NCBI GenBank assembly: GCA_029979265.1
Contig: JAPOHW010000017.1
Location: forward strand, 3,047-67,046
Length of the DNA stretch: 64,000 bases
Reading direction: 5' to 3'
From: Actinomycetota bacterium
GTDB taxonomy: Bacteria > Actinomycetota > Acidimicrobiia > Acidimicrobiales > Aldehydirespiratoraceae
The first letter of the stretch is position 1. Every line of letters starts with the position of its first letter. Positions 1 through 64,000 of this stretch are shown here, piece by piece. The notes beneath the pieces were generated by a model. That model was not told where the DNA came from and searched no databases. It was given only the letters and a program-made list of their open reading frames with translations. Both the position numbers and the translations under genes were made by a program.

Positions 1-60
1 GCTCGGACATGGCGCTGAGGATAGGCGCGTTGCATCGGGGTGGGGAACCGTGACGGTCGA

Positions 61-92
61 ATCACACGAGTGTGATTTCTCCCCATTTTTTT
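61..92 (+). terminator. Possible intrinsic terminator for a + strand gene lying left of the window
   Basis: Perfect inverted repeat ATCACAC-GA-GTGTGAT (61..76) followed by the T-rich tail ttctccccattttttt. The local AT-richness is unusual for this GC-rich DNA. Confidence 0.35.
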
Positions 93-110
93 CCACAGGG
101 TGTGGAAAGG

Positions 111-380
111 TCAGTCGTCGAGGGGAGCGACGAGATCCATGTCCTCGAGGCAGTGTCTCGGCGGCTCGGGATCTTCATGCGGCGCGATGGTCATCCGAAC
201 CTCGGCACCGCAGATTGCGCAGCGGTACATGATCTTGACCTTCCGCAGTTCGCCTGGCGGCGGTGGTTCGGGAATCGGTTGCCCCATGGCGCGCAGCATG
301 GTCATGCCGACGCGCATCATCACGTAGAAGGCGCCGACAGCCACCAAGATGTTGAGCACGCCGTAGCCGAACAGTTCCAC
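111..380 (-). CDS. Small membrane-anchored protein with a zinc-ribbon-like C-terminus (hypothetical)
   Basis: 89-aa ORF. It has an N-terminal hydrophobic helix (LFGYGVLNILVAVGAFYVMM), a Pro-rich linker, then C-x2-C ... H-C (YRCAICG ... PRHC). It ends 10 nt downstream of the thiolase-like gene on the same strand. Confidence 0.6.
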   Translation of the reverse strand: MELFGYGVLNILVAVGAFYVMMRVGMTMLRAMGQPIPEPPPPGELRKVKIMYRCAICGAEVRMTIAPHEDPEPPRHCLEDMDLVAPLDD

Positions 381-389
381 GCAACCAGC

Positions 390-1493
390 CTAGGTGCGAT
401 GCCAGGAGCAGATGCCCGCAGCCCCACCGCCACAGCGAAGCGCCGTTCCTCGCTCACCCGACTCGGCGGCGTGCAGGCCGTCGATGACGAGCCGCAGATC
501 CTCGGCTGCTGCGGCGTCGCCCACTGCGATCGTGCCGCCATGTCGGTTGACGGTCGACTCGTCGATCCCGAGTTGTGTCACCGCAAGCAGGGTTGTCGAT
601 GCGGACGGTTCGGCAATGTGCCACGCGTCGGTGGAAGGTGGCATCGCATGTCGAACGGCGTCGAGACCGCCGAGTGGGTCGGTCGGGTCACCGGCGCCGA
701 GTGCAGCCGACTCGAGCACACCGAGCGAGTGGGTGGCTGCCGTGGTCGACAGCACCAACACCGCCACACCGTCTGCTGCAGGTGCGAAGCCCGCAGCCGT
801 CGTGGTGCCATCGTGTTCGAAGATCGGTGTCAACTCGTCGATCTCGATGGAGCGGATCACGTCGGTGTCGATCGGAACGTCACGCTGCATCGCCACCGAC
901 TCACCGGGTCGAGCCCCGACCGTGACCAGTGCGGCGCTCGGTGTGGTGCGCCGTTCCAGTGACTGCAGGCCCCACGCGTCCTGCCGGGCGCGGTCGATCC
1001 CAGCGGCGGTCGCGCCTCGATCCGCCGCCGTGATCGGTGGCACGAGGCCCCCAACGTCGGCGTATCGCTGCTCGACGGCAGACCCCCACGGCCGACCGTA
1101 GATCCGGCCGAGGGCGCTGGCCCCCGGCTGCACCATCGATGCACTGTTGAGGCCGACGACGACGGCGGTTCGAGCTCGTCGTGTCGTGAGGGCGTCGAAA
1201 GCCACCGTCAGCGCTGCGATTCCCGACACCGTCTCGGCGTCGACCACGAACCCGGGAACCGATGCCGGCCATCCGGCGGCAAGGGTGCACGCATGGGCCG
1301 CGTTGGCGCCTTGGGCCCCGACCGGCTCGGCACAGCCGGCGACGACCAAATCGACATCGTCGGCGTCGATCCCGGCCCGCTCGAGCGTGGCCTGCATCAC
1401 CACCGCAGCGAGCTCGACCGGATGCCAGCGGGCGAGGACGCCGTCGGCTGCAGCGAACGGGCTGCGAGCGGCAGCGATGATCGGGACGGACAC
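390..1493 (-). CDS. Thiolase-fold protein with degenerate catalytic motifs
   Basis: 367-aa ORF with thiolase-like layout (N-terminal IIAAARSPF, C-terminal NRHGG and CGGG). The nucleophile motif reads ETVSG where Cys is expected. The GHP motif reads VGDAAA. Confidence 0.8.
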   Translation of the reverse strand: MSVPIIAAARSPFAAADGVLARWHPVELAAVVMQATLERAGIDADDVDLVVAGCAEPVGAQGANAAHACTLAAGWPASVPGFVVDAETVSGIAALTVAFDALTTRRARTAVVVGLNSASMVQPGASALGRIYGRPWGSAVEQRYADVGGLVPPITAADRGATAAGIDRARQDAWGLQSLERRTTPSAALVTVGARPGESVAMQRDVPIDTDVIRSIEIDELTPIFEHDGTTTAAGFAPAADGVAVLVLSTTAATHSLGVLESAALGAGDPTDPLGGLDAVRHAMPPSTDAWHIAEPSASTTLLAVTQLGIDESTVNRHGGTIAVGDAAAAEDLRLVIDGLHAAESGERGTALRCGGGAAGICSWHRT

Positions 1494-1535
1494 AGCAGGA
1501 GTCTTCTACACTGCGCCGCCAGAAAGGGAGTCCGC

Positions 1536-2078
1536 ATGCTCACGATGACCCTCGCCAGCAGCACCTACGCCACCAACCCCGAGGCGGTCGGCCTCGGCAT
1601 GCTCGTCATCCGCGTCTGTGCCGGTGTTGCGATGGCCGCCCACGGCTATCAGAAGTTCTTCAAGGGCGGGAAGATCACCGGCACGGCGAAGTGGTTCGAC
1701 TCCATGGGCATGCGTCCCGGGAAGCTCAACGCCATCATGGCGGCAAGTACCGAGATCGGTGCCGGGCTGCTGTTCGCAGCGGGGCTGCTGACGTCGTTCG
1801 CTGCGATGGCGATCGTGGCACTCATGTTCGTGGCCGGCTACACGGTGCACTGGAAGAACGGCTTCATGAGCGTCAACAACGGCATCGAGCTGAACTTCAT
1901 TTATGCGACCCTCGCAATCGGCGTCGCCGCAGTCGGCGCCGGCCAGTACAGCGTCGATGACTGGCTCGGAATCGTCGAGGATCTCGATGGTTGGGCCGGC
2001 ATCGCCATCGCCGCAGTCGGCGGTGTCGGCGCCGGCATCGCACAACTCGCCACCTTCTATCGCCCACCGAAGGACTGA
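1536..2078 (+). CDS. DoxX family membrane protein
   Basis: ATG at 1536 is preceded by agaaagggag. The protein is hydrophobic, with the motif AAHGYQKFF typical of DoxX. The ORF-track start at 1293 is an upstream extension. Confidence 0.85.
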   Translation: MLTMTLASSTYATNPEAVGLGMLVIRVCAGVAMAAHGYQKFFKGGKITGTAKWFDSMGMRPGKLNAIMAASTEIGAGLLFAAGLLTSFAAMAIVALMFVAGYTVHWKNGFMSVNNGIELNFIYATLAIGVAAVGAGQYSVDDWLGIVEDLDGWAGIAIAAVGGVGAGIAQLATFYRPPKD

Positions 2079-2104
2079 GTTCGGCTCGCTCCGACGCTTC
2101 GCTC

Positions 2105-2710
2105 TCACCCCAGCTGGTCGAAGCAGCTTGGTGAGGCACCCGCAGGGGCGCGGCCACCGCAGGTACGGCCGTAGGTCTCGTACTCGCTTCCGATCGGACT
2201 GGTGGCGTGGAGTTCATCGCATGCCTGGTTGTTGCCTCGCCGACACTGTTCGACGAGCAGGTCGAGCACCGGGTCATCGCCGAACGTGAGGTCGACGACA
2301 CGCTCGCCGAGACAGGCGCGGATCGCATCGCCCGGCTCGTCGGCATCGAGTGCGCGGATCGCGCACCGTGCTTCGTCACGGGTGAGTTCGGCCCCTTCTT
2401 GCGCAGCACCGGCGATGAACGAATCGACGAAGCTCTCGACGGTGGCGAGATCCTCCACGCATTCGAGCGTTGCCGAGAGGACCTCACCGTCCTGGTCGGC
2501 GGTCAACTCGCCGGCAACGATCTGCGCTGCGGTGATCCCCAGTCTGGTGATGCCGTCGAGGATGCACCGCTGTTCCTCGACGGTCAGTTCGGTTTCGACC
2601 AGCGCGTCGATCGCCGCAAGCTCTTCAGCCGTCGGAGGATCGTCGCCGCAGGCGGACCCAACCAACCCGATGGCACTGATCACGGCGATCGTCACGCAAC
2701 GTCGGGCCAC
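2105..2710 (-). CDS. Secreted lipoprotein, Cys- and acid-rich (hypothetical)
   Basis: Signal/lipobox-like N-terminus ARRCVTIAVISAIGLVGSAC when started at GTG 2710. An alternative GTG at 2695 forms a GTGA overlap with the PPTase stop. The start is uncertain. Confidence 0.6.
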   Translation of the reverse strand: MARRCVTIAVISAIGLVGSACGDDPPTAEELAAIDALVETELTVEEQRCILDGITRLGITAAQIVAGELTADQDGEVLSATLECVEDLATVESFVDSFIAGAAQEGAELTRDEARCAIRALDADEPGDAIRACLGERVVDLTFGDDPVLDLLVEQCRRGNNQACDELHATSPIGSEYETYGRTCGGRAPAGASPSCFDQLG

Positions 2711-3390
2711 GACAGCTCCAGTTCGATCGAGGGTGCTCGCACGGCAACGGCGCCGCGCACGTCGGTCGACGGTCGGAAGGTCGCGAACGCCCACGAGGAT
2801 GCGTCATCCCCCAACGACGGGTCGAGATCGAGGGTGACCTGCTCGCCGACGGAGCGGGCGAAGGAGATCAGTGTCAGCGGCAACGAGACCCCCCTACCAC
2901 GGGCTTTGATGTAGCTCTCCTTCAACGTCCAGTAGAGAAAAAAGCGGTCCCGACGTTCGTCGTTGCCGAGCGAACCAAGGGAATCGACTTCGGCAGCGGA
3001 AAAGACGGTTGGGGCCGTGTCGAAGATCCAGTCGTCCGGGCGGATCCATTCGACGTCGACCCCGACGTCGGTCCCCTCGGTGACAGCGACGGCGGTCATC
3101 CCCCGAGTGTGCGACAGGTTGCACCGCAACTCGCCCGTCTCGGCATTGATGGGGTGGGGCCGACCCCACGGCCCGACCGAGAACCGCCACGCCGACGGGT
3201 CGACGCTCGGGCGTCGTCGTGTGAGCACGAGACGGGTGAGTGCGTGAGCGGTGATGTACAGCAACCGGTCGTCGTGATGGTGGAAGTGGTCGGCTCGGGC
3301 GCGTTCGTCGTCATCGAGCATCGCAGTCAACTGTGTTGCGCGGAGCTGCGATGTCAGCGGGGTGGCGAGCGCAAGGTCGACGACGGTCAT
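2692..3390 (-). CDS. 4'-phosphopantetheinyl transferase (Sfp-type)
   Basis: Motifs CNLSHT, GVDVE and WTLKESYIKARG. The ATG at 3390 overlaps the MOSC stop (ATGA). Confidence 0.85.
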   Translation of the reverse strand: MTVVDLALATPLTSQLRATQLTAMLDDDERARADHFHHHDDRLLYITAHALTRLVLTRRRPSVDPSAWRFSVGPWGRPHPINAETGELRCNLSHTRGMTAVAVTEGTDVGVDVEWIRPDDWIFDTAPTVFSAAEVDSLGSLGNDERRDRFFLYWTLKESYIKARGRGVSLPLTLISFARSVGEQVTLDLDPSLGDDASSWAFATFRPSTDVRGAVAVRAPSIELELSWPDVA

Positions 3391-4100
3391 GTGTCGCGGT
3401 CGACTCGATCTCCCACCATGACGACACCGCCCTGTTCGAGGATTCCTCCGATGCAAAACGTCGCGCCCGGGCGTTTGGTGATGGTGCGAAGCACGCCGAG
3501 ATCGCGTTCGAGGCCGGGTTGGGGGCGGGTGACCATCACGCATCGATCGATGCCTTGTGTCACCGTCACGCGCACCTCGTCGCCGATCCGGATCGACGAC
3601 CCGATCAGGTCGTCCTCGCCGTCACCCTCCACGACGACGTTGGCGCGGAAACGTCGAGGGTCCCAGTCGCCCAGCGAACCCGTGCTGACCAGGCTGATCC
3701 GAGATCGGCCGCTGTCGTGCCATGCTGCGGCCGGACCCTGCCACGACATCCAGTCGGTTTCGTTCTCGATGTCGAGTGGGTTTTCGTAGGTGCCGCCCGT
3801 ATCGCCGGCCTTCTGCAGTCGAACCGTTCGGCCGAGCCACTCGGTCCAGTCGGCTGACGTGCGCAGCGTGTCGCCTGTGTCGGTCGTCGTGATCGGTTCG
3901 TGCTCGCGCAGCACACATGTCGCCATCAGCAGCTTTGGTTCTCGTCGGGCGGTCAGGACGTAACCGGTCGATTCGTCGACGAGTCCCCAGCGACGGTCAC
4001 CCTCGACGCCGAGCTCTGTCAGAGCCGCCGTCTCGAGACGCTCACCGCCGACGGACTTGATCGGGTACCGCCAGAGCTGCGTCACATGCATCGCGTTCAC
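3387..4100 (-). CDS. MOSC domain-containing protein (MOSC_N + MOSC)
   Basis: N-terminal VTQLWRYPIKSVGGE and a C-terminal conserved Cys context (IDRCVMVT). Confidence 0.85.
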   Translation of the reverse strand: MNAMHVTQLWRYPIKSVGGERLETAALTELGVEGDRRWGLVDESTGYVLTARREPKLLMATCVLREHEPITTTDTGDTLRTSADWTEWLGRTVRLQKAGDTGGTYENPLDIENETDWMSWQGPAAAWHDSGRSRISLVSTGSLGDWDPRRFRANVVVEGDGEDDLIGSSIRIGDEVRVTVTQGIDRCVMVTRPQPGLERDLGVLRTITKRPGATFCIGGILEQGGVVMVGDRVDRDT

Positions 4101-4128
4101 CGTAGACCGAGTGCCGAGTGGGGCCGAG

Positions 4129-5019
4129 CTACCCGACGCTGATCTCCAGGGTCATCGGATCGAGCGTCCCGATCGACGGGTCGACGAAGGCGTCACCACC
4201 GAAGTTGTCGATGGCGGCCGCTTCGAGCATGCCGATCAGGCCAGCCTCTTGGAACTGGCGGGCCTGCAACATGAGCTGAGCGATCTCGACCGGATCGGCG
4301 GTGGGATGGTTCTCGACCGTTGCCGGACCGACCGACTCGATCTGGATGACATGGAACCCGAAGGCCGTCTCGACCGGGCCGATCACGTCGCCCGCCTCGG
4401 CCGCAAACGCAGCCTCCTCGAACGGCTCGACGAACTGACCCTCTACGACGCAGCCAAGATCGCCGCCGTTCGGCCCCGAAGGTCCGGTGGAAAGCTCGAT
4501 GGCGAGCTCGGCGAAGTCCTCACCGGCATTGAACCGTTCGAGCGCCGCCTCGGCCTCGGTGATGTCTCTGAGCAGGATGTGGTTGGAACACAGGTACATG
4601 GGCGGCTCCGGCTCGTCGAGAGTGAGGACTTCCTCGGCCGACCACCGACCGGCCGCAAGACTCAACGCGTAGGAGTTCGCGAGCAGCACGTCCTCGGTGT
4701 CGTTTCTGCCGATCCCGCGCAGATCGACGAGCTCGACGCTGTCGGAACGCTCCTGCTCGGTGGGGCCGAACCCTCGTCGCTCGAGCTCGAACTCGACAAC
4801 CTGCGCGAGCAGCCACTCACTCACCGTCGACGCAACGCGTGTGTCGACAGTGTTGTCGCCGTCGGGGAGAAGATCGTCGAGCTGGCCCCGGGTGAGTTCA
4901 CGCCCTGCGATCGAGGCGATGACCGTGCTGTCGGAGCTGCTGTCGGAACCGCACGACGACGCAACGAGGAGCAGCGCCACAACGGCGCAGACGAAGGAGG
5001 GAACACGAAGCTGCTTCAC
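4129..5019 (-). CDS. Parvulin-type peptidyl-prolyl isomerase lipoprotein
   Basis: Lipobox LLVASSCG. PpiC/parvulin core: NHILL ... GGDLG ... FEEAAF ... GPVETAFGFHVIQ. Confidence 0.85.
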   Translation of the reverse strand: MKQLRVPSFVCAVVALLLVASSCGSDSSSDSTVIASIAGRELTRGQLDDLLPDGDNTVDTRVASTVSEWLLAQVVEFELERRGFGPTEQERSDSVELVDLRGIGRNDTEDVLLANSYALSLAAGRWSAEEVLTLDEPEPPMYLCSNHILLRDITEAEAALERFNAGEDFAELAIELSTGPSGPNGGDLGCVVEGQFVEPFEEAAFAAEAGDVIGPVETAFGFHVIQIESVGPATVENHPTADPVEIAQLMLQARQFQEAGLIGMLEAAAIDNFGGDAFVDPSIGTLDPMTLEISVG

Positions 5020-5132
5020 GAAGAACAGAGGCTAACGCCGCAGAGGTGAGAGCCGGGCTCGCCCGATGGGCGCAGGACACCGGCGCGTCGACGACATGTC
5101 CCAGTCCAGTCGATCCTCGCTACGTTCACGAC

Positions 5133-5855
5133 ATGACCATCGGATGGGAAGCGCTCGGTGAAACGCTCGAACTCGGCCCCCAGGCGCTCGTCTCGTTCGT
5201 CGGTGGTGGCGGGAAGACGACAGCGGTCTTTGCCCTCGGCCGACACCGTGCGGGCCGCACCGTCATCACCACCACGACCAAGATGGGTGTCGAGCGAACC
5301 GGCGGTCACCCCGTGCTGATCGATGTCGATGACGTCGAACTCGGCCGGGCGCTCGACGACCACCGATGTGTTGTCGCCTGGCACCGGCTCGACGACCGTC
5401 GTGCGGTCGGTGTCAGCCCGGAGACGTGTGATCGTTGGCTGGGCCTGGCCGACACCGTGGCAGTCGAAGCCGACGGATCACGGCGAATGCCGTTCAAGGC
5501 ACCGCTCGAGTACGAACCGGTGATTCCGTCGGCATCGACACACGTCGTCGCCTGCGTCGGGATGGGTGCGGTCGGTGTTTCCATCGCCGAGGGCTGTCAA
5601 CGCCCGCGTCAGGTTGCGGCGGTCGCAGCCTGCCGCGAGTCCGACGAGCTCACCCCCGAGCGGCTCGCCCGGGTCCTGCTGTCGCCGGCAGGCTCCCGCA
5701 AGGGCGTACCGACCAGCGCTCGGTTCTCGGTTCTCGTCAACCGGGTCACCGACACCGATGGCGAGGTCGTGGACCAACTGCGCCAACTGCTCGGCGACGT
5801 ACCACTCGTCGCGATCGCCGATCTTCCCGACGACCGGCTACCCGACGTCGTCTAG
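5133..5855 (+). CDS. yqeC: YqeC-type putative selenium-dependent hydroxylase accessory protein
   Basis: P-loop-like FVGGGGKTT followed by VITTTTKM, with the length and layout I recall for the YqeC family. The ATG at 5133 was chosen over the longer track ORF. Confidence 0.7.
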   Translation: MTIGWEALGETLELGPQALVSFVGGGGKTTAVFALGRHRAGRTVITTTTKMGVERTGGHPVLIDVDDVELGRALDDHRCVVAWHRLDDRRAVGVSPETCDRWLGLADTVAVEADGSRRMPFKAPLEYEPVIPSASTHVVACVGMGAVGVSIAEGCQRPRQVAAVAACRESDELTPERLARVLLSPAGSRKGVPTSARFSVLVNRVTDTDGEVVDQLRQLLGDVPLVAIADLPDDRLPDVV

Positions 5856-6676
5856 CCGATCACGATCGCCACTGTGCCGGCAATGACGACCGCAAGGCCG
5901 ATCACCTGCGCACGAGTGACGGCGTCACGGAACAAGAGGCGGCCGATGAGCACGCTGCCGGCGGGGAACAAGGTGATCGTGACCGACGCAGCCGCAGCGT
6001 TGGCAGACAGACCGATCAGGGCCAGCACCGAGCTGAGTCCGGCGAACAAGCCGGCGGCGAGCGCTGGAGGCGCGTACTGCCGCGGTGGGAGGATGGGCCG
6101 CTTGCGGGCCAGCGCAAAGGTCGCAATCGCTGCGAACGCGACGAGTCGCTGCGTTACGACCGGCCAGCTGCCGGAATCATCGCTCACCGTGATCAACACG
6201 ATCGTCCCGAGTCCGTAACCGAGTCCTGACATGATGCCGAACGGCAGGCCCCCTGCGACATTGGTGGCCGCCGAGCCGCCGATCGTCACGAACATCAAGC
6301 CGATGATGGCGAGTGCAGCGCCCCCGTAGCCAAGTGCTGACGGTGCTTCGGCAACTGCGGCCGCGTAGGTGAACGGAAGCAGGGCGGTCAGCGCTGCCGA
6401 AATGGGCCCGACCACCGCCGAGGACGAAACGCGAACACCCTGAAGGTACGTCGACATGCCGACGCCGAACCCCAGACCCGAGGCTCCACCGAGCAGCAGG
6501 TCACGACCGATCGCCGAGCCCTCGGTGGCCACCGCGATGACGAGTGCAGTGACTGCGGCCAGCAGGCTGGTGACCGAGGCAGCGACGATCGGACCGACCT
6601 CGTTCGTGACCCGCCGACCGAAAAACTCGGTCGTGCTGATCGAGAGTGCGGCCAGAAGGCCGAAGAGGGCGCCCAT
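5852..6676 (-). CDS. DMT/EamA-like membrane transporter
   Basis: 274-aa polytopic, Gly/Ala/Val-rich protein of about 10 helices. Its start lies 4 nt after the hydantoinase stop, so they share an operon. Confidence 0.7.
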   Translation of the reverse strand: MGALFGLLAALSISTTEFFGRRVTNEVGPIVAASVTSLLAAVTALVIAVATEGSAIGRDLLLGGASGLGFGVGMSTYLQGVRVSSSAVVGPISAALTALLPFTYAAAVAEAPSALGYGGAALAIIGLMFVTIGGSAATNVAGGLPFGIMSGLGYGLGTIVLITVSDDSGSWPVVTQRLVAFAAIATFALARKRPILPPRQYAPPALAAGLFAGLSSVLALIGLSANAAAASVTITLFPAGSVLIGRLLFRDAVTRAQVIGLAVVIAGTVAIVIG

Positions 6677-6679
6677 GGT

Positions 6680-8086
6680 TCAGACGAACAGATCGCTGAC
6701 ACCGCGGGGCACGAAGCGGCCGTGACCGGCCCGCCCGACAAAGGACCGGTCGTCGATCACGAAGGTCCCGCGCGACAGCACGCTGCGTACCTGACCGGTG
6801 ACCTCGACCCCCTCCCACACCGAATGATCGAGGTTCATGTGGTGCGTTTCGGCCCCCAGGGTGTGGGTGACGTCGGGGTCGTACACCACGATGTCGGCAT
6901 CGGAACCGGGGGCGATGACACCCTTGTGCGGGTACAGGCCGAACAGGCGGGCGGGGGTGGTCGAGCAGGTTTCGACCCAGCGGCTGAGACCGAGTTGACC
7001 GGTGACGACACCGGAGTGCAACAGGTCCATGCGGTGTTCGATCGAGCCGAGTCCGTTCGGCGTGGCGCGGAAGTCGTCGACACCGAGCAGCTTCTCGTTG
7101 TCGCAGAACGGGCAGTGATCGGTGGCAACGACGGCGAGGTCGTCATGACGCAACCCCTGCCACAGCGATCCGTGATGATGGTGCTCGCGCAGCGGTGGGG
7201 AGCAGATTGCCCGTAAACCGTCGAGTCCTTCGCGGTCGAGGTGTTCGTCGATCGTCAGATAGAGGTACTGCGGACATGTCTCGGCAAAGACGTTCTGGCC
7301 TCGGTTGCGAGCCCAGCGGACTTGCTCGAGCGCGTCGGCCGAGGAGAGGTGCACGATGTAGAGCGGTGCACCGGCGATCTCGGCGAGTGCAGCGGCCCGG
7401 TGAACCGCCTCGCCCTCGAGACGGGATGGTCGGGTACGGCCGTGCCACACCGGCTCGGCGCGGCCCGCCTCGACCGCCTGGTTCCGAAGCACATCGATCG
7501 CGATGCCGTTCTCCGCATGCATCATGACCATCGCTCCGAGGTCGGCGGCGCGCTGCATGGCCCGCAACAACTTGCCGTCGTCGCTGTACCAGGCCCCCGG
7601 GTAGGCCATGAAGTACTTGAAACTGGTGATGCCCTCGTCCATGACCGCGTCCATCTCGTCGAGCGATGCGTCGTGGACGTCGCCCATGGACAGGTGGAAG
7701 CCGTAGTCGATGACGCACTGGCCGTCGGCCTCGGCATGGCGTTCGTCGATCGCGTCGCGCACGTGCATGCCGGCGAGTTGGCCCGCGAAATCGATGACGG
7801 TCGTGGTGCCACCCCACGCAGCGGCAGCCGTGCCGGTCTCGAACGTGTCGGACGAGGTTGCGTCGGGTGACATCGGGAGTTGGAGGTGAACGTGGGCGTC
7901 GACGCCTCCCGGGAGGACGTAGCAGCCAGTCGCATCGAGCACGCGTGCAGCACCGTCGGCTGCGGCGATCGCCATCGGAGAACCAGGGGCGAGCACTGCC
8001 GCGATGGTCTCGCCGTCGATGACGACATCAGCTGGTGTGGCGCCGCTCGTCGACACCACGGATCCCCCACGAACCACGATGGTCAT
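6680..8086 (-). CDS. Dihydropyrimidinase / D-hydantoinase (cyclic amidohydrolase)
   Basis: 468 aa. Metal motif GGVDAHVHL, a carboxylated-Lys region FKYFMAY, and HAENG and ATDHCPF motifs. Confidence 0.9.
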   Translation of the reverse strand: MTIVVRGGSVVSTSGATPADVVIDGETIAAVLAPGSPMAIAAADGAARVLDATGCYVLPGGVDAHVHLQLPMSPDATSSDTFETGTAAAAWGGTTTVIDFAGQLAGMHVRDAIDERHAEADGQCVIDYGFHLSMGDVHDASLDEMDAVMDEGITSFKYFMAYPGAWYSDDGKLLRAMQRAADLGAMVMMHAENGIAIDVLRNQAVEAGRAEPVWHGRTRPSRLEGEAVHRAAALAEIAGAPLYIVHLSSADALEQVRWARNRGQNVFAETCPQYLYLTIDEHLDREGLDGLRAICSPPLREHHHHGSLWQGLRHDDLAVVATDHCPFCDNEKLLGVDDFRATPNGLGSIEHRMDLLHSGVVTGQLGLSRWVETCSTTPARLFGLYPHKGVIAPGSDADIVVYDPDVTHTLGAETHHMNLDHSVWEGVEVTGQVRSVLSRGTFVIDDRSFVGRAGHGRFVPRGVSDLFV

Positions 8087-8194
8087 GGAGCGAGGCTACT
8101 TGCCCGAGGTCAAGCGAGGGCTCTGCGTCGACGCTCGGTGTTTCGTGGCTGCTGCACATCGAGTAGCGGCCTGATCGCATCGATCATCGAGACG

Positions 8195-9241
8195 TTATCG
8201 GTGCCACCAGAGCCAACGGCCGTGAGGGTGGGCATGGCCGAGCGTTGTGCGCTCGACGGTGGTGCCGTTGCGGAAGGTCGTGGCGCCGACCACGCTCGCC
8301 GAGGTGCCCGCCACGTCCGGAGGATCGATCTGCGGCAACCCGTCGACCACGCCGGGTGCCTCGCAACTGATCCAGCTGATCCGACGATCGGCACTGCCTG
8401 CCGCCAGCACGTCGACGAATGCGGCGCGGGCATCCTCGGGCAGGTAGGCGAGCGCCCATGTGGTGGTGACGACGATCGGTCCATCGATTGCGGTGAGGAG
8501 GGCGGGCAGGTCGGTGACCGCATCGCCGGTGCGGAGATCGCTCGGATGAGCAGCGGCCAGGGCGAGCGCAGCGCGAGTGCGCTCGAGGCGTCCGGTGTCG
8601 GGCCAGGTGCATGCCAGGAGCCAGCGAGCGTCGTCGGGATCGTTCGGGCCGAGCGGCCGGCGGTCGAGGCCGATCCGGCGCCGGATGGCGGTCGGGCGGA
8701 CCGGCGGATTCCCACCGAGAACTGCGCACTCGACGCAAACCGGGCTGCCCGGTGGACCGAGTACACCTCGGTCGCCGAAGTCGATGCGGCAGTGGGGGAG
8801 CGTCAGCGTCAAGCCGGCGCTGGTCCCGACATCGATCAACGTGACCGGCTCGTGTGGCGCCACCGTCGCCAATGCCGGCGCCAGCACGGCGATCCGTCCG
8901 ACCTCGTTGGTCTGGGTCCGGCGCGCCTCGAGGACAGGTACGAGGTCCTCCCAACGGCGCAGTGCCGTTTCGACGAAGAGATGGCCGGTGTCGGCAACCG
9001 TCGGTGCTGCACCGCCGTAGTGGGCGCCGAGGTCGGGCTCCTCGCCTCGAAGCACAAGGTCGTGCATCGCAGCGAGCAGCATGTTCGGCTGGCGAACATG
9101 ATTCGAACAGGCGAGCAGTCGCTCGTGGAGTTCGGTCGAGGCAGCGACCGCCGTGCTGATCGCCTCGTAGAGCGGCGAATACCCGCGACATTCGCGTTCG
9201 GCGAACCACCTCCACCCCGCCACCAGCTCCTCGCGCGTCAC
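8195..9241 (-). CDS. DUF2332 family protein
   Basis: WFAERECRGYSPLYE and TQTNEVGR motifs as I recall for DUF2332. I prefer the GTG start at 9241, because the TTG at 9295 lies inside a 25-nt tandem duplication. Confidence 0.7.
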   Translation of the reverse strand: MTREELVAGWRWFAERECRGYSPLYEAISTAVAASTELHERLLACSNHVRQPNMLLAAMHDLVLRGEEPDLGAHYGGAAPTVADTGHLFVETALRRWEDLVPVLEARRTQTNEVGRIAVLAPALATVAPHEPVTLIDVGTSAGLTLTLPHCRIDFGDRGVLGPPGSPVCVECAVLGGNPPVRPTAIRRRIGLDRRPLGPNDPDDARWLLACTWPDTGRLERTRAALALAAAHPSDLRTGDAVTDLPALLTAIDGPIVVTTTWALAYLPEDARAAFVDVLAAGSADRRISWISCEAPGVVDGLPQIDPPDVAGTSASVVGATTFRNGTTVERTTLGHAHPHGRWLWWHR

Positions 9242-9245
9242 GACG

Positions 9246-9295
9246 TCGAGCGTAGGCGGCCGTGCAGCAAGCGAGCGTAGGCGGCCGTGCAGCAA
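9246..9295. repeat. Tandem direct repeat, 2 x 25 nt (24/25 identical)
   Basis: tcgagcgtaggcggccgtgcagcaa followed by gcgagcgtaggcggccgtgcagcaa, read directly from the sequence. It lies 30 nt downstream of the tRNA-Lys 3' end. Confidence 0.95.
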
Positions 9296-9325
9296 GGAGG
9301 CGGGCCGGGTACTGCTGCTGGTCGG

Positions 9326-9399
9326 TGCCCCCGGTGGGATTCGAACCCACGATCTTCGGATTAAAAGTCCGCTGCCGTAACCAGCTTGGCTACGGGGGC
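9326..9399 (-). tRNA. tRNA-Lys (anticodon UUU)
   Basis: Cloverleaf with acceptor GCCCCCG/CGGGGGC, T-arm GUGGG-UUCGAAU-CCCAC and anticodon loop CUUUUAA. CCA is not encoded. Confidence 0.9.
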
Positions 9400-9411
9400 G
9401 AGACGAGCTTA

Positions 9412-10569
9412 GTGAGCGGGCACGGCGACACCGCTACCGTTCTCGACGTGTTGCCCGACTTTCGTCTCGAAACCCACTTTGCGAGATGGGAGTTCGTCGC
9501 AGAACACCATCTGACCGCATCGGATGCCGAGTCGATGTCGATGCGTGAACTGCTCGCGATGGCCACACCCGAGCAGCGGGCCGAGTTCGACGACATGTGG
9601 CTCGGGTACACCGAGACCTGGGGTGCACCCGAGCTCCGTGCAGCGGTGGCGGCGACCTTCGCGGCGCGGTCGGCCCACGACGTGCTCTGTTTCGCAGGTG
9701 CGTCGGAGGGAATCTTTGCTGCGAACCAAGTGCTGCTCGATCGTGACAGCCATGCGATCGTCGTCACCCCCAACTACCAGTCGCACGAGACGCTCCCCCG
9801 AGCGATCGGTGACGTAACCGGTGTGCCCCTCGATGCCGACGACCGGTGGTCACTCGATGTCGACCGGGTCGCCGCTGCGATTCGCCCGACGACCAAGCTC
9901 GTCACGATCAACTTCCCGCACAACCCGACCGGAGCAATCCTTGCGCCGGAGCGATACCGAGCGCTGATCGAGCTGTGTCGAAAGCACGGGATCTGGATTC
10001 TCCATGACGAGATCTTTCACGGCCTCGGCCCGTCCGGTACCGAGCACCTGCCCTTCATCGCAGACGAGTACGAGCGGGGACTTTCCCTCGGCGTGATGTC
10101 GAAGTCGTATGGTCTTCCCGGTCTGCGCATCGGTTGGATCGTCTGTCAAGACCACAACGTGCTCCAGCGCATGGAGCGGATGAAGCACTACCTGTCGATC
10201 TGCAGTTCGGGGCCGAGCGAGCGATTGGCGATCATCGGCCTACAGAACCGCGACCGAATTCTCGCCCGCAACAACGCAATCATCGACGACAACCTGCCCA
10301 GGTGGGAAGCCTTCTTCGCCCGCCATCCCGACCTCTTCGACTGGCAGCCCCCCGACGGTTCGTGCATGGCCTACCCGCGGTATCTCGGCCCAGAGGGCGT
10401 CGATCGGTGGGCACAGCGCCTGGTGGAAGAGGCGGGCGTGTTGGTGCTGCCGTCGACGATCTATTCGTCGGAACTTGGAGCCACGCCGACCGATCGATTC
10501 CGGATCGGCCTGGGTCGGCGCGGCCTCGACGCCGGACTGGCGGCGCTGGATGCGCACCTCTCGGCGTGA
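9412..10569 (+). CDS. PLP-dependent aminotransferase (class I/II fold)
   Basis: Motifs NYQSHE, INFPHNPTG and MSKSYGLPGLRIGW (Lys in SKS). The GTG start at 9412 was chosen because the track ORF start at 9262 overlaps tRNA-Lys. Confidence 0.8.
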   Translation: MSGHGDTATVLDVLPDFRLETHFARWEFVAEHHLTASDAESMSMRELLAMATPEQRAEFDDMWLGYTETWGAPELRAAVAATFAARSAHDVLCFAGASEGIFAANQVLLDRDSHAIVVTPNYQSHETLPRAIGDVTGVPLDADDRWSLDVDRVAAAIRPTTKLVTINFPHNPTGAILAPERYRALIELCRKHGIWILHDEIFHGLGPSGTEHLPFIADEYERGLSLGVMSKSYGLPGLRIGWIVCQDHNVLQRMERMKHYLSICSSGPSERLAIIGLQNRDRILARNNAIIDDNLPRWEAFFARHPDLFDWQPPDGSCMAYPRYLGPEGVDRWAQRLVEEAGVLVLPSTIYSSELGATPTDRFRIGLGRRGLDAGLAALDAHLSA

Positions 10570-10628
10570 GCCGGATGCACAGCCTCGACGGCGCAGCGCT
10601 CTGCACCTGCCATGGCGGTGTCCGCCGC

Positions 10629-11036
10629 TCACTCACCCGATACGAACAGGCAGAACGGGTGTCCGGCCGGGTCGAGCATGACTCGGAGACGCTCACGATC
10701 ACGATCCGGTGGCTGCCACGCCGCTTCGGTCCCACCACGGGCGAGCACGAATGCAACCGCAGTGTCGATGTCGGCGACCAAGATCTCCAAGTGCAGCTGC
10801 TTCTGTGATTCGCCCTGACGCTCGGGCCACGTCGGTGCGACATAGTTCGGTTCGGCCTGGACATTGAGACCGACACCGCCGGCTGGATCGCGCAGTTGCG
10901 CCCACCCATCCGACCGGTCCGTGACCTCCCAGCCGAGAAGTGCCGCATAGAAGTCGGCGAGCAGGTCGGCATCGTGGCAGTCGATCGCAACGCCGGCCCA
11001 ACGAGCGACGGGGGCGTGGGCAAGCGCGTCGTTCAT
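10629..11036 (-). CDS. VOC/glyoxalase family protein
   Basis: 135 aa. FYAALLGWE-type N-terminus and paired beta-alpha-beta-beta-beta module length. Confidence 0.75.
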   Translation of the reverse strand: MNDALAHAPVARWAGVAIDCHDADLLADFYAALLGWEVTDRSDGWAQLRDPAGGVGLNVQAEPNYVAPTWPERQGESQKQLHLEILVADIDTAVAFVLARGGTEAAWQPPDRDRERLRVMLDPAGHPFCLFVSGE

Positions 11037-11175
11037 GTCGTCGTCACCGCGCCGACCATGGGGTTCGATCAGTGAACGGATGGCTGGTCACACCGGGATT
11101 GTCGCGGCTGCGACAGCCGGGGTCGACCGGTCGTTGCTCTTGGGTGGCATCGAGCGGGCGTTCTACGGTTGCCGT

Positions 11176-12435
11176 ATGGACTTCTCGATTCCGGCCGACA
11201 TCCAAGCGTTGCTCGACGAGTGCGACGCGTTCATCGACGACGTCATCAAGCCCATCGAGGACGAGGACGACAACATCCGCTTCTTCGATCATCGTCGTGA
11301 AGATTCGCGCACCGACTGGGACCGTGACGGTCTCCCCAACGCCGAGTGGGAGGCGCTCCTTCGCCGCATGCGGGTCGAGGCCGACAACGCAGGCCTGCTG
11401 CGGTACCACCTGCCCGAGCGGTTCGGTGGTCGAGACGGATCGAACCTTGCGATGGCGATCGTCCGCGAGCACCTCGCCCGCAAGGGTCTCGGCCTGCACA
11501 ACGACCTGCAGAACGAGTCGTCGATCATCGGCAACTTCCCGACCGTGCTGATGATGGAGCAGTACGGCTCGGACGAGCAGCAGGCCGAATGGATTCCGAA
11601 GATGTTGGCGGGTGAGGCTCGTATCGGTTTCGGGCTGACCGAGCCGCTCCACGGCAGTGACGCCACGTGGATGGAGACGACCGCGGTTCGCGACGGTGAC
11701 GAATGGGTCATCAACGGCGAGAAGTACTGGAACACAGGCCTTCACCACGCCACCCACGACTACATTTTCGCTCGCACCTCGGGAAACCCGGGTGAGGGGC
11801 ACGGCATCACAAACTTCATCGTGCCCGTCGACACGCCGGGATTCGCGGTCGAAGAGTTCATGTGGACGTTCAACATGCCCACCGACCACGCCCACGTCCG
11901 CCTCACTGACGTGCGGGTGCCGCATTCGGCGATCCTCGGGGAGGAAGGGCGCGGCCTGCAGACGGCACAGCTCTTCGTCCACGAGAACCGGATTCGCCAA
12001 GCCGCCTCGTCGGTCGGTGCCGGCCTGCACTGCATCGACATGGCGGTCGAGCACGTCAACAATCGAACCGTCTTCGGCAAGCCGCTGGCCCAGAACCAGG
12101 CGATCCAGTTCCCGCTCGCCGAGCTCTACACCGAGGCCGAAATGATCCGGGCGCTCATCTGGAAAACCGCCTGGCAGATGGATCAGGGCATCGATCATCT
12201 CGAGATCACCGATCGGGTTGCGATGTGCAACTACCGGGCGAATCGGTTCTGCTGCAACGCCGCGGATCAGGCCATGCAGGCGTGTGGCGGGTACGGCTAC
12301 GGACGCAAGTATCCGTTCGAGCACATCTATCGGCATCACCGTCGCTACCGGATCACCGAAGGCACCGAAGAGATACAGATCCGGAAGGTCGCCGGCAAGC
12401 TCTTCGGGATCTCGGGTCGAGCCAAGACCGGCTGA
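11176..12435 (+). CDS. Acyl-CoA dehydrogenase family protein
   Basis: Motifs GFGLTEPLHGSD, GEKYWNTG and C-terminal ITEGTEEIQ. The ATG at 11176 was chosen over the longer track ORF. Confidence 0.9.
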   Translation: MDFSIPADIQALLDECDAFIDDVIKPIEDEDDNIRFFDHRREDSRTDWDRDGLPNAEWEALLRRMRVEADNAGLLRYHLPERFGGRDGSNLAMAIVREHLARKGLGLHNDLQNESSIIGNFPTVLMMEQYGSDEQQAEWIPKMLAGEARIGFGLTEPLHGSDATWMETTAVRDGDEWVINGEKYWNTGLHHATHDYIFARTSGNPGEGHGITNFIVPVDTPGFAVEEFMWTFNMPTDHAHVRLTDVRVPHSAILGEEGRGLQTAQLFVHENRIRQAASSVGAGLHCIDMAVEHVNNRTVFGKPLAQNQAIQFPLAELYTEAEMIRALIWKTAWQMDQGIDHLEITDRVAMCNYRANRFCCNAADQAMQACGGYGYGRKYPFEHIYRHHRRYRITEGTEEIQIRKVAGKLFGISGRAKTG

Positions 12436-12506
12436 CAACGGCACAACGGCGCCGAAGACGTGCGCTGAACAGCAGACCGTTCTTCTCTGTCGTTCACCGC
12501 AGCACT

Positions 12507-13496
12507 ATGTTGCCGCGCGTGTCCGATGCCGAACGTCGGGTGGCCGACGACTGGGCTCTGCAGCCCGACTATCTTCCCACGGGCCCAGCCCCCTACCTCG
12601 TCTGGCCACCGCAACCGGTCGAGGCAGTGAAGTACACGCTGAAAAACCATCTGTCGCTGAACGACCGAACGCTTTACATCGCGCTCGCCATCGTCGTTGC
12701 GTTCTGGCTCCAGCCCATCGACGCCGGGCAAGCGACGCTCTCCGCCGGCTGGATCGGCTGGCTACTGGCCCGAAACGTGGCCCTGGCCGGGGTGATCATC
12801 GGCGGATTGCACTGGTGGTTCTACATCCGTCGTGGTCAGGGTGACGAACGCCGATGGGACACCCGACCGCTCGGCAGGAACAAGCGTCGCTTCGCCTTCG
12901 GTGATCAGGTCAAGGACAACATGGCCTTCACGCTGCTGTCGGGCATCCCGATCGCCAGCGCATGGGAGGTGTGGGTTCGGTGGATGGTTGCCAACGGCCA
13001 TGTGTCGACCGTCGATCCGGGCGACAACCCCGTCTGGTTCGTGCTCGCCTTCCTCGTCATGCCGGTGTGGCAGAGCCTGCACTTCTACGTGATCCACCGG
13101 GCGATGCACCACGAGTCGATCTATCAGGCGGTGCATGCCGTCCACCATCGCAACGTCAACGTCGGGCCCTGGTCGGGGTTGTCGATGCACCCACTCGAGC
13201 ATCTCGTCTACTTCAGCACCCTCGCCGTCGTGCTCGTGCTGCCCCTGCACCTGGCGCACGTGTTGTTCCTGCTGTTCTGGCAGATGCTCGGCGCACCCTC
13301 GAGTCATTCGGGATACGAGGGTGTGGTGGTCAACGAGAAGATGGTGCTGTCGGTCGACGGGTACTTCCACCAGATGCACCATCGCTACATTCGCTGCAAC
13401 TACGGCAGTGCCGAGTTCCCGCTCGACTACTGGCTCGGCACCGCCCACGACGGCACCGACGAAGGTGCAGCACGCCTGCGGTCCCGCCACCGGTGA
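12507..13496 (+). CDS. Fatty acid hydroxylase / sterol desaturase superfamily membrane protein
   Basis: His boxes HFYVIHRAMHH, HAVHHRNVNVGPWSGLSMHPLEH and HQMHHRY, plus several TM helices. Confidence 0.8.
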   Translation: MLPRVSDAERRVADDWALQPDYLPTGPAPYLVWPPQPVEAVKYTLKNHLSLNDRTLYIALAIVVAFWLQPIDAGQATLSAGWIGWLLARNVALAGVIIGGLHWWFYIRRGQGDERRWDTRPLGRNKRRFAFGDQVKDNMAFTLLSGIPIASAWEVWVRWMVANGHVSTVDPGDNPVWFVLAFLVMPVWQSLHFYVIHRAMHHESIYQAVHAVHHRNVNVGPWSGLSMHPLEHLVYFSTLAVVLVLPLHLAHVLFLLFWQMLGAPSSHSGYEGVVVNEKMVLSVDGYFHQMHHRYIRCNYGSAEFPLDYWLGTAHDGTDEGAARLRSRHR

Positions 13497-13517
13497 GCGG
13501 ACTGTGAGCAGCGTTGC

Positions 13518-14387
13518 TCAGTCGGCCCAGCGCTCGTCGAAGGACCACACCTCGTCGAACCCCATGAGCGTGTGCATGTCGCCGATCGGCATCAGCGCGT
13601 CGGAGCCGGGACTCACGCCGTCACTGTGCAACGTGGCGTAGGCCGACTGCATCGCGGCGGTGGCTGCAAACAATCCCATGGTGGGAAAGAGCGCAACCGT
13701 GTAGCCGAGTGCAGCGAGTCGATCGGTGGAAAGCATCGGGGAGAAGCCTCCCTCGACCATGTTGGCGACCAGCGGTGCATCGATCTCTGCGGCGATGCGA
13801 GCGAATTCGTCCTCGGTCTCGGGTGATTCGACAAAGACGAGATCGGCGCCTGCGTCGGCATAGGCCCGACCGCGCGCAATCGCCTCGGTGAGCCCGAGCG
13901 AACTGCGCGCATCGGTTCGGGCGATGATCAAGACGTCGTCACGTGTTCGGCTGTCGATTGCGACCTCGACCTTCTTCACCATGTCGGCCGTGTCGATCAC
14001 CCGTCGGCCTTCGGCGTGCCCGCACTTCTTCGGGAACTCCTGATCTTCGAGTTGGATCGCGGCCACACCGGCGGCCTCGTAGCCCTCGACGGTGTGGCGG
14101 ACGTTCAGCAGCCCACCAAAACCGGTGTCGGCATCGGCGATCAGGGGCCTCGACGTGGCGGCGGCGAGGCGACGAGCCTGATCGACCATGTCGGCGAACG
14201 AGGTGAGCCCGGCATCGGGGAGCCCCATCCGAGAGGCCGACACGCCGTAGCCGGTCATGTAGAGCGCGTCGAACCCGGCCCGATCGGCGATCCTCGCCGA
14301 CACGAGGTCGAAGACGCCGGGGGCAACCGTCAGTTCGCGGGCTCGGACTCGAGCAGCGAGGGCGGCGCGACGGTCGGCGAAGCTCAT
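13518..14387 (-). CDS. Isocitrate lyase / PEP mutase family protein (methylisocitrate-lyase-like)
   Basis: Motifs YMTGYG, ADADTGFGG, EDQEFPKKCGH and ARTDA. The ATG at 14387 was chosen. Confidence 0.85.
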   Translation of the reverse strand: MSFADRRAALAARVRARELTVAPGVFDLVSARIADRAGFDALYMTGYGVSASRMGLPDAGLTSFADMVDQARRLAAATSRPLIADADTGFGGLLNVRHTVEGYEAAGVAAIQLEDQEFPKKCGHAEGRRVIDTADMVKKVEVAIDSRTRDDVLIIARTDARSSLGLTEAIARGRAYADAGADLVFVESPETEDEFARIAAEIDAPLVANMVEGGFSPMLSTDRLAALGYTVALFPTMGLFAATAAMQSAYATLHSDGVSPGSDALMPIGDMHTLMGFDEVWSFDERWAD

Positions 14388-14427
14388 GGCGTCGAGTATG
14401 ACACCGGCGCCGGTGACCCGGTCCGCT

Positions 14428-16470
14428 TCAGAGGTGCTGGCACAGACGACGCGCCTCGTAGATCGCGGCTGCGATGGTGCGACTGGCCACCGCATCACCG
14501 ACGCGGAACAGGACATAGCCCTCGCCGTCGGTCGGCTGGGATCGGCCACCGGTCAGCGCATCGATGTCGATCACTCCATTGTTCGTCGAACCGTCACGCA
14601 GCGAGCGATAGAGGGTGTCGTCAGGCATCACACCGTGCTCGAAGATCACATGGTCGACGGTCCGGACGTGTTCGTCCCTGGTCTGGATGTTTCGAAGCAC
14701 AGCGGCGAGTGCTGCTCCATCATCGGCCTGCTCGACTCGCACGAGCGCGTGATCGGGGGTCATCGTGACCCCGGCGGTGTAGAGCATGCGGAGGTACGCG
14801 GGCCCGGTCGTGGCTGCGAGGTCCTGGGCGACGAGTCGGTCGGGGGTGACCAACTCGATGTCGGTCACTCCGCGTCCTGCGAGGTACTCAGCCACCGACG
14901 GGGCGTTTTCGCCGCCGTGGTCGTCGAACAGCAGCACCCGGCCGGCGGGATCGACGTGACCGCCGAGCACGTCCCAGGTGCTCGACACGAGTTCCGCACC
15001 GGCGGTGAGGAACCCGGCATCGGGCCAGCCACCGGTGGCAATCACCACGATCGCCGGCGCCTCGGCGAGCACATCGGCTGCATCGACCGGTGTGCCGAGC
15101 CGAAGGTCGACACCGGCATGGTCGAGTTCGGCTTCGAGCCACCCGACGATGCCGAGCAACTCGGACTGCCGTTCACTCGCACGAGCGGCCAGCACCACCT
15201 GGCCGCCCACGCGGTCCTGCGCCTCGAACAACACGACGTCGTGTCCTCGCTCGGCCAGTACTCGCGCAGCTTCGAGTCCGGCGGGCCCGGCGCCGACCAC
15301 GACGGCCTTGGACACCGCACCGGTGGATGGTGTGATCAGTTGCGGCACGTGGGTCTCGCGACCCGTCGCCGGGTTCTGGATACACACCGACTCGAGGCCC
15401 TGGTGGAGCCGGTTGATGCAGAACGATGCGCCGACACAGACCCGAATGCGGTCCGCATCGCCGCGTTCGAGCTTGGCGACGATGTGGGGATCGGCGATGT
15501 GGGCCCGGGTCATGCCGGCCAGGTCGATCAGTCCCGACGAGATGGCGTGGCGAGCCGATGCAAGGTCGGTGATCCGGGTGGCGTGCAGTACCGGGAGGTC
15601 GATTTCGGCCTTGATCGACGCGGCCAGCGACACGAACGGCATCAGTGGCGTTCCCGACGGTGGGATCGCCTTCGACAGCCCTTCCTCGGTCGCGAGCGAC
15701 GAACTCGCAATGTTGACGAAGTCGAGAAATCCCGATGTGGCGAGGCGGTGGGCGATCTCGGCGCTTTCCTCGCGGCTCAGGCCGCCGATCTGGTCCTCGT
15801 CGGCGATCATGCGGATACCGACCAGTAGATCGGTTCCGACCGCGACACGTATCGCGTCGAGCACCTCGAACGTGAACCGCAATCGGTTGTCGAGGGAACC
15901 GCCGTAGTCGTCGGTTCGATGGTTTGCGAGTGGCGTCCAGAACTGGTCGATCAGATGGCTGGTCGCGCACAGTTCGATGCCGTCGAGCCCACCGGCCCGG
16001 GCCCGCACCGCTGCGGCGGCGAAGTCGCCGACCACCCGCCGGATGTCGCTCTTCTCCATCTGCTTTGGCCAGCCTCGATGCATCGGCTCACGGATCGGGG
16101 ACGGGGCGATGGTGGGTAGCCAGTCGCCGTCGTTGGACACGTTGCGGCGCCCCATGTGCGTGATCTGGCACATCACCGCAGCACCGTGGGCGTGGATCCG
16201 GTCGGTCATCGCCGCGAGTGGATCGATGATCGTGTCGGCCCCGAAGTACAACTGGCCCCACAACGACGCAGAGTCGGGCGAGACGTTGCTCGACCCACCG
16301 ATCATGGTGAGTCCGATGCCGCCCTTGGCCTTCTCCTCGTGGTAGGAGACATAGCGTTCGTTGGGTATGCCGTCGGTGTTGTAGCCCGGCGCATGACTGC
16401 TCGAGAAGATCCGGTTTCTCAGGGTGAGATCGCCGATCGTGAACGGCTCGAGCAGCGGATCGGTGGTCAT
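14428..16470 (-). CDS. NADH:flavin oxidoreductase (OYE-like TIM barrel) fused to an FAD/NAD(P)-binding domain (StcD/DgcA/FadH-like)
   Basis: 680 aa. N-terminal LRNRIFSSSH ... CQITHMGR, a middle C-x5-C-x11-C segment, then VVVGAGPAGLEAA Rossmann motifs. The ATG at 16470 overlaps the mttB-like stop (ATGA). Confidence 0.85.
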   Translation of the reverse strand: MTTDPLLEPFTIGDLTLRNRIFSSSHAPGYNTDGIPNERYVSYHEEKAKGGIGLTMIGGSSNVSPDSASLWGQLYFGADTIIDPLAAMTDRIHAHGAAVMCQITHMGRRNVSNDGDWLPTIAPSPIREPMHRGWPKQMEKSDIRRVVGDFAAAAVRARAGGLDGIELCATSHLIDQFWTPLANHRTDDYGGSLDNRLRFTFEVLDAIRVAVGTDLLVGIRMIADEDQIGGLSREESAEIAHRLATSGFLDFVNIASSSLATEEGLSKAIPPSGTPLMPFVSLAASIKAEIDLPVLHATRITDLASARHAISSGLIDLAGMTRAHIADPHIVAKLERGDADRIRVCVGASFCINRLHQGLESVCIQNPATGRETHVPQLITPSTGAVSKAVVVGAGPAGLEAARVLAERGHDVVLFEAQDRVGGQVVLAARASERQSELLGIVGWLEAELDHAGVDLRLGTPVDAADVLAEAPAIVVIATGGWPDAGFLTAGAELVSSTWDVLGGHVDPAGRVLLFDDHGGENAPSVAEYLAGRGVTDIELVTPDRLVAQDLAATTGPAYLRMLYTAGVTMTPDHALVRVEQADDGAALAAVLRNIQTRDEHVRTVDHVIFEHGVMPDDTLYRSLRDGSTNNGVIDIDALTGGRSQPTDGEGYVLFRVGDAVASRTIAAAIYEARRLCQHL

Positions 16471-18005
16471 GGCGTCTGTTCCTCGGGAATCTCGGTCATG
16501 CGGCGGGCGACGAAGTCGAGCAGCTGGGTTTCGACCGAATCGTCGATCGGGGGTTTCTCGTAGGATGCCAGGAGCGCCTCTGCTCGCTCCCATCCCAGCT
16601 GTTCGGTGTCCTTCGCGCCGGCCTCGTTCCATTGCTCGAAGCTGGTTTGGTCCATCACCTCGGGCCTGTGGAAGGCATCGGTGTAGTGGGCGATTGTGTG
16701 GGCCGCCCCGAAATAGTGGCCGGCCGGTCCGACCTCGCGCACGGCCACCATCGCGTCGTCGAAGTCGTCGAGCCGTGGACCCTGTGCGTACCGGAGCCAG
16801 CCCGCCGCAATATCGGCGTCGGTGCAGTACTTCGCCAGATTGACGGTCAAGCCGTGCTCCATCCAGCCCCCGCAGTGCGTGATGAGGTTGATGCCGCCGT
16901 GGACGGCGGCGTGCATGTTCATGTTCGCCTCGTAGCCAGCTTGGGCATCGAGCTTCTTCGATCCGGTGTGCATGCCGACGCTTCGGATCGGGAGGTCGTA
17001 GAACCGAGCGAGTTGGCCTGCCATCAGCAGCATGTGTGCCAGATCGGGGGTACCGGTCATGGGAGCTCCGCTGCGCATGTCGACGATCATGAGGAACATG
17101 CCGTAGATGGTCGGTGAGCCCGGGTTGATTGCCTGAGCGAACGCGCAGCCCGCCAGCGCCTCTGCGTTGAGTTGCGCAATACCTCCAACCGTGCTGGCCG
17201 GCGTGTTGGCACCCGCCAGAGCAAATGGCGAGTAATGGATCGGCTGACCGGCGCGGGCGTACACGATTGCAGCACCGAGCATCGACTCGTCCCACACCAG
17301 TGGCGAGTTGCCGTTCATGAATCCGGTGATCACTGCGTTGTTCGCAACGAACTCGTCGCCGTGCACGATCCGAGCCATCGCCAGTGTGTCTTCGGCCTGG
17401 TCGGCCCCCTGACACGATCCGATGCTGGCCTTGTCGCTGTAGCGCATCGAGTCGGCGTAGTACGCGAGATGCCGGTGCGGGATCGCGACGTCGGTTGCCT
17501 CGCAGTGGAAGCCGCCGGCGATGTTGATCGTCGGCAGTTGGTGGCTGAGTCGAATGCATTCGAGGTTGTCGGCCCGGGTTGCGTAGCGCCGAGTACCGTC
17601 TCGGTCGAGGAAGAACGGGCTCCCCGAATTGGGGGACATGGCAAGGTGCTTGCCGCCGATCTGCACCGATTCGGTCGGGTTGCGGGCATGCAACGTGAAC
17701 TGCGAAGGGGCGTGGGCGATGAGCCCCATGAGCAGGTCGCGCGGAATGCGAACCCGCGTGCCGGTGATGTCGGCCCCGACCTCGCGCCAGATGTCGATGG
17801 CCGGGCCGTACCGGAATTCGATCCCCACCTCTTCAAGGATCCGCATCGACGCGTCGTGGATCATCTCGACCGTTTCGTGAGGGAGGAGTTCGTAAAGCGG
17901 AATGCGCCGCTCCTGCGATGGCGGCACAGCGGGAGGCCGTCGGTTCGGTCGCCGGGCGCTGCGACGAGCGGTCACCATCGGGCGTGAAGGGTTGTCAGAG
18001 GACAT
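16467..18005 (-). CDS. Trimethylamine methyltransferase (MttB) family protein, non-pyrrolysine type
   Basis: About 510 aa with MttB-like layout: Arg-rich N-terminus, then IHDASMRILEEVGIEF. There is no in-frame TAG. Start is ATG 18005 or 17978. Confidence 0.8.
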   Translation of the reverse strand: MSSDNPSRPMVTARRSARRPNRRPPAVPPSQERRIPLYELLPHETVEMIHDASMRILEEVGIEFRYGPAIDIWREVGADITGTRVRIPRDLLMGLIAHAPSQFTLHARNPTESVQIGGKHLAMSPNSGSPFFLDRDGTRRYATRADNLECIRLSHQLPTINIAGGFHCEATDVAIPHRHLAYYADSMRYSDKASIGSCQGADQAEDTLAMARIVHGDEFVANNAVITGFMNGNSPLVWDESMLGAAIVYARAGQPIHYSPFALAGANTPASTVGGIAQLNAEALAGCAFAQAINPGSPTIYGMFLMIVDMRSGAPMTGTPDLAHMLLMAGQLARFYDLPIRSVGMHTGSKKLDAQAGYEANMNMHAAVHGGINLITHCGGWMEHGLTVNLAKYCTDADIAAGWLRYAQGPRLDDFDDAMVAVREVGPAGHYFGAAHTIAHYTDAFHRPEVMDQTSFEQWNEAGAKDTEQLGWERAEALLASYEKPPIDDSVETQLLDFVARRMTEIPEEQTP

Positions 18006-19384
18006 CCGAGGACTGCTGCGGCCAGTGCAGCAAAGCGCAACACCGTGCGGTCGGACATGAACGGACCAACCGCTTGCATCCCGACCGGAAGACCGTCGGC
18101 TGCCAGACCGGCAGGAAGCGACACGGCCGGCTGGTAGGTGACGTTGGCGATCCCGGCCCAGAACCACTGTTCGACCACGGAGCGTTCGACACCGTTGACG
18201 ATGACCCGCTGTTCGGCGAACGAACGCTCGTCGTGCGGAGGTGCGGTGGTGGGGGTGATCGGCGTCAGGAGAAGATCAGTGGTGCGGAAGTAGTCCCGCC
18301 ATCGCAGTCGGATCCGTTCGCGTGCGTCGTTGAGCGACATCCACTCCCGGTGCGTCATCCGGAAGGCATGGGCGATGAGCGCGTCGTAGTCGCGACCGCC
18401 CTCGTCGTAGCGGGCCAGATCAGCGGCCGGGGGAGGGGAGTTGGGTCCCGACGCGGCAGCGCGTCCGAGTTGCTGTCCGATCGCCTGACCGTCGACGAGC
18501 ACGTCCATGGGCGGGGGCTCGACGAGCCGCAGACCGGCATCGGTGAGCTGGTCCAACGCAGCCTGGATCGTCTCTGTGACGGCCACGTCCTGGTCGCCGA
18601 CGGGGTTGTCGAGCAGGACCCCCACGGTGAAGTCCGCCAGCGTTGTCTGTGACGGCTCGGGCAGCGAGATGTGGGGCTCGTGCATCAGTGGCAGCACGAG
18701 TTCGAGATCCTCGACGGTGCGGGCAATCGGTCCGAGCACGTTGTTGTCGACCGCTCCCTCCTGGCCGGGGAACGTGTGCCCGTGCTGCGAGACCAAACCG
18801 AAGCTCGGCTTCAATCCGACCACACCCGTATGCGCGGCGGGCCACCGAATCGAGCCGCCGATGTCGCTGCCGACCTCGAACGATGCCATACCGGTTGCGA
18901 CCGCCACCGCCGATCCCCCCGACGACCCACCGGGTGTACGGGCGACGTCCCACGGGTTGTTGGTTCGGCCATGGATGGGGTTGAAGGTCTGCCATTCGGC
19001 AAGATGCCGCGGCACGTTGGTTTTGCCCCACACGATCGCGCCTGCAGCACGGAGCTGCGCCAGTACGGCGGCGTCTTCGTCGGGTCGGTGGTCGGCGTGG
19101 CAGGGATCGCCCCATGTGCTCGGCCGTCCGGCCCAGTCGATCGAGTCCTTCACGGTGATCGGAAGGCCGCTGAGTGGCGCGCCGGCTGCGCCGGATGTCC
19201 GTGCACTGTCGGCCGAGCGAGCGTCGGCGCGTGCGGCATCGATCTCTTCGTGCACGATTGCGTTGAGTGCTGGATCGTGGCGCTCGTACTGAGCCACGCA
19301 CGCGTCGAGCAACTCGACCGCCGACAGTTCACCGGCCGCAAGGAGTCTCCGTTGCTCGGTGGCGGAAAGCAGCGCAACATTCAC
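17972..19384 (-). CDS. Amidase (amidase-signature family)
   Basis: 470 aa with the AS signature GGSSGGSAVAVA and Lys/Ser-Ser context (ITVKDS). Confidence 0.9.
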   Translation of the reverse strand: MNVALLSATEQRRLLAAGELSAVELLDACVAQYERHDPALNAIVHEEIDAARADARSADSARTSGAAGAPLSGLPITVKDSIDWAGRPSTWGDPCHADHRPDEDAAVLAQLRAAGAIVWGKTNVPRHLAEWQTFNPIHGRTNNPWDVARTPGGSSGGSAVAVATGMASFEVGSDIGGSIRWPAAHTGVVGLKPSFGLVSQHGHTFPGQEGAVDNNVLGPIARTVEDLELVLPLMHEPHISLPEPSQTTLADFTVGVLLDNPVGDQDVAVTETIQAALDQLTDAGLRLVEPPPMDVLVDGQAIGQQLGRAAASGPNSPPPAADLARYDEGGRDYDALIAHAFRMTHREWMSLNDARERIRLRWRDYFRTTDLLLTPITPTTAPPHDERSFAEQRVIVNGVERSVVEQWFWAGIANVTYQPAVSLPAGLAADGLPVGMQAVGPFMSDRTVLRFAALAAAVLGCPLTTLHARW

Positions 19385-19458
19385 GGCCGATTGGCTACCA
19401 GCGAACGGAGAAGTGCGCCACCATTCGACCAGACTGTGTACTCGACGGAGGTGGGGCG

Positions 19459-20277
19459 ATGGGCCTGAACGACGAACAGTTTGCGCACTATCGCGAACAC
19501 GGTTGGGTCGCGCCGGTCGACGTCATGAGCGAAGCCGAGGCAGGCGAGTTGTTGTCGGTGCTCGAGCGAGCGGAGGCCGAACACCCCGGCGACCTGCATC
19601 CCGAGCATCGCAACAACGCACATCTCGCCTTCCCGTTCCTGGCCGACGTCGTGACCGACGCGCGCATCGTCGACTGTGCCGAGGCGATCGTCGGGCCCGA
19701 CATCGCGCTGTGGTCGACCGTCCTGTTCGTCAAGGAGCCGTCGTCGGCGGGCTATGTGAGCTGGCATCAAGACGCCTACTACATGGGCCTGGAGCCCGAT
19801 CGCTTCGTGACGGCATGGCTGGCGCTCAGCCCGTCGACCCTCGACAGCGGGTGTGTGTCGGTCATTCCTGCGTCGCACCGAACCCGAAGGCCGCACGTCG
19901 ACCGCTATGGCGACGACAACATCCTCACGAGAGGACAGGAGGTGGACGGGGTCGATGCTGCCACGGCGGTTCACCTGGAGTTGCGCCCCGGTCAGATGTC
20001 GCTGCATCACCCGTGGATCATCCACGGCTCCCAGCCGAATCGGTCGGCGGTGCGCCGAGTTGGTCTGGCGATGCAGAGCTACCTCGCCGGTGAGGTCCGG
20101 CCCGTACGAGGTGAGCACCAGGTCGTATCGATTCGCGGTGCCGACCCGGATCCTGCATTCGCAACGGTGCCACTCCCGACCCAACTCGACGACACCGCTC
20201 GAGCGGTGCGAGCGGCCGCCAACGCTGCGTTGTCGTCGGTGCTCTACGACGGCGCCGACGAAGTGCGGCGCTTCTGA
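19459..20277 (+). CDS. Phytanoyl-CoA dioxygenase (PhyH) family Fe(II)/2OG oxygenase
   Basis: ATG at 19459 is preceded by ggaggtgggg. H-x-D (WHQD) plus distal His (HGSQPN) and Arg (RR) context. Confidence 0.8.
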   Translation: MGLNDEQFAHYREHGWVAPVDVMSEAEAGELLSVLERAEAEHPGDLHPEHRNNAHLAFPFLADVVTDARIVDCAEAIVGPDIALWSTVLFVKEPSSAGYVSWHQDAYYMGLEPDRFVTAWLALSPSTLDSGCVSVIPASHRTRRPHVDRYGDDNILTRGQEVDGVDAATAVHLELRPGQMSLHHPWIIHGSQPNRSAVRRVGLAMQSYLAGEVRPVRGEHQVVSIRGADPDPAFATVPLPTQLDDTARAVRAAANAALSSVLYDGADEVRRF

Positions 20278-20278
20278 C

Positions 20279-21052
20279 TCACGGGAGTGGGCAGCCGAAC
20301 AGCCGACCGAATGCGGCGAGATCGTCATCGACGCCGGCGAGACGAAGCAGGTGCCAGACGAGCGCCATGTTGCTCGACACGATCGGCACCCCGAGCTCGG
20401 CTTCCAGCTCGGGTGCAATGTCGAGCACACGCAGGCTCGTGCACGAGACGAAGACGGCATCGCACTCGCCCTGACCGACGATGGATCGAACCCCGGCTGC
20501 GATCGAGGCTGGTGAGATGCGCGCCACGACCAGGTCGCTCGACTCGGTGAACGAACCGAGTCCGGTGACCTCGAGCCCTGCTGCGGTGAAACGTTGGGCG
20601 ACCGGCGCGGTGACCTCGGCGGTGTAGGGCGTGACGATCGCAATGCGGGTTGCGCCGAGTGCGTGCATAGCGGTGATCGCGGCGGTGATCGGTTCGGTGT
20701 TGGGAACACCGGGGTGGGCGGATTCGATGCACTCCGCCACCCCCTCGGAGCCGATGAGGGTCGCTGCCGATGTGCAGCCATAGCCGATCGCGTCGAAGGC
20801 GAACGCCTTCGGCAGCAGTGCAGCTGCGGTCGGGAGCCGGTCTTTCATGGCGGTTAGGGTCTCGTGGCTGACCTCGGGTTCCATCGCAATGCGCGAGTGG
20901 TAGGTCACCACGCCTTCGAGTCGTCCGACGACGGCCTGGGCCTCGGCCTCGATGGTTTGGTCGGTCTCGAGCACGATCAGCCCGATCCGAGCCCGGTCGC
21001 CGTAGCCCTCGTCGGTTTCGAAGCCGAGGCGAACGAGTTCGGGCAGTGTCAC
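20279..21052 (-). CDS. Asp/Glu-racemase superfamily protein (maleate isomerase / EutA-like)
   Basis: 257 aa with two catalytic-type Cys motifs, YGCTSA and VSCTSL. The GTG at 21052 overlaps the upstream stop (GTGA). Confidence 0.8.
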   Translation of the reverse strand: MTLPELVRLGFETDEGYGDRARIGLIVLETDQTIEAEAQAVVGRLEGVVTYHSRIAMEPEVSHETLTAMKDRLPTAAALLPKAFAFDAIGYGCTSAATLIGSEGVAECIESAHPGVPNTEPITAAITAMHALGATRIAIVTPYTAEVTAPVAQRFTAAGLEVTGLGSFTESSDLVVARISPASIAAGVRSIVGQGECDAVFVSCTSLRVLDIAPELEAELGVPIVSSNMALVWHLLRLAGVDDDLAAFGRLFGCPLP

Positions 21053-21948
21053 GTGGCCCTCCGGACCCGCCCGTCCTTGTCCTGCTGGTCGAAGAACGAT
21101 GCCGTTGTCGGCACCTCGGGATAGTCCATCTCGTAGGAGGAGCAGCGCACCCGATTGGTTCGTTCGCCGCGCACGACCTCGCCGTCGAAGGACGACGGCA
21201 GATGGTTGACCTGGAGCGGCTTGGAGTCTTCGGCCCGGTACTCGCTGATGAACAGCGTGCGAGGCTGGTCGGACTGATTCGGCGCCGAGCCGTGCAGCAG
21301 ACGGGTGTGCATGAGGCATGCCGACCCGGCCGGGCCGTGCACTGGGATCGCCCGGTCGACATGTGCGGTTTCGACCTCGGGGGCGACGGTGCCGGTGTAC
21401 ACGCCGTCGTGCCAATGGTCGTACAGCGGCCCGGTGTGGGTCCCGGGTACGACGTTGAGCGGACCGTTCTCGAGCGTGACGTCATCGAGGAAGAAGAGGC
21501 AGGCGATCAAGTCCTCGTTGGTGTGGGGCTGGAACATGAAATCCTGGTGGTACTTCACCTCGGTTGCAGTGCCCGGATGCTTGGCGTTGATCTTCGAGTT
21601 GTTGAACTCGATGTTCGGACCCACGAGTTGGGTGACGGCGTCGAGCGCCCGGTTGTCCCGCATGGCCGAGAGGTACGCCTCGGAGACCTCGACGGGGGAG
21701 GCGACGCGACGCAGGGCCGGATGGTCTGCGCTGTGGCCGGGCTGAAGGTCGAAGCGAGGGCGTCCGTCCTGGGTGATCCCGTAGGGCTCGGTGTGCTCGC
21801 GGCTCTCGTCGACCCAGGCGGCAAAATCGGACCGAAGTGCATCGAGCTGCGCAGGGGTCAGCGCGTCTGCGACGAACACGTACCCGTCTCGCCAGTAGGC
21901 GTCGATCTCGGCGTCGCTCAGGACGGGACTGGTCGAGATGTTCGTCAT
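21049..21948 (-). CDS. Phytanoyl-CoA dioxygenase (PhyH) family Fe(II)/2OG oxygenase
   Basis: 299 aa. YHQDFMF (H-x-D), VVPGTH and LLHGSAPN motifs. Confidence 0.8.
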   Translation of the reverse strand: MTNISTSPVLSDAEIDAYWRDGYVFVADALTPAQLDALRSDFAAWVDESREHTEPYGITQDGRPRFDLQPGHSADHPALRRVASPVEVSEAYLSAMRDNRALDAVTQLVGPNIEFNNSKINAKHPGTATEVKYHQDFMFQPHTNEDLIACLFFLDDVTLENGPLNVVPGTHTGPLYDHWHDGVYTGTVAPEVETAHVDRAIPVHGPAGSACLMHTRLLHGSAPNQSDQPRTLFISEYRAEDSKPLQVNHLPSSFDGEVVRGERTNRVRCSSYEMDYPEVPTTASFFDQQDKDGRVRRAT

Positions 21949-21958
21949 GTCAGCCTCC

Positions 21959-23113
21959 TCAGATGATCGGGAGTTCGGGGTCAGCGCGGCGGCTCAGCCA
22001 CTCCGAGCCGTTGGTTCCGACGACGATATTCTCTTCGTGCACCATCGCCTTGCCGGGGGCCCAGACCAGGCCGGGCTCGAGGGTGAGCACCATGTTCGCC
22101 TCGATCGGTGTTTCGTCGGTGGCAGTGTGTGAGGGCCATTCGGTGACCTGCATGCCCAGACCGTGACCCATACGACCGACGTCGTTCCCCAGCGACCCGT
22201 TGGCCTTCAGCACCTCGTTCATCGCCCGAAAAACGTCGCTCGTGGTGGCGCCGGGCTTGCATGCCTCGAAGCCGGCTTCGGTCGCTTCCCAGACGGCCCG
22301 ATAGGCGTCCTTGGCCGATTGATCGGCGTGCGTGAAGGCGAAGTTGCGGTCGAAATCGGAGAAGTAGCCGTCGATGGTCGAGCCGGTGTCGAAGATCAGC
22401 AGATCACCGTCGGTGATCACTCGGTCGGATGGTTGTCGGATGATGTCGTCGATCCCACCGGGACCGGTCGCACCGACGAGATAGGGCACGTCGTCGGCCC
22501 CCTGGGCAAGGATCTCGGCCCGGAAGGCCTGGAAGGCCTGCCGCTCCGTCATCCCCGTCGACACGACGTCGGGGAGCCGATCGAAGGCATCGGACACGAT
22601 CGAGCAGATCCTGCGATGCTTCTCGATCTCCCGGTCGGTCTTGACCATCCGGAGGCTGCGGATGATGTCGGTGACGTCGACGAAGTCGCCGAGCGAGGAG
22701 CGAACGCGGTCGAGGTCGGCGAGTGGCATACGAACGTGCGTCTCCGGGCCCATCGGCAGGCCGACGGTGGCGTCGGGGCCGACCAGTTCACGGACGGTGT
22801 CGATGAGAAGGCTGACGCCGTCGTCGTCGGGACGTGGTGACGACCAGGTGCGAATGTCGTCGATCCATGTGGCTGCCATCGATGGCGCGCCGATGCCGGG
22901 AATCACGGCGACCGGCTTGCCGGTCACGGGAACGACGGTGAACCAGGGCCGGGTCGGGCTCTGCCAGAACGGTGTGTGAAACCCGGTGAAGTAGCGCACC
23001 TCGGGTTCGGTGCAGACGATGAGCGCGTCGATGCCGCGCTCGCCCATGAGCGCCTGGGCGCGCGCAGTACGGGCTGCGAATTCGTCCGGTGGGAAACCAC
23101 GCTCGTATGCCAT
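21959..23113 (-). CDS. M24 family metallohydrolase (Xaa-Pro peptidase / DoeA-EutD-like) with creatinase-type N-domain
   Basis: 384 aa with the pita-bread metal ligand pattern: DTG..DGY.SD.D, GHGLG, LEPG and HEEN. The ATG at 23113 was chosen. Confidence 0.85.
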   Translation of the reverse strand: MAYERGFPPDEFAARTARAQALMGERGIDALIVCTEPEVRYFTGFHTPFWQSPTRPWFTVVPVTGKPVAVIPGIGAPSMAATWIDDIRTWSSPRPDDDGVSLLIDTVRELVGPDATVGLPMGPETHVRMPLADLDRVRSSLGDFVDVTDIIRSLRMVKTDREIEKHRRICSIVSDAFDRLPDVVSTGMTERQAFQAFRAEILAQGADDVPYLVGATGPGGIDDIIRQPSDRVITDGDLLIFDTGSTIDGYFSDFDRNFAFTHADQSAKDAYRAVWEATEAGFEACKPGATTSDVFRAMNEVLKANGSLGNDVGRMGHGLGMQVTEWPSHTATDETPIEANMVLTLEPGLVWAPGKAMVHEENIVVGTNGSEWLSRRADPELPII

Positions 23114-23145
23114 CGTCTCCCTCGCGTCCCCCGTTGTAGGTTGCT

Positions 23146-24330
23146 GTGGTGAGCACGGAATTCTCCCTGGAAGCGGTGCGGGCGGCAACCCCCGGAGTGG
23201 ACAACGTCATCCACGTCAACAACGCCGGTGCAGCGCTGCCGCCATCGGTCGTGACCGATACGGTCGTCGATTACCTCCGCCGAGAAGAAGCGATCGGTGG
23301 GTACGAGACGGCCGACGAGCGTCACGACCAACTCGAGGCGGTGTACGACTCGCTCGGTGCGCTGGTCGGCGCCCCCCGCGAGCACATGGCGGTGATCGAG
23401 AACGCCACCCGAGCATGGGACATGGCGATCTACGGGTACCCCTTCGAACGAGGCGATCGAGTCGTCACCTGCCGGGCCGAGTACTCGAGCAACGTCCTTG
23501 CCTTCCTGCAACTCGAACGGCGGTTCGGTATCGAGATGGTGCTGATCGATGACGACGAGCACGGGCAGATCGACCTCGCACACCTGGATACCGAGTTGAC
23601 CCGAGGTGCAGCGATGGTGGCGATGACCCACATCCCGACCAGTGGCGGCCTGATCAATCCGGCCGAAGAGGTCGGCGCGCTGTGTGGCGAGCACGGGGTG
23701 TTCTTCGTGCTGGATGCCTGTCAGTCGGCGGGTCAGGTGCCGCTCGATGTCGGCACCATCGGCTGCGATGTGCTGTCGGGCACCGGTCGCAAGTACCTGC
23801 GTGGTCCGCGAGGCACCGGGTTTCTGTACGTGAGCGAGCGGGCGCTCGACGTGCTCGAACCACCGTTCATCGATCTGCACGCGGCCGACTGGACCCGCGT
23901 CGACGACTACGAATGGCGCCCCGATGCTCGTCGCTTCGAGAACTGGGAGACGTACTACGCAGGCAAAGCCGGTCTCGGCGCTGCGGTGGACTACGCCCTG
24001 GGTGTCGGCATCGAAACCACGGCGGTCCGAATCGCCGATCTCGCAGCGCGATTGCGCAACGGGCTCGGGTCGCTCGATCGGGTTGCCGTGCACGACAAGG
24101 GTGCTCGCCGGGGAGGCATCGTCACGTTCACCGTGGACGGGGTCGATGCGACGTCGGTGCATGCGCAGTTGCTGGCCCGCAGGATCAACACGTCGACGTC
24201 GGGGCCGGACCGTGCCCGTCTCGACCTGGAGCCCCGAGGTCTTCCGACCGTCATCCGGGCCTCCACCCATTACTACAACAGCGAAGACGAGATCGATGCG
24301 GTGATCGCTGCCGTCGACGAGGTGCGTTGA
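23146..24330 (+). CDS. Class-V-fold PLP-dependent enzyme (aminotransferase / desulfurase-like)
   Basis: 394 aa. LDACQSAG and SGTGRKYLRGPRGTGFLY (PLP-Lys context). GTG start lies 32 nt from the divergent M24 gene. Confidence 0.85.
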   Translation: MVSTEFSLEAVRAATPGVDNVIHVNNAGAALPPSVVTDTVVDYLRREEAIGGYETADERHDQLEAVYDSLGALVGAPREHMAVIENATRAWDMAIYGYPFERGDRVVTCRAEYSSNVLAFLQLERRFGIEMVLIDDDEHGQIDLAHLDTELTRGAAMVAMTHIPTSGGLINPAEEVGALCGEHGVFFVLDACQSAGQVPLDVGTIGCDVLSGTGRKYLRGPRGTGFLYVSERALDVLEPPFIDLHAADWTRVDDYEWRPDARRFENWETYYAGKAGLGAAVDYALGVGIETTAVRIADLAARLRNGLGSLDRVAVHDKGARRGGIVTFTVDGVDATSVHAQLLARRINTSTSGPDRARLDLEPRGLPTVIRASTHYYNSEDEIDAVIAAVDEVR

Positions 24331-26033
24331 CGCTCCCGTCCTTTGCCCGCGACGACATCGTCGCTGTCGCCCTCGCGCCGGGGGTCGGGCTCGGTCTCGC
24401 AACCCCGTCTCGGCGGTGGGCGATCCCGGCGACTGACCCGGGGGCGGTCCTTGGGGCGATCCATGGGGATCGCGGACCTCGCTGGGTCTGGTGGGGGAGA
24501 GACGCTGCCGCCGACCCGATCGCGCGCGCCGGGATCCCCGTCGATCGTTGCTGGGATGTCTCGGCCGTGCATCGGCTGCTCGAAGGTGGGTGGCGAGCCC
24601 CGCTCGGTCTCGTGTGGGCGTCCCTGCGCGACCTCGACCTCGACACGCTGCCGCAGATGGGCCAGTTGGGGCTGCTCGACGGGGCCGTCGACGAAGGTGA
24701 CCGTGATCAGCCGCTGCGGCCCGACGGCCATCTGCGTCCCGAGTGGGTCGACGGCGGATTCCGTGAGACTCCCGAGCGACTTGCCGCATGGGCGGCTCTT
24801 GCCCTCGATGCAATGCGCGTACAGGAACGCCGTCTCGCCCGCCGAGCCGAACCGGAGCAGGCGATGGCGACGGCCCGGTCGGAGTCGGCCGCCGAGTTGC
24901 TGTGCGCAGAGATGACCGCGCACGGTCTCCCCGTCGACGAGGCGGAGGCGCGCCGGCTCATCACCGAGGCGGCGGGTGAGCGTCCGTCGAGCGTGGCCGA
25001 CGAAGATGCTCGTCGGGCCGAACGCGACGACCTCGTGCTGCAACACCTCGACTCGCGTCGGCAGGTCAACCTTCGGAATCCGGCGGAGGTCAAGGCCATG
25101 CTCCGTCGCGAGGGGTTCGACCTCCCCGATACCAGGGCATGGCGAATGGAAACCCTGCGTGCGGATGAGCCGCTGATCGACGCACTTCTCACCTGGCGCC
25201 GGGCCGAACGCATCGCCACCACGTACGGGTGGCGTTGGCTCGACGAACACGTCCGTGCGGGCCGACTCCGCGGCGAGTGGGCCGGGTCGGACGGTGCGGC
25301 GGGCCGGATGACGGCGTCGGCCGGCCTCCACAACCTGCCGGCGGTGATGCGACCCCTCGTGGCTGCCGAGCCGGGTCATGCGCTGGTTCGGGCCGATCTC
25401 GGCCAGATCGAGCCGCGAGTGCTTGCTGCCGTGTCGGGCGATGTCGGTCTCATTCGCGCAACCCGCCAGGACGACCTGTACGCACCGGTGGCTAGCGCGC
25501 TTGGCGTCGAACGAGACATGGCCAAGGTGGCGGTGCTCGGGGCCATGTACGGCGCCACCACGGGCGCATCGGCCGGTGCGCTGGCCGGGCTGAGGACGAA
25601 CTATCCGGTTGCGATGGAGTTGCTGGAGCACGCCGCAGAGTTGGGCAGACGTTCACAGGACGTCTTCACCGTCGGCGGGCGCCGGGTGCGAATGGGCGTC
25701 ACCGGCGACACCGACGGCGACATCGACCGAGCGGTGTCGGCCGCCGCGGCACGGGGCCGCTTCGCACGAAATGCCCTCATCCAGGGGGCGGCGGCCGAGT
25801 TCTTCAAGGTCTGGGCGATCACGGTGCGTCGTCGGGGCCGACCGCTCGAGGCGGAGGTCGTTCTGTGCCTCCACGACGAACTCCTCGTGCACGTGCCGGT
25901 TGCGCACGCCGATGCTGCTGCGGTCATGGTCGAGTCGGCCGTCCATGAGGCGGCGCGGTACTGGTCACCGCAACCCGATGTGCGTTTCGTTGCTGATGTG
26001 TGTGTGATCGACCGTTGGTCCGAAGCGAAATGA
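24327..26033 (+). CDS. Family-A DNA polymerase, Klenow-like, with a vestigial 3'-5' exonuclease domain and no 5' nuclease domain
   Basis: Motif A DLGQIEPRVLA, motif B RDMAKVAVLGAMYG and motif C LHDELLV. The TTG at 24327 overlaps the upstream stop (TTGA); the start is uncertain. Confidence 0.75.
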   Translation: MTLPSFARDDIVAVALAPGVGLGLATPSRRWAIPATDPGAVLGAIHGDRGPRWVWWGRDAAADPIARAGIPVDRCWDVSAVHRLLEGGWRAPLGLVWASLRDLDLDTLPQMGQLGLLDGAVDEGDRDQPLRPDGHLRPEWVDGGFRETPERLAAWAALALDAMRVQERRLARRAEPEQAMATARSESAAELLCAEMTAHGLPVDEAEARRLITEAAGERPSSVADEDARRAERDDLVLQHLDSRRQVNLRNPAEVKAMLRREGFDLPDTRAWRMETLRADEPLIDALLTWRRAERIATTYGWRWLDEHVRAGRLRGEWAGSDGAAGRMTASAGLHNLPAVMRPLVAAEPGHALVRADLGQIEPRVLAAVSGDVGLIRATRQDDLYAPVASALGVERDMAKVAVLGAMYGATTGASAGALAGLRTNYPVAMELLEHAAELGRRSQDVFTVGGRRVRMGVTGDTDGDIDRAVSAAAARGRFARNALIQGAAAEFFKVWAITVRRRGRPLEAEVVLCLHDELLVHVPVAHADAAAVMVESAVHEAARYWSPQPDVRFVADVCVIDRWSEAK

Positions 26034-26040
26034 CGCTCGG

Positions 26041-26511
26041 CTACTCGCCGAGGAGCTGTTTGGCTGCGTTGCCCACACGGTTGTTCAGGTTGGCCTGACC
26101 GGCGACGAGGATCAGCTCGGCCAATTCCGCTTCGCCGAAATGAAATCGCAGTTCCTCGATCAGCAGCGGGGGGAGCGCCGAGGAGTCTCCCGACACTGCG
26201 TCGGCCAACTCGAGGACGGCCCGTTCTTCGTCGTCGAAGATGTCGGCCCAGGCGTCGGGTGTCAGCACGGCGTCGATCTTTTCGTCGCTCACTCCTCGTT
26301 GCCTCGCCGAGACAACATGACTGTCGAGTCAAGTGGGGCAGGCGTTCACGACCGAACTGCGAAGGAACACCAGCTCTTTCAACGTCGCAGCAACCGTCCG
26401 GTCGTCGGACCACAGGGCTTTCCCCCACGACTGATACTCGTCTCCCAGTCCCTCGACCCTGAACAGGGTGTAGGCCAGCGGTGACCCGGTGAGCTTCGGT
26501 CGGATGTTCAT
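26041..26511 (-). CDS. AhpD/carboxymuconolactone-decarboxylase-like protein with an in-frame TGA (candidate selenocysteine, CxxU)
   Basis: Two same-frame ORF pieces are joined through the TGA at 26331..26329. Read-through gives 156 aa with VVNAC-P-T-[TGA]-L-D-S-H, matching C-x-x-C-x-x-x-H. ATG at 26511 has GAGGAA upstream. Confidence 0.6.
26298..26316 (-). promoter_or_regulatory. SECIS-like stem-loop 12 nt downstream of the in-frame UGA
   Basis: The mRNA GUUGUCUC-GGC-GAGGCAAC forms 8 bp including one G.U pair, with a G-rich apical loop. Confidence 0.45.
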
Positions 26512-26525
26512 GATCCCAGTATTCC

Positions 26526-27359
26526 TCAGCCGACGGTGATGAGTGCGACTGCCACGCTCGCCAGTGCAAGCCCGACACCCTGCCACCATCGCAGTGGTTG
26601 CCGGTGGACGAGCACGCCGAGCAGAACGGCAACCGCGGGGTACTGCGAACCCATGACACTGACCACGGCGAGATTCCCACCGGCATGGATCGCGAGAACG
26701 AAGAGGATGATTGCCGTGGTGGCGAACATGCCGACGGTGAACGAGGTCCACCGATCTTGTCGGCGTGCCGGGAAGATTCGGGGCCCGGTCAGACGGGTGA
26801 CGGTGACGGCGATCACGAGCCCGACCAGGCGTTGGACGAACAACGGTGAACCGCCGGCGTCGGGGCCGATCTCGGCCAGAAGGATCAGCAAGATGCCGAA
26901 AACGACGCCGGCAACAACGGCAATGCTGACGGTGTACCGATCGTCCTTGCCGTCCTCGGGTTGGTAGGAGGTGAATCCGATGGCGGTCAGACCGAGCGCA
27001 ATCCCTGCCCACACGACAGTGCTCGGTACCGACCCGACGGTGAGGTTCCACAGCACCGGCACCGCTGACATGACGACCCCTGCTGTCGGTGCCGCCGAAC
27101 GGAGGCTCCCGCGCGAGTAGGCGTAGTAGAGGAGCAAGATGCCGACTCCATTGGCTGCGCCGCCCAGCGCGCCGAACACGAGATCTCGCACGCTTGGGTC
27201 GCCGGGCCAGGCGAGTGCGAGCACGGCGGTGAGGATGGTCCCTGACGCGAACATGCCCGACGTGACCTCGTGCGACCGGGTCGACTTGGTGGCACCGGCG
27301 GCCAGGTGTTCACCGGTCCCGATCGAGAACGTGCACAGGAGTGCGAGAAGGAGCGCCAT
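26526..27359 (-). CDS. DMT/EamA-like membrane transporter
   Basis: 277-aa polytopic protein in the same operon as the flanking minus-strand genes (gaps of 14 and 35 nt). Confidence 0.7.
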   Translation of the reverse strand: MALLLALLCTFSIGTGEHLAAGATKSTRSHEVTSGMFASGTILTAVLALAWPGDPSVRDLVFGALGGAANGVGILLLYYAYSRGSLRSAAPTAGVVMSAVPVLWNLTVGSVPSTVVWAGIALGLTAIGFTSYQPEDGKDDRYTVSIAVVAGVVFGILLILLAEIGPDAGGSPLFVQRLVGLVIAVTVTRLTGPRIFPARRQDRWTSFTVGMFATTAIILFVLAIHAGGNLAVVSVMGSQYPAVAVLLGVLVHRQPLRWWQGVGLALASVAVALITVG

Positions 27360-27394
27360 CGAGTGGTCCGAGCGTCAGTCGGTGTGGCCGACCG

Positions 27395-28141
27395 TCACAT
27401 CCGGTAGTCAGGGTCGGTGCGATCGAGCTGCGCCATGCGCTGGGCGAAGTGTGCGTCTCCGAGTCCACTGAAGCGCTTCCAACCCGTAGCGACCTTGGTG
27501 GCCAGTTCGTCGTCGAGCACGCGCAGAGGTTGGCCGGTGGAGTAGGCGAGCACGAGGTTCTGACAGGCCCGCTCGAGGTAGTACATCGACTCGAACGCTT
27601 CGGCCACGGTCTGACCGACGGTGGTCACACCGTGATTGCCCATCATCAGCACGCTGTTGTCGCCGAGGACGCCGGCGAGACGGCGGCCCTCCTCGGTGTC
27701 GTCGGCGATCCCGCCGAACTCGAGGTCGTAGGCAACCTCCCCAAAGAAGCGGGCCGTGTTCTGATCGATGGGGAGGATGGTCGGGTCAGCGAGCGACGCA
27801 ATCGCCGTGGCGTATGGCGGGTGGAGATGGAGAAGGACGCGAGCCCGGGGTGTTGTGGCGTGGATCTGGCCGTGGATGGCCCACGCCGACGGATCTGGAG
27901 CGTCCGGCCCGTCCATCACCGAGGCATCGTCGGCGTCGAGCAGTAGGAGTTCGGACGCCCGGATCTCGCCGAAATGCTTCCAGCACGGATTCATGAGAAA
28001 GGTTCGTCCGTCGTCGGACACGGCGGCGCTGAAGTGGTTGGCGACGCTCTCGTGCCACCCCTCGTGGACGGCGAGACGGAAGGCGGCGGCAAGTTCGATT
28101 CGGAGTCGCTCCTCGTCGGTCTCGATGCCGTGTTCACGCAT
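27395..28141 (-). CDS. Class II aldolase/adducin family protein
   Basis: 248 aa. Motifs AIHGQIH, HLHPPYATA and MGNHGVTTVG. Confidence 0.85.
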   Translation of the reverse strand: MREHGIETDEERLRIELAAAFRLAVHEGWHESVANHFSAAVSDDGRTFLMNPCWKHFGEIRASELLLLDADDASVMDGPDAPDPSAWAIHGQIHATTPRARVLLHLHPPYATAIASLADPTILPIDQNTARFFGEVAYDLEFGGIADDTEEGRRLAGVLGDNSVLMMGNHGVTTVGQTVAEAFESMYYLERACQNLVLAYSTGQPLRVLDDELATKVATGWKRFSGLGDAHFAQRMAQLDRTDPDYRM

Positions 28142-29138
28142 CGGCGATCACCTCGCCGGTGTCATCCGCATCGGGAGTGGCCCGTCGCCGGGTCTTCATC
28201 GTCTCGTGGGCTTCGAGGCTCCCGTCGTGGAATGTGCCGAACCACTTGTCCATCGGGAGGAGCAGCATCCCGTAGTTCACCTCGAAGTACCGATGATGGA
28301 GGTTGTGGAAGAGGTCGCCGCCGTGGACGGTGTGGCGTTTGCCGATGCGGAACCGGTGAAAGCCGGAGTGCGACGGCGACGGTGAGAGCATGAGGTAGAC
28401 GAGGCTGAAGGTGACGAGGAAGGGCGAGCCGGGGATGACGAGGAACACGAATGGCAACGACAGGTAGAGGAGGTGTTCGCCGGGGTGCATCGAGATGCCC
28501 GTCCACGGCCCCGTATTGACGTTGCGGTGATGGAGAGCATGGAACCAGCGGTAGAGGGGGTCGACATGCAGGAGTCGATGGTTCGCGTAGAAGTGGACGC
28601 CCTCGATGAAGAAGACGGCGATTGTCATCAGGGCGATCGCCCACAGGGCGTCGAGTTGGCCGATCGCCTTGTCGGCGTACAGACCGAACATGACGCTCTC
28701 GTAGAACGCAGCGATGCCGCCGCCACTGACGAGCGTCCAGAACATGTTGTCGCGGGTCTGGTCGTCGAACGTGAAACTCTTGCGGTTCGTGGCGAGCCAT
28801 CGGCCCTCGTATTTGAACTCCATCCCCTGGGCCCGCCGGATGTGGAGCCAGTAGTGCTGACCGCCGATCACCACCAGCATCAAGGCGACGTTTCGGGCCC
28901 ACAGAATCGACACGTCGTCGATGCCGAGCGTCGCGAAGCGGTCGAGGCCCGGGGTGAAGACGTGGTACGTCAGTGCACCGATGCCGATCCACAGCAGCGA
29001 TTGGGGCCACAGGAACGCCGTGATGAACCAGGTGACCATCGCTCCCGGACGCGACGGCGACTGGAAGATTGGCGGCACGTCGAACGGCTCGGGGTCGTAG
29101 CCGTTCGTTCGCTGCAATCTGGTCCGGGGTGCAGTCAT
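28134..29138 (-). CDS. Fatty acid hydroxylase / sterol desaturase superfamily membrane protein (paralog of 12507..13496)
   Basis: His boxes HFYANHRLLH, HALHHRNVNTGPWTGISMHPGEH and HNLHHRY. Start is ATG 29138 or 29147. Confidence 0.8.
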   Translation of the reverse strand: MTAPRTRLQRTNGYDPEPFDVPPIFQSPSRPGAMVTWFITAFLWPQSLLWIGIGALTYHVFTPGLDRFATLGIDDVSILWARNVALMLVVIGGQHYWLHIRRAQGMEFKYEGRWLATNRKSFTFDDQTRDNMFWTLVSGGGIAAFYESVMFGLYADKAIGQLDALWAIALMTIAVFFIEGVHFYANHRLLHVDPLYRWFHALHHRNVNTGPWTGISMHPGEHLLYLSLPFVFLVIPGSPFLVTFSLVYLMLSPSPSHSGFHRFRIGKRHTVHGGDLFHNLHHRYFEVNYGMLLLPMDKWFGTFHDGSLEAHETMKTRRRATPDADDTGEVIADA

Positions 29139-29203
29139 CGCATGCATACTGGACGCCCGTCCAGGGGGAGGCAACCCGAGAAGCATCCGATGACGGTTCG
29201 GCG

Positions 29204-30361
29204 ATGAGCGACTTCCGCCCTGAGGTGCAGCGGGCGCTCCCGGCGCTCGTTGCAAGCCGGTTCGCAGTGAACGTGGCGATGCGGATGGGCTACACCTTCC
29301 TTCCGGCGTTTGCTCGCGGGGCGGGTCTGAGTGTCGGGGCAACGAGTGCTGTGCTCAGTGCCCGTGAACTCACGGCGTTGAGTGCACCGCTCATGGGCCG
29401 ATGGAGTGATCGGTGGGGCGCCATCCGGGTCATGGGGGTCTGCGGGCTCGTCGCCGGTACCGGCCTGTTGATCGCAACGCTCGGTGCCCCCGGCCTCGTC
29501 GTCGGATTTGTGATCCTCGGAATTGGACGCACCGCCAATCAGGTGGCGCTCAATGCCTGGGTCGGCTCGGTCGTCGCCTACGAACGACGAGGGCGGGCCA
29601 CCGGGCTGGTCGAGCTCACGTGGGGTGGTGCGGCGCTGGTCGGTCTTCCCCTGGTCGGCCTGCTCATCGATGGTGTCGCCTGGTGGGCTCCGCAGGCTGT
29701 CCTGGGCGTGTTGTTGCTCGTGGTCGGTGTCACCATTCTGCAACGCGCGTCGCGTGAGCAGTTGGTGGTCTCTGCGCCGACTCGCAAGCCGCAGATGACC
29801 CGTCCGGCCGTGGCCGCCCTGGTCACGAATGGTGCACTTACGGCATCAGCCCAATTCTTGTTTCTGACCCATGGCCTGTGGCTCGAGGACGTCTACGGCC
29901 TCGACACCGCCGAGATCGGTCTGGCTGTCCTGGCCGTCGGCGCAGTGGAAGTGGTTGCGACTCTCGGCTCGAGTCGGCTCACCGACCGGGTCGGGAAGCG
30001 GCGGTCGATCATCGGTGGCGCGTTGCTGATGACGCTGATGATCGCCGTCCTCGGTGCGGTCGACGCCCCTCCCCTCGGTCTCGGCCTGGCTGTCCTCGCC
30101 GTTGCCTTCCTCGGGTTCGAGTACGGGATCGTGTCGGCGATCCCGTTGCTGTCGGAACTCGACCCGGGAGCACGAGCCCAGATGGTCGGCCGCGCCGTGC
30201 TGGTGACAACCCTGGTCCGAGCGCTGATCACCCCTCTCGCAACCCTCCTCTACATCGAGGCTGGGTTCGCCGTGACGATGTTCACCGCCGCCGGCTGCGG
30301 AACGGCTGCAGTGGTCCTCGCCATGTGGGCGATGGTCGAGCCGGCGGGTTCCGGCGCATAG
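29204..30361 (+). CDS. MFS transporter
   Basis: 385 aa with about 12 hydrophobic segments and an MFS-type loop motif (GRWSDRWG). Confidence 0.8.
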   Translation: MSDFRPEVQRALPALVASRFAVNVAMRMGYTFLPAFARGAGLSVGATSAVLSARELTALSAPLMGRWSDRWGAIRVMGVCGLVAGTGLLIATLGAPGLVVGFVILGIGRTANQVALNAWVGSVVAYERRGRATGLVELTWGGAALVGLPLVGLLIDGVAWWAPQAVLGVLLLVVGVTILQRASREQLVVSAPTRKPQMTRPAVAALVTNGALTASAQFLFLTHGLWLEDVYGLDTAEIGLAVLAVGAVEVVATLGSSRLTDRVGKRRSIIGGALLMTLMIAVLGAVDAPPLGLGLAVLAVAFLGFEYGIVSAIPLLSELDPGARAQMVGRAVLVTTLVRALITPLATLLYIEAGFAVTMFTAAGCGTAAVVLAMWAMVEPAGSGA

Positions 30362-30399
30362 TCCTGCGCCAACAAGAATATGCCAGACTTACCGGCACT

Positions 30400-31434
30400 A
30401 TGCCGACGCGACCGGACCTTGTGCTCAGGGGTGCTCACAGCTCGCCCTACAGCCGCAAGATCCGAGCCGTGCTGCGCTACCGCCACATCCCGCACCAGTG
30501 GGTGGTTCGAGGCATGAAGGGCGACGACATGCCACCCGGCCCAGTGCCGGTCATTCCGGTCATCGGCTGGCGCAATGACGACGGCAGCTACCGGGACGTG
30601 ATGGTTGATTCCTCCCCGCAGATCACCAAACTCGAAGTGGAGTACGTCGGTCGCAGCATCGTCCCGACGGATCCGGCCACCGCGTTCTTGGACTTCGTGC
30701 TCGAGGATTTTGCCGACGAGTGGCTCACCAAGGCCATGTATCACTACCGGTGGGCGAACGAGGAAGACACCGAGAAGTCGGGTCGGTTGCTCCCACTCGA
30801 CGCGTCGCTGCAGTTGCCCGACGAGCGAGCGGCCGCCGCCCACGACATGATCATCGACCGGCAGGTCGGCCGCCGAGCACTCGTCGGCTCGACCGACGCG
30901 AATGCAGCGATGATCGAGCGATCCTATGAACGCACACTCGACGCGCTTCAGGCCCACCTGGCCGGTCAGACATTCCTGTTCGGCGATCGACCCGGACGCG
31001 CCGATTTCGCGCTGTTCGGCCAACTGACCCCTCTGCTGTGGTGGGATCCGACCCCGGCGGCCGTGGCGGTGGAACGCGCCCCCCGTGCACTCATGTGGGT
31101 CCAGTGGCTCGACGACCTCTCGTGGTGGCCGGTCGATGACGACGACGGGGGCTGGCTCGACCTCGAGCAGGTCGCGGCCACGACCCGGACCCTGTTCGAA
31201 GAGGCGGGACGAACCTATGCGCCGTTCATGGTCGCGAACGCCGAAGCACTTGCGTCGGGTGCCGACGAGGTCGTGTGCGACATGGAGGGTGGCCGGTACC
31301 GGCAACCGCCCTTCCGGTACCAGGGCAAATGCCTCGACTGGATCCGTGACGAGTACCACGCATTGAGCGAGACCGACCGAGCTCGAGTCGACGGGTTCCT
31401 TGCCGGTACCGGCTGCGAGTGTCTGATCCCATGA
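30400..31434 (+). CDS. GST-like protein with thioredoxin-fold N-domain and a long C-terminal extension
   Basis: 344 aa. SPYSRKIRAVLRY N-domain and GDRPGRADFALFGQL GST_C-like segment. Paralog at 32126..33154. Confidence 0.75.
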   Translation: MPTRPDLVLRGAHSSPYSRKIRAVLRYRHIPHQWVVRGMKGDDMPPGPVPVIPVIGWRNDDGSYRDVMVDSSPQITKLEVEYVGRSIVPTDPATAFLDFVLEDFADEWLTKAMYHYRWANEEDTEKSGRLLPLDASLQLPDERAAAAHDMIIDRQVGRRALVGSTDANAAMIERSYERTLDALQAHLAGQTFLFGDRPGRADFALFGQLTPLLWWDPTPAAVAVERAPRALMWVQWLDDLSWWPVDDDDGGWLDLEQVAATTRTLFEEAGRTYAPFMVANAEALASGADEVVCDMEGGRYRQPPFRYQGKCLDWIRDEYHALSETDRARVDGFLAGTGCECLIP

Positions 31435-32129
31435 GCGGTGACGTCGCATTGTTCGGTCACTGGATCTGCCCGTTCTCGACCCGAGTCGAGTGGGCACTGC
31501 ATCAACGAGGGATCGAACACACCCTTGTGCCGGTGCCACCCTCGGCGGCCCGTCCCCCCGATTTCGTCGTCCCGCAGGAGTTCCTCGACCACAGCCCGAA
31601 GCTCGAAGTGCCGATGGTGCGTGTGGGTCAGGACTACCGGGCCGACTCGATTCCGGTGCTGGAGTGGCTGGAGGAACGGATCGATGCACCGAGTCTGCTG
31701 CCGACCGACCCGTCGGCGCGCACGCTGGTCCGTCAACGCGTCACCTGGATCGACGAGCACGCCTTCCGGCCCATGATCGGCGTCTACTACGGCGTCGACC
31801 CGGTGCGCATCGAACGGGCAGGCCAGCGACTCATCGACGCCCTCGAGACAATGGGTGACTGGGCGACGACGACAGGATGGCTGGCCGGCAACGAGCCGAC
31901 GATCGCAGACGCGGTCGCGCTGCCGATTCACGTTCGTCTCCAGGGCCTGCAGCGCCTCGGGCTTTCGGCACCGATACCCCCATCGTGGAACACCTACGGC
32001 GAGCGCTGCCGCGAACTCCCGAGCTGGGACCCAGTCGAATGGACCCAGGGTCAAGAAGACGAGTTCGTGGGGCGGTTCGAGTCGTTCCGTCGGGTGCAAC
32101 GACGCAAACAGGAAGAAGGGAATCCATGA
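31431..32129 (+). CDS. Glutathione S-transferase, Cys-type (CPFS active-site motif, omega/Grx2-like)
   Basis: ATG at 31431 overlaps the upstream stop (ATGA). WICPFSTRVEWAL motif and GST_C-like second half. Confidence 0.8.
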   Translation: MSGDVALFGHWICPFSTRVEWALHQRGIEHTLVPVPPSAARPPDFVVPQEFLDHSPKLEVPMVRVGQDYRADSIPVLEWLEERIDAPSLLPTDPSARTLVRQRVTWIDEHAFRPMIGVYYGVDPVRIERAGQRLIDALETMGDWATTTGWLAGNEPTIADAVALPIHVRLQGLQRLGLSAPIPPSWNTYGERCRELPSWDPVEWTQGQEDEFVGRFESFRRVQRRKQEEGNP

Positions 32130-33154
32130 CCGATCATCCCCTCGTGCTGTGCGGGGCCTACGGCTCGCCGTACAGCCTCAAGATGCGGGCCGTCCTTCGC
32201 TACCGACACATTCCCTTTCGATGGGTGTTGCGTGACTCGAAGTGGGACGACCTTCCAACAGCACCGGTTCCGATCATCCCGGTCATCGTGTACCCGAACG
32301 CCGACGGCTCACACGGTGAAGCGACAGTCGATTCGTCACCGCAGATCATGCGGCTCGAACGCGAGTACGACGGTCGCAGCGTCGTGCCGACGGACCCGGC
32401 GCTGGCGTTCATCGATGGGCTGCTCGAAGACTTCGGTGACGAGTGGCTCACCAAGGCGATGTACCACTACCGCTGGGCGTACGACGACGACATCGACAAG
32501 GCGGGCCACCTCCTTCCAACCTCGCGGAGTCTCGAGATGGACAGCGATCGGGCGCAACAGATGTACGACGTCATCACGCAGCGCCAGATCGGCCGCCGCG
32601 AGCTCGTGGGGTCGACCGACCTCAACGCGCCCATCATCGAAGCGTCCTACGAGCAGGTCCTCGACGCACTGACTGCGCTGTTCTCCACCCGCGACTTCCT
32701 GCTCGGTGATCGGCCCGGCCGCGGTGATTTCGGCATTTTCGGGCAACTGACCCAGCTCGTGAAGTGGGATCCGACCCCGACGGCGATCGCAGCGAGACGG
32801 GCACCGAAGGTGATCACCTGGGTCGATCGCCTCGACGACAGCAGCTGGTTGCCGGTCGAGGGCGACCACGGATGGATCGACGTCGACGACCTGCCCGAGG
32901 GAACGAGACGCCTGCTCGCCGAGGCGGGGCGGTCATACGCCCCGTTCATGGTGGCCAATGCCCAGGCGTTGCTGGGCGGCGGAGACGAGGTGGTCTGCGA
33001 GATCGATGGTCGGACCTACCGCCAAGGTCCGTTCAAGTACCAGGGGAAGTGCCTCGAGTGGCTACGAGCCGACTATGCGGCCCTGCCCAGCGACGCTCGC
33101 AGCCGTGTCGACGCTGTTCTTGCCGGAACGGGCTGCGAGGTGATGTTCGCCTGA
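32126..33154 (+). CDS. GST-like protein, paralog of 30400..31434
   Basis: ATG at 32126 overlaps the upstream stop (ATGA). It is colinear with the first paralog (SPYSLKMRAVLRYRHIPFRW, EDFGDEWLTKAMYHYRWA, YQGKCLEWL). Confidence 0.75.
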   Translation: MTDHPLVLCGAYGSPYSLKMRAVLRYRHIPFRWVLRDSKWDDLPTAPVPIIPVIVYPNADGSHGEATVDSSPQIMRLEREYDGRSVVPTDPALAFIDGLLEDFGDEWLTKAMYHYRWAYDDDIDKAGHLLPTSRSLEMDSDRAQQMYDVITQRQIGRRELVGSTDLNAPIIEASYEQVLDALTALFSTRDFLLGDRPGRGDFGIFGQLTQLVKWDPTPTAIAARRAPKVITWVDRLDDSSWLPVEGDHGWIDVDDLPEGTRRLLAEAGRSYAPFMVANAQALLGGGDEVVCEIDGRTYRQGPFKYQGKCLEWLRADYAALPSDARSRVDAVLAGTGCEVMFA

Positions 33155-33172
33155 ACCGAACCCCGGCTGCGC

Positions 33173-33880
33173 TCACCAGCTGGGAACGCAGTCGAGGAAC
33201 TCGAGCGCAGCGTCGATGAATCCGAACTGTTTGGGCAGCGAGAAATGGTCGACCCCCGGCAGGATCGTCACCTCGACATTGGGCAGGAGTTCGGCCAGTG
33301 GTTCGGGCGGACCGGCGAAGTCCTCGGAGCCGATCACCAGCAAGACCGGTTGCGTCACGGTGGCGAGTTGTTCAGCGGTGAAGTAGCGATCGGTACGGGC
33401 CGATTGTGCCTCCCCAACCTTCTGCAACACGGCGGCCGCCTCCTCACCGGCGCTGCGAAGCAGCCCTTCGAAGCGATAGTCGGCACCGGCCCGGTCGGAC
33501 TCGTCGCCCAGCGCCGAACCCTCGATCAGATTGCGGCCCACACCGCTCAGCACGAGCCGCCGGACGAGCTGCGGATGGCGCAGCGTCAGGTCGAGCGCGG
33601 TGCGAGCGCCGAGCGAGTACCCGACGATGTCGATCTGACGACCGTCGTCGACCCCGAACGGCAGTTGATCGACGACCGGGGTCACGAGGTCGCGGTAGGC
33701 CTCGACCTCGTCGGGTTTGTCGGCCTCGCCGTGACCCAAGAGGTCATAGCCGAGCGGACGACGGCCACCTTCCTTCACGAGCTCGAACCAGCCGGGTTCG
33801 ACCCACGTCATCTGGGTGGAGGTTGCCCACCCGTGGAGAAAGACGATGGGAACGGGTGCTTCCGTCGACCAGATGCTCAT
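33173..33880 (-). CDS. Alpha/beta hydrolase
   Basis: 235 aa. FLHGW oxyanion region and nucleophile elbow GYSLGA. Confidence 0.8.
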   Translation of the reverse strand: MSIWSTEAPVPIVFLHGWATSTQMTWVEPGWFELVKEGGRRPLGYDLLGHGEADKPDEVEAYRDLVTPVVDQLPFGVDDGRQIDIVGYSLGARTALDLTLRHPQLVRRLVLSGVGRNLIEGSALGDESDRAGADYRFEGLLRSAGEEAAAVLQKVGEAQSARTDRYFTAEQLATVTQPVLLVIGSEDFAGPPEPLAELLPNVEVTILPGVDHFSLPKQFGFIDAALEFLDCVPSW

Positions 33881-33908
33881 CGTCGGTTCCTCCCCGTCGG
33901 TGTTGCTG

Positions 33909-35420
33909 TCATCGCCGACCTCCGTGACCAGCGAGGGCGCCGAGTTCGTCGTGCTCGATGTCGAGCAGTCGATCGAAGTGCGCTCGCAGCTGGGAGCGCC
34001 GCCCGGTGTCGTTGGCGAGGTTGATCAACTCGTGCGGGTCATGGCGCGGCTCGTACCACTCGTGGTCGTGGTCTTCGAAGGCGGCATCTTCGCCGAACAA
34101 TTTCGGCCGCCGGTCCACAGTGCCGTCACGTGCGACACCGCCGCCGATGCCGTAGTAGCGGGCGTACTTGGTCTCGCCGTCGAAGAACCCACGAACCGCG
34201 TACCGGGTGTTGGCGATCAGGCCCGACTGAGCCGAGTCCTGTGCGAAGAACACATACTCCCGCGGTGATGCCGAGGGATCGGCCAAGGCAGGCGAGAGAT
34301 CAACCCCCGACAGCGTGGGTATCGATCCGATGTCGACTCCCCCCAGTGCGCACATGGTGGCGGCCAGATCGACATGGGTGGCGAGCGCGTCGGTCTCGGT
34401 GCCCGGTCGGGTCATGCCCGGCACCTTCATGATCAGGGGAACCCCCATCACCTCTTCGTACACACACGGCAATTTCGCGCGGAGGCCATGGCTTCCGCAG
34501 GCGTCGCCATGGTCGGACGTATACGCGATGACGGTGTCGTCATAGATGCCGAGCTCGTCGAGCACATCGAGAATGCCCTGCAGATTCCGGTCGAGTTCTC
34601 GGTGCAGATAGGCGTAGTAGTCGAGCTGCCGCAGCCACGAGCGCTCGTCGTCGAGATCGAGATGCCCCACCATGTGCTCGGTGTTTCGCACCTGGCGCCA
34701 GGCCCGCTGGATCTCGGGCTTGGTGTGCAGATCGTCGTGGAAGTTCGCGGGAAGTGTCTCGAACACTTCGTCGTAGTCTTCCGACATCGGTTCGACCGGT
34801 ACCCCGTCGAGGCGCAGTTCCCGCATGAAGTCGAACACCTTCTTCATGTCGGGATGCTGGGCTTGGAACGACGGATGATCGATGGGGAACCACATGATGT
34901 CGTGTGGGTTCACCAGCGCCACGGTGAGATGCCAGGGCTCGTCGCGGGTGCCGTGCTTGCGGAGCCACGTGATGGCATCGCCGGCGATGATCGGGTCGAA
35001 GTGGCGACCACTCCACGCCGACCCCGTGTAGTGCATGTCGTTTCCCGTGAAGTCGTGATAGCCGAACGCCTCCATGTCGGGGATCTCGTCGTGGCTGAGG
35101 TGGAACTTCCCGAGGTAGCCCGAGTAGTACCCCTGTTCGCCCAGCAGCGATCCGATGGTCGGAATGGTCGGATCGAGCGCAGTGTGGGTTGGGAACGAGA
35201 CATTGTCGACAACGCCGTGCTCGGCGAGGTAACTGCCGGTGTACAGCGATGCCCGACTCGGTGAACACGGTGATGCGTGGGTGTAGTAGCGGTTGAAGGT
35301 GATGCCGTCGTCCATCAGCCGCTGGTGGGCGGGAAGATCGACCTTGCCCCGCAGCCAGTCGTTGCGACGTTCCTCGTCGGAGACGATGAGGAGCTGGTTT
35401 GGCCTCTTCGCCCCGTTCAT
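33909..35420 (-). CDS. Sulfatase (formylglycine-dependent, Cys-type)
   Basis: 503 aa. Sulfatase signature SPCSPSRASLYTG and DHGD motif. The ATG at 35420 was chosen. Confidence 0.9.
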   Translation of the reverse strand: MNGAKRPNQLLIVSDEERRNDWLRGKVDLPAHQRLMDDGITFNRYYTHASPCSPSRASLYTGSYLAEHGVVDNVSFPTHTALDPTIPTIGSLLGEQGYYSGYLGKFHLSHDEIPDMEAFGYHDFTGNDMHYTGSAWSGRHFDPIIAGDAITWLRKHGTRDEPWHLTVALVNPHDIMWFPIDHPSFQAQHPDMKKVFDFMRELRLDGVPVEPMSEDYDEVFETLPANFHDDLHTKPEIQRAWRQVRNTEHMVGHLDLDDERSWLRQLDYYAYLHRELDRNLQGILDVLDELGIYDDTVIAYTSDHGDACGSHGLRAKLPCVYEEVMGVPLIMKVPGMTRPGTETDALATHVDLAATMCALGGVDIGSIPTLSGVDLSPALADPSASPREYVFFAQDSAQSGLIANTRYAVRGFFDGETKYARYYGIGGGVARDGTVDRRPKLFGEDAAFEDHDHEWYEPRHDPHELINLANDTGRRSQLRAHFDRLLDIEHDELGALAGHGGRR

Positions 35421-35431
35421 GGCCGCTGACG

Positions 35432-36091
35432 TTAGGGGCGGCTGAGCATCGCCGCCATCTGGCTGCGGGCCTCGGCGATCGCCTCGCTGTCGACCAGACC
35501 GTCGACGGAAAACGGGTTTCCCACCCGGACTTCGACCTCGGGCCGGTTGCGCAGTCGAAGGGTCGGAAGCTTTGCGCGACTGCCCCACACGTGATCGGCG
35601 TTGGTGATCACGATCGGGAGCACTCGGGCATTGGCCTTGCGGGCAATGGTGACGAAGCCGTCACGGAAGTCCCCCATGCCGTCGGGGCTCCGGTCCTCGG
35701 GTGGGACGATCCTCCCCTCGACCATGACGGCAACCGGTCGCCCGGCGTCGAGGGTCTCCACGGCCACCGCTACGGCGTCGGTGCCCCCACCTCCGGCCGG
35801 AACACAGTCGACGGTGCGGAGGAACGTTCCCATCAGGGGATTCGCGAAATAGGCGTAGCGGACCAGACAGCGCGCCGGGTATTTCCAGTCCGACAGCGTG
35901 GCGATCGCGTAGAAGACGTCGGACATGCTCGTGTGGTTGGCGACGAAGACGACCGGACCGTCATCGAGGTTCGGGAGCCGTTCACTGCTGGGCCGGCTCA
36001 GGACTCGACTCACGAAACGGAAGATCTTCCCGAAGACGCGAAACCGCCATGTCGTCGGCAGGGGGGTGGGTGACGTTCCGGCGTAGGCCAC
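35432..36091 (-). CDS. Lysophospholipid / 1-acyl-sn-glycerol-3-phosphate acyltransferase family
   Basis: 219 aa. HxxxxD motif (NHTSMSD) and VEG(R) block. Confidence 0.75.
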   Translation of the reverse strand: MAYAGTSPTPLPTTWRFRVFGKIFRFVSRVLSRPSSERLPNLDDGPVVFVANHTSMSDVFYAIATLSDWKYPARCLVRYAYFANPLMGTFLRTVDCVPAGGGGTDAVAVAVETLDAGRPVAVMVEGRIVPPEDRSPDGMGDFRDGFVTIARKANARVLPIVITNADHVWGSRAKLPTLRLRNRPEVEVRVGNPFSVDGLVDSEAIAEARSQMAAMLSRP

Positions 36092-36143
36092 GTGGGATGT
36101 CTAGTCGGCTGCGATACAGGTGCGGTGACGGGGGAGCAGTAGC

Positions 36144-37355
36144 TTGCGCCCGGTGACCGCCCCAGCCAGCGTCGAACGGGTCTATACGCCCCGCATCCTG
36201 GCGGTCTTCGGGGCAACGATGCTCTACTTCGGCGTTGCCGGGGTGGCCTTCCCGGTGTTGCCGCGGCTGGTGGAGCGTGAGCTCGGTGGTGGCTCGGCCG
36301 AGATCGGTCTTGCCTTCGGTGTGTGGGCGATCGGCATGCTGGTCGTGCGTCCGTTCGGTGGCTACATGCTCGATCGGGTCGGTCGGCGGCCGGTGATGAT
36401 CGGTGGTGCGTTGGCCCTGGTGGTGGCGCAGCTGCTCCACACGCCGGCGGCGGGCACGGGTGAGCTGTGGGTGCTGCTCGTGGTGCGAGTGTTCTCCGGC
36501 GCAGCAAGCTCGGTGATGTACCTGTCGCAAGCGACCGTCGCGACCGAACTTCCACCCGCAGAGCACCGTGACCGGGTGTTCGGGCTGTTTTCGACTGTGG
36601 TGCTCGTCGGCTTTGCCGTTGGACAGGTGTTCGGCGAGATCGTCATGCAGGCCCACGGCTTCGCCTGGGCGTTTGCCCTCGCCGCTGCATTCTGTGGCTC
36701 CACTGCGATCGTCGCCTGTGTGCTGCCCGAGACCCGTCCCCCCGATGCGGTCCCCGCCGCCAAGGTGCGTGATCTGTTCCACCCGGCCGCTGCTCGTGTC
36801 GGTGTCATCAACATGCTGGTGTTCGTCGGGTTCCTCGGCTTCAACGCGTTCATCGCCGACTACGGAGAGGAGTTCGGCATCGAAGATGCCCGCTGGTTGC
36901 TCCTGACCTACTCGGTGGTCGTGATGGTCATGCGATCGGTGAGTGGACTGGCCTTCGTCCGGTTCCCTCGTCGTTGGCTCGCAACCTTTGCGCACAGCAC
37001 GGTGATCATCGGCGCGCTGCTCTTGGCCACGGCGTCGTCGACGGCCTGGCTCTACGCCGCCGCAGTGGTGCTGGCGATCGGCCTGGCCTGGAACGTGCCG
37101 CTGATGATTCTCATCGCCGTCGATTCCGCGTCGGATGCGGAACGATCCCGGGCCGTCGCAACGGTGACGACCTTCGGTGACCTTGCCAATGCAGTCGGCA
37201 CCCTCGCCCTCGGCTTCGTGGCCGATGCGTTCGGCTACGACGGCATGTATGTGGTGGTCGCCGGGTCGTCGTTGGCTGCGCTGGTGCTCATGCGCAGTCC
37301 GTTCCTCGCCCACGTACCGGGTGTCACCGGCCGCCCTTCGTCACCGCTGCGCTAA
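36144..37355 (+). CDS. MFS transporter
   Basis: 403 aa with 12 hydrophobic segments and a GGYMLDRVGRR loop motif. TTG start is uncertain (GTG at 36153 is the alternative). Confidence 0.8.
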   Translation: MRPVTAPASVERVYTPRILAVFGATMLYFGVAGVAFPVLPRLVERELGGGSAEIGLAFGVWAIGMLVVRPFGGYMLDRVGRRPVMIGGALALVVAQLLHTPAAGTGELWVLLVVRVFSGAASSVMYLSQATVATELPPAEHRDRVFGLFSTVVLVGFAVGQVFGEIVMQAHGFAWAFALAAAFCGSTAIVACVLPETRPPDAVPAAKVRDLFHPAAARVGVINMLVFVGFLGFNAFIADYGEEFGIEDARWLLLTYSVVVMVMRSVSGLAFVRFPRRWLATFAHSTVIIGALLLATASSTAWLYAAAVVLAIGLAWNVPLMILIAVDSASDAERSRAVATVTTFGDLANAVGTLALGFVADAFGYDGMYVVVAGSSLAALVLMRSPFLAHVPGVTGRPSSPLR

Positions 37356-37370
37356 TCGGCGAGCTCGACG

Positions 37371-39233
37371 TCAGCCGACCTCGGCTCGCACGAGCGCTTC
37401 GTACAGCTCTTCGTAGAGCCCACCCGAATGACGCAGTTCTTCGTGGGTGCCACGTTCGACGATTCGACCGTCGTCGAGGACGAGGATCTGATCGGCGTCG
37501 GTGATGGTCGACAGCCGATGGGCGATGACGAGTGAGGTCCGTCCCTCGAGGGCGCGGGCCAAGGCCTCTTGCACGTGGGCCTCGTTCTCGGTGTCGAGAT
37601 GGCTGGTTGCTTCGTCGAGGATCACGATCGCCGGGTCTTTCAACAGCATGCGAGCGATGGCGAGGCGTTGCTTCTCACCGCCGGAAAGTCGGTAGCCCCG
37701 CTCACCGACGACCGTGTCGTAGCCGTCGGGGAGTTCTGCAATGACGTCGTGGATTCGTGCGGCCCGGCACGCGTCGACGAGTTCGTCGTCGGTTGCGTCC
37801 GGTCGGGCGTAGCGGAGGTTGGCACCGACCGACTCGTGGAACAGATGGGGGTCTTGGCTGACGACACCGATCGTCTGGCGCAGCGAGTCCTGTGTGACCG
37901 AGCGGATGTCGTGCCCGTCGATCGTGATCGACCCACTCGTGACGTCGTAGAGCCGAGGGACCAGCGATGTCATCGTCGTCTTGCCGCTCCCCGACGGGCC
38001 GACGATGGCGACCATGTGGCCGGGGGCGACGGCGACGTCGAGTCCGCGCAACACGTCGTCAGGTGAGCCGGTCTGCTCACCGCCACCGAGCGAGGCAGGC
38101 GTTCCCTCGGCAGGGTCGGGGTATCGGAAGGTGACGTCTCGGAAGTGGATCTCGCCGCGCGCCGGGCGGGGAAGTTCGAAGGCGTCCTCAGCGTCTTGGA
38201 TGACGTTGGGAGTGTCGAGGACCTCGAACACCCGCTCGAAGGACACGAACGCCTGCATGATGTCGACACGCGCGTTCGACAGCGAGGTGAGCGGCATGTA
38301 GATGCGCACGGTGTACAGGCCGAGCGCAACGAGAGTGCCAGGGGTGATGTCGCCATCGATCACCTGGTGTCCACCCCACCAGTACACGAGTGCCGTACCG
38401 ATGGCGCCTACGAGAGTGAGGGCGGTGAGAAACACCCGCGAGTACATCGCCGAGCGAACACCGATGTCTCGAACCCGGCCGGCCCGTTCGCCGAAGTCGT
38501 CGGCCTCCGCCCGATGACGACCGAACAACTTGACGAGCAAGGCGCCGGCGACGTTGAAGCGTTCCGTCATCGTGTTGTTCATCGAGGCATTGAGGTTCAT
38601 GCCTTCGCGAGTGATGTCGCTCAACCCGGCTCCGACTCGTCGTGCCGGAAGGACGAAGAAGGGCAGGATCACGATGGCGAGCAGGGTGAGTTTCCACTCG
38701 AGCAACAACATCGCGATCAGGGTGCCGGTGAGTGCGATGACGTTGCCGACGACCGTTCCGAGTGTGCCGGTGAAGGCGCGCTGGGCGCCGATCACGTCGT
38801 TGTTGAGGCGACTGATGAGCGTCCCGGTCTGGGTTCGGGTGAAGAACGCAAGCGGCATGCGCTGGACGTGGTCGAAGAGTCTGACCCGCAGGTCGTAGAT
38901 CAGGCCCTCACCGATTCGGCTCGACAGATAGCGCTCGACGAGGCCAAGGATCGCCTCGCCGAGTGCGGCGGCAATCATGAAGAGGAAAAGGATGTTGATG
39001 TAACCGCCATCGCCGTTGACGATCGCGTCGTCGAACACCTCTCGGATCAGCAGTGGGGGCAACAACCCGAGGAATGTCGAGGCGATGATCGTGCCGAGGA
39101 ACCCGAGGATCGATCCCCGGTACGGCCTTGCGAACCCGAACACACGCGTCCGCGTCTGCTTGGTGATGGCTTTGCCGTCGAGCGCCGACCGGTCCGACGT
39201 CATCGAGTGCATGATCTGGAACGGACTTGTCAT
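37371..39233 (-). CDS. ABC transporter, fused permease/ATPase (exporter type)
   Basis: 620 aa with an N-terminal 6-TM domain. Walker A GPSGSGKTT, signature LSGGEKQR and Walker B ILDEATS. Confidence 0.9.
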   Translation of the reverse strand: MTSPFQIMHSMTSDRSALDGKAITKQTRTRVFGFARPYRGSILGFLGTIIASTFLGLLPPLLIREVFDDAIVNGDGGYINILFLFMIAAALGEAILGLVERYLSSRIGEGLIYDLRVRLFDHVQRMPLAFFTRTQTGTLISRLNNDVIGAQRAFTGTLGTVVGNVIALTGTLIAMLLLEWKLTLLAIVILPFFVLPARRVGAGLSDITREGMNLNASMNNTMTERFNVAGALLVKLFGRHRAEADDFGERAGRVRDIGVRSAMYSRVFLTALTLVGAIGTALVYWWGGHQVIDGDITPGTLVALGLYTVRIYMPLTSLSNARVDIMQAFVSFERVFEVLDTPNVIQDAEDAFELPRPARGEIHFRDVTFRYPDPAEGTPASLGGGEQTGSPDDVLRGLDVAVAPGHMVAIVGPSGSGKTTMTSLVPRLYDVTSGSITIDGHDIRSVTQDSLRQTIGVVSQDPHLFHESVGANLRYARPDATDDELVDACRAARIHDVIAELPDGYDTVVGERGYRLSGGEKQRLAIARMLLKDPAIVILDEATSHLDTENEAHVQEALARALEGRTSLVIAHRLSTITDADQILVLDDGRIVERGTHEELRHSGGLYEELYEALVRAEVG

Positions 39234-39333
39234 CGTCTGGAGAAACGTATCGGCGGTACCGAGAATGCGACGGAGGAGGCGGTGGGTGACCCGCGCAGCG
39301 ACGGGGGTCTGCCCGAACCCTGCCGCTAGCGTG

Positions 39334-40704
39334 ATGGGCGTGAAACGGCCGTCGTCGGCGTTGCTGACCGATCACTACGAACTCACGATGGTTGCCTCGG
39401 CCTTGCGTTCTGGCGTGGCGCATCGGCGGGCAGTCTTCGAAGTGTTCGCCCGCCGATTGCCGCCCAACCGGGCCTACGGCGTTGTCGCCGGGATCGATCG
39501 GGTGCTCGACGCGGTGAGCCGGTTCCGGTTCGACGAAGACACCATCCGGTATCTGCTCGACGTAGGCATCGTGCAGGACGGTGAGATGGTCGAGTGGCTC
39601 CGCGCCTACGCGTTTCGCGGAGACATCACCGGCTATGCCGAGGGAGAGCTCTTCTTCCCGTACTCACCGGTGCTGACCGTCACCGGCACGTTCGCAGAAT
39701 GTGTCGTGCTCGAGACGGTGATGCTCTCGGTTCTCAATCACGACTGCGCCGTCGCCAGCGCTGCGGCTCGTATGGCCGATGCGGCCGGGGGTCGCCTGCT
39801 CATCGAGGGTGGGAGCCGCCGCACCGACCCGGAGTCGGCGGTTGCGGCAGCTCGGGCCGGGTTCGTCGGTGGTTTCGACACGACCTCCAACCTCGAGGCC
39901 GGTCGTCGTCACGGCATTCCGACCGGTGGCACCACGGCACACGCCTTCGTCCTCGCCCATGGGAGCGAAGAAGCGGCCTTCGAGGCGCAGCGTGCAACAC
40001 TCGGCGTCGGGTCCACCTACCTGGTCGACACGTTCGACGTGATGGAAGGGATCCGGCGGGCCGTGGACGTCGTCGGCTCCGACATCGGTGCGATCCGTAT
40101 CGACAGCGGCCAACTCGAGGAAGACAGCCGAGCCGCCCGCAATCTGCTCGACAGCCTGGGGGCAACCGACTGCCGGATCGTGGTGTCGAGTGATCTCGAC
40201 GAGTTCAAGGTCGCCCAACTCGAAGCGGCCGATGCACCGATCGACGCCTATCTCGTGGGCACGAGTCTCGTCACCGGTTCGGGCCATCCGACGGCACAGT
40301 TGGTCTACAAACTCGTGTCGATCGCCGACTCCGACGCTCCCGACGCCGAACTGCGTGCGGTGGGCAAGCTCTCGCCGGGGAAACGCACCCTCGGAGGCCG
40401 TAAGGACGTGCACCGAACGGTCGATGCCGATGGCCGCTTCACCGGCGAAATCCTCTCGGTGCTCCCGGTCGAACTGCAGGACGACACGATGAATCCTCAG
40501 GTGCCGCTCGTACGCGATGGGGAGATCGTCGCCGATCTCACCGACCCCACAGAGGCTCGCCAGCGATGCAACGAGCGACGCAGCCGGCTGCGAGATGCCG
40601 ACCGGACACCGTGGCCGACCCACTCGCCGGCGATTCCCACCATCTGGGAGGGGGTCGAGGAGCCGCTTTCCACGCCGGTACCCGCTGCAGGAGGAGCCCA
40701 GTGA
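39334..40704 (+). CDS. pncB: Nicotinate phosphoribosyltransferase
   Basis: ALLTDHYELTM N-terminus and GGTTAHAF motif. It is coupled to the downstream nicotinamidase by a GTGA overlap. Confidence 0.85.
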   Translation: MGVKRPSSALLTDHYELTMVASALRSGVAHRRAVFEVFARRLPPNRAYGVVAGIDRVLDAVSRFRFDEDTIRYLLDVGIVQDGEMVEWLRAYAFRGDITGYAEGELFFPYSPVLTVTGTFAECVVLETVMLSVLNHDCAVASAAARMADAAGGRLLIEGGSRRTDPESAVAAARAGFVGGFDTTSNLEAGRRHGIPTGGTTAHAFVLAHGSEEAAFEAQRATLGVGSTYLVDTFDVMEGIRRAVDVVGSDIGAIRIDSGQLEEDSRAARNLLDSLGATDCRIVVSSDLDEFKVAQLEAADAPIDAYLVGTSLVTGSGHPTAQLVYKLVSIADSDAPDAELRAVGKLSPGKRTLGGRKDVHRTVDADGRFTGEILSVLPVELQDDTMNPQVPLVRDGEIVADLTDPTEARQRCNERRSRLRDADRTPWPTHSPAIPTIWEGVEEPLSTPVPAAGGAQ

Positions 40705-41288
40705 CCACGACTCGGAGGGCGGCACTGGTTGTCGTCGACGTACAGAACGACTTCTGTGAGGGTGGCGCCATGGGGGTCGACGGTGGTGCCGCCGTCGCCC
40801 GGTCGATCACCGAATGGGTCGGCCTCGATCGGGCCGGTGGCGACTATGCCCTCGTGGTGGCGACCAAGGACTGGCACGTCGATCCGGGTGACCACTGGGC
40901 CACGGGTGGTGAGGAGCCGAATTTCGTCGATACGTGGCCGGTGCACTGCGGTGCCCACACCAGTGGCGCCGACTTCCATCCGGACCTGAAGATCGCGATC
41001 GACGAGGTGTTTCTGAAGGGTCGTTCGACCGCCAGCTACACCGGATTCGACGGTGGCGCTGCCAGTGACGAGTCGGTGCTGCTCGGCCCGTGGCTTCGGG
41101 AACGTGGCGTCACCGACGTCGACGTCGTGGGGATCGCCACCGATCATTGCGTGCGAGCAACCGCGTGCGACGCGAAGGCTCAGGGCTTCGACACCCGGGT
41201 GTTGTCTGCCCATTGTGCGGGCGTCGCGCCCGACACCACCGACGCAGCACTGGAAGAGATGGCTGCTGCCGGTATCGAACTCGTGTGA
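40701..41288 (+). CDS. pncA: Nicotinamidase/pyrazinamidase (isochorismatase family)
   Basis: VVDVQNDFCEGG, KDWH and catalytic Cys context GIATDHCV. gaggag lies upstream of the GTG at 40701. Confidence 0.85.
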   Translation: MTTTRRAALVVVDVQNDFCEGGAMGVDGGAAVARSITEWVGLDRAGGDYALVVATKDWHVDPGDHWATGGEEPNFVDTWPVHCGAHTSGADFHPDLKIAIDEVFLKGRSTASYTGFDGGAASDESVLLGPWLRERGVTDVDVVGIATDHCVRATACDAKAQGFDTRVLSAHCAGVAPDTTDAALEEMAAAGIELV

Positions 41289-41848
41289 GCACGCGACGTC
41301 CCGATCCCGGTTGGCGCCCTGTCATCGGCCTGTTGCCGAAGATGTTCGTCCCGTTCGTCGGCATGCGTTCGATGGCCACCCAGCCGAGCGCACTGCTCGC
41401 CCTGCGGATGTTGTCGCTCTACGTCGCCGTTGCGATCGTGCCGGTGTGGGCGGTTGCCATCGTGGTCGTTGCCGATCTTGATCGGGGTCGGTCGGTCGGC
41501 ATGTCGGTGGCCTTCGCCGCTGCGGTCGGGGTCGTCTCTTTGGTGGTTGCCCGCACACTTGCAGCGCGGGTCAGTCACCGCTCTGCGCGCGCCTTCGCCC
41601 AGTCGTTTCCGCGCGCCACGATGTTGCAGTTCGTGACCGCGGTGGCGTCGGCGCTCGTCGGGTTCGGATTGACCGTTCTGAGCGGGTCGTTGTGGCCGTA
41701 CGGGGTCGGGTTTGCCTTCGCCGTCGTCGGAGTGGTCCATGCGCTCCCCACTGCAGCCCGATTGGGGCGCGAGCAACAGATCGCAGACGAGACCGGTTCT
41801 GCTGTCGACGTGGTGGCCGCCCTCGTCGAACATCGACTGTTCCGCTGA
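41285..41848 (+). CDS. Integral membrane protein (hypothetical)
   Basis: Four hydrophobic segments. A GTG at 41285 would overlap the pncA stop (GTGA); ATG 41342 is the alternative. Confidence 0.5.
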   Translation: MSTRRPDPGWRPVIGLLPKMFVPFVGMRSMATQPSALLALRMLSLYVAVAIVPVWAVAIVVVADLDRGRSVGMSVAFAAAVGVVSLVVARTLAARVSHRSARAFAQSFPRATMLQFVTAVASALVGFGLTVLSGSLWPYGVGFAFAVVGVVHALPTAARLGREQQIADETGSAVDVVAALVEHRLFR

Positions 41849-41896
41849 GTCGCAATCAGGACGCGCTGGTGGCCGGAGGGGGAACGGTCGGCTCTC

Positions 41897-42337
41897 TCAG
41901 GCCTCGAGGTGCCGGATCAGTGCGTCGAGGGCAGCGAGGTAGCTGTTGGCACCGAAGCCCAGGACCACCCCGAGACACACGGCACTGATCACACTGTGAT
42001 GTCGAAACGCCTCTCGCGCGTGGACATTGCTGAGGTGGGTCTCGACGACCGGGAGCTCCGTGGCGACCACGGCATCTCGCAGCGCAATGGAGTAGTGGGT
42101 GAAGGCCCCTGGATTGAAAATCACAGCGTCGGCCCAGGTGCGGGCGTCATGGAGCGCATCGATCAATCCGCCCTCGTGGTTCGACTGCACGTGGCGGATC
42201 TCGGCGTTGCGCCCGCGGGCAACGGTGGTGAGGTTGGCGATGATGTCGTCGAGTGTGTCGGAGCCGTAGACCTCGGGCTCGCGTGCGCCCAGAAGATTCA
42301 GGTTCGGACCGTTCAGCACGAGGATCTGGTGCGCCAT
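41897..42337 (-). CDS. aroQ: 3-dehydroquinate dehydratase, type II
   Basis: 146 aa. LNGPNLNLLG.REP..YG, QSNHEG and HLSNVHAREAFR motifs. Confidence 0.9.
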   Translation of the reverse strand: MAHQILVLNGPNLNLLGAREPEVYGSDTLDDIIANLTTVARGRNAEIRHVQSNHEGGLIDALHDARTWADAVIFNPGAFTHYSIALRDAVVATELPVVETHLSNVHAREAFRHHSVISAVCLGVVLGFGANSYLAALDALIRHLEA

Positions 42338-42400
42338 GGGGTCCAGAGTACGAGCTGCATCTCGCAACGACAGTGACAATGTGCCGGTTACGGTCAGGAC

Positions 42401-43378
42401 ATGACCGACACGGAGCTCGACCTCGACGACGTGGACGCCGCGGTTCGTCGGCTCGCCGGCGTGGCCCACGTGACCCCCGATGTGACCAGCCGCACGCTCG
42501 ACGACCGCGTTGGAGGGCGTGTTCGACTCAAGGCCGAGTGCTTTCAGCGCACCGGCTCGTTCAAGTTTCGAGGCGCATACAACGCAGTGGCGTCACTGCC
42601 ACCCGCAGCGCGTGCCGCCGGGGTGGTCACCTTCTCCTCAGGCAATCACGGCCAGGCCCTGGCGTTGGCCGCGGCGCTGCACGATGTGCCAGCCGTGATC
42701 GTGATGCCCCACGATGCGCCGGCCGCAAAGCGAGCCGCTGCGTCGGGGTACGGCGCCGAGATCGTCGGCTACGACCGCTACACGGAGTCCCGGGAAGCGA
42801 TCGGCGACGCGATCGCCGCTGAGCGCGGCCTGACCCTGATTCCTCCCTTCGACGCGTGGGCGGTCATGGCCGGTCAGGGGACCCTCGCTCGCGAGCTGTT
42901 CGCCACCGAAGCGGTCGACACCCTCGTCGTGTGCGTCGGCGGCGGTGGGCTGATCTCCGGTTGTGCGACGGTGGCAAAGGCGCTCGGCGACGTGCGGGTG
43001 ATCGGTGTGGAGCCGGCTGCCGGCAACGATGTCGAGCAGTCGTTGGCGGCGGGGGAGCGGGTGGTGCTTCCCGAAACGCCGGTGACGATTGCCGACGGGC
43101 AGCAGACCATGTCGTGTGGTGACAAGACGTTTGCGGTCATGCGGGAGCGTGTCGACGAGATTGCGCTGGTCAGCGATGAAGAAATCGTTGCTGCGATGCG
43201 CTTCGCATTCGAGCGACTCAACATCGTCCTCGAGCCGTCGGGAGCGTCGGCGTTGGCGGCCGTGCTCAGCGGGCGCCTCGAACTCGCCGGTCAACGTGTG
43301 GGTGTCACGCTCAGCGGCGGCAATGTCGATCTTGCTCGGTTCTCGGCCCTCACCGCCATCGAGCCCCCGGTCGGGTGA
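42401..43378 (+). CDS. PLP-dependent threonine/serine dehydratase family (serine-racemase / hydroxyaspartate ammonia-lyase-like)
   Basis: 325 aa. PLP-Lys motif GSFKFRGAYN, SSGNHGQA and GGGGL loop. Confidence 0.85.
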   Translation: MTDTELDLDDVDAAVRRLAGVAHVTPDVTSRTLDDRVGGRVRLKAECFQRTGSFKFRGAYNAVASLPPAARAAGVVTFSSGNHGQALALAAALHDVPAVIVMPHDAPAAKRAAASGYGAEIVGYDRYTESREAIGDAIAAERGLTLIPPFDAWAVMAGQGTLARELFATEAVDTLVVCVGGGGLISGCATVAKALGDVRVIGVEPAAGNDVEQSLAAGERVVLPETPVTIADGQQTMSCGDKTFAVMRERVDEIALVSDEEIVAAMRFAFERLNIVLEPSGASALAAVLSGRLELAGQRVGVTLSGGNVDLARFSALTAIEPPVG

Positions 43379-43406
43379 ATCCGTCGGAACGGTGATCAGC
43401 GGAGGC

Positions 43407-44972
43407 TCATCGTGGATCCGACCCAGAGCGCTCGTGGCTGACGAACCGACGCAAGACATTCGTCGTCACCTGCGCAACCTGGGGGTCACCGAGTCCGAAC
43501 GCCCAGTCGGTCGACCCGACGGTCACGACCTCTCCACCGGTCGCGAAGGGACGACAGGTGAGCATGGCCGCATTGCCGTGCCGAGCCTTGGCCATGTTCT
43601 CGTCGGTCACGCCGCCGTGGATGCGGTCGGCGACGAACTCGAGATCGCCTTGGTCCGACAGGGCAGCGATCGATTTCGGGTAGTCGCCGACGCCGAGGTT
43701 GCTGGCCGGTACCAGACCGACGATCTCGAGTTCTGCCGGGACGTCGGTGTCGCGTCGAGGTACCGGCAGGCCGACGTCGTCGATCTGAATCGGTAGCCCG
43801 ACCGTCTCGTACCCGACGACCCCGGCATCTCGGCCGAGCACGTCGCCGTAGCCAAGTCCGGTGCCGTCGAGCAGCCAGTGATTGGGCCGGTACACGATGA
43901 ACCCACCGACGCCGCGAGCGGTGGCGTTTCCGAAGCGGTGGTAGAGACCGAACGCCGATCCGGCGCCGAGGAACGACCATTCCGGTCGCTGAACGAGCGG
44001 GTCGGCCCACATGCCGGTGATGCCGGTGGGGTCGGTTGTCGCGATCGGGTCCGTCTCGTGGGCGGAGTATTTGTGGCCGATCATCGTTGAACCGCTGTTG
44101 GCACCCTCGCCGAGCCGGACCTGCCAAAACATCGTGTTGCCCGAGAACGACGCGAAATGACCACCGCTGGCGACGTGGCGTTCGACGGCGTCGCGCTGGC
44201 CGGCCGACCAGTACTCGTCGTGGCCGACGCTGAGGACCAGGTCGTAGCCGTCGAGGATGGCGGGGTCGTGCTCGAGGTCTGACGAGATTGCGTAGTCGAA
44301 GGCGTGGCCGTCGCGTTCGGCCCATTCGACGAAGCGGCGTTCGTAGGTGAACCAGCCGGTTGAGCCGATCGCCGACGGATAGTTCCGTTCGGTGCGGTAC
44401 GCCTGGAAGATCAGGCCGTCGGCGTCGGGTTCCTCGCCGGTGTGAACGGGTCGGGCCTTGCGATCCTTGCGGTCGACCTCGGGCCGATCGAGCATGCCGC
44501 GGGCAAAGGGGCGGTGAAACGAAACCTGCGTGCCCCCGGTGTAGAGACTGCGTCCGCCCCAGGTGTTGTACGCGTTCCAGGTGTTGGTGGCGAGCACGAG
44601 CATCGCTGGCCGACGGCGGTTGTCGGCCCGGATGACCACACCGGCGTGAGCGATCCGTCGATCGCTGGGGCCTTCTTCGGCGGTGAGGGTGATCAGATAG
44701 AAGCCTGAACGCCACGACGTGTCGGTCGGGACCTCGACCGACACGGGCCAGCCGCAGCCCTGTGCGTCGGCGTCGGCCGGAAGATCGTGGTGGGTGCCGG
44801 GCAGGCCCGATGCCGACCACACGTGTTCGCGTTCGGCTCCCCACCGTTCGACGGTCAGGCCGTAGCGGTCGGCCACGGTGGAGACGCAGATCTCGATCGT
44901 GTCGCCTGCCCGGATGCTCAGTGCGCGGCAGTAGCCCTCGATGAGGTCGTGAAACGTCTGGTCGTCGGCCAT
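43407..44972 (-). CDS. N,N-dimethylformamidase large(beta)-subunit-like family protein
   Basis: 521 aa. The LVLATNTWNAYNTWGGRSLY block and overall layout match what I recall for this family (DUF6605-type). Confidence 0.6.
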   Translation of the reverse strand: MADDQTFHDLIEGYCRALSIRAGDTIEICVSTVADRYGLTVERWGAEREHVWSASGLPGTHHDLPADADAQGCGWPVSVEVPTDTSWRSGFYLITLTAEEGPSDRRIAHAGVVIRADNRRRPAMLVLATNTWNAYNTWGGRSLYTGGTQVSFHRPFARGMLDRPEVDRKDRKARPVHTGEEPDADGLIFQAYRTERNYPSAIGSTGWFTYERRFVEWAERDGHAFDYAISSDLEHDPAILDGYDLVLSVGHDEYWSAGQRDAVERHVASGGHFASFSGNTMFWQVRLGEGANSGSTMIGHKYSAHETDPIATTDPTGITGMWADPLVQRPEWSFLGAGSAFGLYHRFGNATARGVGGFIVYRPNHWLLDGTGLGYGDVLGRDAGVVGYETVGLPIQIDDVGLPVPRRDTDVPAELEIVGLVPASNLGVGDYPKSIAALSDQGDLEFVADRIHGGVTDENMAKARHGNAAMLTCRPFATGGEVVTVGSTDWAFGLGDPQVAQVTTNVLRRFVSHERSGSDPR

Positions 44973-45023
44973 TGCTGCAACGTAGATGTCATCGACCCTG
45001 CGGGTCGAACAACGGCCCGGACC

Positions 45024-45536
45024 CTACGGGTCGAACAACGGCTCGGTGAACGATTCCGATGTCAAGCCCTCTGTCGGTTCGGCCGCCCCTGCGAACCCGT
45101 GGCGACGCCAGGCGTCGTAGACGACAACACTCACGGCATTGGCGAGGTTGAGACTCCGACTCGGGGCCAGCATCGGGATCGTGAGCATCCGGTCGGCACC
45201 GATGAGATCGAGCCCGTCGCGATCGAGTCCGGCTCGCTCGGCGCCGAACGCAAGGACGTCGGTGGGGATGATCGGCGCGTCGGCATATCGGGTCGTGGCC
45301 CTCGAGGAGAAGCCCCACCACCGGCCGGGGAGCGCCGCGGCAGCCTCGTCGAGCGATCGGTGGACGACCACGGTTGCATGTTCGTGATAGTCGAGCCCGG
45401 CTCGTTTCAGGAGGGTGTCGTCGAGTGTGAACCCCAGCGGCTCGACGAGGTGGAGTCCGGCACCGGTGTTGGCGCAGAGTCGGATGATCGCGCCGGTGTT
45501 GTGGGCAATCTCGGGCCGGATCAGGACGATGTCCAT
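45024..45536 (-). CDS. trmL: tRNA (cytidine/uridine-2'-O)-methyltransferase TrmL (SpoU family)
   Basis: IVLIRPEIAHNTGAIIRLCANTG and SLNLANAV motifs. The ATG at 45536 was chosen. Confidence 0.85.
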   Translation of the reverse strand: MDIVLIRPEIAHNTGAIIRLCANTGAGLHLVEPLGFTLDDTLLKRAGLDYHEHATVVVHRSLDEAAAALPGRWWGFSSRATTRYADAPIIPTDVLAFGAERAGLDRDGLDLIGADRMLTIPMLAPSRSLNLANAVSVVVYDAWRRHGFAGAAEPTEGLTSESFTEPLFDP

Positions 45537-45599
45537 GACTGGACCGTAGTTTGGGATCATGAGTGGCGAGTGGGTCGTCGTCGGGTGTGACGTCGACTG

Positions 45600-46427
45600 A
45601 TGGGCGCATCCTTTTTCAAGAACGACGCGGTCGACGGCGCCGCAGAGGTGCCGGTTCGTGACGCAGCAACGGTGATGGTCGTGCGTGATGCCCCCGACTT
45701 CGAGGTGCTGCTGGTACAGCGGGCGGGCGAGCTGACCTTTGCGGCCAACGCGTGGGTCTTTCCCGGGGGACGAGTCGACCGAGCCGACGCCGACGATGCC
45801 GCACGGGTCGGCATCAACCTCACCGACGCTGCCGCATCAGCTGCGTTGCAGATCGACCACGGCGGACTGGCCTGGTGGTTCGCCGCGGTGCGGGAGACCC
45901 TCGAAGAGGTCGGCTTGCTGCTCGGGACGCCGTCGATCGATGTGTCGATGCTGCCCGCCTTGCGAGCCGCACTCGACGAGGGCAGCAACGCCTTCACCGA
46001 TCTGCTCGTCGAGCACGGCATTGCACTCGATCTGAGCACGCTGTACGAGGTGGCCCGGTTCGTGACACCGGTGGGCCCGGCTCGACGATTCGACACGCGC
46101 TTCTTTCTCGCCTCGGCACCGTCGGCCCAACAGGCGCATCCCGACGAGTCCGAGATCATGGCGTATCGCTGGATCACCCCGGCTCGGGCGATGGCCGAAT
46201 GGCGGGCCGGTGAACTGCAGATGATGGCGGTGACCCATCGCATGCTGTCGTGCCTCGACCGGTTTCCATCGGCCGCAGCGGCCGTCGCCTGCGCCGCCGA
46301 GCAGCTCGAGCCGGCTCGTCTCCGCGTCGACGATCCCGACGGGGAATACATCGTCCATCTCCCGAGCGATCCCGGCTATGCAGCTGCAGAACTCGAGATC
46401 GAGCACGGATCGATCCGGCTGTACTGA
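45600..46427 (+). CDS. NUDIX-fold hydrolase with a split/atypical Nudix box
   Basis: FPGGRVD ... (about 40 aa) ... AVRETLEEVGL. The C-terminal half has unknown function. Confidence 0.65.
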   Translation: MGASFFKNDAVDGAAEVPVRDAATVMVVRDAPDFEVLLVQRAGELTFAANAWVFPGGRVDRADADDAARVGINLTDAAASAALQIDHGGLAWWFAAVRETLEEVGLLLGTPSIDVSMLPALRAALDEGSNAFTDLLVEHGIALDLSTLYEVARFVTPVGPARRFDTRFFLASAPSAQQAHPDESEIMAYRWITPARAMAEWRAGELQMMAVTHRMLSCLDRFPSAAAAVACAAEQLEPARLRVDDPDGEYIVHLPSDPGYAAAELEIEHGSIRLY

Positions 46428-46449
46428 CGGCAGCCGACGGAAAATGACC

Positions 46450-46475
46450 GATGCCGGCCCCGAGGGACCGGCATC
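46450..46475. terminator. GC-rich hairpin between the NUDIX gene and tRNA-Ser (possible bidirectional terminator)
   Basis: GATGCCGG..CC-CGAG-GG..CCGGCATC. On the minus strand it is followed by GGUCAUUUUCC. Confidence 0.4.
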
Positions 46476-46480
46476 AGGAG

Positions 46481-46570
46481 TGGCGGAAGGTATGGGATTC
46501 GAACCCATGGTGACCCGGAGGCCACAACGGCTTTCGAGGCCGCCCCATTCGTCCGCTCTGGCAACCTTCC
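46481..46570 (-). tRNA. tRNA-Ser (anticodon CGA)
   Basis: Class II tRNA with acceptor GGAAGGU/ACCUUCC, anticodon loop CUCGAAA, a long variable arm and T-loop UUCGAAU. CCA is encoded. Confidence 0.9.
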
Positions 46571-46689
46571 GGCGCCGAGGTTAGCGGCACCCCGAGGAAC
46601 GGCCCACCCTGTCCGCCTGCCCCGATATCGATGGTGACGACCTCCGAGCCTCATCGGCTCCCTCCGCTGCGGCATCGTAGGGTTGGACC

Positions 46690-47505
46690 ATGAACGACAG
46701 CGGCGCCGTCACGGGTGCGACCTTTGGTGACGAGTTGCGTCGGTGGCGCGACGCGCGCCGTTTCTCGCAGCTTGCGCTTGCTGCCGCAGCCGATGTGTCG
46801 CAACGGCATCTCTCGTTTCTCGAAACCGGACGAAGCAAACCCAGCCGCGACATGGTGCTTCATCTCGCCCAGACCCTCGAGCTCCCGCTGCGAGCCCGAA
46901 ATGCGCTGCTTGCCGCGGCCGGCTTCTCCGCCGAGTACCCCGAGCGTGCCGTCGACGAGCCTGCGGCAGGCGAGGTGGGCGATGTCCTGCAGACCGTTCT
47001 CGACACGCACAGTGCATTTCCCACCCATGTTGTCGACCGGGGATGGGACATCGTCGTGGCCAACCCGGCGTGGGCCCGCCTCGTTGCACTGAGCGAGATC
47101 GACGTGCCCGTTGACGTCGCCACGAACACTCTTCGCCTGTGTCTTCATCCCGACGGCATCCGACCCACCATCGTCAACTGGGAAACCTTCGCCGCGTCGC
47201 TGCTCGACCGTGTCGAACGGGCCAGAGGCCGAGCACCGTTCGACGAGCGGCTCGATGCACTCGTCACCGAGGTAGGGACCTACCCCGGTGTCGCCGATCT
47301 TGCCGACCGTCGTCCCGGGCGGCCGAGCAACGAGCTGCTCATGCCGATGATGCTCGACATGCCGGTCGGCCGTTTGCGATTCGTGTCGATGGTCGCAGAA
47401 CTAGACGGACCCTTCGACGTCGCCCTCGACGAACTTCGCATCAAGACGTTGCTGCCGCTCGACCGTGACACCGAGCTCGCCCTCCAGGAAGCGACCGGGC
47501 ACTGA
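46690..47505 (+). CDS. XRE-family HTH regulator with MmyB-like C-terminal domain
   Basis: HTH: LRRWRDARRFSQLALAAAADVSQRHLSFLETGRSKPS, followed by an effector-type domain of about 190 aa. Confidence 0.8.
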   Translation: MNDSGAVTGATFGDELRRWRDARRFSQLALAAAADVSQRHLSFLETGRSKPSRDMVLHLAQTLELPLRARNALLAAAGFSAEYPERAVDEPAAGEVGDVLQTVLDTHSAFPTHVVDRGWDIVVANPAWARLVALSEIDVPVDVATNTLRLCLHPDGIRPTIVNWETFAASLLDRVERARGRAPFDERLDALVTEVGTYPGVADLADRRPGRPSNELLMPMMLDMPVGRLRFVSMVAELDGPFDVALDELRIKTLLPLDRDTELALQEATGH

Positions 47506-47523
47506 TGGCAACGAGTGGGTGCT

Positions 47524-48828
47524 CTAGCGGCGCTGAACCCGGGCAGCCACCCACAACACGCCGGACACGGCAAGCAGGAGGGCAAGCCTGACGAGGTCGG
47601 CGCGAGACGCCGTTGCGAGCTGGTGGACGAGCAGCACCGAGGCGGCGACTGCGCCCAGCGGCGCCATCCACGTCGGCGCCCGATAGCCGTGCGCAGCTTC
47701 CGGCGAACGACGAGTGGCCACCGCTGCGATGTTCACAGCGACGAGTACGGCAAGGAGCAATGTCACCGCCGCCTCCGCCAAGTCCGACACGGCGCCGGTC
47801 GCGGCCATGGCGGCCGCGATCACCGCCATGGCCAGCGATGCGACGACCGGAGTGCGACGGGCGGGAAGCAGGCGGCTGAACGTTGCGGGGACGTGACCGT
47901 CGACGGCCATGCCGTAGAGCAGCCGACTCGACGCCACCAATGCGAACAGGCAGGTGTTGGTCACGGCGACGAGTGCGACGAGGGCGTACCAGCGGGTGGG
48001 GACACCGAGCGGACCGGCGCCGGCAACCTCGAGCAGCGGCCCGTCGGAGGCCGCCAACACGTCCGGATCGACGGCAACGGTGGAAACGACGGTGACGGCC
48101 AGGTACAGCGCCGACGCAGTTGCAACGGCTGCGAACAGCACTGGCGGAAATGTCCTTCGGGGATCGTGGACCTCCTCGGACAGGTGCGCGGCGTCCTCGA
48201 ACCCGAGAAAGGCGAAAAAGGCGAGGGCGGTTGCGCTGAGCCAGCCACCGATCGCCAGGTTCGACGTATCGACGAGACGGCCGGCATCGCCACCACCGTC
48301 GGCGATCGCCGCTGTCGCGATCACGAGGACGACGAGGAGGCCGACGATCTCGACGAGCGTCATCACGACGTTGGCGTTGGCGGTCGATTCGATACCGCGC
48401 AGGCTCAGCGCGGTCAGAGCAGCGACCACGCCGCCAGCGACGAGTACGACCGGCGCATCGATGAACTCGGCGAGGTAATCGCCGGCGAATGCTCGGGCGG
48501 TCGTCGCTGCTGTCATCAGTGAACTCAGCATCACTGCCATCCCGACGGCGAAGGTGAGCGCGGGGATTCCGGCCGCCCGGTCGACGTAGAGGGCCGAGCC
48601 GGCTGAGCCGGGGAAGCGGGTGGTGAGCTCTGCATAGGCCGCCGCGGAAAGTGCGGCAATGCCGAATGCGGTCCCGAACGCAAGCCACGCCATGCCGCCG
48701 AGTTCACCGGCGACGTCGCCGACGAGGATGTAGATCCCGGCCCCGAGAATGTCGCCCACCACCATCAGGTAGAGCAGGCGGGCCCCGATGGCCGGCCGAA
48801 GACCGCTGCGCTCACCCACCGATGTCAT
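47524..48828 (-). CDS. APC-family amino acid/polyamine permease
   Basis: 434 aa with 12 TM segments and N-terminal motif MVVGDILGAGIY. Confidence 0.85.
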   Translation of the reverse strand: MTSVGERSGLRPAIGARLLYLMVVGDILGAGIYILVGDVAGELGGMAWLAFGTAFGIAALSAAAYAELTTRFPGSAGSALYVDRAAGIPALTFAVGMAVMLSSLMTAATTARAFAGDYLAEFIDAPVVLVAGGVVAALTALSLRGIESTANANVVMTLVEIVGLLVVLVIATAAIADGGGDAGRLVDTSNLAIGGWLSATALAFFAFLGFEDAAHLSEEVHDPRRTFPPVLFAAVATASALYLAVTVVSTVAVDPDVLAASDGPLLEVAGAGPLGVPTRWYALVALVAVTNTCLFALVASSRLLYGMAVDGHVPATFSRLLPARRTPVVASLAMAVIAAAMAATGAVSDLAEAAVTLLLAVLVAVNIAAVATRRSPEAAHGYRAPTWMAPLGAVAASVLLVHQLATASRADLVRLALLLAVSGVLWVAARVQRR

Positions 48829-48885
48829 GGACAGAGTGTGCCCGAACCACCGTGGACCACATCGGGACCTTGGTCCCGGCCAGGG

Positions 48886-49653
48886 TTACAGGCCGGCGTA
48901 CCAGTCGTAGCCCCGTTCACCCCAGTAGTCGGCGCCCTGATCGCGCCGGAACTGGATCGATCCGATGCGCTTGATCTGCTTGATGCCGTATTTCAGCGGT
49001 GTGGCCAACCGCAGGGGGGCGCCGTTGCGGTCACTGATCGCTTCACCGAAGTTGTCGTAGGCGAGCAGTGTCTGCGGATGACGCATCGTGGCCATGTCGA
49101 CCGACACGTAGTACTCACCGTCCGGCGTCTGGAGGAAGACGTGCGTGATGTCGTCCGGGAGGCGGTCCTGGTACAGGGCGAAGAAGTCGCTGAAGCGAGC
49201 GCCCTGCCAGTTGGTGACCTGTGACCAGCCCTCGATGCATTTGTGTTCGATCGTCATCTCGTGCCACGGAAGGGCCTTGATGTCGTCGAGTGCATGCGTG
49301 CCCAACTGTTCGCCGTCGGGACCGAGCACCGTGATCTCCCAGGTGTCGAGGTCGATGTCGTCACGAATGCCGTGGAGTCCGTTCACCCGAAGGACCGAGG
49401 CTTCCGAGATCGGGTATTCGGTTGCGAGATGGTCGTCGCGCATCAATGTCGACCAGATCGCTTCATTCGTCTCGTGGACGGCGCGGAGTGGGCCCGGGAT
49501 CCGAAAGTCGGGATCTGCACCCTGCAGACTGCGCCAGCCGGCGACGCCCGCCAGTGCGGCGACCCCACCGGTCACGAACGATCGCCGCGACCGCCGTCGG
49601 TATGCCTCGACGGTCAGTTCCTGTTGTTCAGACAACGGTCGACTCCCTGTCAC
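48886..49653 (-). CDS. Molybdopterin-dependent oxidoreductase (sulfite-oxidase-fold, YedY/MsrP-like), Tat-exported
   Basis: Twin-arginine signal RRRSRRSFVTGG. HKCIEGWS and APLRLATPLKYG motifs. Confidence 0.85.
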   Translation of the reverse strand: MTGSRPLSEQQELTVEAYRRRSRRSFVTGGVAALAGVAGWRSLQGADPDFRIPGPLRAVHETNEAIWSTLMRDDHLATEYPISEASVLRVNGLHGIRDDIDLDTWEITVLGPDGEQLGTHALDDIKALPWHEMTIEHKCIEGWSQVTNWQGARFSDFFALYQDRLPDDITHVFLQTPDGEYYVSVDMATMRHPQTLLAYDNFGEAISDRNGAPLRLATPLKYGIKQIKRIGSIQFRRDQGADYWGERGYDWYAGL

Positions 49654-50383
49654 GCTCGTCGGTGAGCAGTTCGTAGCCCGAGACCATGGCCATGAAGGTG
49701 TGGCGTCCCGATCGCGCCACCTGGACGATGTGAACGACGAAGAAAAGGATGAACACGATGCTGGCGGTGAAGTGGATCAGTCGGGCGGAGGAGTAGCCAC
49801 CGAACATCGTCACGAGGACGCTGAGCTGGGTCGGCTTGAACAGGGCGAATCCGGTCGCGGTCGCCACGGCGCCGAGCATGATGATGCCGGTGTAGGACGT
49901 CTGTTGGGCGGCGTTGTAGTAGCCGGCCTTGGCGGGAGCCTCGCGGCGAAGTCCGAGGTCGTGGAGCACGGTCGCCGGGACGCGTTTCAGCGCCCGCATG
50001 CTCGGTACGACCTTGCGCCATTCGCCCGTCCACGCCGTGTATGCGGTGTAGGCCAGTCCGTTGAGGACGAAGAGCCACGCAAAGCTGAGGTGAAACGCGA
50101 GGCCGCGGGCCAACTTTCGGTCGAAGCCGAGCGGTTCGTTGATCCAGTCGGGGAAGAACTGGAACCACTCCCACTCGAGGATGCCGAAGGCCCATTCCTG
50201 TTCCGCCCAGTAGATCCGGAAGCCGCTCCACAACATGATCACGAGCAGCGGGAAGTTGACCCAGTGCATCCAGCGGCTCCCGCGGCGGTGACGCAGCACG
50301 GCACGGCCGCCGGGTTCGGGGGGCGGCGGTGCGGGGCCGGACGGTTGGCCTGCGACGGCGTCGGGCTGGCGTGGTTCGGTCAT
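49628..50383 (-). CDS. Membrane cytochrome b (b561 / Ni-hydrogenase-type) partner subunit
   Basis: 251 aa with 4-5 TM helices and conserved His (HWVNF, HLSF, HFTA). The ATG at 50383 was chosen. It overlaps the downstream molybdoenzyme start by 26 nt. Confidence 0.7.
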   Translation of the reverse strand: MTEPRQPDAVAGQPSGPAPPPPEPGGRAVLRHRRGSRWMHWVNFPLLVIMLWSGFRIYWAEQEWAFGILEWEWFQFFPDWINEPLGFDRKLARGLAFHLSFAWLFVLNGLAYTAYTAWTGEWRKVVPSMRALKRVPATVLHDLGLRREAPAKAGYYNAAQQTSYTGIIMLGAVATATGFALFKPTQLSVLVTMFGGYSSARLIHFTASIVFILFFVVHIVQVARSGRHTFMAMVSGYELLTDERDRESTVV

Positions 50384-50506
50384 CGGGTCGAGAACGTACC
50401 CCGGGCCGGAATGGTTCCCCGGTCCGCTCGATTTCGCACCGGTGACGGGTTGCCGGTCGATCGACAGATGAGCGGCCTCGAAGAGGGGCGGGCTAGCGTC
50501 GCCCCC

Positions 50507-51643
50507 ATGTCTGCGAGCACTCGCACGGTTGTGATCAGCGGTTCGGGCGTCTTCACACCGCCCGATGTGATCACCAATGAAGAATTGGTCGAGGCCTTCA
50601 ACGCGTTCGCCGAGAGGGAAAACGCCCGCCACGCCGACGCGATCGCCGCCGGTGAGCGTGAGCCGATTCCGTTGTCGAACGTCGAGTTCATCGTGAAGGC
50701 GTCCGGCATCGAGCGCCGCCACGTGATGGACAAGCACGGGGTGCTCGACCCCGACGTCATGCATCCACTGCTGCGCCAGCGCAACGACGACGAGCCCGGG
50801 ATCATGACCGAGATGGCGGTCGACGCTGCGCTCGAGGCAATGCAGCAGGCGGGCCGCACCGCCGACCAGATCGACGCCGTCATCTGTGCGGCGTCGAACC
50901 ACGAACGGGCCTACCCAGCCATCGCGATCGAGGTGCAGGCAGCCCTCGGCATCGAGGGGTTCGCCTACGACATGAACGTCGCGTGCTCCTCGGCGACGTT
51001 CGCCATCCAGAACGCAGCCGACATGATCCGCTCCGGCTCGGCCGACTCGGTGCTCATCGTCAACCCCGAGATCTGCTCGGGTCATCTCGAGTGGCGGGAT
51101 CGGGACTGTCACTTCATCTTCGGTGACGTGTGCACGGCGTTGGTCGTGGAAGCGAAGGAGAACGCCAGCTCTGATGATCAGTTCGAGGTGCTGTCGACCC
51201 GACTGCTCACCCAGTTCTCGAACAACATCCGGAACAACAACGGCTTTCTGCGCCGAAGTCGGCCCGGGGGGCTCGACGATCGCCGAGACATGCAGTTCAT
51301 GCAGAACGGTCGGCAGGTCTTCAAGCAGGTCGTGCCGATGGTGAGCGAGATGATCATCGAGCATTGTGCAGACGAGGGCATCGAGCCGACCCGCCTCAAG
51401 CGGCTCTGGCTGCATCAGGCGAACAAGTCGATGAACGACTTCATCGGCAAGAAGGTCATGGGCCGCGAGCCGACCCCCGACGAGCAGCCCAACATCTTGC
51501 AGGAGTACGCGAACACGTCCTCGGCCGGGTCGATCATCGCGTTTTCGCACCATCACCGCGACCTCGAGCCCGGTGATCTGGCGGTGATCTGTTCGTTCGG
51601 AGCCGGCTATTCCGCCGGAAACGTCATCGTGCGGCGGGTGTGA
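50507..51643 (+). CDS. Beta-ketoacyl-ACP synthase III family (FabH-like, long form)
   Basis: Catalytic triad contexts ACSSATFA (Cys), WLHQANKS (His) and NTSSAGS (Asn). The ATG at 50507 was chosen over the 832-aa track ORF. Confidence 0.85.
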   Translation: MSASTRTVVISGSGVFTPPDVITNEELVEAFNAFAERENARHADAIAAGEREPIPLSNVEFIVKASGIERRHVMDKHGVLDPDVMHPLLRQRNDDEPGIMTEMAVDAALEAMQQAGRTADQIDAVICAASNHERAYPAIAIEVQAALGIEGFAYDMNVACSSATFAIQNAADMIRSGSADSVLIVNPEICSGHLEWRDRDCHFIFGDVCTALVVEAKENASSDDQFEVLSTRLLTQFSNNIRNNNGFLRRSRPGGLDDRRDMQFMQNGRQVFKQVVPMVSEMIIEHCADEGIEPTRLKRLWLHQANKSMNDFIGKKVMGREPTPDEQPNILQEYANTSSAGSIIAFSHHHRDLEPGDLAVICSFGAGYSAGNVIVRRV

Positions 51644-51646
51644 CGA

Positions 51647-52174
51647 TCAGTCGGCCGATGCCTCGGCATCGGCCAGGTCGGCACCGGTTTCGGCGTCCTG
51701 TTCGGCCCGGCGGTGCATGACGAGCTCGAAGCCGGCGAAGGTGAACGCACCGCACACGACGAACATGTCGGCGACGTTGAACACGGCGTACCAGCTGACA
51801 TCGATGAAGTCGATCACCTCGCCCGACAGGAATCCGTCCTCGGCCCGCAGCAGTCGATCGGCGAGGTTGCCGATGGCGCCGCCCATGATCGTGGCGAGGA
51901 TCCAGACCCGTCCCATCGACTCGGAGACGGCGATCTGCCAGACCAGGAACCCGATCAGGCCGAGGACCACGATGCCGATGGAGGGACCGAACCCGGCGCC
52001 GGTACTGAACGAGAAGCCGCTGTTGTAGGCAAGATCGAATTCGAGTGTCGGTACGATCTCGATCGTGTCGCCGTCACCGAGTGCAGACTCGGCCCAGGCT
52101 TTGGTGACCTGATCGAGCGCCACCGTGACCACGACAACGGCCAGCGTCGTGACGAGGGTGCGGGGGCCGGACAC
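51647..52174 (-). CDS. lspA: Lipoprotein signal peptidase (signal peptidase II)
   Basis: 175 aa. DQVTK, NSGFSF, GGAIGNLADR and FNVAD motifs. Confidence 0.9.
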   Translation of the reverse strand: MSGPRTLVTTLAVVVVTVALDQVTKAWAESALGDGDTIEIVPTLEFDLAYNSGFSFSTGAGFGPSIGIVVLGLIGFLVWQIAVSESMGRVWILATIMGGAIGNLADRLLRAEDGFLSGEVIDFIDVSWYAVFNVADMFVVCGAFTFAGFELVMHRRAEQDAETGADLADAEASAD

Positions 52175-52234
52175 GCCAAGGACGCTACCGGTATCGGCGT
52201 CGGCTGTTGCCCCGGGCGGAGTGGCCCGACGATG

Positions 52235-53458
52235 TCAGCACGGTGAGTGTTGCGCCGAGCCGTTCGTCCGGAGATACACGCGGCGTTGGACCAGCGCGAG
52301 TGCAATGCCGAGTGTGCCGACGACCATCACCGTCGTGAGCGCTCCCGCATAGCCGAGCGCAGAGTCGGCCACGATGCCGAGCATCAGTGGTCCACTGACG
52401 CCGCCGACCTGGGCGGCCGAGAACCACAGACCATTGGCCAACCCGGCATTTGCGCCGGTTACGTCGTCGGCCTCGAGCAGAGTGACGATCGCAATAGGCA
52501 CGAGCGGTGAGCGAGCCGCGGTGACGAGTGCAGCGGGTCCGATGGTGTCGACGGGCCCAAAGGCGACGGCGGCGATCGCGACCACGGTCACGCCGAGGAG
52601 AGCGATGAACAGCAGATGCATCCGATTCGGCGTTGCCTGGCTCGGCACGGTGGCAGTCAGGACGAGTGCGATCAGGCCCGCGGCGGCGACCCATCCTCCG
52701 GCGCCTGCTGCGGACATGTTGCCGTGCTCCTCGAGCACCGTCGGAAGCCATGTACCGAGCGAGTGCATCACGAAGAACAGCGCAAACGCAGTGACGAGAA
52801 TGAGCCGAACTTCGGTGGAGCGGAGCAATTGCCGGACCGCGTCGCCCCCGGCTGTGTCGTTGTGGACGGTCGACCGTTCGGGTCGCTCGACCCATGCCCA
52901 GATCGCAACCCACCCGAGCGTGCACACCGCTGCGAGTGCCGCTTCGAACACCAACACGCGTCGCCATGTCCCGAGCCACTCCAACAACACCGGGTTGGTG
53001 ATGGCGATGATGATCGTGCCGCCGAGTGCCGGTGCGGCAGCGTAGAGACCGACGCCGAGGCGTCGTTCGCGCTCGTCGGGGAACCAGTTCGCCATGAGCG
53101 CCGGCGCCGATGCCGACACGAGCGGGCCGAACACACCGAAGCACGCAACGGCGAGCCAAAGCGTTCCGACACCGTCCGCCATCGCCCGCAAAAGGAGCGA
53201 GCCGATCACGCTGCACCCACCGAGAAACAGAGACCAGCCGAGGTCGAATCGGTCGATGAACCGTCCGGCGATCGGTGATGTGACGATGTAGACCATCGTC
53301 CACGATCCGAGCGCAAGGCCCATCTGGCCGCGACTCGCCCCCAGGTCCTCGCGGACCAGCGTCAGCATCGGTGCAATCGCAGCGACTCCGATGCCGAAGC
53401 TGAAGTAGACCGCGACCAGCCCGCCGAATACCACCCAACGGTGGCGCGGTGCGGTCAT
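52235..53458 (-). CDS. MFS transporter
   Basis: 407 aa with 12 hydrophobic segments and a GRFIDRF loop motif. Confidence 0.8.
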   Translation of the reverse strand: MTAPRHRWVVFGGLVAVYFSFGIGVAAIAPMLTLVREDLGASRGQMGLALGSWTMVYIVTSPIAGRFIDRFDLGWSLFLGGCSVIGSLLLRAMADGVGTLWLAVACFGVFGPLVSASAPALMANWFPDERERRLGVGLYAAAPALGGTIIIAITNPVLLEWLGTWRRVLVFEAALAAVCTLGWVAIWAWVERPERSTVHNDTAGGDAVRQLLRSTEVRLILVTAFALFFVMHSLGTWLPTVLEEHGNMSAAGAGGWVAAAGLIALVLTATVPSQATPNRMHLLFIALLGVTVVAIAAVAFGPVDTIGPAALVTAARSPLVPIAIVTLLEADDVTGANAGLANGLWFSAAQVGGVSGPLMLGIVADSALGYAGALTTVMVVGTLGIALALVQRRVYLRTNGSAQHSPC

Positions 53459-53534
53459 CGCCGACAGTCTCGCCCGTTGCCACCGCGATGGCGCAAAACC
53501 GACGAACCCCGGCTGCGAGGCCGGGGTTCGTGCG

Positions 53535-53622
53535 TGGCGGAGGGTGTGGGATTTGAACCCACGGAGGCTTGCACCTCACACGCTTTCCAAGCGTGCCCAT
53601 TCGGCCGCTCTGGCAACCCTCC
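53535..53622 (-). tRNA. tRNA-Ser (anticodon GGA)
   Basis: Class II tRNA with acceptor GGAGGGU/ACCCUCC, anticodon loop UUGGAAA, a long variable arm and T-loop UUCAAAU. CCA is encoded. Confidence 0.9.
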
Positions 53623-53683
53623 CAGGCTCCTGCAGTGCAGGATCCGGTGGAGAAGGGTAGCGTGAATCGCTCTGCGCCCGTTC

Positions 53684-53802
53684 CGGGGTGTGGTGGCCGG
53701 GTCCTGTGCAACGGGCGCCCGTGAACCGGGTCAGGGCCGGAAGGCAGCAGCTCTCAGCGGAGCCGCCTGTGTGCCGCAGATCGCCTGGCCGCCACTCCCG
53801 GG
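53684..53802 (+). ncRNA. ffs: Signal recognition particle RNA (small bacterial 4.5S type)
   Basis: Domain IV core GGGUCAGGGCCGGAAGGCAGCAGC ... GUGUGCCG closely matches E. coli 4.5S (GGUCAGGUCCGGAAGGAAGCAGCC ... GUGUGCCG). The flanking arms CCGGGGUGUGGUGGCC and GGCCGCCACUCCCGG pair. It sits in the typical position upstream of dnaX. Ends are approximate. Confidence 0.8.
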
Positions 53803-53927
53803 AACGGGCGCTTGCCGTCGGGTCGCCTCCCTGATGGGGAGGGGCAGCCTCGGCCCTCGACCTGTCCGGTGCGCAGTGCTCGCTTCGTCCCAACGGCGTC
53901 GGTGCCGGGCGGTAGAGTCGGCCGGAC

Positions 53928-55928
53928 ATGGCCTACCAGTCGCTCTACCGTCGCTACCGACCACAGAGGTTCGGCGAGATCCGCGGCCAGCGCCACGTCG
54001 TCACGGCGTTGCAGAACGCCGTCGTGAAGTCCGAGGTCGGGCACGCCTATCTGTTCCACGGCCCGCGTGGCACCGGCAAGACCACATCGGCCCGAGTGCT
54101 GGCCAAGGCGCTCAACTGCGAAGACCTCGGCGCCGACGGCGAGCCGTGTGGTGCCTGTGAAAGCTGCCAAGCGATCGAGCAGGGCCGGTCGTTCGATCTC
54201 CACGAACTCGACGCAGCCTCCAACAACAAGGTCGAGGACATGCGCGATCTGTTGGGCAAGGTCAACCTGGGCAACCCGGGCCGGGCCAAGGTCTACATCC
54301 TCGACGAGGTCCACATGCTCACGAGTCAGGCGGAGAACGCGCTGCTGAAGACGCTCGAAGAGCCTCCCGATCATGTGACCTGGGTGCTCGCCACCACCGA
54401 GCCCCACAAGGTCGTCGAGACGATCCGCAGTCGTTGCCAGGTCTTTCAACTCACTCTGTTGGGGGCCGAGGAGATGGCCGAGCATGTTCGTTGGGTGATC
54501 GAGGATGCACAGCTCGACGTCTCCGATGCGGCCGTCGAGTACGTCGTCACCGCCGGTGGAGGGTCGGTTCGCGACACCCTGTCGGCCCTCGATCGCGTCG
54601 TCGCCGCAGGGGGAGTGGTCGAGATCGACACCTCGACCGAGCTCATGGTCGACGCCATCGCCGGCCGTGACGTGGCCGCCGCGCTCGGCGCAGTGGGCGA
54701 GGCAACGGCTCGTGGACGCGATCCCCGCACGATCGGTGAGGCGGTCCTTGCTGGTCTGCGCGACGCGTTTCTGACGGCGATGGGGTCACCGTCGTTGCGC
54801 CTGTCGGCGGAACAGGCCGATCGAGCTGCCGAGGTCGCGACGCGGATGTCTCCCGCTGCCATGACTCGGGCGATGGAGACGCTCGGCACTGCCGTGGTCG
54901 AGATGCGGCAAGCGCCCGACCCGAGGATCGATCTCGAGGTGGCGTTGGTCCGACTCTGCCGCCCGGACGCCGATCGTTCGCTCGATGCGCTCGGTGCCCG
55001 AGTCGAACAACTCGAAGCTGCGCTCGGCTCCGGGGTACCGCCGTCGACGGCGGCCGCAGCGGCGCCGGTGGAAGTCCCCGATCGAGGATCAGCCCCGGCC
55101 GCGCCAACTGCGCCAGACATGCCGGACGTGCCCGATGCCCCGGCCCCCTCGACGCCCCTTTCGGCGCCCACCGCCCCCGCAGCAGCGGGTCCGAGCGCGG
55201 CGCGTCGGGCATTGGCCGACACCCGGGGGGACGCCGAGCCATCCGAGCCCGTCCCCGACGCAGCACCATCGTCTCCCCCGACGGTGCCGGTCGACCCACC
55301 ACCGACAGTGCCGGGCGACCCACCATCGACGGTGCTGGCACCTCCGCCCGAACCGGTTCCGTCTGCGGCTGCGTCGCCGGATCTGTGGGCCATCCGGCCG
55401 CTGTCGCCGACCGAGGTCGTGTACCTCGGCGAGCTTCATCTGGGCCTGTCGCGCGACGCCGTGATCACTGCAGCGAACGAACTGCTCGGCGACCGGCCCC
55501 GTTCCGAGGAGGCGCTTGCCGAACTGTGGATCTCGCTCGTCGATGCCCATGCATCGCCGGCCGACACGGCCGAGCCGGTCGGTCCCTCTGACGTACTCGA
55601 CCACGAGGGTGATGCGGGGCCACCCGCCGATGACGGCGATGAGCCGGGTCCGCCGACCGACGACGTCGGCAGTGCGCCTCCGCCGGTGCCCAAGGTGTCG
55701 AGTCCCGAGATCGTTCGCGAGGTCGCCCAACCCATCACCCCGGTTCCGGAGGCCGATCCCGAGCCGGTCGACGAGCGGGTTCCCGGCGAACATCCACCCG
55801 ACGACGACATCGACATCCATGATCTCGTCGATGCCCCATCACACACCGATGAGCTGATCGAGCGCCTGACCGAAGCCTTTCCCGGTGCCGAACTGCACAC
55901 CACCGATCACCCGGAGGACGACCGATGA
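53928..55928 (+). CDS. dnaX: DNA polymerase III subunits gamma/tau
   Basis: AAA+ clamp-loader N-terminus (YRPQRF, GPRGTGKTT, Zn module C-x8-C-x2-C-x2-C, ILDEVHML, SRCQ), then a long Pro/Ala-rich linker and an acidic C-terminus. Confidence 0.95.
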   Translation: MAYQSLYRRYRPQRFGEIRGQRHVVTALQNAVVKSEVGHAYLFHGPRGTGKTTSARVLAKALNCEDLGADGEPCGACESCQAIEQGRSFDLHELDAASNNKVEDMRDLLGKVNLGNPGRAKVYILDEVHMLTSQAENALLKTLEEPPDHVTWVLATTEPHKVVETIRSRCQVFQLTLLGAEEMAEHVRWVIEDAQLDVSDAAVEYVVTAGGGSVRDTLSALDRVVAAGGVVEIDTSTELMVDAIAGRDVAAALGAVGEATARGRDPRTIGEAVLAGLRDAFLTAMGSPSLRLSAEQADRAAEVATRMSPAAMTRAMETLGTAVVEMRQAPDPRIDLEVALVRLCRPDADRSLDALGARVEQLEAALGSGVPPSTAAAAAPVEVPDRGSAPAAPTAPDMPDVPDAPAPSTPLSAPTAPAAAGPSAARRALADTRGDAEPSEPVPDAAPSSPPTVPVDPPPTVPGDPPSTVLAPPPEPVPSAAASPDLWAIRPLSPTEVVYLGELHLGLSRDAVITAANELLGDRPRSEEALAELWISLVDAHASPADTAEPVGPSDVLDHEGDAGPPADDGDEPGPPTDDVGSAPPPVPKVSSPEIVREVAQPITPVPEADPEPVDERVPGEHPPDDDIDIHDLVDAPSHTDELIERLTEAFPGAELHTTDHPEDDR

Positions 55929-56272
55929 CCACCGACGACCAACAGCCGGACCTTCCGGATCTCGAAGGCCTCGATCTTGGGGGCCTGCTGGCGTCGGCCC
56001 AAGAGATGATGGCTGGCGTCCAGGAAGCCGCCAATGCCGTCGTCGAGGGCACGGCAGGTGGGGGACTCGTGCGGGTGCGGGTCGATGGTCACTTCGACGT
56101 GAAGTCGGTTTCGATTGATCCGAACGCGATCGATCCCGATGATCCGTCCATGCTGGAAGATCTCGTGCTCGCTGCACTGCGCGACGCAACCGGTCAGCTC
56201 CATGCCGGTCAGTCGGGTGCCCTGGGTGGGATGGACCTGGGTGGTCTCGGCGGCCTGCTGGGCGGCGAGTGA
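55925..56272 (+). CDS. ybaB: YbaB/EbfC family nucleoid-associated protein
   Basis: 115 aa in the conserved position between dnaX and recR. ATGA overlap with dnaX. Confidence 0.9.
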
Positions 56273-56880
56273 GTTACTCGTCGACCGTTCAGGAGCTGAT
56301 CGATCAGCTCGGCCGCCTGCCCGGCATTGGCCCGAAGTCGGCCCAGCGCGTCGCGTTCCACCTGCTGAAGGCGCCGACCGAGGATGCACTGCGGTTGAGC
56401 AGGTCGATCGTCGAGGCCAAGGAGCGCGTGTCGTTCTGTGCGCGGTGCTTCAACCTCAGCGAGGGAGGCGACGAGTGCGCGATCTGTCGTGACCTTCGCC
56501 GCGAGTTGGGTGTGGTCTGTGTTGTCGAAGACAGCCAGGACATCGTTGCGATCGAGCGAACCAAGGAGTTCCGTGGCCGGTATCACGTGCTCCAGGGGGC
56601 GTTCAGCCCGATCGACGGTGTGGGGGTCGAACAGCTTCGGGTCAAGGAGTTGATGACCCGGGTGGGCGAAGAAGACATCGAGGAGGTCATCGTCGCCACC
56701 AACCCCAACCTCGAGGGAGAGGCGACTGCGGCGCTCCTGGTGAAGTACCTCAAGCCGATGGGCGTCAGGGTCAGCCGTATTGCGAGCGGTCTCCCGGTCG
56801 GCGGCGACCTCGAATACGCCGATGAACTCACTCTCGGTCGAGCACTCGAAGGCCGCGTGGTGCTCGATTCCGGCGAGTAG
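56269..56880 (+). CDS. recR: Recombination protein RecR
   Basis: [11 protein letters not shown] HhH motif, C4 zinc finger C-x2-C-x11-C-x2-C (CARCFNL...CAIC) and Toprim VVED. GTGA overlap with ybaB. Confidence 0.95.
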
Positions 56881-56908
56881 ACCGAGACGCATCACCCCAG
56901 TCATGGTC

Positions 56909-57040
56909 GAAAAACAGGACGAGGCGCCATCCTGTGCCTGCCGGAGCGCGGGCGGTACGGATAGTTCCGGCAGATCCAGGACAGCGCCTCGACCATTCAC
57001 GAGCGGGGGAGGACCGAAACTCGATCCGATCTCGTGTTTC
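56909..57040 (-). ncRNA. Candidate small RNA (unclassified) in the recR-downstream spacer
   Basis: A promoter-like element lies upstream. The predicted transcript has a 5' hairpin with an unpaired UCCCCCG, then a long imperfect hairpin of about 22 bp whose apical loop contains CCGCCCGCGC, followed by UGUUUUU. Confidence 0.3.
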
Positions 57041-57044
57041 ATTT

Positions 57045-57073
57045 AGTTTACGATTTTGTCAGCAACATGACAA
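57045..57073 (-). promoter_or_regulatory. Promoter-like element TTGTCA-17 nt-TAAACT on the minus strand
   Basis: It lies inside the only strongly AT-rich island of the window (about 57030..57100). The -35 also forms part of the palindrome TTGTCA-N6-TGACAA. Confidence 0.3.
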
Positions 57074-57174
57074 GTATGTCGTAAAGATTTCTTTCTGGGA
57101 CGCGCGGTCGTTCTCGGCGGCACAGTCCACGACGTCGTTGCGACGTGTGCCGACGGCGGGCGGAGGATCGGTTC

Positions 57175-57720
57175 TCAGGCGCTGCGTCGGCGGACCGAGA
57201 CCTCGTCGCTCGATTCATCGCCCCAGAGGGTCTCGTGCACCACCGAAGGTGGGTCGTCGTCGACGGTGAACGGCTTCTCCGGCTCCGGAGCCACGCCGAC
57301 CCGCAACACCGACGCCTGCATGTCGGCCAGCGCCGCCTGCAGTCTGTCGTGCACGTCGCGCTCGGCGGCCAGAAGACGATCGAGGCGCTGTTGGGCGTCG
57401 GTGATGACCTGAGCCGATCGCTCGATGGCGTCGGCTGCGGCCTTGGCGGCGATTCCCTCAGCTGTTGCGTTGGCTTGGTCGACGACGTCGGCAGCAGCGG
57501 ACTCGGCGGCTGCCCGGATCGCCTGGGCATCGTCTCTCGCCCGGTCGAGGATCTCGTCGCCCGATTTCGCAGCATGGTCGAGCATCTCGGCGATCACCCC
57601 GCCGATGGCGTGGACCCCGTCCCGCTCGAGATCACGGATTCGGGTGGCTGCGTCGGCCAGTGCCTGCTTCACGGCGGCGGGGTCGTCGATGTCGATGGAG
57701 TCGAGGTCACCGGACTGCAT
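57175..57720 (-). CDS. Ala/Asp-rich coiled-coil protein (hypothetical)
   Basis: 181-aa ORF with heptad-like Ala/Glu/Asp/Arg-rich composition. It starts 25 nt downstream of the hrpB-like gene on the same strand. Confidence 0.6.
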   Translation of the reverse strand: MQSGDLDSIDIDDPAAVKQALADAATRIRDLERDGVHAIGGVIAEMLDHAAKSGDEILDRARDDAQAIRAAAESAAADVVDQANATAEGIAAKAAADAIERSAQVITDAQQRLDRLLAAERDVHDRLQAALADMQASVLRVGVAPEPEKPFTVDDDPPSVVHETLWGDESSDEVSVRRRSA

Positions 57721-57745
57721 CGCGTGAGTATCCCACCGGAGAGGG

Positions 57746-60118
57746 TCAGCTTGGTGGAACTGGTGGCGAGACGTTGGTGAGTTCGACCATGCCGTTGGGG
57801 GTGAGCAGCGTGGCGGTCATGCGAGCGGGTCCCGTCTCGACCGGGTAGGGCAGTGCGTATTCGCGGAAGCGGGTCGCCAACCGCAGATCCGGATACTGGA
57901 AGGAGAGACCGAACAGTTCGACCCCTGGTGCGGAGGTCGCAGCTGGTGTCTCACCGGGCCATTCGATGAGGAACGGGATCATGCCGTCGCCTTCCTCGGG
58001 GGGCATGGTCAGTCGCCATCGCAGCACGTCGCCCGATGGAGTCGTGCGCTGCATGTCGAAGCCCGGCCCCGGGTCGATTTTGCGCGCAGAGCACCACTCG
58101 AGCCAGAGATCGAGGTTCGGGACCGCAGCGGCCCACGTCACGAGCCGAGGTTCGGTGATGCCGTCGACGCCGAATGGCCGGGGCGAGTCAGGTTCGGGCT
58201 GGTCCGGATCGGGGCCGATGATCTCCAGATAGGCACCGCCCCCGAGCGCGAGGAGTTCGTTGGCAGTGCCACGGCCGTCGTGGCGACCCCCCGGGGTCGG
58301 CGTGACCCCCCACTCCTCGGTGATACGAGCAACGGTCGCAGCAAGGTCGGGCGTGGCGTAGACGAGGTGGTCGACCCGAATCTCGAGCGCAGCAGCACGG
58401 TGCACGGCACCCTTCTTGGATCGAGGATCGATGTCGACGGCGACGATGCCGGCTGCCGTCCCCGGCCACTGGTGGTGATCGAGCGTCAACGAGCGGCCCT
58501 CGGCCGTCGTGAACCCGCCTCGGATGCCGGCGACCGAACGGGCGATGCGGTCGGGAAAGCCCGAGGCCAGAGCGGCACCGAGCTGATCGAGCGGTACACC
58601 CGTCGAGCCAAGTGCCGGTTCGACACCGGCGCGACGGGCGAGCTGGAGGGCCCGGTCGCGGACTGCACGGCGGGCCCGGCCGTCCGCGGCCGGATGGTCG
58701 GTGTCTGGATCCAGCACGAGCGCGACACGCGTCGACAGGTCGAGTGGCAGTTCCGCCGGGCGGCCCCGGAGCACATCGCGATCATCGAGGACTGCGGCCG
58801 CCACGCATGCCAGCCACGGGTGGCGTGCACCGACGATGCAGCGAGCGAGGCGAGGGTGTACCGGCAGTTCGGCCATCCGGCGTCCGTCGTCGGTCGCGAC
58901 GCCGACGCCGTCGAGCGCGTCGAGTCGTTGCAGGAGTTCCACGGCAGCACGCCACGACGTTTCACCGGGCGGGGTGAGGAACGGAACCTGGTCCGGGTCG
59001 GTGATCCCTCGCCGTGCGAGGTCGAGCACGACCGGTGCAAGGTCGTCTTCGGTGACGGACGGTGGTGCAGCAGCCAGCCGTGCTGCGTGCTCTGCTTTCG
59101 ACCAGAGCCGGATGACGGTGCCGGGTCCGAGCCGCCCGGCGCGGCCGGCTCGCTGCTCCGCCGATGCCTTGCTCGTCGCAACCGTGTGGAGTCCGGTCAT
59201 GGCGGTGCGGGGGTCCAGCCGAGCGCGCCGTTCGAGGCCCGCGTCGACCACGACCGTGATGCCGTCGACCGTGAGTGACGTCTCGGCAATGTTCGTCGCA
59301 AGCACGATGCGCCGCTCGGCCCGGCTCACGAGTGCGGCGTCCTGCTCGGCGGCCGGCATCGAGCCGTGCAGCGGCAGAATCACCGGTCCGTCGGGGCCGA
59401 GTGCAGCCGCAAGTTCACGTTCGGCGCCGCGGATCTCGCCGACACCCGGCAAGAAGACGAGAATGTCTCCGGAACCCCGCAGCGCTTCCTCCACGGCACG
59501 AACGACGGCAGGAACGAGTGGCGCACGCCGCGTCCGGGGTCGCCACAGGACGTCGACCGGAAAGGCTCGGCCTGGGCTCGAGACGACAGGCGCATCCCCG
59601 AGATGCGCCGACACCATGGCCGTGTCGATTGTCGCCGACATCACAAGGAGTCGGGCATCGTGTTCGTCGCGAGCGCGACCCAGCAAGAACAGGGCCAGTC
59701 CGACATCGCCCGGCACCGAGCGCTCGTGGAACTCGTCGAAGACGACGAGGCCGACCTCTCGCAACCCCGGGTCGTCCACGAGTTGCGCCGTCAAGACGCC
59801 CTCGGTGACGACCACCACCCGGGTTCTGGGTCCGACCGCGCGATCGTCGCGCGTGATCCAACCGACGGTCTCCCCAGGGTCTTCACCGAGCAGCCGAGCC
59901 ATGCGTCGGGCCGCAGCCCGCGCCGCCATGCGCCGCGGCTCCAGCATCACGATCCGCCGTCCTGAGAGCCAGGGCTCGTCGAGCAAGCGCAGGGGCACGA
60001 TCGTCGTCTTCCCTGCCCCGGGTTCGGCGGTCAGCACCGCCTGCCCGCCATCGGCGAGGGCAGCGCGGAGATCCTCCATGCAGTCCTCGATCGGCAGTCC
60101 GGTGGGTGGCAGGGCCAT
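57746..60118 (-). CDS. hrpB: ATP-dependent helicase HrpB (DEAH-box) fused in frame to a C-terminal glyoxalase-like (VOC) domain
   Basis: Walker A GAGKTT, DEFHERS, HGSMP and QRAGRAGR helicase motifs, then FPDRIA. The last ~209 aa (57749..58375) read VDHLVYATPDL ... FLIEWPG, typical of stand-alone glyoxalase-like proteins. The ATG at 60118 was chosen. Confidence 0.8.
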   Translation of the reverse strand: MALPPTGLPIEDCMEDLRAALADGGQAVLTAEPGAGKTTIVPLRLLDEPWLSGRRIVMLEPRRMAARAAARRMARLLGEDPGETVGWITRDDRAVGPRTRVVVVTEGVLTAQLVDDPGLREVGLVVFDEFHERSVPGDVGLALFLLGRARDEHDARLLVMSATIDTAMVSAHLGDAPVVSSPGRAFPVDVLWRPRTRRAPLVPAVVRAVEEALRGSGDILVFLPGVGEIRGAERELAAALGPDGPVILPLHGSMPAAEQDAALVSRAERRIVLATNIAETSLTVDGITVVVDAGLERRARLDPRTAMTGLHTVATSKASAEQRAGRAGRLGPGTVIRLWSKAEHAARLAAAPPSVTEDDLAPVVLDLARRGITDPDQVPFLTPPGETSWRAAVELLQRLDALDGVGVATDDGRRMAELPVHPRLARCIVGARHPWLACVAAAVLDDRDVLRGRPAELPLDLSTRVALVLDPDTDHPAADGRARRAVRDRALQLARRAGVEPALGSTGVPLDQLGAALASGFPDRIARSVAGIRGGFTTAEGRSLTLDHHQWPGTAAGIVAVDIDPRSKKGAVHRAAALEIRVDHLVYATPDLAATVARITEEWGVTPTPGGRHDGRGTANELLALGGGAYLEIIGPDPDQPEPDSPRPFGVDGITEPRLVTWAAAVPNLDLWLEWCSARKIDPGPGFDMQRTTPSGDVLRWRLTMPPEEGDGMIPFLIEWPGETPAATSAPGVELFGLSFQYPDLRLATRFREYALPYPVETGPARMTATLLTPNGMVELTNVSPPVPPS

Positions 60119-60185
60119 GGTCGCATCATGCCCGCTGACGAGGTCGTTGCCCGTCCTGGGTCCGAACTGTGCGATTCTCGAGGGC

Positions 60186-61064
60186 GTGAAAGTCCATCTG
60201 GTCGACGGCACCTACGAGCTGTTCCGGTTCCACTACGCGCCGAGCAATCGGGATGCCCGCCACGGTGCACAACGAGGGGTGCTGAACACGGTGCTCGATC
60301 TTGTCGCCGACGGAGCGACCCACATCGGGATCGCGACCGACCACGTGATCGAGTCGTGGCGAAATGAGCTGTACGAGGGATACAAGGACGGAGCCGGGAT
60401 CGATCCGGACCTGTTCGCCCAGTTCCCCGAAGTCGAAGCACTGCTCGAGCTTGCGGGGTTCGAAGTGTGGCCCCAGATCAGGCACGAAGCCGACGATGCA
60501 ATGGCTGCTGCGGCGGCGCTCGCCGCCGGCGACACCCGGGTCGAACAGGTGATCATCTGCACACCCGACAAGGACCTCGCCCAGTGCGTCACCGCCGACG
60601 GCAGGGTCGTGCAGTACGACCGTCGCCGGGAACTGCTCTACGACCGTGACGGCGTGATCGAGAAGTTCGGCGTGCCCCCCGAATCGATCCCCGACTACCT
60701 CGGCGTGGTCGGGGATTCGGCCGACGGATTCCCCGGCCTGTCCGGGTGGGGGGCGAAATCGGCTGCGGCAGTCCTGCGCCGCTACAGCCACATCGAGCAC
60801 ATCCCGCTCGATGTCACCGAATGGGATGTCGAGGTGCGGGGCGCAGCCAAACTTGCCGACACCCTTCGCGACAACATCGAGGACGCCCTGCTCTTTCGAC
60901 GCATCGCAACCGTCGACCTGGCCGCGCCGGTCAGCGACTCGGTCGACGACATGGCGTGGCGAGGTCCCCGTCCCGGATTCGACGAGATGTGTGTCGCACT
61001 CGGAGCCCAGCGCCAGCACGAACGGGCCCACGAACTCTGGGAGGACCACCGGCATGGATCGTGA
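60186..61064 (+). CDS. Stand-alone 5'-3' exonuclease / flap endonuclease (Pol I N-terminal-like)
   Basis: VHLVDGTYELFRFHYA N-terminus, acidic clusters (ATDH, EADD, DKDL) and an H3TH segment GVVGDSADGFPGLSGWGAKSA. GTG start at 60186. Confidence 0.85.
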   Translation: MKVHLVDGTYELFRFHYAPSNRDARHGAQRGVLNTVLDLVADGATHIGIATDHVIESWRNELYEGYKDGAGIDPDLFAQFPEVEALLELAGFEVWPQIRHEADDAMAAAAALAAGDTRVEQVIICTPDKDLAQCVTADGRVVQYDRRRELLYDRDGVIEKFGVPPESIPDYLGVVGDSADGFPGLSGWGAKSAAAVLRRYSHIEHIPLDVTEWDVEVRGAAKLADTLRDNIEDALLFRRIATVDLAAPVSDSVDDMAWRGPRPGFDEMCVALGAQRQHERAHELWEDHRHGS

Positions 61065-61680
61065 CGCAGCGGTCGCCATCGCGGCCGAACACGGTGGAGA
61101 GGAACTCGCCCGCCGGATCGACTTCATCTACGAGCTCGATCGACTCAAGACGGTGTTGCGCCAGAGCATGCTCATCGACGACAGCCGCCAGGAGAACTCC
61201 GCCGAACATTCGTGGCACTTGGCGATGGCTGCGCTCACGCTCGCCCCGCTCGCAGCCGAGCCGATCGACGTCGAGCGAGCGGTCAAGATCCTGCTCGTCC
61301 ACGACATCGTCGAGATCGACGCCGGTGACGCCTTCATCTACGACGACGCGAAACGAGCCGAAGCCGAGGCGGCCGAGCAGGCCGCGGCCGACCGCATCTT
61401 CGGGATGCTGCCCGAGCCGGAGGCGACCGAGTTCCGTGCGCTGTGGGACGAGTACGAGGCGCAGTCGACGCCCGAGGGACGGTTCGCCTACAGCTGCGAT
61501 CGCCTGCAGCCGTTGCTGCTCAATGTGGCGATCGACGGTGGAAGCTGGCGCAGGCACGGTGTGAGTGCCGGTCGCGTCAAACAGGTCAACGGCAAGATCG
61601 AGATCGGTCTTCCCAGCGTGTGGCCGGCGGCGGAAGCGATGATCGACCGAGCGGTCGAAGAAGGAACACTCCAACCGTGA
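61054..61680 (+). CDS. HD-domain phosphohydrolase (YfbR-like 5'-deoxynucleotidase family)
   Basis: 208 aa. NSAEHSWH ... LVHDIVEIDAGD metal-binding pattern. Confidence 0.8.
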   Translation: MDRDAAVAIAAEHGGEELARRIDFIYELDRLKTVLRQSMLIDDSRQENSAEHSWHLAMAALTLAPLAAEPIDVERAVKILLVHDIVEIDAGDAFIYDDAKRAEAEAAEQAAADRIFGMLPEPEATEFRALWDEYEAQSTPEGRFAYSCDRLQPLLLNVAIDGGSWRRHGVSAGRVKQVNGKIEIGLPSVWPAAEAMIDRAVEEGTLQP

Positions 61681-62882
61681 CCGATGTGTTCGTCTTCGAT
61701 GCCGTCCGCAGCCCGCGGGGGAAGGGCAAGCCGGGCGCACCGATGGCCGACGCAGCGTTGCCTCATCAGCTCGTCGCCCAGTTGATCGCCGAGCTCGACC
61801 GGCGCCACGACGTGAATCCCCACATCGAGCAGCTCACCGTGAGTTGCGTCGGCCAAACCGGCGCCCAGGGTGGTCACATCGGGTTGGTGTCGAAGCTGGA
61901 GGCGGGCCTTCCGGCCGAGACGGTCGTCCACTCCGTCAACAACTATTGCGTCGGTGGGTTGAGTGCGATCGGTGCGGCCGCCAATGCGATTCGAGGCGGG
62001 GTCGTCGACCTCGCCTACGCCGGTGGTGTCGAAATGATGTCGCATGTCCCCTTCGGGGCCGACCGGGCCAGTTACTTCACCGATCCCGCAGTCGCCGGTG
62101 CGTTGTCGTACGCGCCACCCGGCATCGGTGCCGACCTGCTGGCCCATCTCAACGGCATCGATCGAGCGACGCTCGACCGGTGGGCCCTTCGCTCGCATCA
62201 CCGTGCCGCAGCCGCCTGGGATGCCGGTATCTACGACGGCAGCGTTGTGGCCATCACCGGGGCCGATGGTGACGTGGCGCTCGCCCGTGACGAGACGATC
62301 GTCGCCGACATGACCGCTGAGAAGATCGCCGCACTGGCCCCGGTGTTCGAGAACATGGGGCAGGCCACCTTCGACGCCGTCGTCGAGGCCGCTCGGCCCG
62401 GCACCGGCCCGATCGAACACCGCCACACCATCGCCCATTGCCCACCGATCGCCGACGGTGCGTCGATCGTGCTGCTCGGCTCGGCCGAGGCCGGGGCTCG
62501 CCACCGCTTGGAGCCGGTGGCCCGTCTCGTCGATCTGGTCGAGGCAGCCGGCGATCCGATCCTGCAACTCACCGCGGGAGCGACTGCCATGGAGCGGCTG
62601 CTCGACCGCAACGGCCTCGACCTCGCCGCAATGGACCACATCGAGTACATGGAAGCGTTCGCGGTCGTGCCGGCCCTGTTCGAACGTGCCTACGACGTCG
62701 ACATGGAACGCGTCAACCCGTACGGCGGCCATCTGGCGATGGGTCATCCGATGGGCGCCACCGGTGCGATTCTTGCCACTGCGGTCACCGCTGAGCTTCG
62801 CCGCACCGGATCCGGGCGTGGTCTGGCGGTGGCCCATGGTGGGGCCGGGGTCGGTGTGGCGGCGGCTTTCGAAGCCGCCTAG
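61677..62882 (+). CDS. Thiolase (acetyl-CoA C-acyltransferase family)
   Basis: GTG at 61677 overlaps the HD gene stop (GTGA). NNYCVGGLSAI (nucleophile Cys) and NPYGGHLAMGHPMGATG motifs. Confidence 0.85.
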   Translation: MTDVFVFDAVRSPRGKGKPGAPMADAALPHQLVAQLIAELDRRHDVNPHIEQLTVSCVGQTGAQGGHIGLVSKLEAGLPAETVVHSVNNYCVGGLSAIGAAANAIRGGVVDLAYAGGVEMMSHVPFGADRASYFTDPAVAGALSYAPPGIGADLLAHLNGIDRATLDRWALRSHHRAAAAWDAGIYDGSVVAITGADGDVALARDETIVADMTAEKIAALAPVFENMGQATFDAVVEAARPGTGPIEHRHTIAHCPPIADGASIVLLGSAEAGARHRLEPVARLVDLVEAAGDPILQLTAGATAMERLLDRNGLDLAAMDHIEYMEAFAVVPALFERAYDVDMERVNPYGGHLAMGHPMGATGAILATAVTAELRRTGSGRGLAVAHGGAGVGVAAAFEAA

Positions 62883-63379
62883 GCCGGTGGCAGTACGACA
62901 ACCCCGTCGCGGTCGCAGTAGATGCGGTCGCCGGCGTTGATCGTGACCTCGCCGACGGTGACCGCGACGTCGCGTGTTCCGATGCCGTGTTTTTCGGTTT
63001 TGCGAGGCACCGTGCCCAGCGCGAACACGCCGATGTCGGTCGCTGCCAGTTCGTGGCTGTCTCGGACGGCGCCGTAGACGACGAAACCGACCCAGCCGTT
63101 GTCGGCCGCTTCGGCGGCGACGTTGCCGCCGACCATTGAGCGTCGCATCGAGCCATCACCATCGATGACGAGGACCCGGCCCTCGCCCGGCTCGGCAACC
63201 GCCTCTTTCACGAGCGAGTTGTCGTCGAGTGCCTTCACCGTCGAGACGACACCGGCGAAACCGTCACGCCCGCCCAAGCTGACGAATCGTTCGGCCACGA
63301 TCTGCGGGAGCGGACCGCCATGGTCGTCGTGGTCGTCGCAGACGTCGGCGGTCGGTCGGAACGGCACGGAGTCCGGCAT
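62879..63379 (-). CDS. rraA: RraA family protein (RNase E regulator / HMG-CHA aldolase-like)
   Basis: 166 aa. TADVCD, GEGRVLVIDG and GGNVA motifs. Confidence 0.85.
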   Translation of the reverse strand: MPDSVPFRPTADVCDDHDDHGGPLPQIVAERFVSLGGRDGFAGVVSTVKALDDNSLVKEAVAEPGEGRVLVIDGDGSMRRSMVGGNVAAEAADNGWVGFVVYGAVRDSHELAATDIGVFALGTVPRKTEKHGIGTRDVAVTVGEVTINAGDRIYCDRDGVVVLPPA

Positions 63380-63426
63380 CCCCCGAGGCTACAAGTCGCG
63401 TCGCTGCAGGTCGGTGCCAGTGGCTG

Positions 63427-64000
63427 TCAGCCGCGAGCCCCGAGAACCGCACCGATAGCAAGCGGTGCCGGAGTCTCGAGTTGGTCGTAGCTGCAGGTCG
63501 CCGGGTCACGATCCGGGCGCCAGCGAACGAACCGGGTGGTGCCCCGGAACCGTCCGTTGAGCACTGCCTCGTACTTCACCTCGGCCACGAGCTCACACCG
63601 CAGCGGTACCCAGTGGGCCGGGTCGCGGCCGGCCGACCATCGGTTCGGCGCTCCGGGCATGAGGCCGTCTTCGTGAGCGGCAGCAGTCATCCAGTCGGCC
63701 CACGGATGCTCGGCCGGATCGTGGGTGATGAACGGAGCAAGGGTGTGGATCAACTCGGCTCGTAGGGTCGCCGTGAAGCTCGATGCAACCCCCATGTGCT
63801 GAAGGCGGCCGCGGTCGGCGCCGTGGAGGCCGACCAGCAGCGAACCCACCCCCTGGCCGTCCTTGTGCATGCGGTAGCCGGCCACGACCACATCGGCGGT
63901 GCGGGTGTGCTTCACCTTGAACTGGACCCGCTTGTTGGGTTGGTAGGTGCCATCGAGTGGCTTTGCGATCAGACCGTCGAGACCGGCACCTTCGAAGGTG
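63427..64000 (-). CDS. ATP-dependent DNA ligase, C-terminal part (5' end lies outside the window)
   Basis: The frame stays open to the window edge. It shows a ligase motif V/VI region and OB fold (FEGAGLDGLIAKPLDG ... KVKHTRTADVVVAGY ... FVRWRPDRDP). Confidence 0.75.
   Translation of the reverse strand, partial: TFEGAGLDGLIAKPLDGTYQPNKRVQFKVKHTRTADVVVAGYRMHKDGQGVGSLLVGLHGADRGRLQHMGVASSFTATLRAELIHTLAPFITHDPAEHPWADWMTAAAHEDGLMPGAPNRWSAGRDPAHWVPLRCELVAEVKYEAVLNGRFRGTTRFVRWRPDRDPATCSYDQLETPAPLAIGAVLGARG

Follow-up and report, generated by a model that had tools for sequence, protein, structure and literature searches.

The window analysed here, a 64-kb stretch of DNA with a G+C content of 66%, contains an AhpD-like gene whose reading frame is interrupted once, by an in-frame TGA, and the question raised by this locus is whether that codon ends a broken gene or specifies selenocysteine (Sec) in an intact one.

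A single reading frame across an internal UGA

The ORF listing of the window splits the gene into two minus-strand frames, 26329..27051 and 26041..26292. A sequence-only reading of this region had pointed out that both lie in the same frame, separated only by a TGA (26331..26329) and 12 sense codons, and that reading through the TGA would yield a protein of 156 residues. All of these coordinates are correct. Translation from ATG 26511 to TAG 26043-26041 gives one frame of 156 codons (MNIRPK...VVNACPT*LDSHVV...QLLGE*) whose single internal stop is the TGA at codon 61, followed after the 12 sense codons by a GTG at 26292. The 5' part of ORF 26329..27051 is a spurious overlap with the upstream EamA gene, which is read in another frame. 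Residues 1-156 are matched by tblastn in one frame in more than 50 loci, and the N-terminal pattern M-x-x-R-x-K-L-[ST]-G-x-P-L is kept from residue 1 among related loci. The features of the locus are the following.

26041..26511, minus strand: complete read-through coding sequence of the AhpD-like/CMD protein, 156 codons including the proposed Sec61, then TAG at 26043-26041
26509..26511, minus strand: ATG start codon, assigned from the sequence and from the conservation of the N-terminus from residue 1
26527-26523, minus strand: Shine-Dalgarno-like GAGGA, which overlaps the EamA stop codon
26374..26376, minus strand: codon of Glu46, the proton-relay Glu 12 residues before Cys58, aligned with Glu36 of PA0269
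26338..26340, minus strand: codon TGC of Cys58, first residue of the C-P-T-U motif, aligned with Cys48 of PA0269
26329..26331, minus strand: in-frame TGA, proposed Sec61, aligned with Cys51 of PA0269
26317..26319, minus strand: codon CAT of His65, closing the C-x-x-U-x3-H motif
26298..26316, minus strand: SECIS-like hairpin, with 5' arm GUUGUCUC (26316-26309), loop GGC (26308-26306) and 3' arm GAGGCAAC (26305-26298)
26526..27359, minus strand: upstream gene for an EamA-family transporter (Pfam EamA, E 8e-10)
24342-26033: convergent gene for a PolA-like polymerase
23146-24330: gene for a SufS/EgtE-like class-V aminotransferase

Active site and predicted fold

Profile searches were run on the read-through protein with Cys replacing the TGA. 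The Pfam CMD domain (PF02627) is matched with an E-value of 3.4e-13 and 49.8 bits against a cut-off of 23, and the match (residues 31-104) runs across the junction, as expected from the earlier claim that read-through produces one AhpD/CMD-like protein. The ahpD_dom model TIGR00778 is passed as well, with 42.1 bits against a cut-off of 27.8. The canonical AhpD model TIGR00777 gives only 22.3 bits, and because this score is so far below the cut-off of 191.95 the protein is, as judged from its profile matches, not a canonical AhpC partner.

The local sequence, ...LKE46LVFLRSSVVNAC58-P-T-[TGA61]-L-D-S-H65..., conforms to the motif E-x11-C-x-x-[C/U]-x3-H, with the residues of the proton relay in place and the TGA at the second redox position. 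This is where the sequence-only reading had put it in a CxxC-x3-H motif, and alignment with Cys-containing homologues leads to the same assignment, since the column is occupied by the second CxxC cysteine in the Cys forms P0001-P0005 and P0007 and in PA0269 of P. aeruginosa. Across an alignment of 60 sequences, Glu46, Cys58 and the residue at position 61 (U or C) are invariant (60/60), and His65 is present in 59. PA0269 (2IJC, 2O4D, 7XW1; E ~1e-13) and Atu0492 are the nearest solved structures by sequence, and Glu46, Cys58, Thr60, Sec61 and His65 of the window protein align with Glu36, Cys48, Tyr50, Cys51 and His55 of PA0269. These five residues make up the proton relay of PA0269, and their equivalents in M. 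tuberculosis AhpD are Glu118, Cys130, His132, Cys133 and His137 (PMC3141380).

An AlphaFold2 model of the Cys homologue P0001 (65% identical) is all-helical, with nine helices, a pLDDT of 89 and a pTM of 0.85, and the PDB entries it matches best, with TM-scores of 0.71-0.83, are 7XW1, 2IJC and 2O4D. The all-helical AhpD-like fold is thus that of the P0001 model rather than of the window protein itself. By analogy with these relatives, the likely chemistry is an AhpD-type selenol/thiol redox cycle.

Conservation of the UGA and selection on both sides

A scan of species-representative genomes, with the N-terminal fragment left out of the query set, yielded 55 related loci whose protein identity to the window protein ranges from 45 to 96%. 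Nearly all of them are from Acidimicrobiales metagenome-assembled genomes (MAGs); two are labelled Thermomicrobiales and one, which may be mis-binned, is labelled Gammaproteobacteria. The closest are L055 (96% identical) and L004 (81%). One locus, L058, is limited to the C-terminal part and was not scored at the motif column, which leaves 54 scored loci. The codon in this column is TGA in 53 of these 54 (54 of 55 sequences with the window) and TGC only in L017; neither TAA nor TAG occurs in any of the 55 sequences (window plus 54 loci), and L064 likewise has TGA. In each locus covering the gene, tblastn follows a single frame across the junction, and no frameshift or extra stop was found in the 54 loci concerned.

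The UGA is thus aligned with Cys at a redox position, and it is conserved together with coding constraint on both of its sides. Nei-Gojobori estimates over all pairs give a median dN/dS of 0.22 for the part before the TGA and of 0.24 for the part after it, at a median dS of about 1.3, and such equally low values indicate that both halves are translated and constrained. The locus might still be suspected of being a pseudogene, that is, an AhpD-like gene that acquired a nonsense mutation in this strain or in its lineage, given that gene callers split it, that the fragments are recorded as 'hypothetical protein' and that the hairpin described below is not significant on one sequence. Against this stand the recurrence of the same TGA in all but one of the sequences at saturated synonymous divergence, the equal purifying selection on its two sides, the intact frame of the 54 loci and the invariance of the catalytic residues. 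A TGA that is kept despite saturated synonymous sites, with equal constraint around it, excludes a pseudogene, to which we assign a minute probability.

A second alternative is that UGA has been reassigned to Trp or Gly throughout the organism, and indeed the JGI translation of the homologue P0006 has a W for this codon. However, 15 of the 21 long high-GC3 ORFs of the window end in UGA, the adjoining EamA gene among them, and the homologues have Cys at the column, not Trp or Gly. The use of UGA as an ordinary terminator excludes a reassigned code, and the probability of this explanation is virtually nil. A scan of the window for further high-GC3 frames broken by a TGA left eleven sites after filtering, and none apart from that of the AhpD-like gene has a redox-type motif (sites were judged on motif). 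Some of the other interrupted frames are adjacent genes sharing a frame.

The TGA stop of the EamA gene lies 14 nt before the ATG of the AhpD-like gene, and the two are probably co-transcribed. The five annotated neighbours are EamA (26526-27359), a class II aldolase, a fatty-acid hydroxylase, the PolA-like polymerase and the class-V aminotransferase, and these five, which lie on both sides of the gene, include no ahpC or peroxiredoxin gene. The EamA neighbour is common only to L055 and L004, and other contexts occur elsewhere (an acyl-CoA dehydrogenase upstream in L042, Amidohydro_2 near the Cys forms). Since the immediate neighbours are shared by L055 and L004 only, gene context provides no functional clue.

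A covarying hairpin downstream of the UGA

The sequence-only reading had also described a hairpin of 8 bp, GUUGUCUC-GGC-GAGGCAAC (26316..26298), starting 12 nt past the UGA, and it is present as described. Single-sequence folding is unremarkable: a 71-nt segment gives z = -0.35, and a 40-nt segment gives z = -1.5, with 18 of 200 shuffles folding equally well in the latter case. As the fold of a lone sequence is not significant, the significance of the hairpin comes only from comparison with relatives.

For this comparison, 53-nt segments from 54 TGA genes were aligned. The hairpin is retained 12 nt past the UGA in every TGA gene, and 98.8% of the cells of the 8-bp helix are standard-paired. 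Compensatory changes are seen at four of the eight helix pairs, adding up to 28 cells (U-A/C-G; C-G/U-A with U.G intermediates; U-A/C-G; C-G/U-A), and none of 500 column shuffles reaches the observed pairing or covariation score. In a control in which the 3' arm was slid by 1-3 columns, pairing falls to 23-74%. The RNAalifold consensus recovers the helix independently and adds a U.G pair, a bulged A and two lower C-G pairs, with CGGCG as the loop; the U.G extension pair would be formed by the last base of the His65 CAT (column 18 with column 38). The loop may thus be read as a GGC triloop or, with the closing pair open, as CGGCG. Comparison with relatives hence gives the earlier proposal of a hairpin a backing in covariation that the folding of one sequence does not.

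The covariation can be followed in the codons themselves. A Val/Ala alternation (GUC/GCC) goes with a synonymous Arg change (AGA/AGG), and GUU/GUC goes with CAA/CGA (Gln/Arg); among the 54 TGA genes GCC never occurs with AGA, nor GUC with CAA. Arg70, the ninth codon after the UGA, is AGA or AGG in 51 of the 54 TGA genes, against 7% of the Arg codons in the long ORFs of the window, and the Val position in the arm is GUU in 27 of 54, again against 7% of Val codons in those ORFs. His65 is written CAU in 52 of 54. The hairpin is built from codons otherwise rare in the genes of the window, and the pattern of substitutions argues that it is selected as RNA.

Just downstream of the UGA there is thus a stem-loop with covariation support. 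The usual bacterial SECIS is a stable stem-loop just past the UGA whose small apical loop includes guanosine (PMC1088965), a description that the predicted hairpin fits in both position and shape, and no SECIS family of Rfam matches the window. A nonsense mutation specific to this strain, which had been expected to show itself by relatives with TGC or TGT and no hairpin, is excluded by the presence of TGA in 53 of 54 loci along with the covarying hairpin; together with the dN/dS values, these same observations uphold the proposal of a CxxU selenoprotein rather than a pseudogene.

Selenocysteine machinery in the lineage

No selA, selB or selD gene was detected in the 64-kb window by tblastn with E. 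coli SelA, SelB and SelD, and neither ARAGORN nor Rfam finds a tRNA-Sec in it. A 92-nt 'tRNA-Gly(ccc)' called by ARAGORN at 52357-52448, with no Rfam tRNA match at the gathering threshold, was taken as a false positive. Among the related loci no tRNA-Sec was found either (ARAGORN on 55 loci, Rfam on 6), and the SelA, SelB and SelD searches over about 1 Mb of their sequence returned only a selD in L042.

This selD, in an Acidimicrobiales MAG, lies on a 303-kb contig 9 kb from the AhpD-like TGA gene. It reads ...FSHGAG-[TGA]-GCKL..., with the UGA aligned to Cys17 of E. coli SelD, a position at which Sec and Cys have long been known to replace each other, and an 8-bp hairpin begins 7 nt past the UGA. 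Three further loci (L065, L066 and L067, the last on a 5.4-Mb contig) have a selD with UGA and hairpin as in L042; neither selA nor selB is adjacent to the SelD genes of L065 and L067. The best 120 SelD relatives listed are 306-351 residues long, with nearly all of them at 316-319, and account for 86-92% of the query of 346 residues. All were evidently called from a start that lies past the active-site codon, some 30 residues into the full-length protein, as would be expected if the SelD of this lineage were generally a selenoprotein.

The genus Actinomarina belongs to Actinomarinales, the sister order within the class Acidimicrobiia. All 84 of its complete genomes are reported to carry selA, selB, selC and selD, the last in a Sec form (bioRxiv 10.64898/2026.04.03.716425, 2026 preprint). 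A search of the literature on Microthrix and selenocysteine returned nothing. At the level of the lineage the Sec trait is therefore well supported, on the strength of relatives and of the sister order, the window's own genome apart.

These data bear on the possibility that UGA61 is read as a standard amino acid, through SECIS-dependent or leaky read-through, either as Cys by a tRNASec-like tRNA-Cys or as Trp or Cys by a near-cognate tRNA. Some bacteria have been proposed to possess Cys-charged tRNAs that resemble tRNASec, a shortage of selenium can lead to misreading of UGA, and selA, selB and selC are not seen in the window. Nonetheless, the lineage keeps a selD that itself has UGA at the catalytic Sec/Cys site, which makes sense only if selenophosphate and Sec-tRNASec are made. 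Moreover, were Cys the residue inserted, a plain TGC would do, as it does in the Cys clade, and a costly hairpin would not be held by selection. We thus consider decoding as a standard amino acid unlikely.

Cysteine forms and the fate of the hairpin

Three Cys-form genes are available with their DNA. In two of them (L017 and L062) the arms no longer pair and the Arg codons are CGA or CGU, and the third (L061) retains a perfect hairpin. Hence, the hairpin is not strictly tied to TGA, and a recent Sec-to-Cys change explains the case of L061. The five Acidimicrobiales Cys forms make up one clade nested among Sec forms (neighbour-joining tree, no bootstrap support), a topology that fits a single Sec-to-Cys replacement, presumably followed by decay of a SECIS no longer needed.

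Database records and annotation

A protein database search returned 81 relatives, only six of which are full length with CxxC. The record of P0006 reads 'CPPW', and the underlying DNA shows that its 'W' is a TGA; another relative is an N-terminal piece ending in ...NRCAT. Fragments of about 85-103 residues, which span just part of the query, mostly its C-terminal 50-60%, make up the other 73. All ten of those that were fetched start just past the motif, and from their length and coverage the remaining ones presumably do so too. In public records the fragments are named 'hypothetical protein' or 'alkylhydroperoxidase family enzyme'. The expectation that ORF callers would split or miss the gene is thus borne out both by the two ORFs of the window and by these records.

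The many C-terminal ORFs of 85-100 residues in the databases, starting with GTG, ATG or TTG soon after the stop, lend some appeal to a different explanation, in which the gene is genuinely split: UGA would act as a stop, and the AhpD fold would be assembled from an N-terminal peptide of 60 residues and a C-terminal one with its own initiation. A stop that serves only to terminate is, however, hard to square with a codon that is always TGA and never TAA or TAG. The start codon of the supposed second peptide is not conserved, and 43 of 54 genes have CTG or CTC directly behind the TGA. In the window, initiation at the next start (GTG 26292) would remove His65 and residues of the helix, so that Cys58 would be parted from His65 and the second redox residue lost. 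The structured hairpin, finally, occupies the place needed for a ribosome-binding site. A split gene is, on these grounds, very unlikely.

The main value of recognising the gene lies in the correction of annotation. In more than 50 species-level MAGs, as well as in the window, it is either uncalled or represented by a 'hypothetical protein' of some 85-100 residues without the active site, and its recognition gives these genomes back a redox enzyme. The gene further marks abundant, uncultured members of the Acidimicrobiales as users of selenium, and it provides a comparative data set that combines a near-universal Sec state, a nested Cys clade with SECIS decay and a covariation that can be read from codon choice. 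Knowledge of Sec decoding or of the roles of AhpD-like proteins is unchanged by it.

Proposed mechanism

Taken together, the comparative data make it highly probable that UGA61 encodes selenocysteine. Decoding of UGA61 as Sec would create a redox centre, Cys58-Pro-Thr-Sec61, with Glu46 and His65 on either side. The 8-bp hairpin 12 nt past the UGA would act as a bacterial SECIS during translation, recruiting SelB-GTP-Sec-tRNASec to the ribosome so that the UGA is read through rather than used for termination. Judged from its analogues, M. tuberculosis AhpD and P. aeruginosa PA0269, the product would be a selenol/thiol oxidoreductase cycling through a Cys58-Sec61 selenenylsulfide, and it might serve as a weak hydroperoxidase or in the re-reduction of a peroxiredoxin-type partner.

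A broader proposal can be put forward, which we regard as possible rather than probable. The clade may constitute a distinct, uncurated AhpD-like subfamily, centred on the Acidimicrobiales and with copies in two Thermomicrobiales MAGs, that is ancestrally and near-obligately dependent on Sec; it would possess a compact SECIS built like that of the lineage's selD, a lineage-specific mode of SelB action and a single reversal from Sec to Cys, with a 'fossil' SECIS in L061. If this is true, the shared architecture of the AhpD-like SECIS (8-bp stem, GGC/CGGCG loop) and of the SECIS in the Sec-form selD would suggest lineage-specific recognition by SelB.

Comparison with known systems

The SECIS of the E. 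coli fdhF type is a hairpin inside the coding sequence, about 11-12 nt past the UGA, whose upper stem is short, whose loop is small and contains G, and which may have a bulge. The window hairpin resembles it in placement, in its short stem, in the small G-containing loop and in a possible bulged base. It differs in that its sequence is unrelated and its loop is GGC/CGGCG, and it is a predicted element with no Rfam match.

At the protein level, PA0269 (PDB 2O4D, 2IJC, 7XW1; PMC3141380) is the closest solved relative by sequence and, judged on the P0001 model, by fold, and its proton-relay residues align with those of the window protein; as opposed to the latter, it has Cys in place of Sec and Tyr50 in place of Thr60, and the identity is only about 30-35%. 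M. tuberculosis AhpD (1GU9) shares the E-x11-C-x-x-C-x3-H active-site hairpin and the presumed chemistry (PMC3141380), but its topology differs and it is a weak structural match to the P0001 model (E ~0.1). The AhpD-type (seleno)protein models of NCBIfam are weakly homologous in the CxxC/U helix pair (E-values between 4.5e-10 and 1.5e-4), and the scores fall far short of every cut-off: NF053654 (YciW-related) with 39.5 bits against 310, NF041238 (AhpD_rel_CFYUT) with 24.3 against 175, NF041047 (GSU3128 family) with 21.8 against 110 and TIGR01926 (peroxidase-related) with 30.1 against 81.8. Hence, no existing NCBI naming model captures the clade, which fits with the 'hypothetical protein' fragments in NCBI records.

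Selenoproteins of this kind are already known, as the sequence-only reading had stated. AhpD-like (COG2128) and CMD-domain (PF02627) CxxU selenoproteins were described from Sargasso Sea data in 2005 (PMC1088965), 'AhpD-like 1' and 'AhpD-like 2' were among the abundant selenoprotein families of the GOS data in 2008 (PMC2398784), and AhpD-like/CMD selenoproteins are included in current reviews and databases (PMC13188914, PMC13326102). The clade, which was compared with these published metagenomic families by description only, may thus already be catalogued among them. It shares with the Sargasso and GOS proteins the superfamily, a CxxU motif with Sec in second position, the existence of Cys homologues and a small stem-loop with a G-containing loop past the UGA. 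What sets it apart is the balance between the two forms: the GOS families contain more Cys than Sec members (PMC2398784), whereas 53 of the 54 scored loci of the Acidimicrobiales clade are in the Sec form.

The selD gene and adjacent transporters in related loci

In L042, a related genomic locus, selD (19205-20245, +) carries a TGA codon at the motif HGAG-U-GCK, as do its counterparts in the Acidimicrobiales relatives L065, L066 and L067, and an 8-bp hairpin (AGCUCGCU-CCA-GGCGAGCU) starts 7 nt past this UGA. In all of the 120 best database relatives, the SelD gene call begins only beyond the Sec codon. In Acidimicrobiales relatives, selD is a selenoprotein gene in its own right. Directly upstream of the Sec-form selD lie the following genes:

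L065:5465-9840, phosphonate-type ABC transporter
L067:4081-7544, phosphonate-type ABC transporter

Each is made up of a binding protein (PF12974), an ABC-type ATPase and a BPD_transp_1 permease of double length. The arrangement recurs in two different genomes, and the transporter may constitute an uptake system for selenium compounds; alternatively, its adjacency to selD may be coincidental.

Genes and RNAs in the window

The AhpD-like selenoprotein gene converges on a PolA-like gene (24342-26033, +) at 26031-26043; its own stop codon lies at 26043-26041 (-) and the two gene ends are only 7 nt apart, which leaves no space for an intergenic terminator between them. At 1.7 kb from the selenoprotein gene is a further gene:

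23146-24330, +, class-V aminotransferase (cysteine desulfurase, EgtE or selenocysteine-lyase type)

This aminotransferase scores under every NCBIfam equivalog cut-off. In L055, L004, L057, L038, L022 and L042 the AhpD-like orthologue has a homologue of it no more than 10 kb away; a link to selenium metabolism is speculative. Elsewhere in the window, the RNA calls include:

52357-52448, -, 92-nt 'tRNA-Gly(ccc)' (ARAGORN)
53535-53622, -, tRNA-Ser(gga) (ARAGORN)
53695-53793, SRP RNA, adjoining tRNA-Ser(gga)

The 92-nt call had no Rfam match and was taken as an ARAGORN false positive; tRNA-Ser(gga) was likewise absent from the Rfam results at the gathering threshold.

Variation and occurrence of the TGA gene

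The database protein P0006 (L064:1-414) is recorded by JGI with Trp ('CPPW') at the motif column, where the DNA reads TGA, and translating the L064 gene fails to give the protein as recorded. The Trp is an annotation artefact masking a Sec codon. Among homologues with Cys (TGC) at this column, L017 and L062 have lost the SECIS hairpin. A third, L061:2381-2875, nonetheless retains a perfect copy (GUCGUCUC-GGC-GAGACGAC), and looks like a recent Sec-to-Cys conversion that left a fossil SECIS behind.

The TGA gene and its hairpin were also found in L054, L056 and L020, two MAGs labelled Thermomicrobiales (Chloroflexota) and one labelled Gammaproteobacteria. Both Thermomicrobiales-labelled MAGs carry a compensated variant of the stem (CCGCUUC/GAAGCGG). 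Either horizontal transfer or mis-binning would account for the presence of the gene in these three MAGs.
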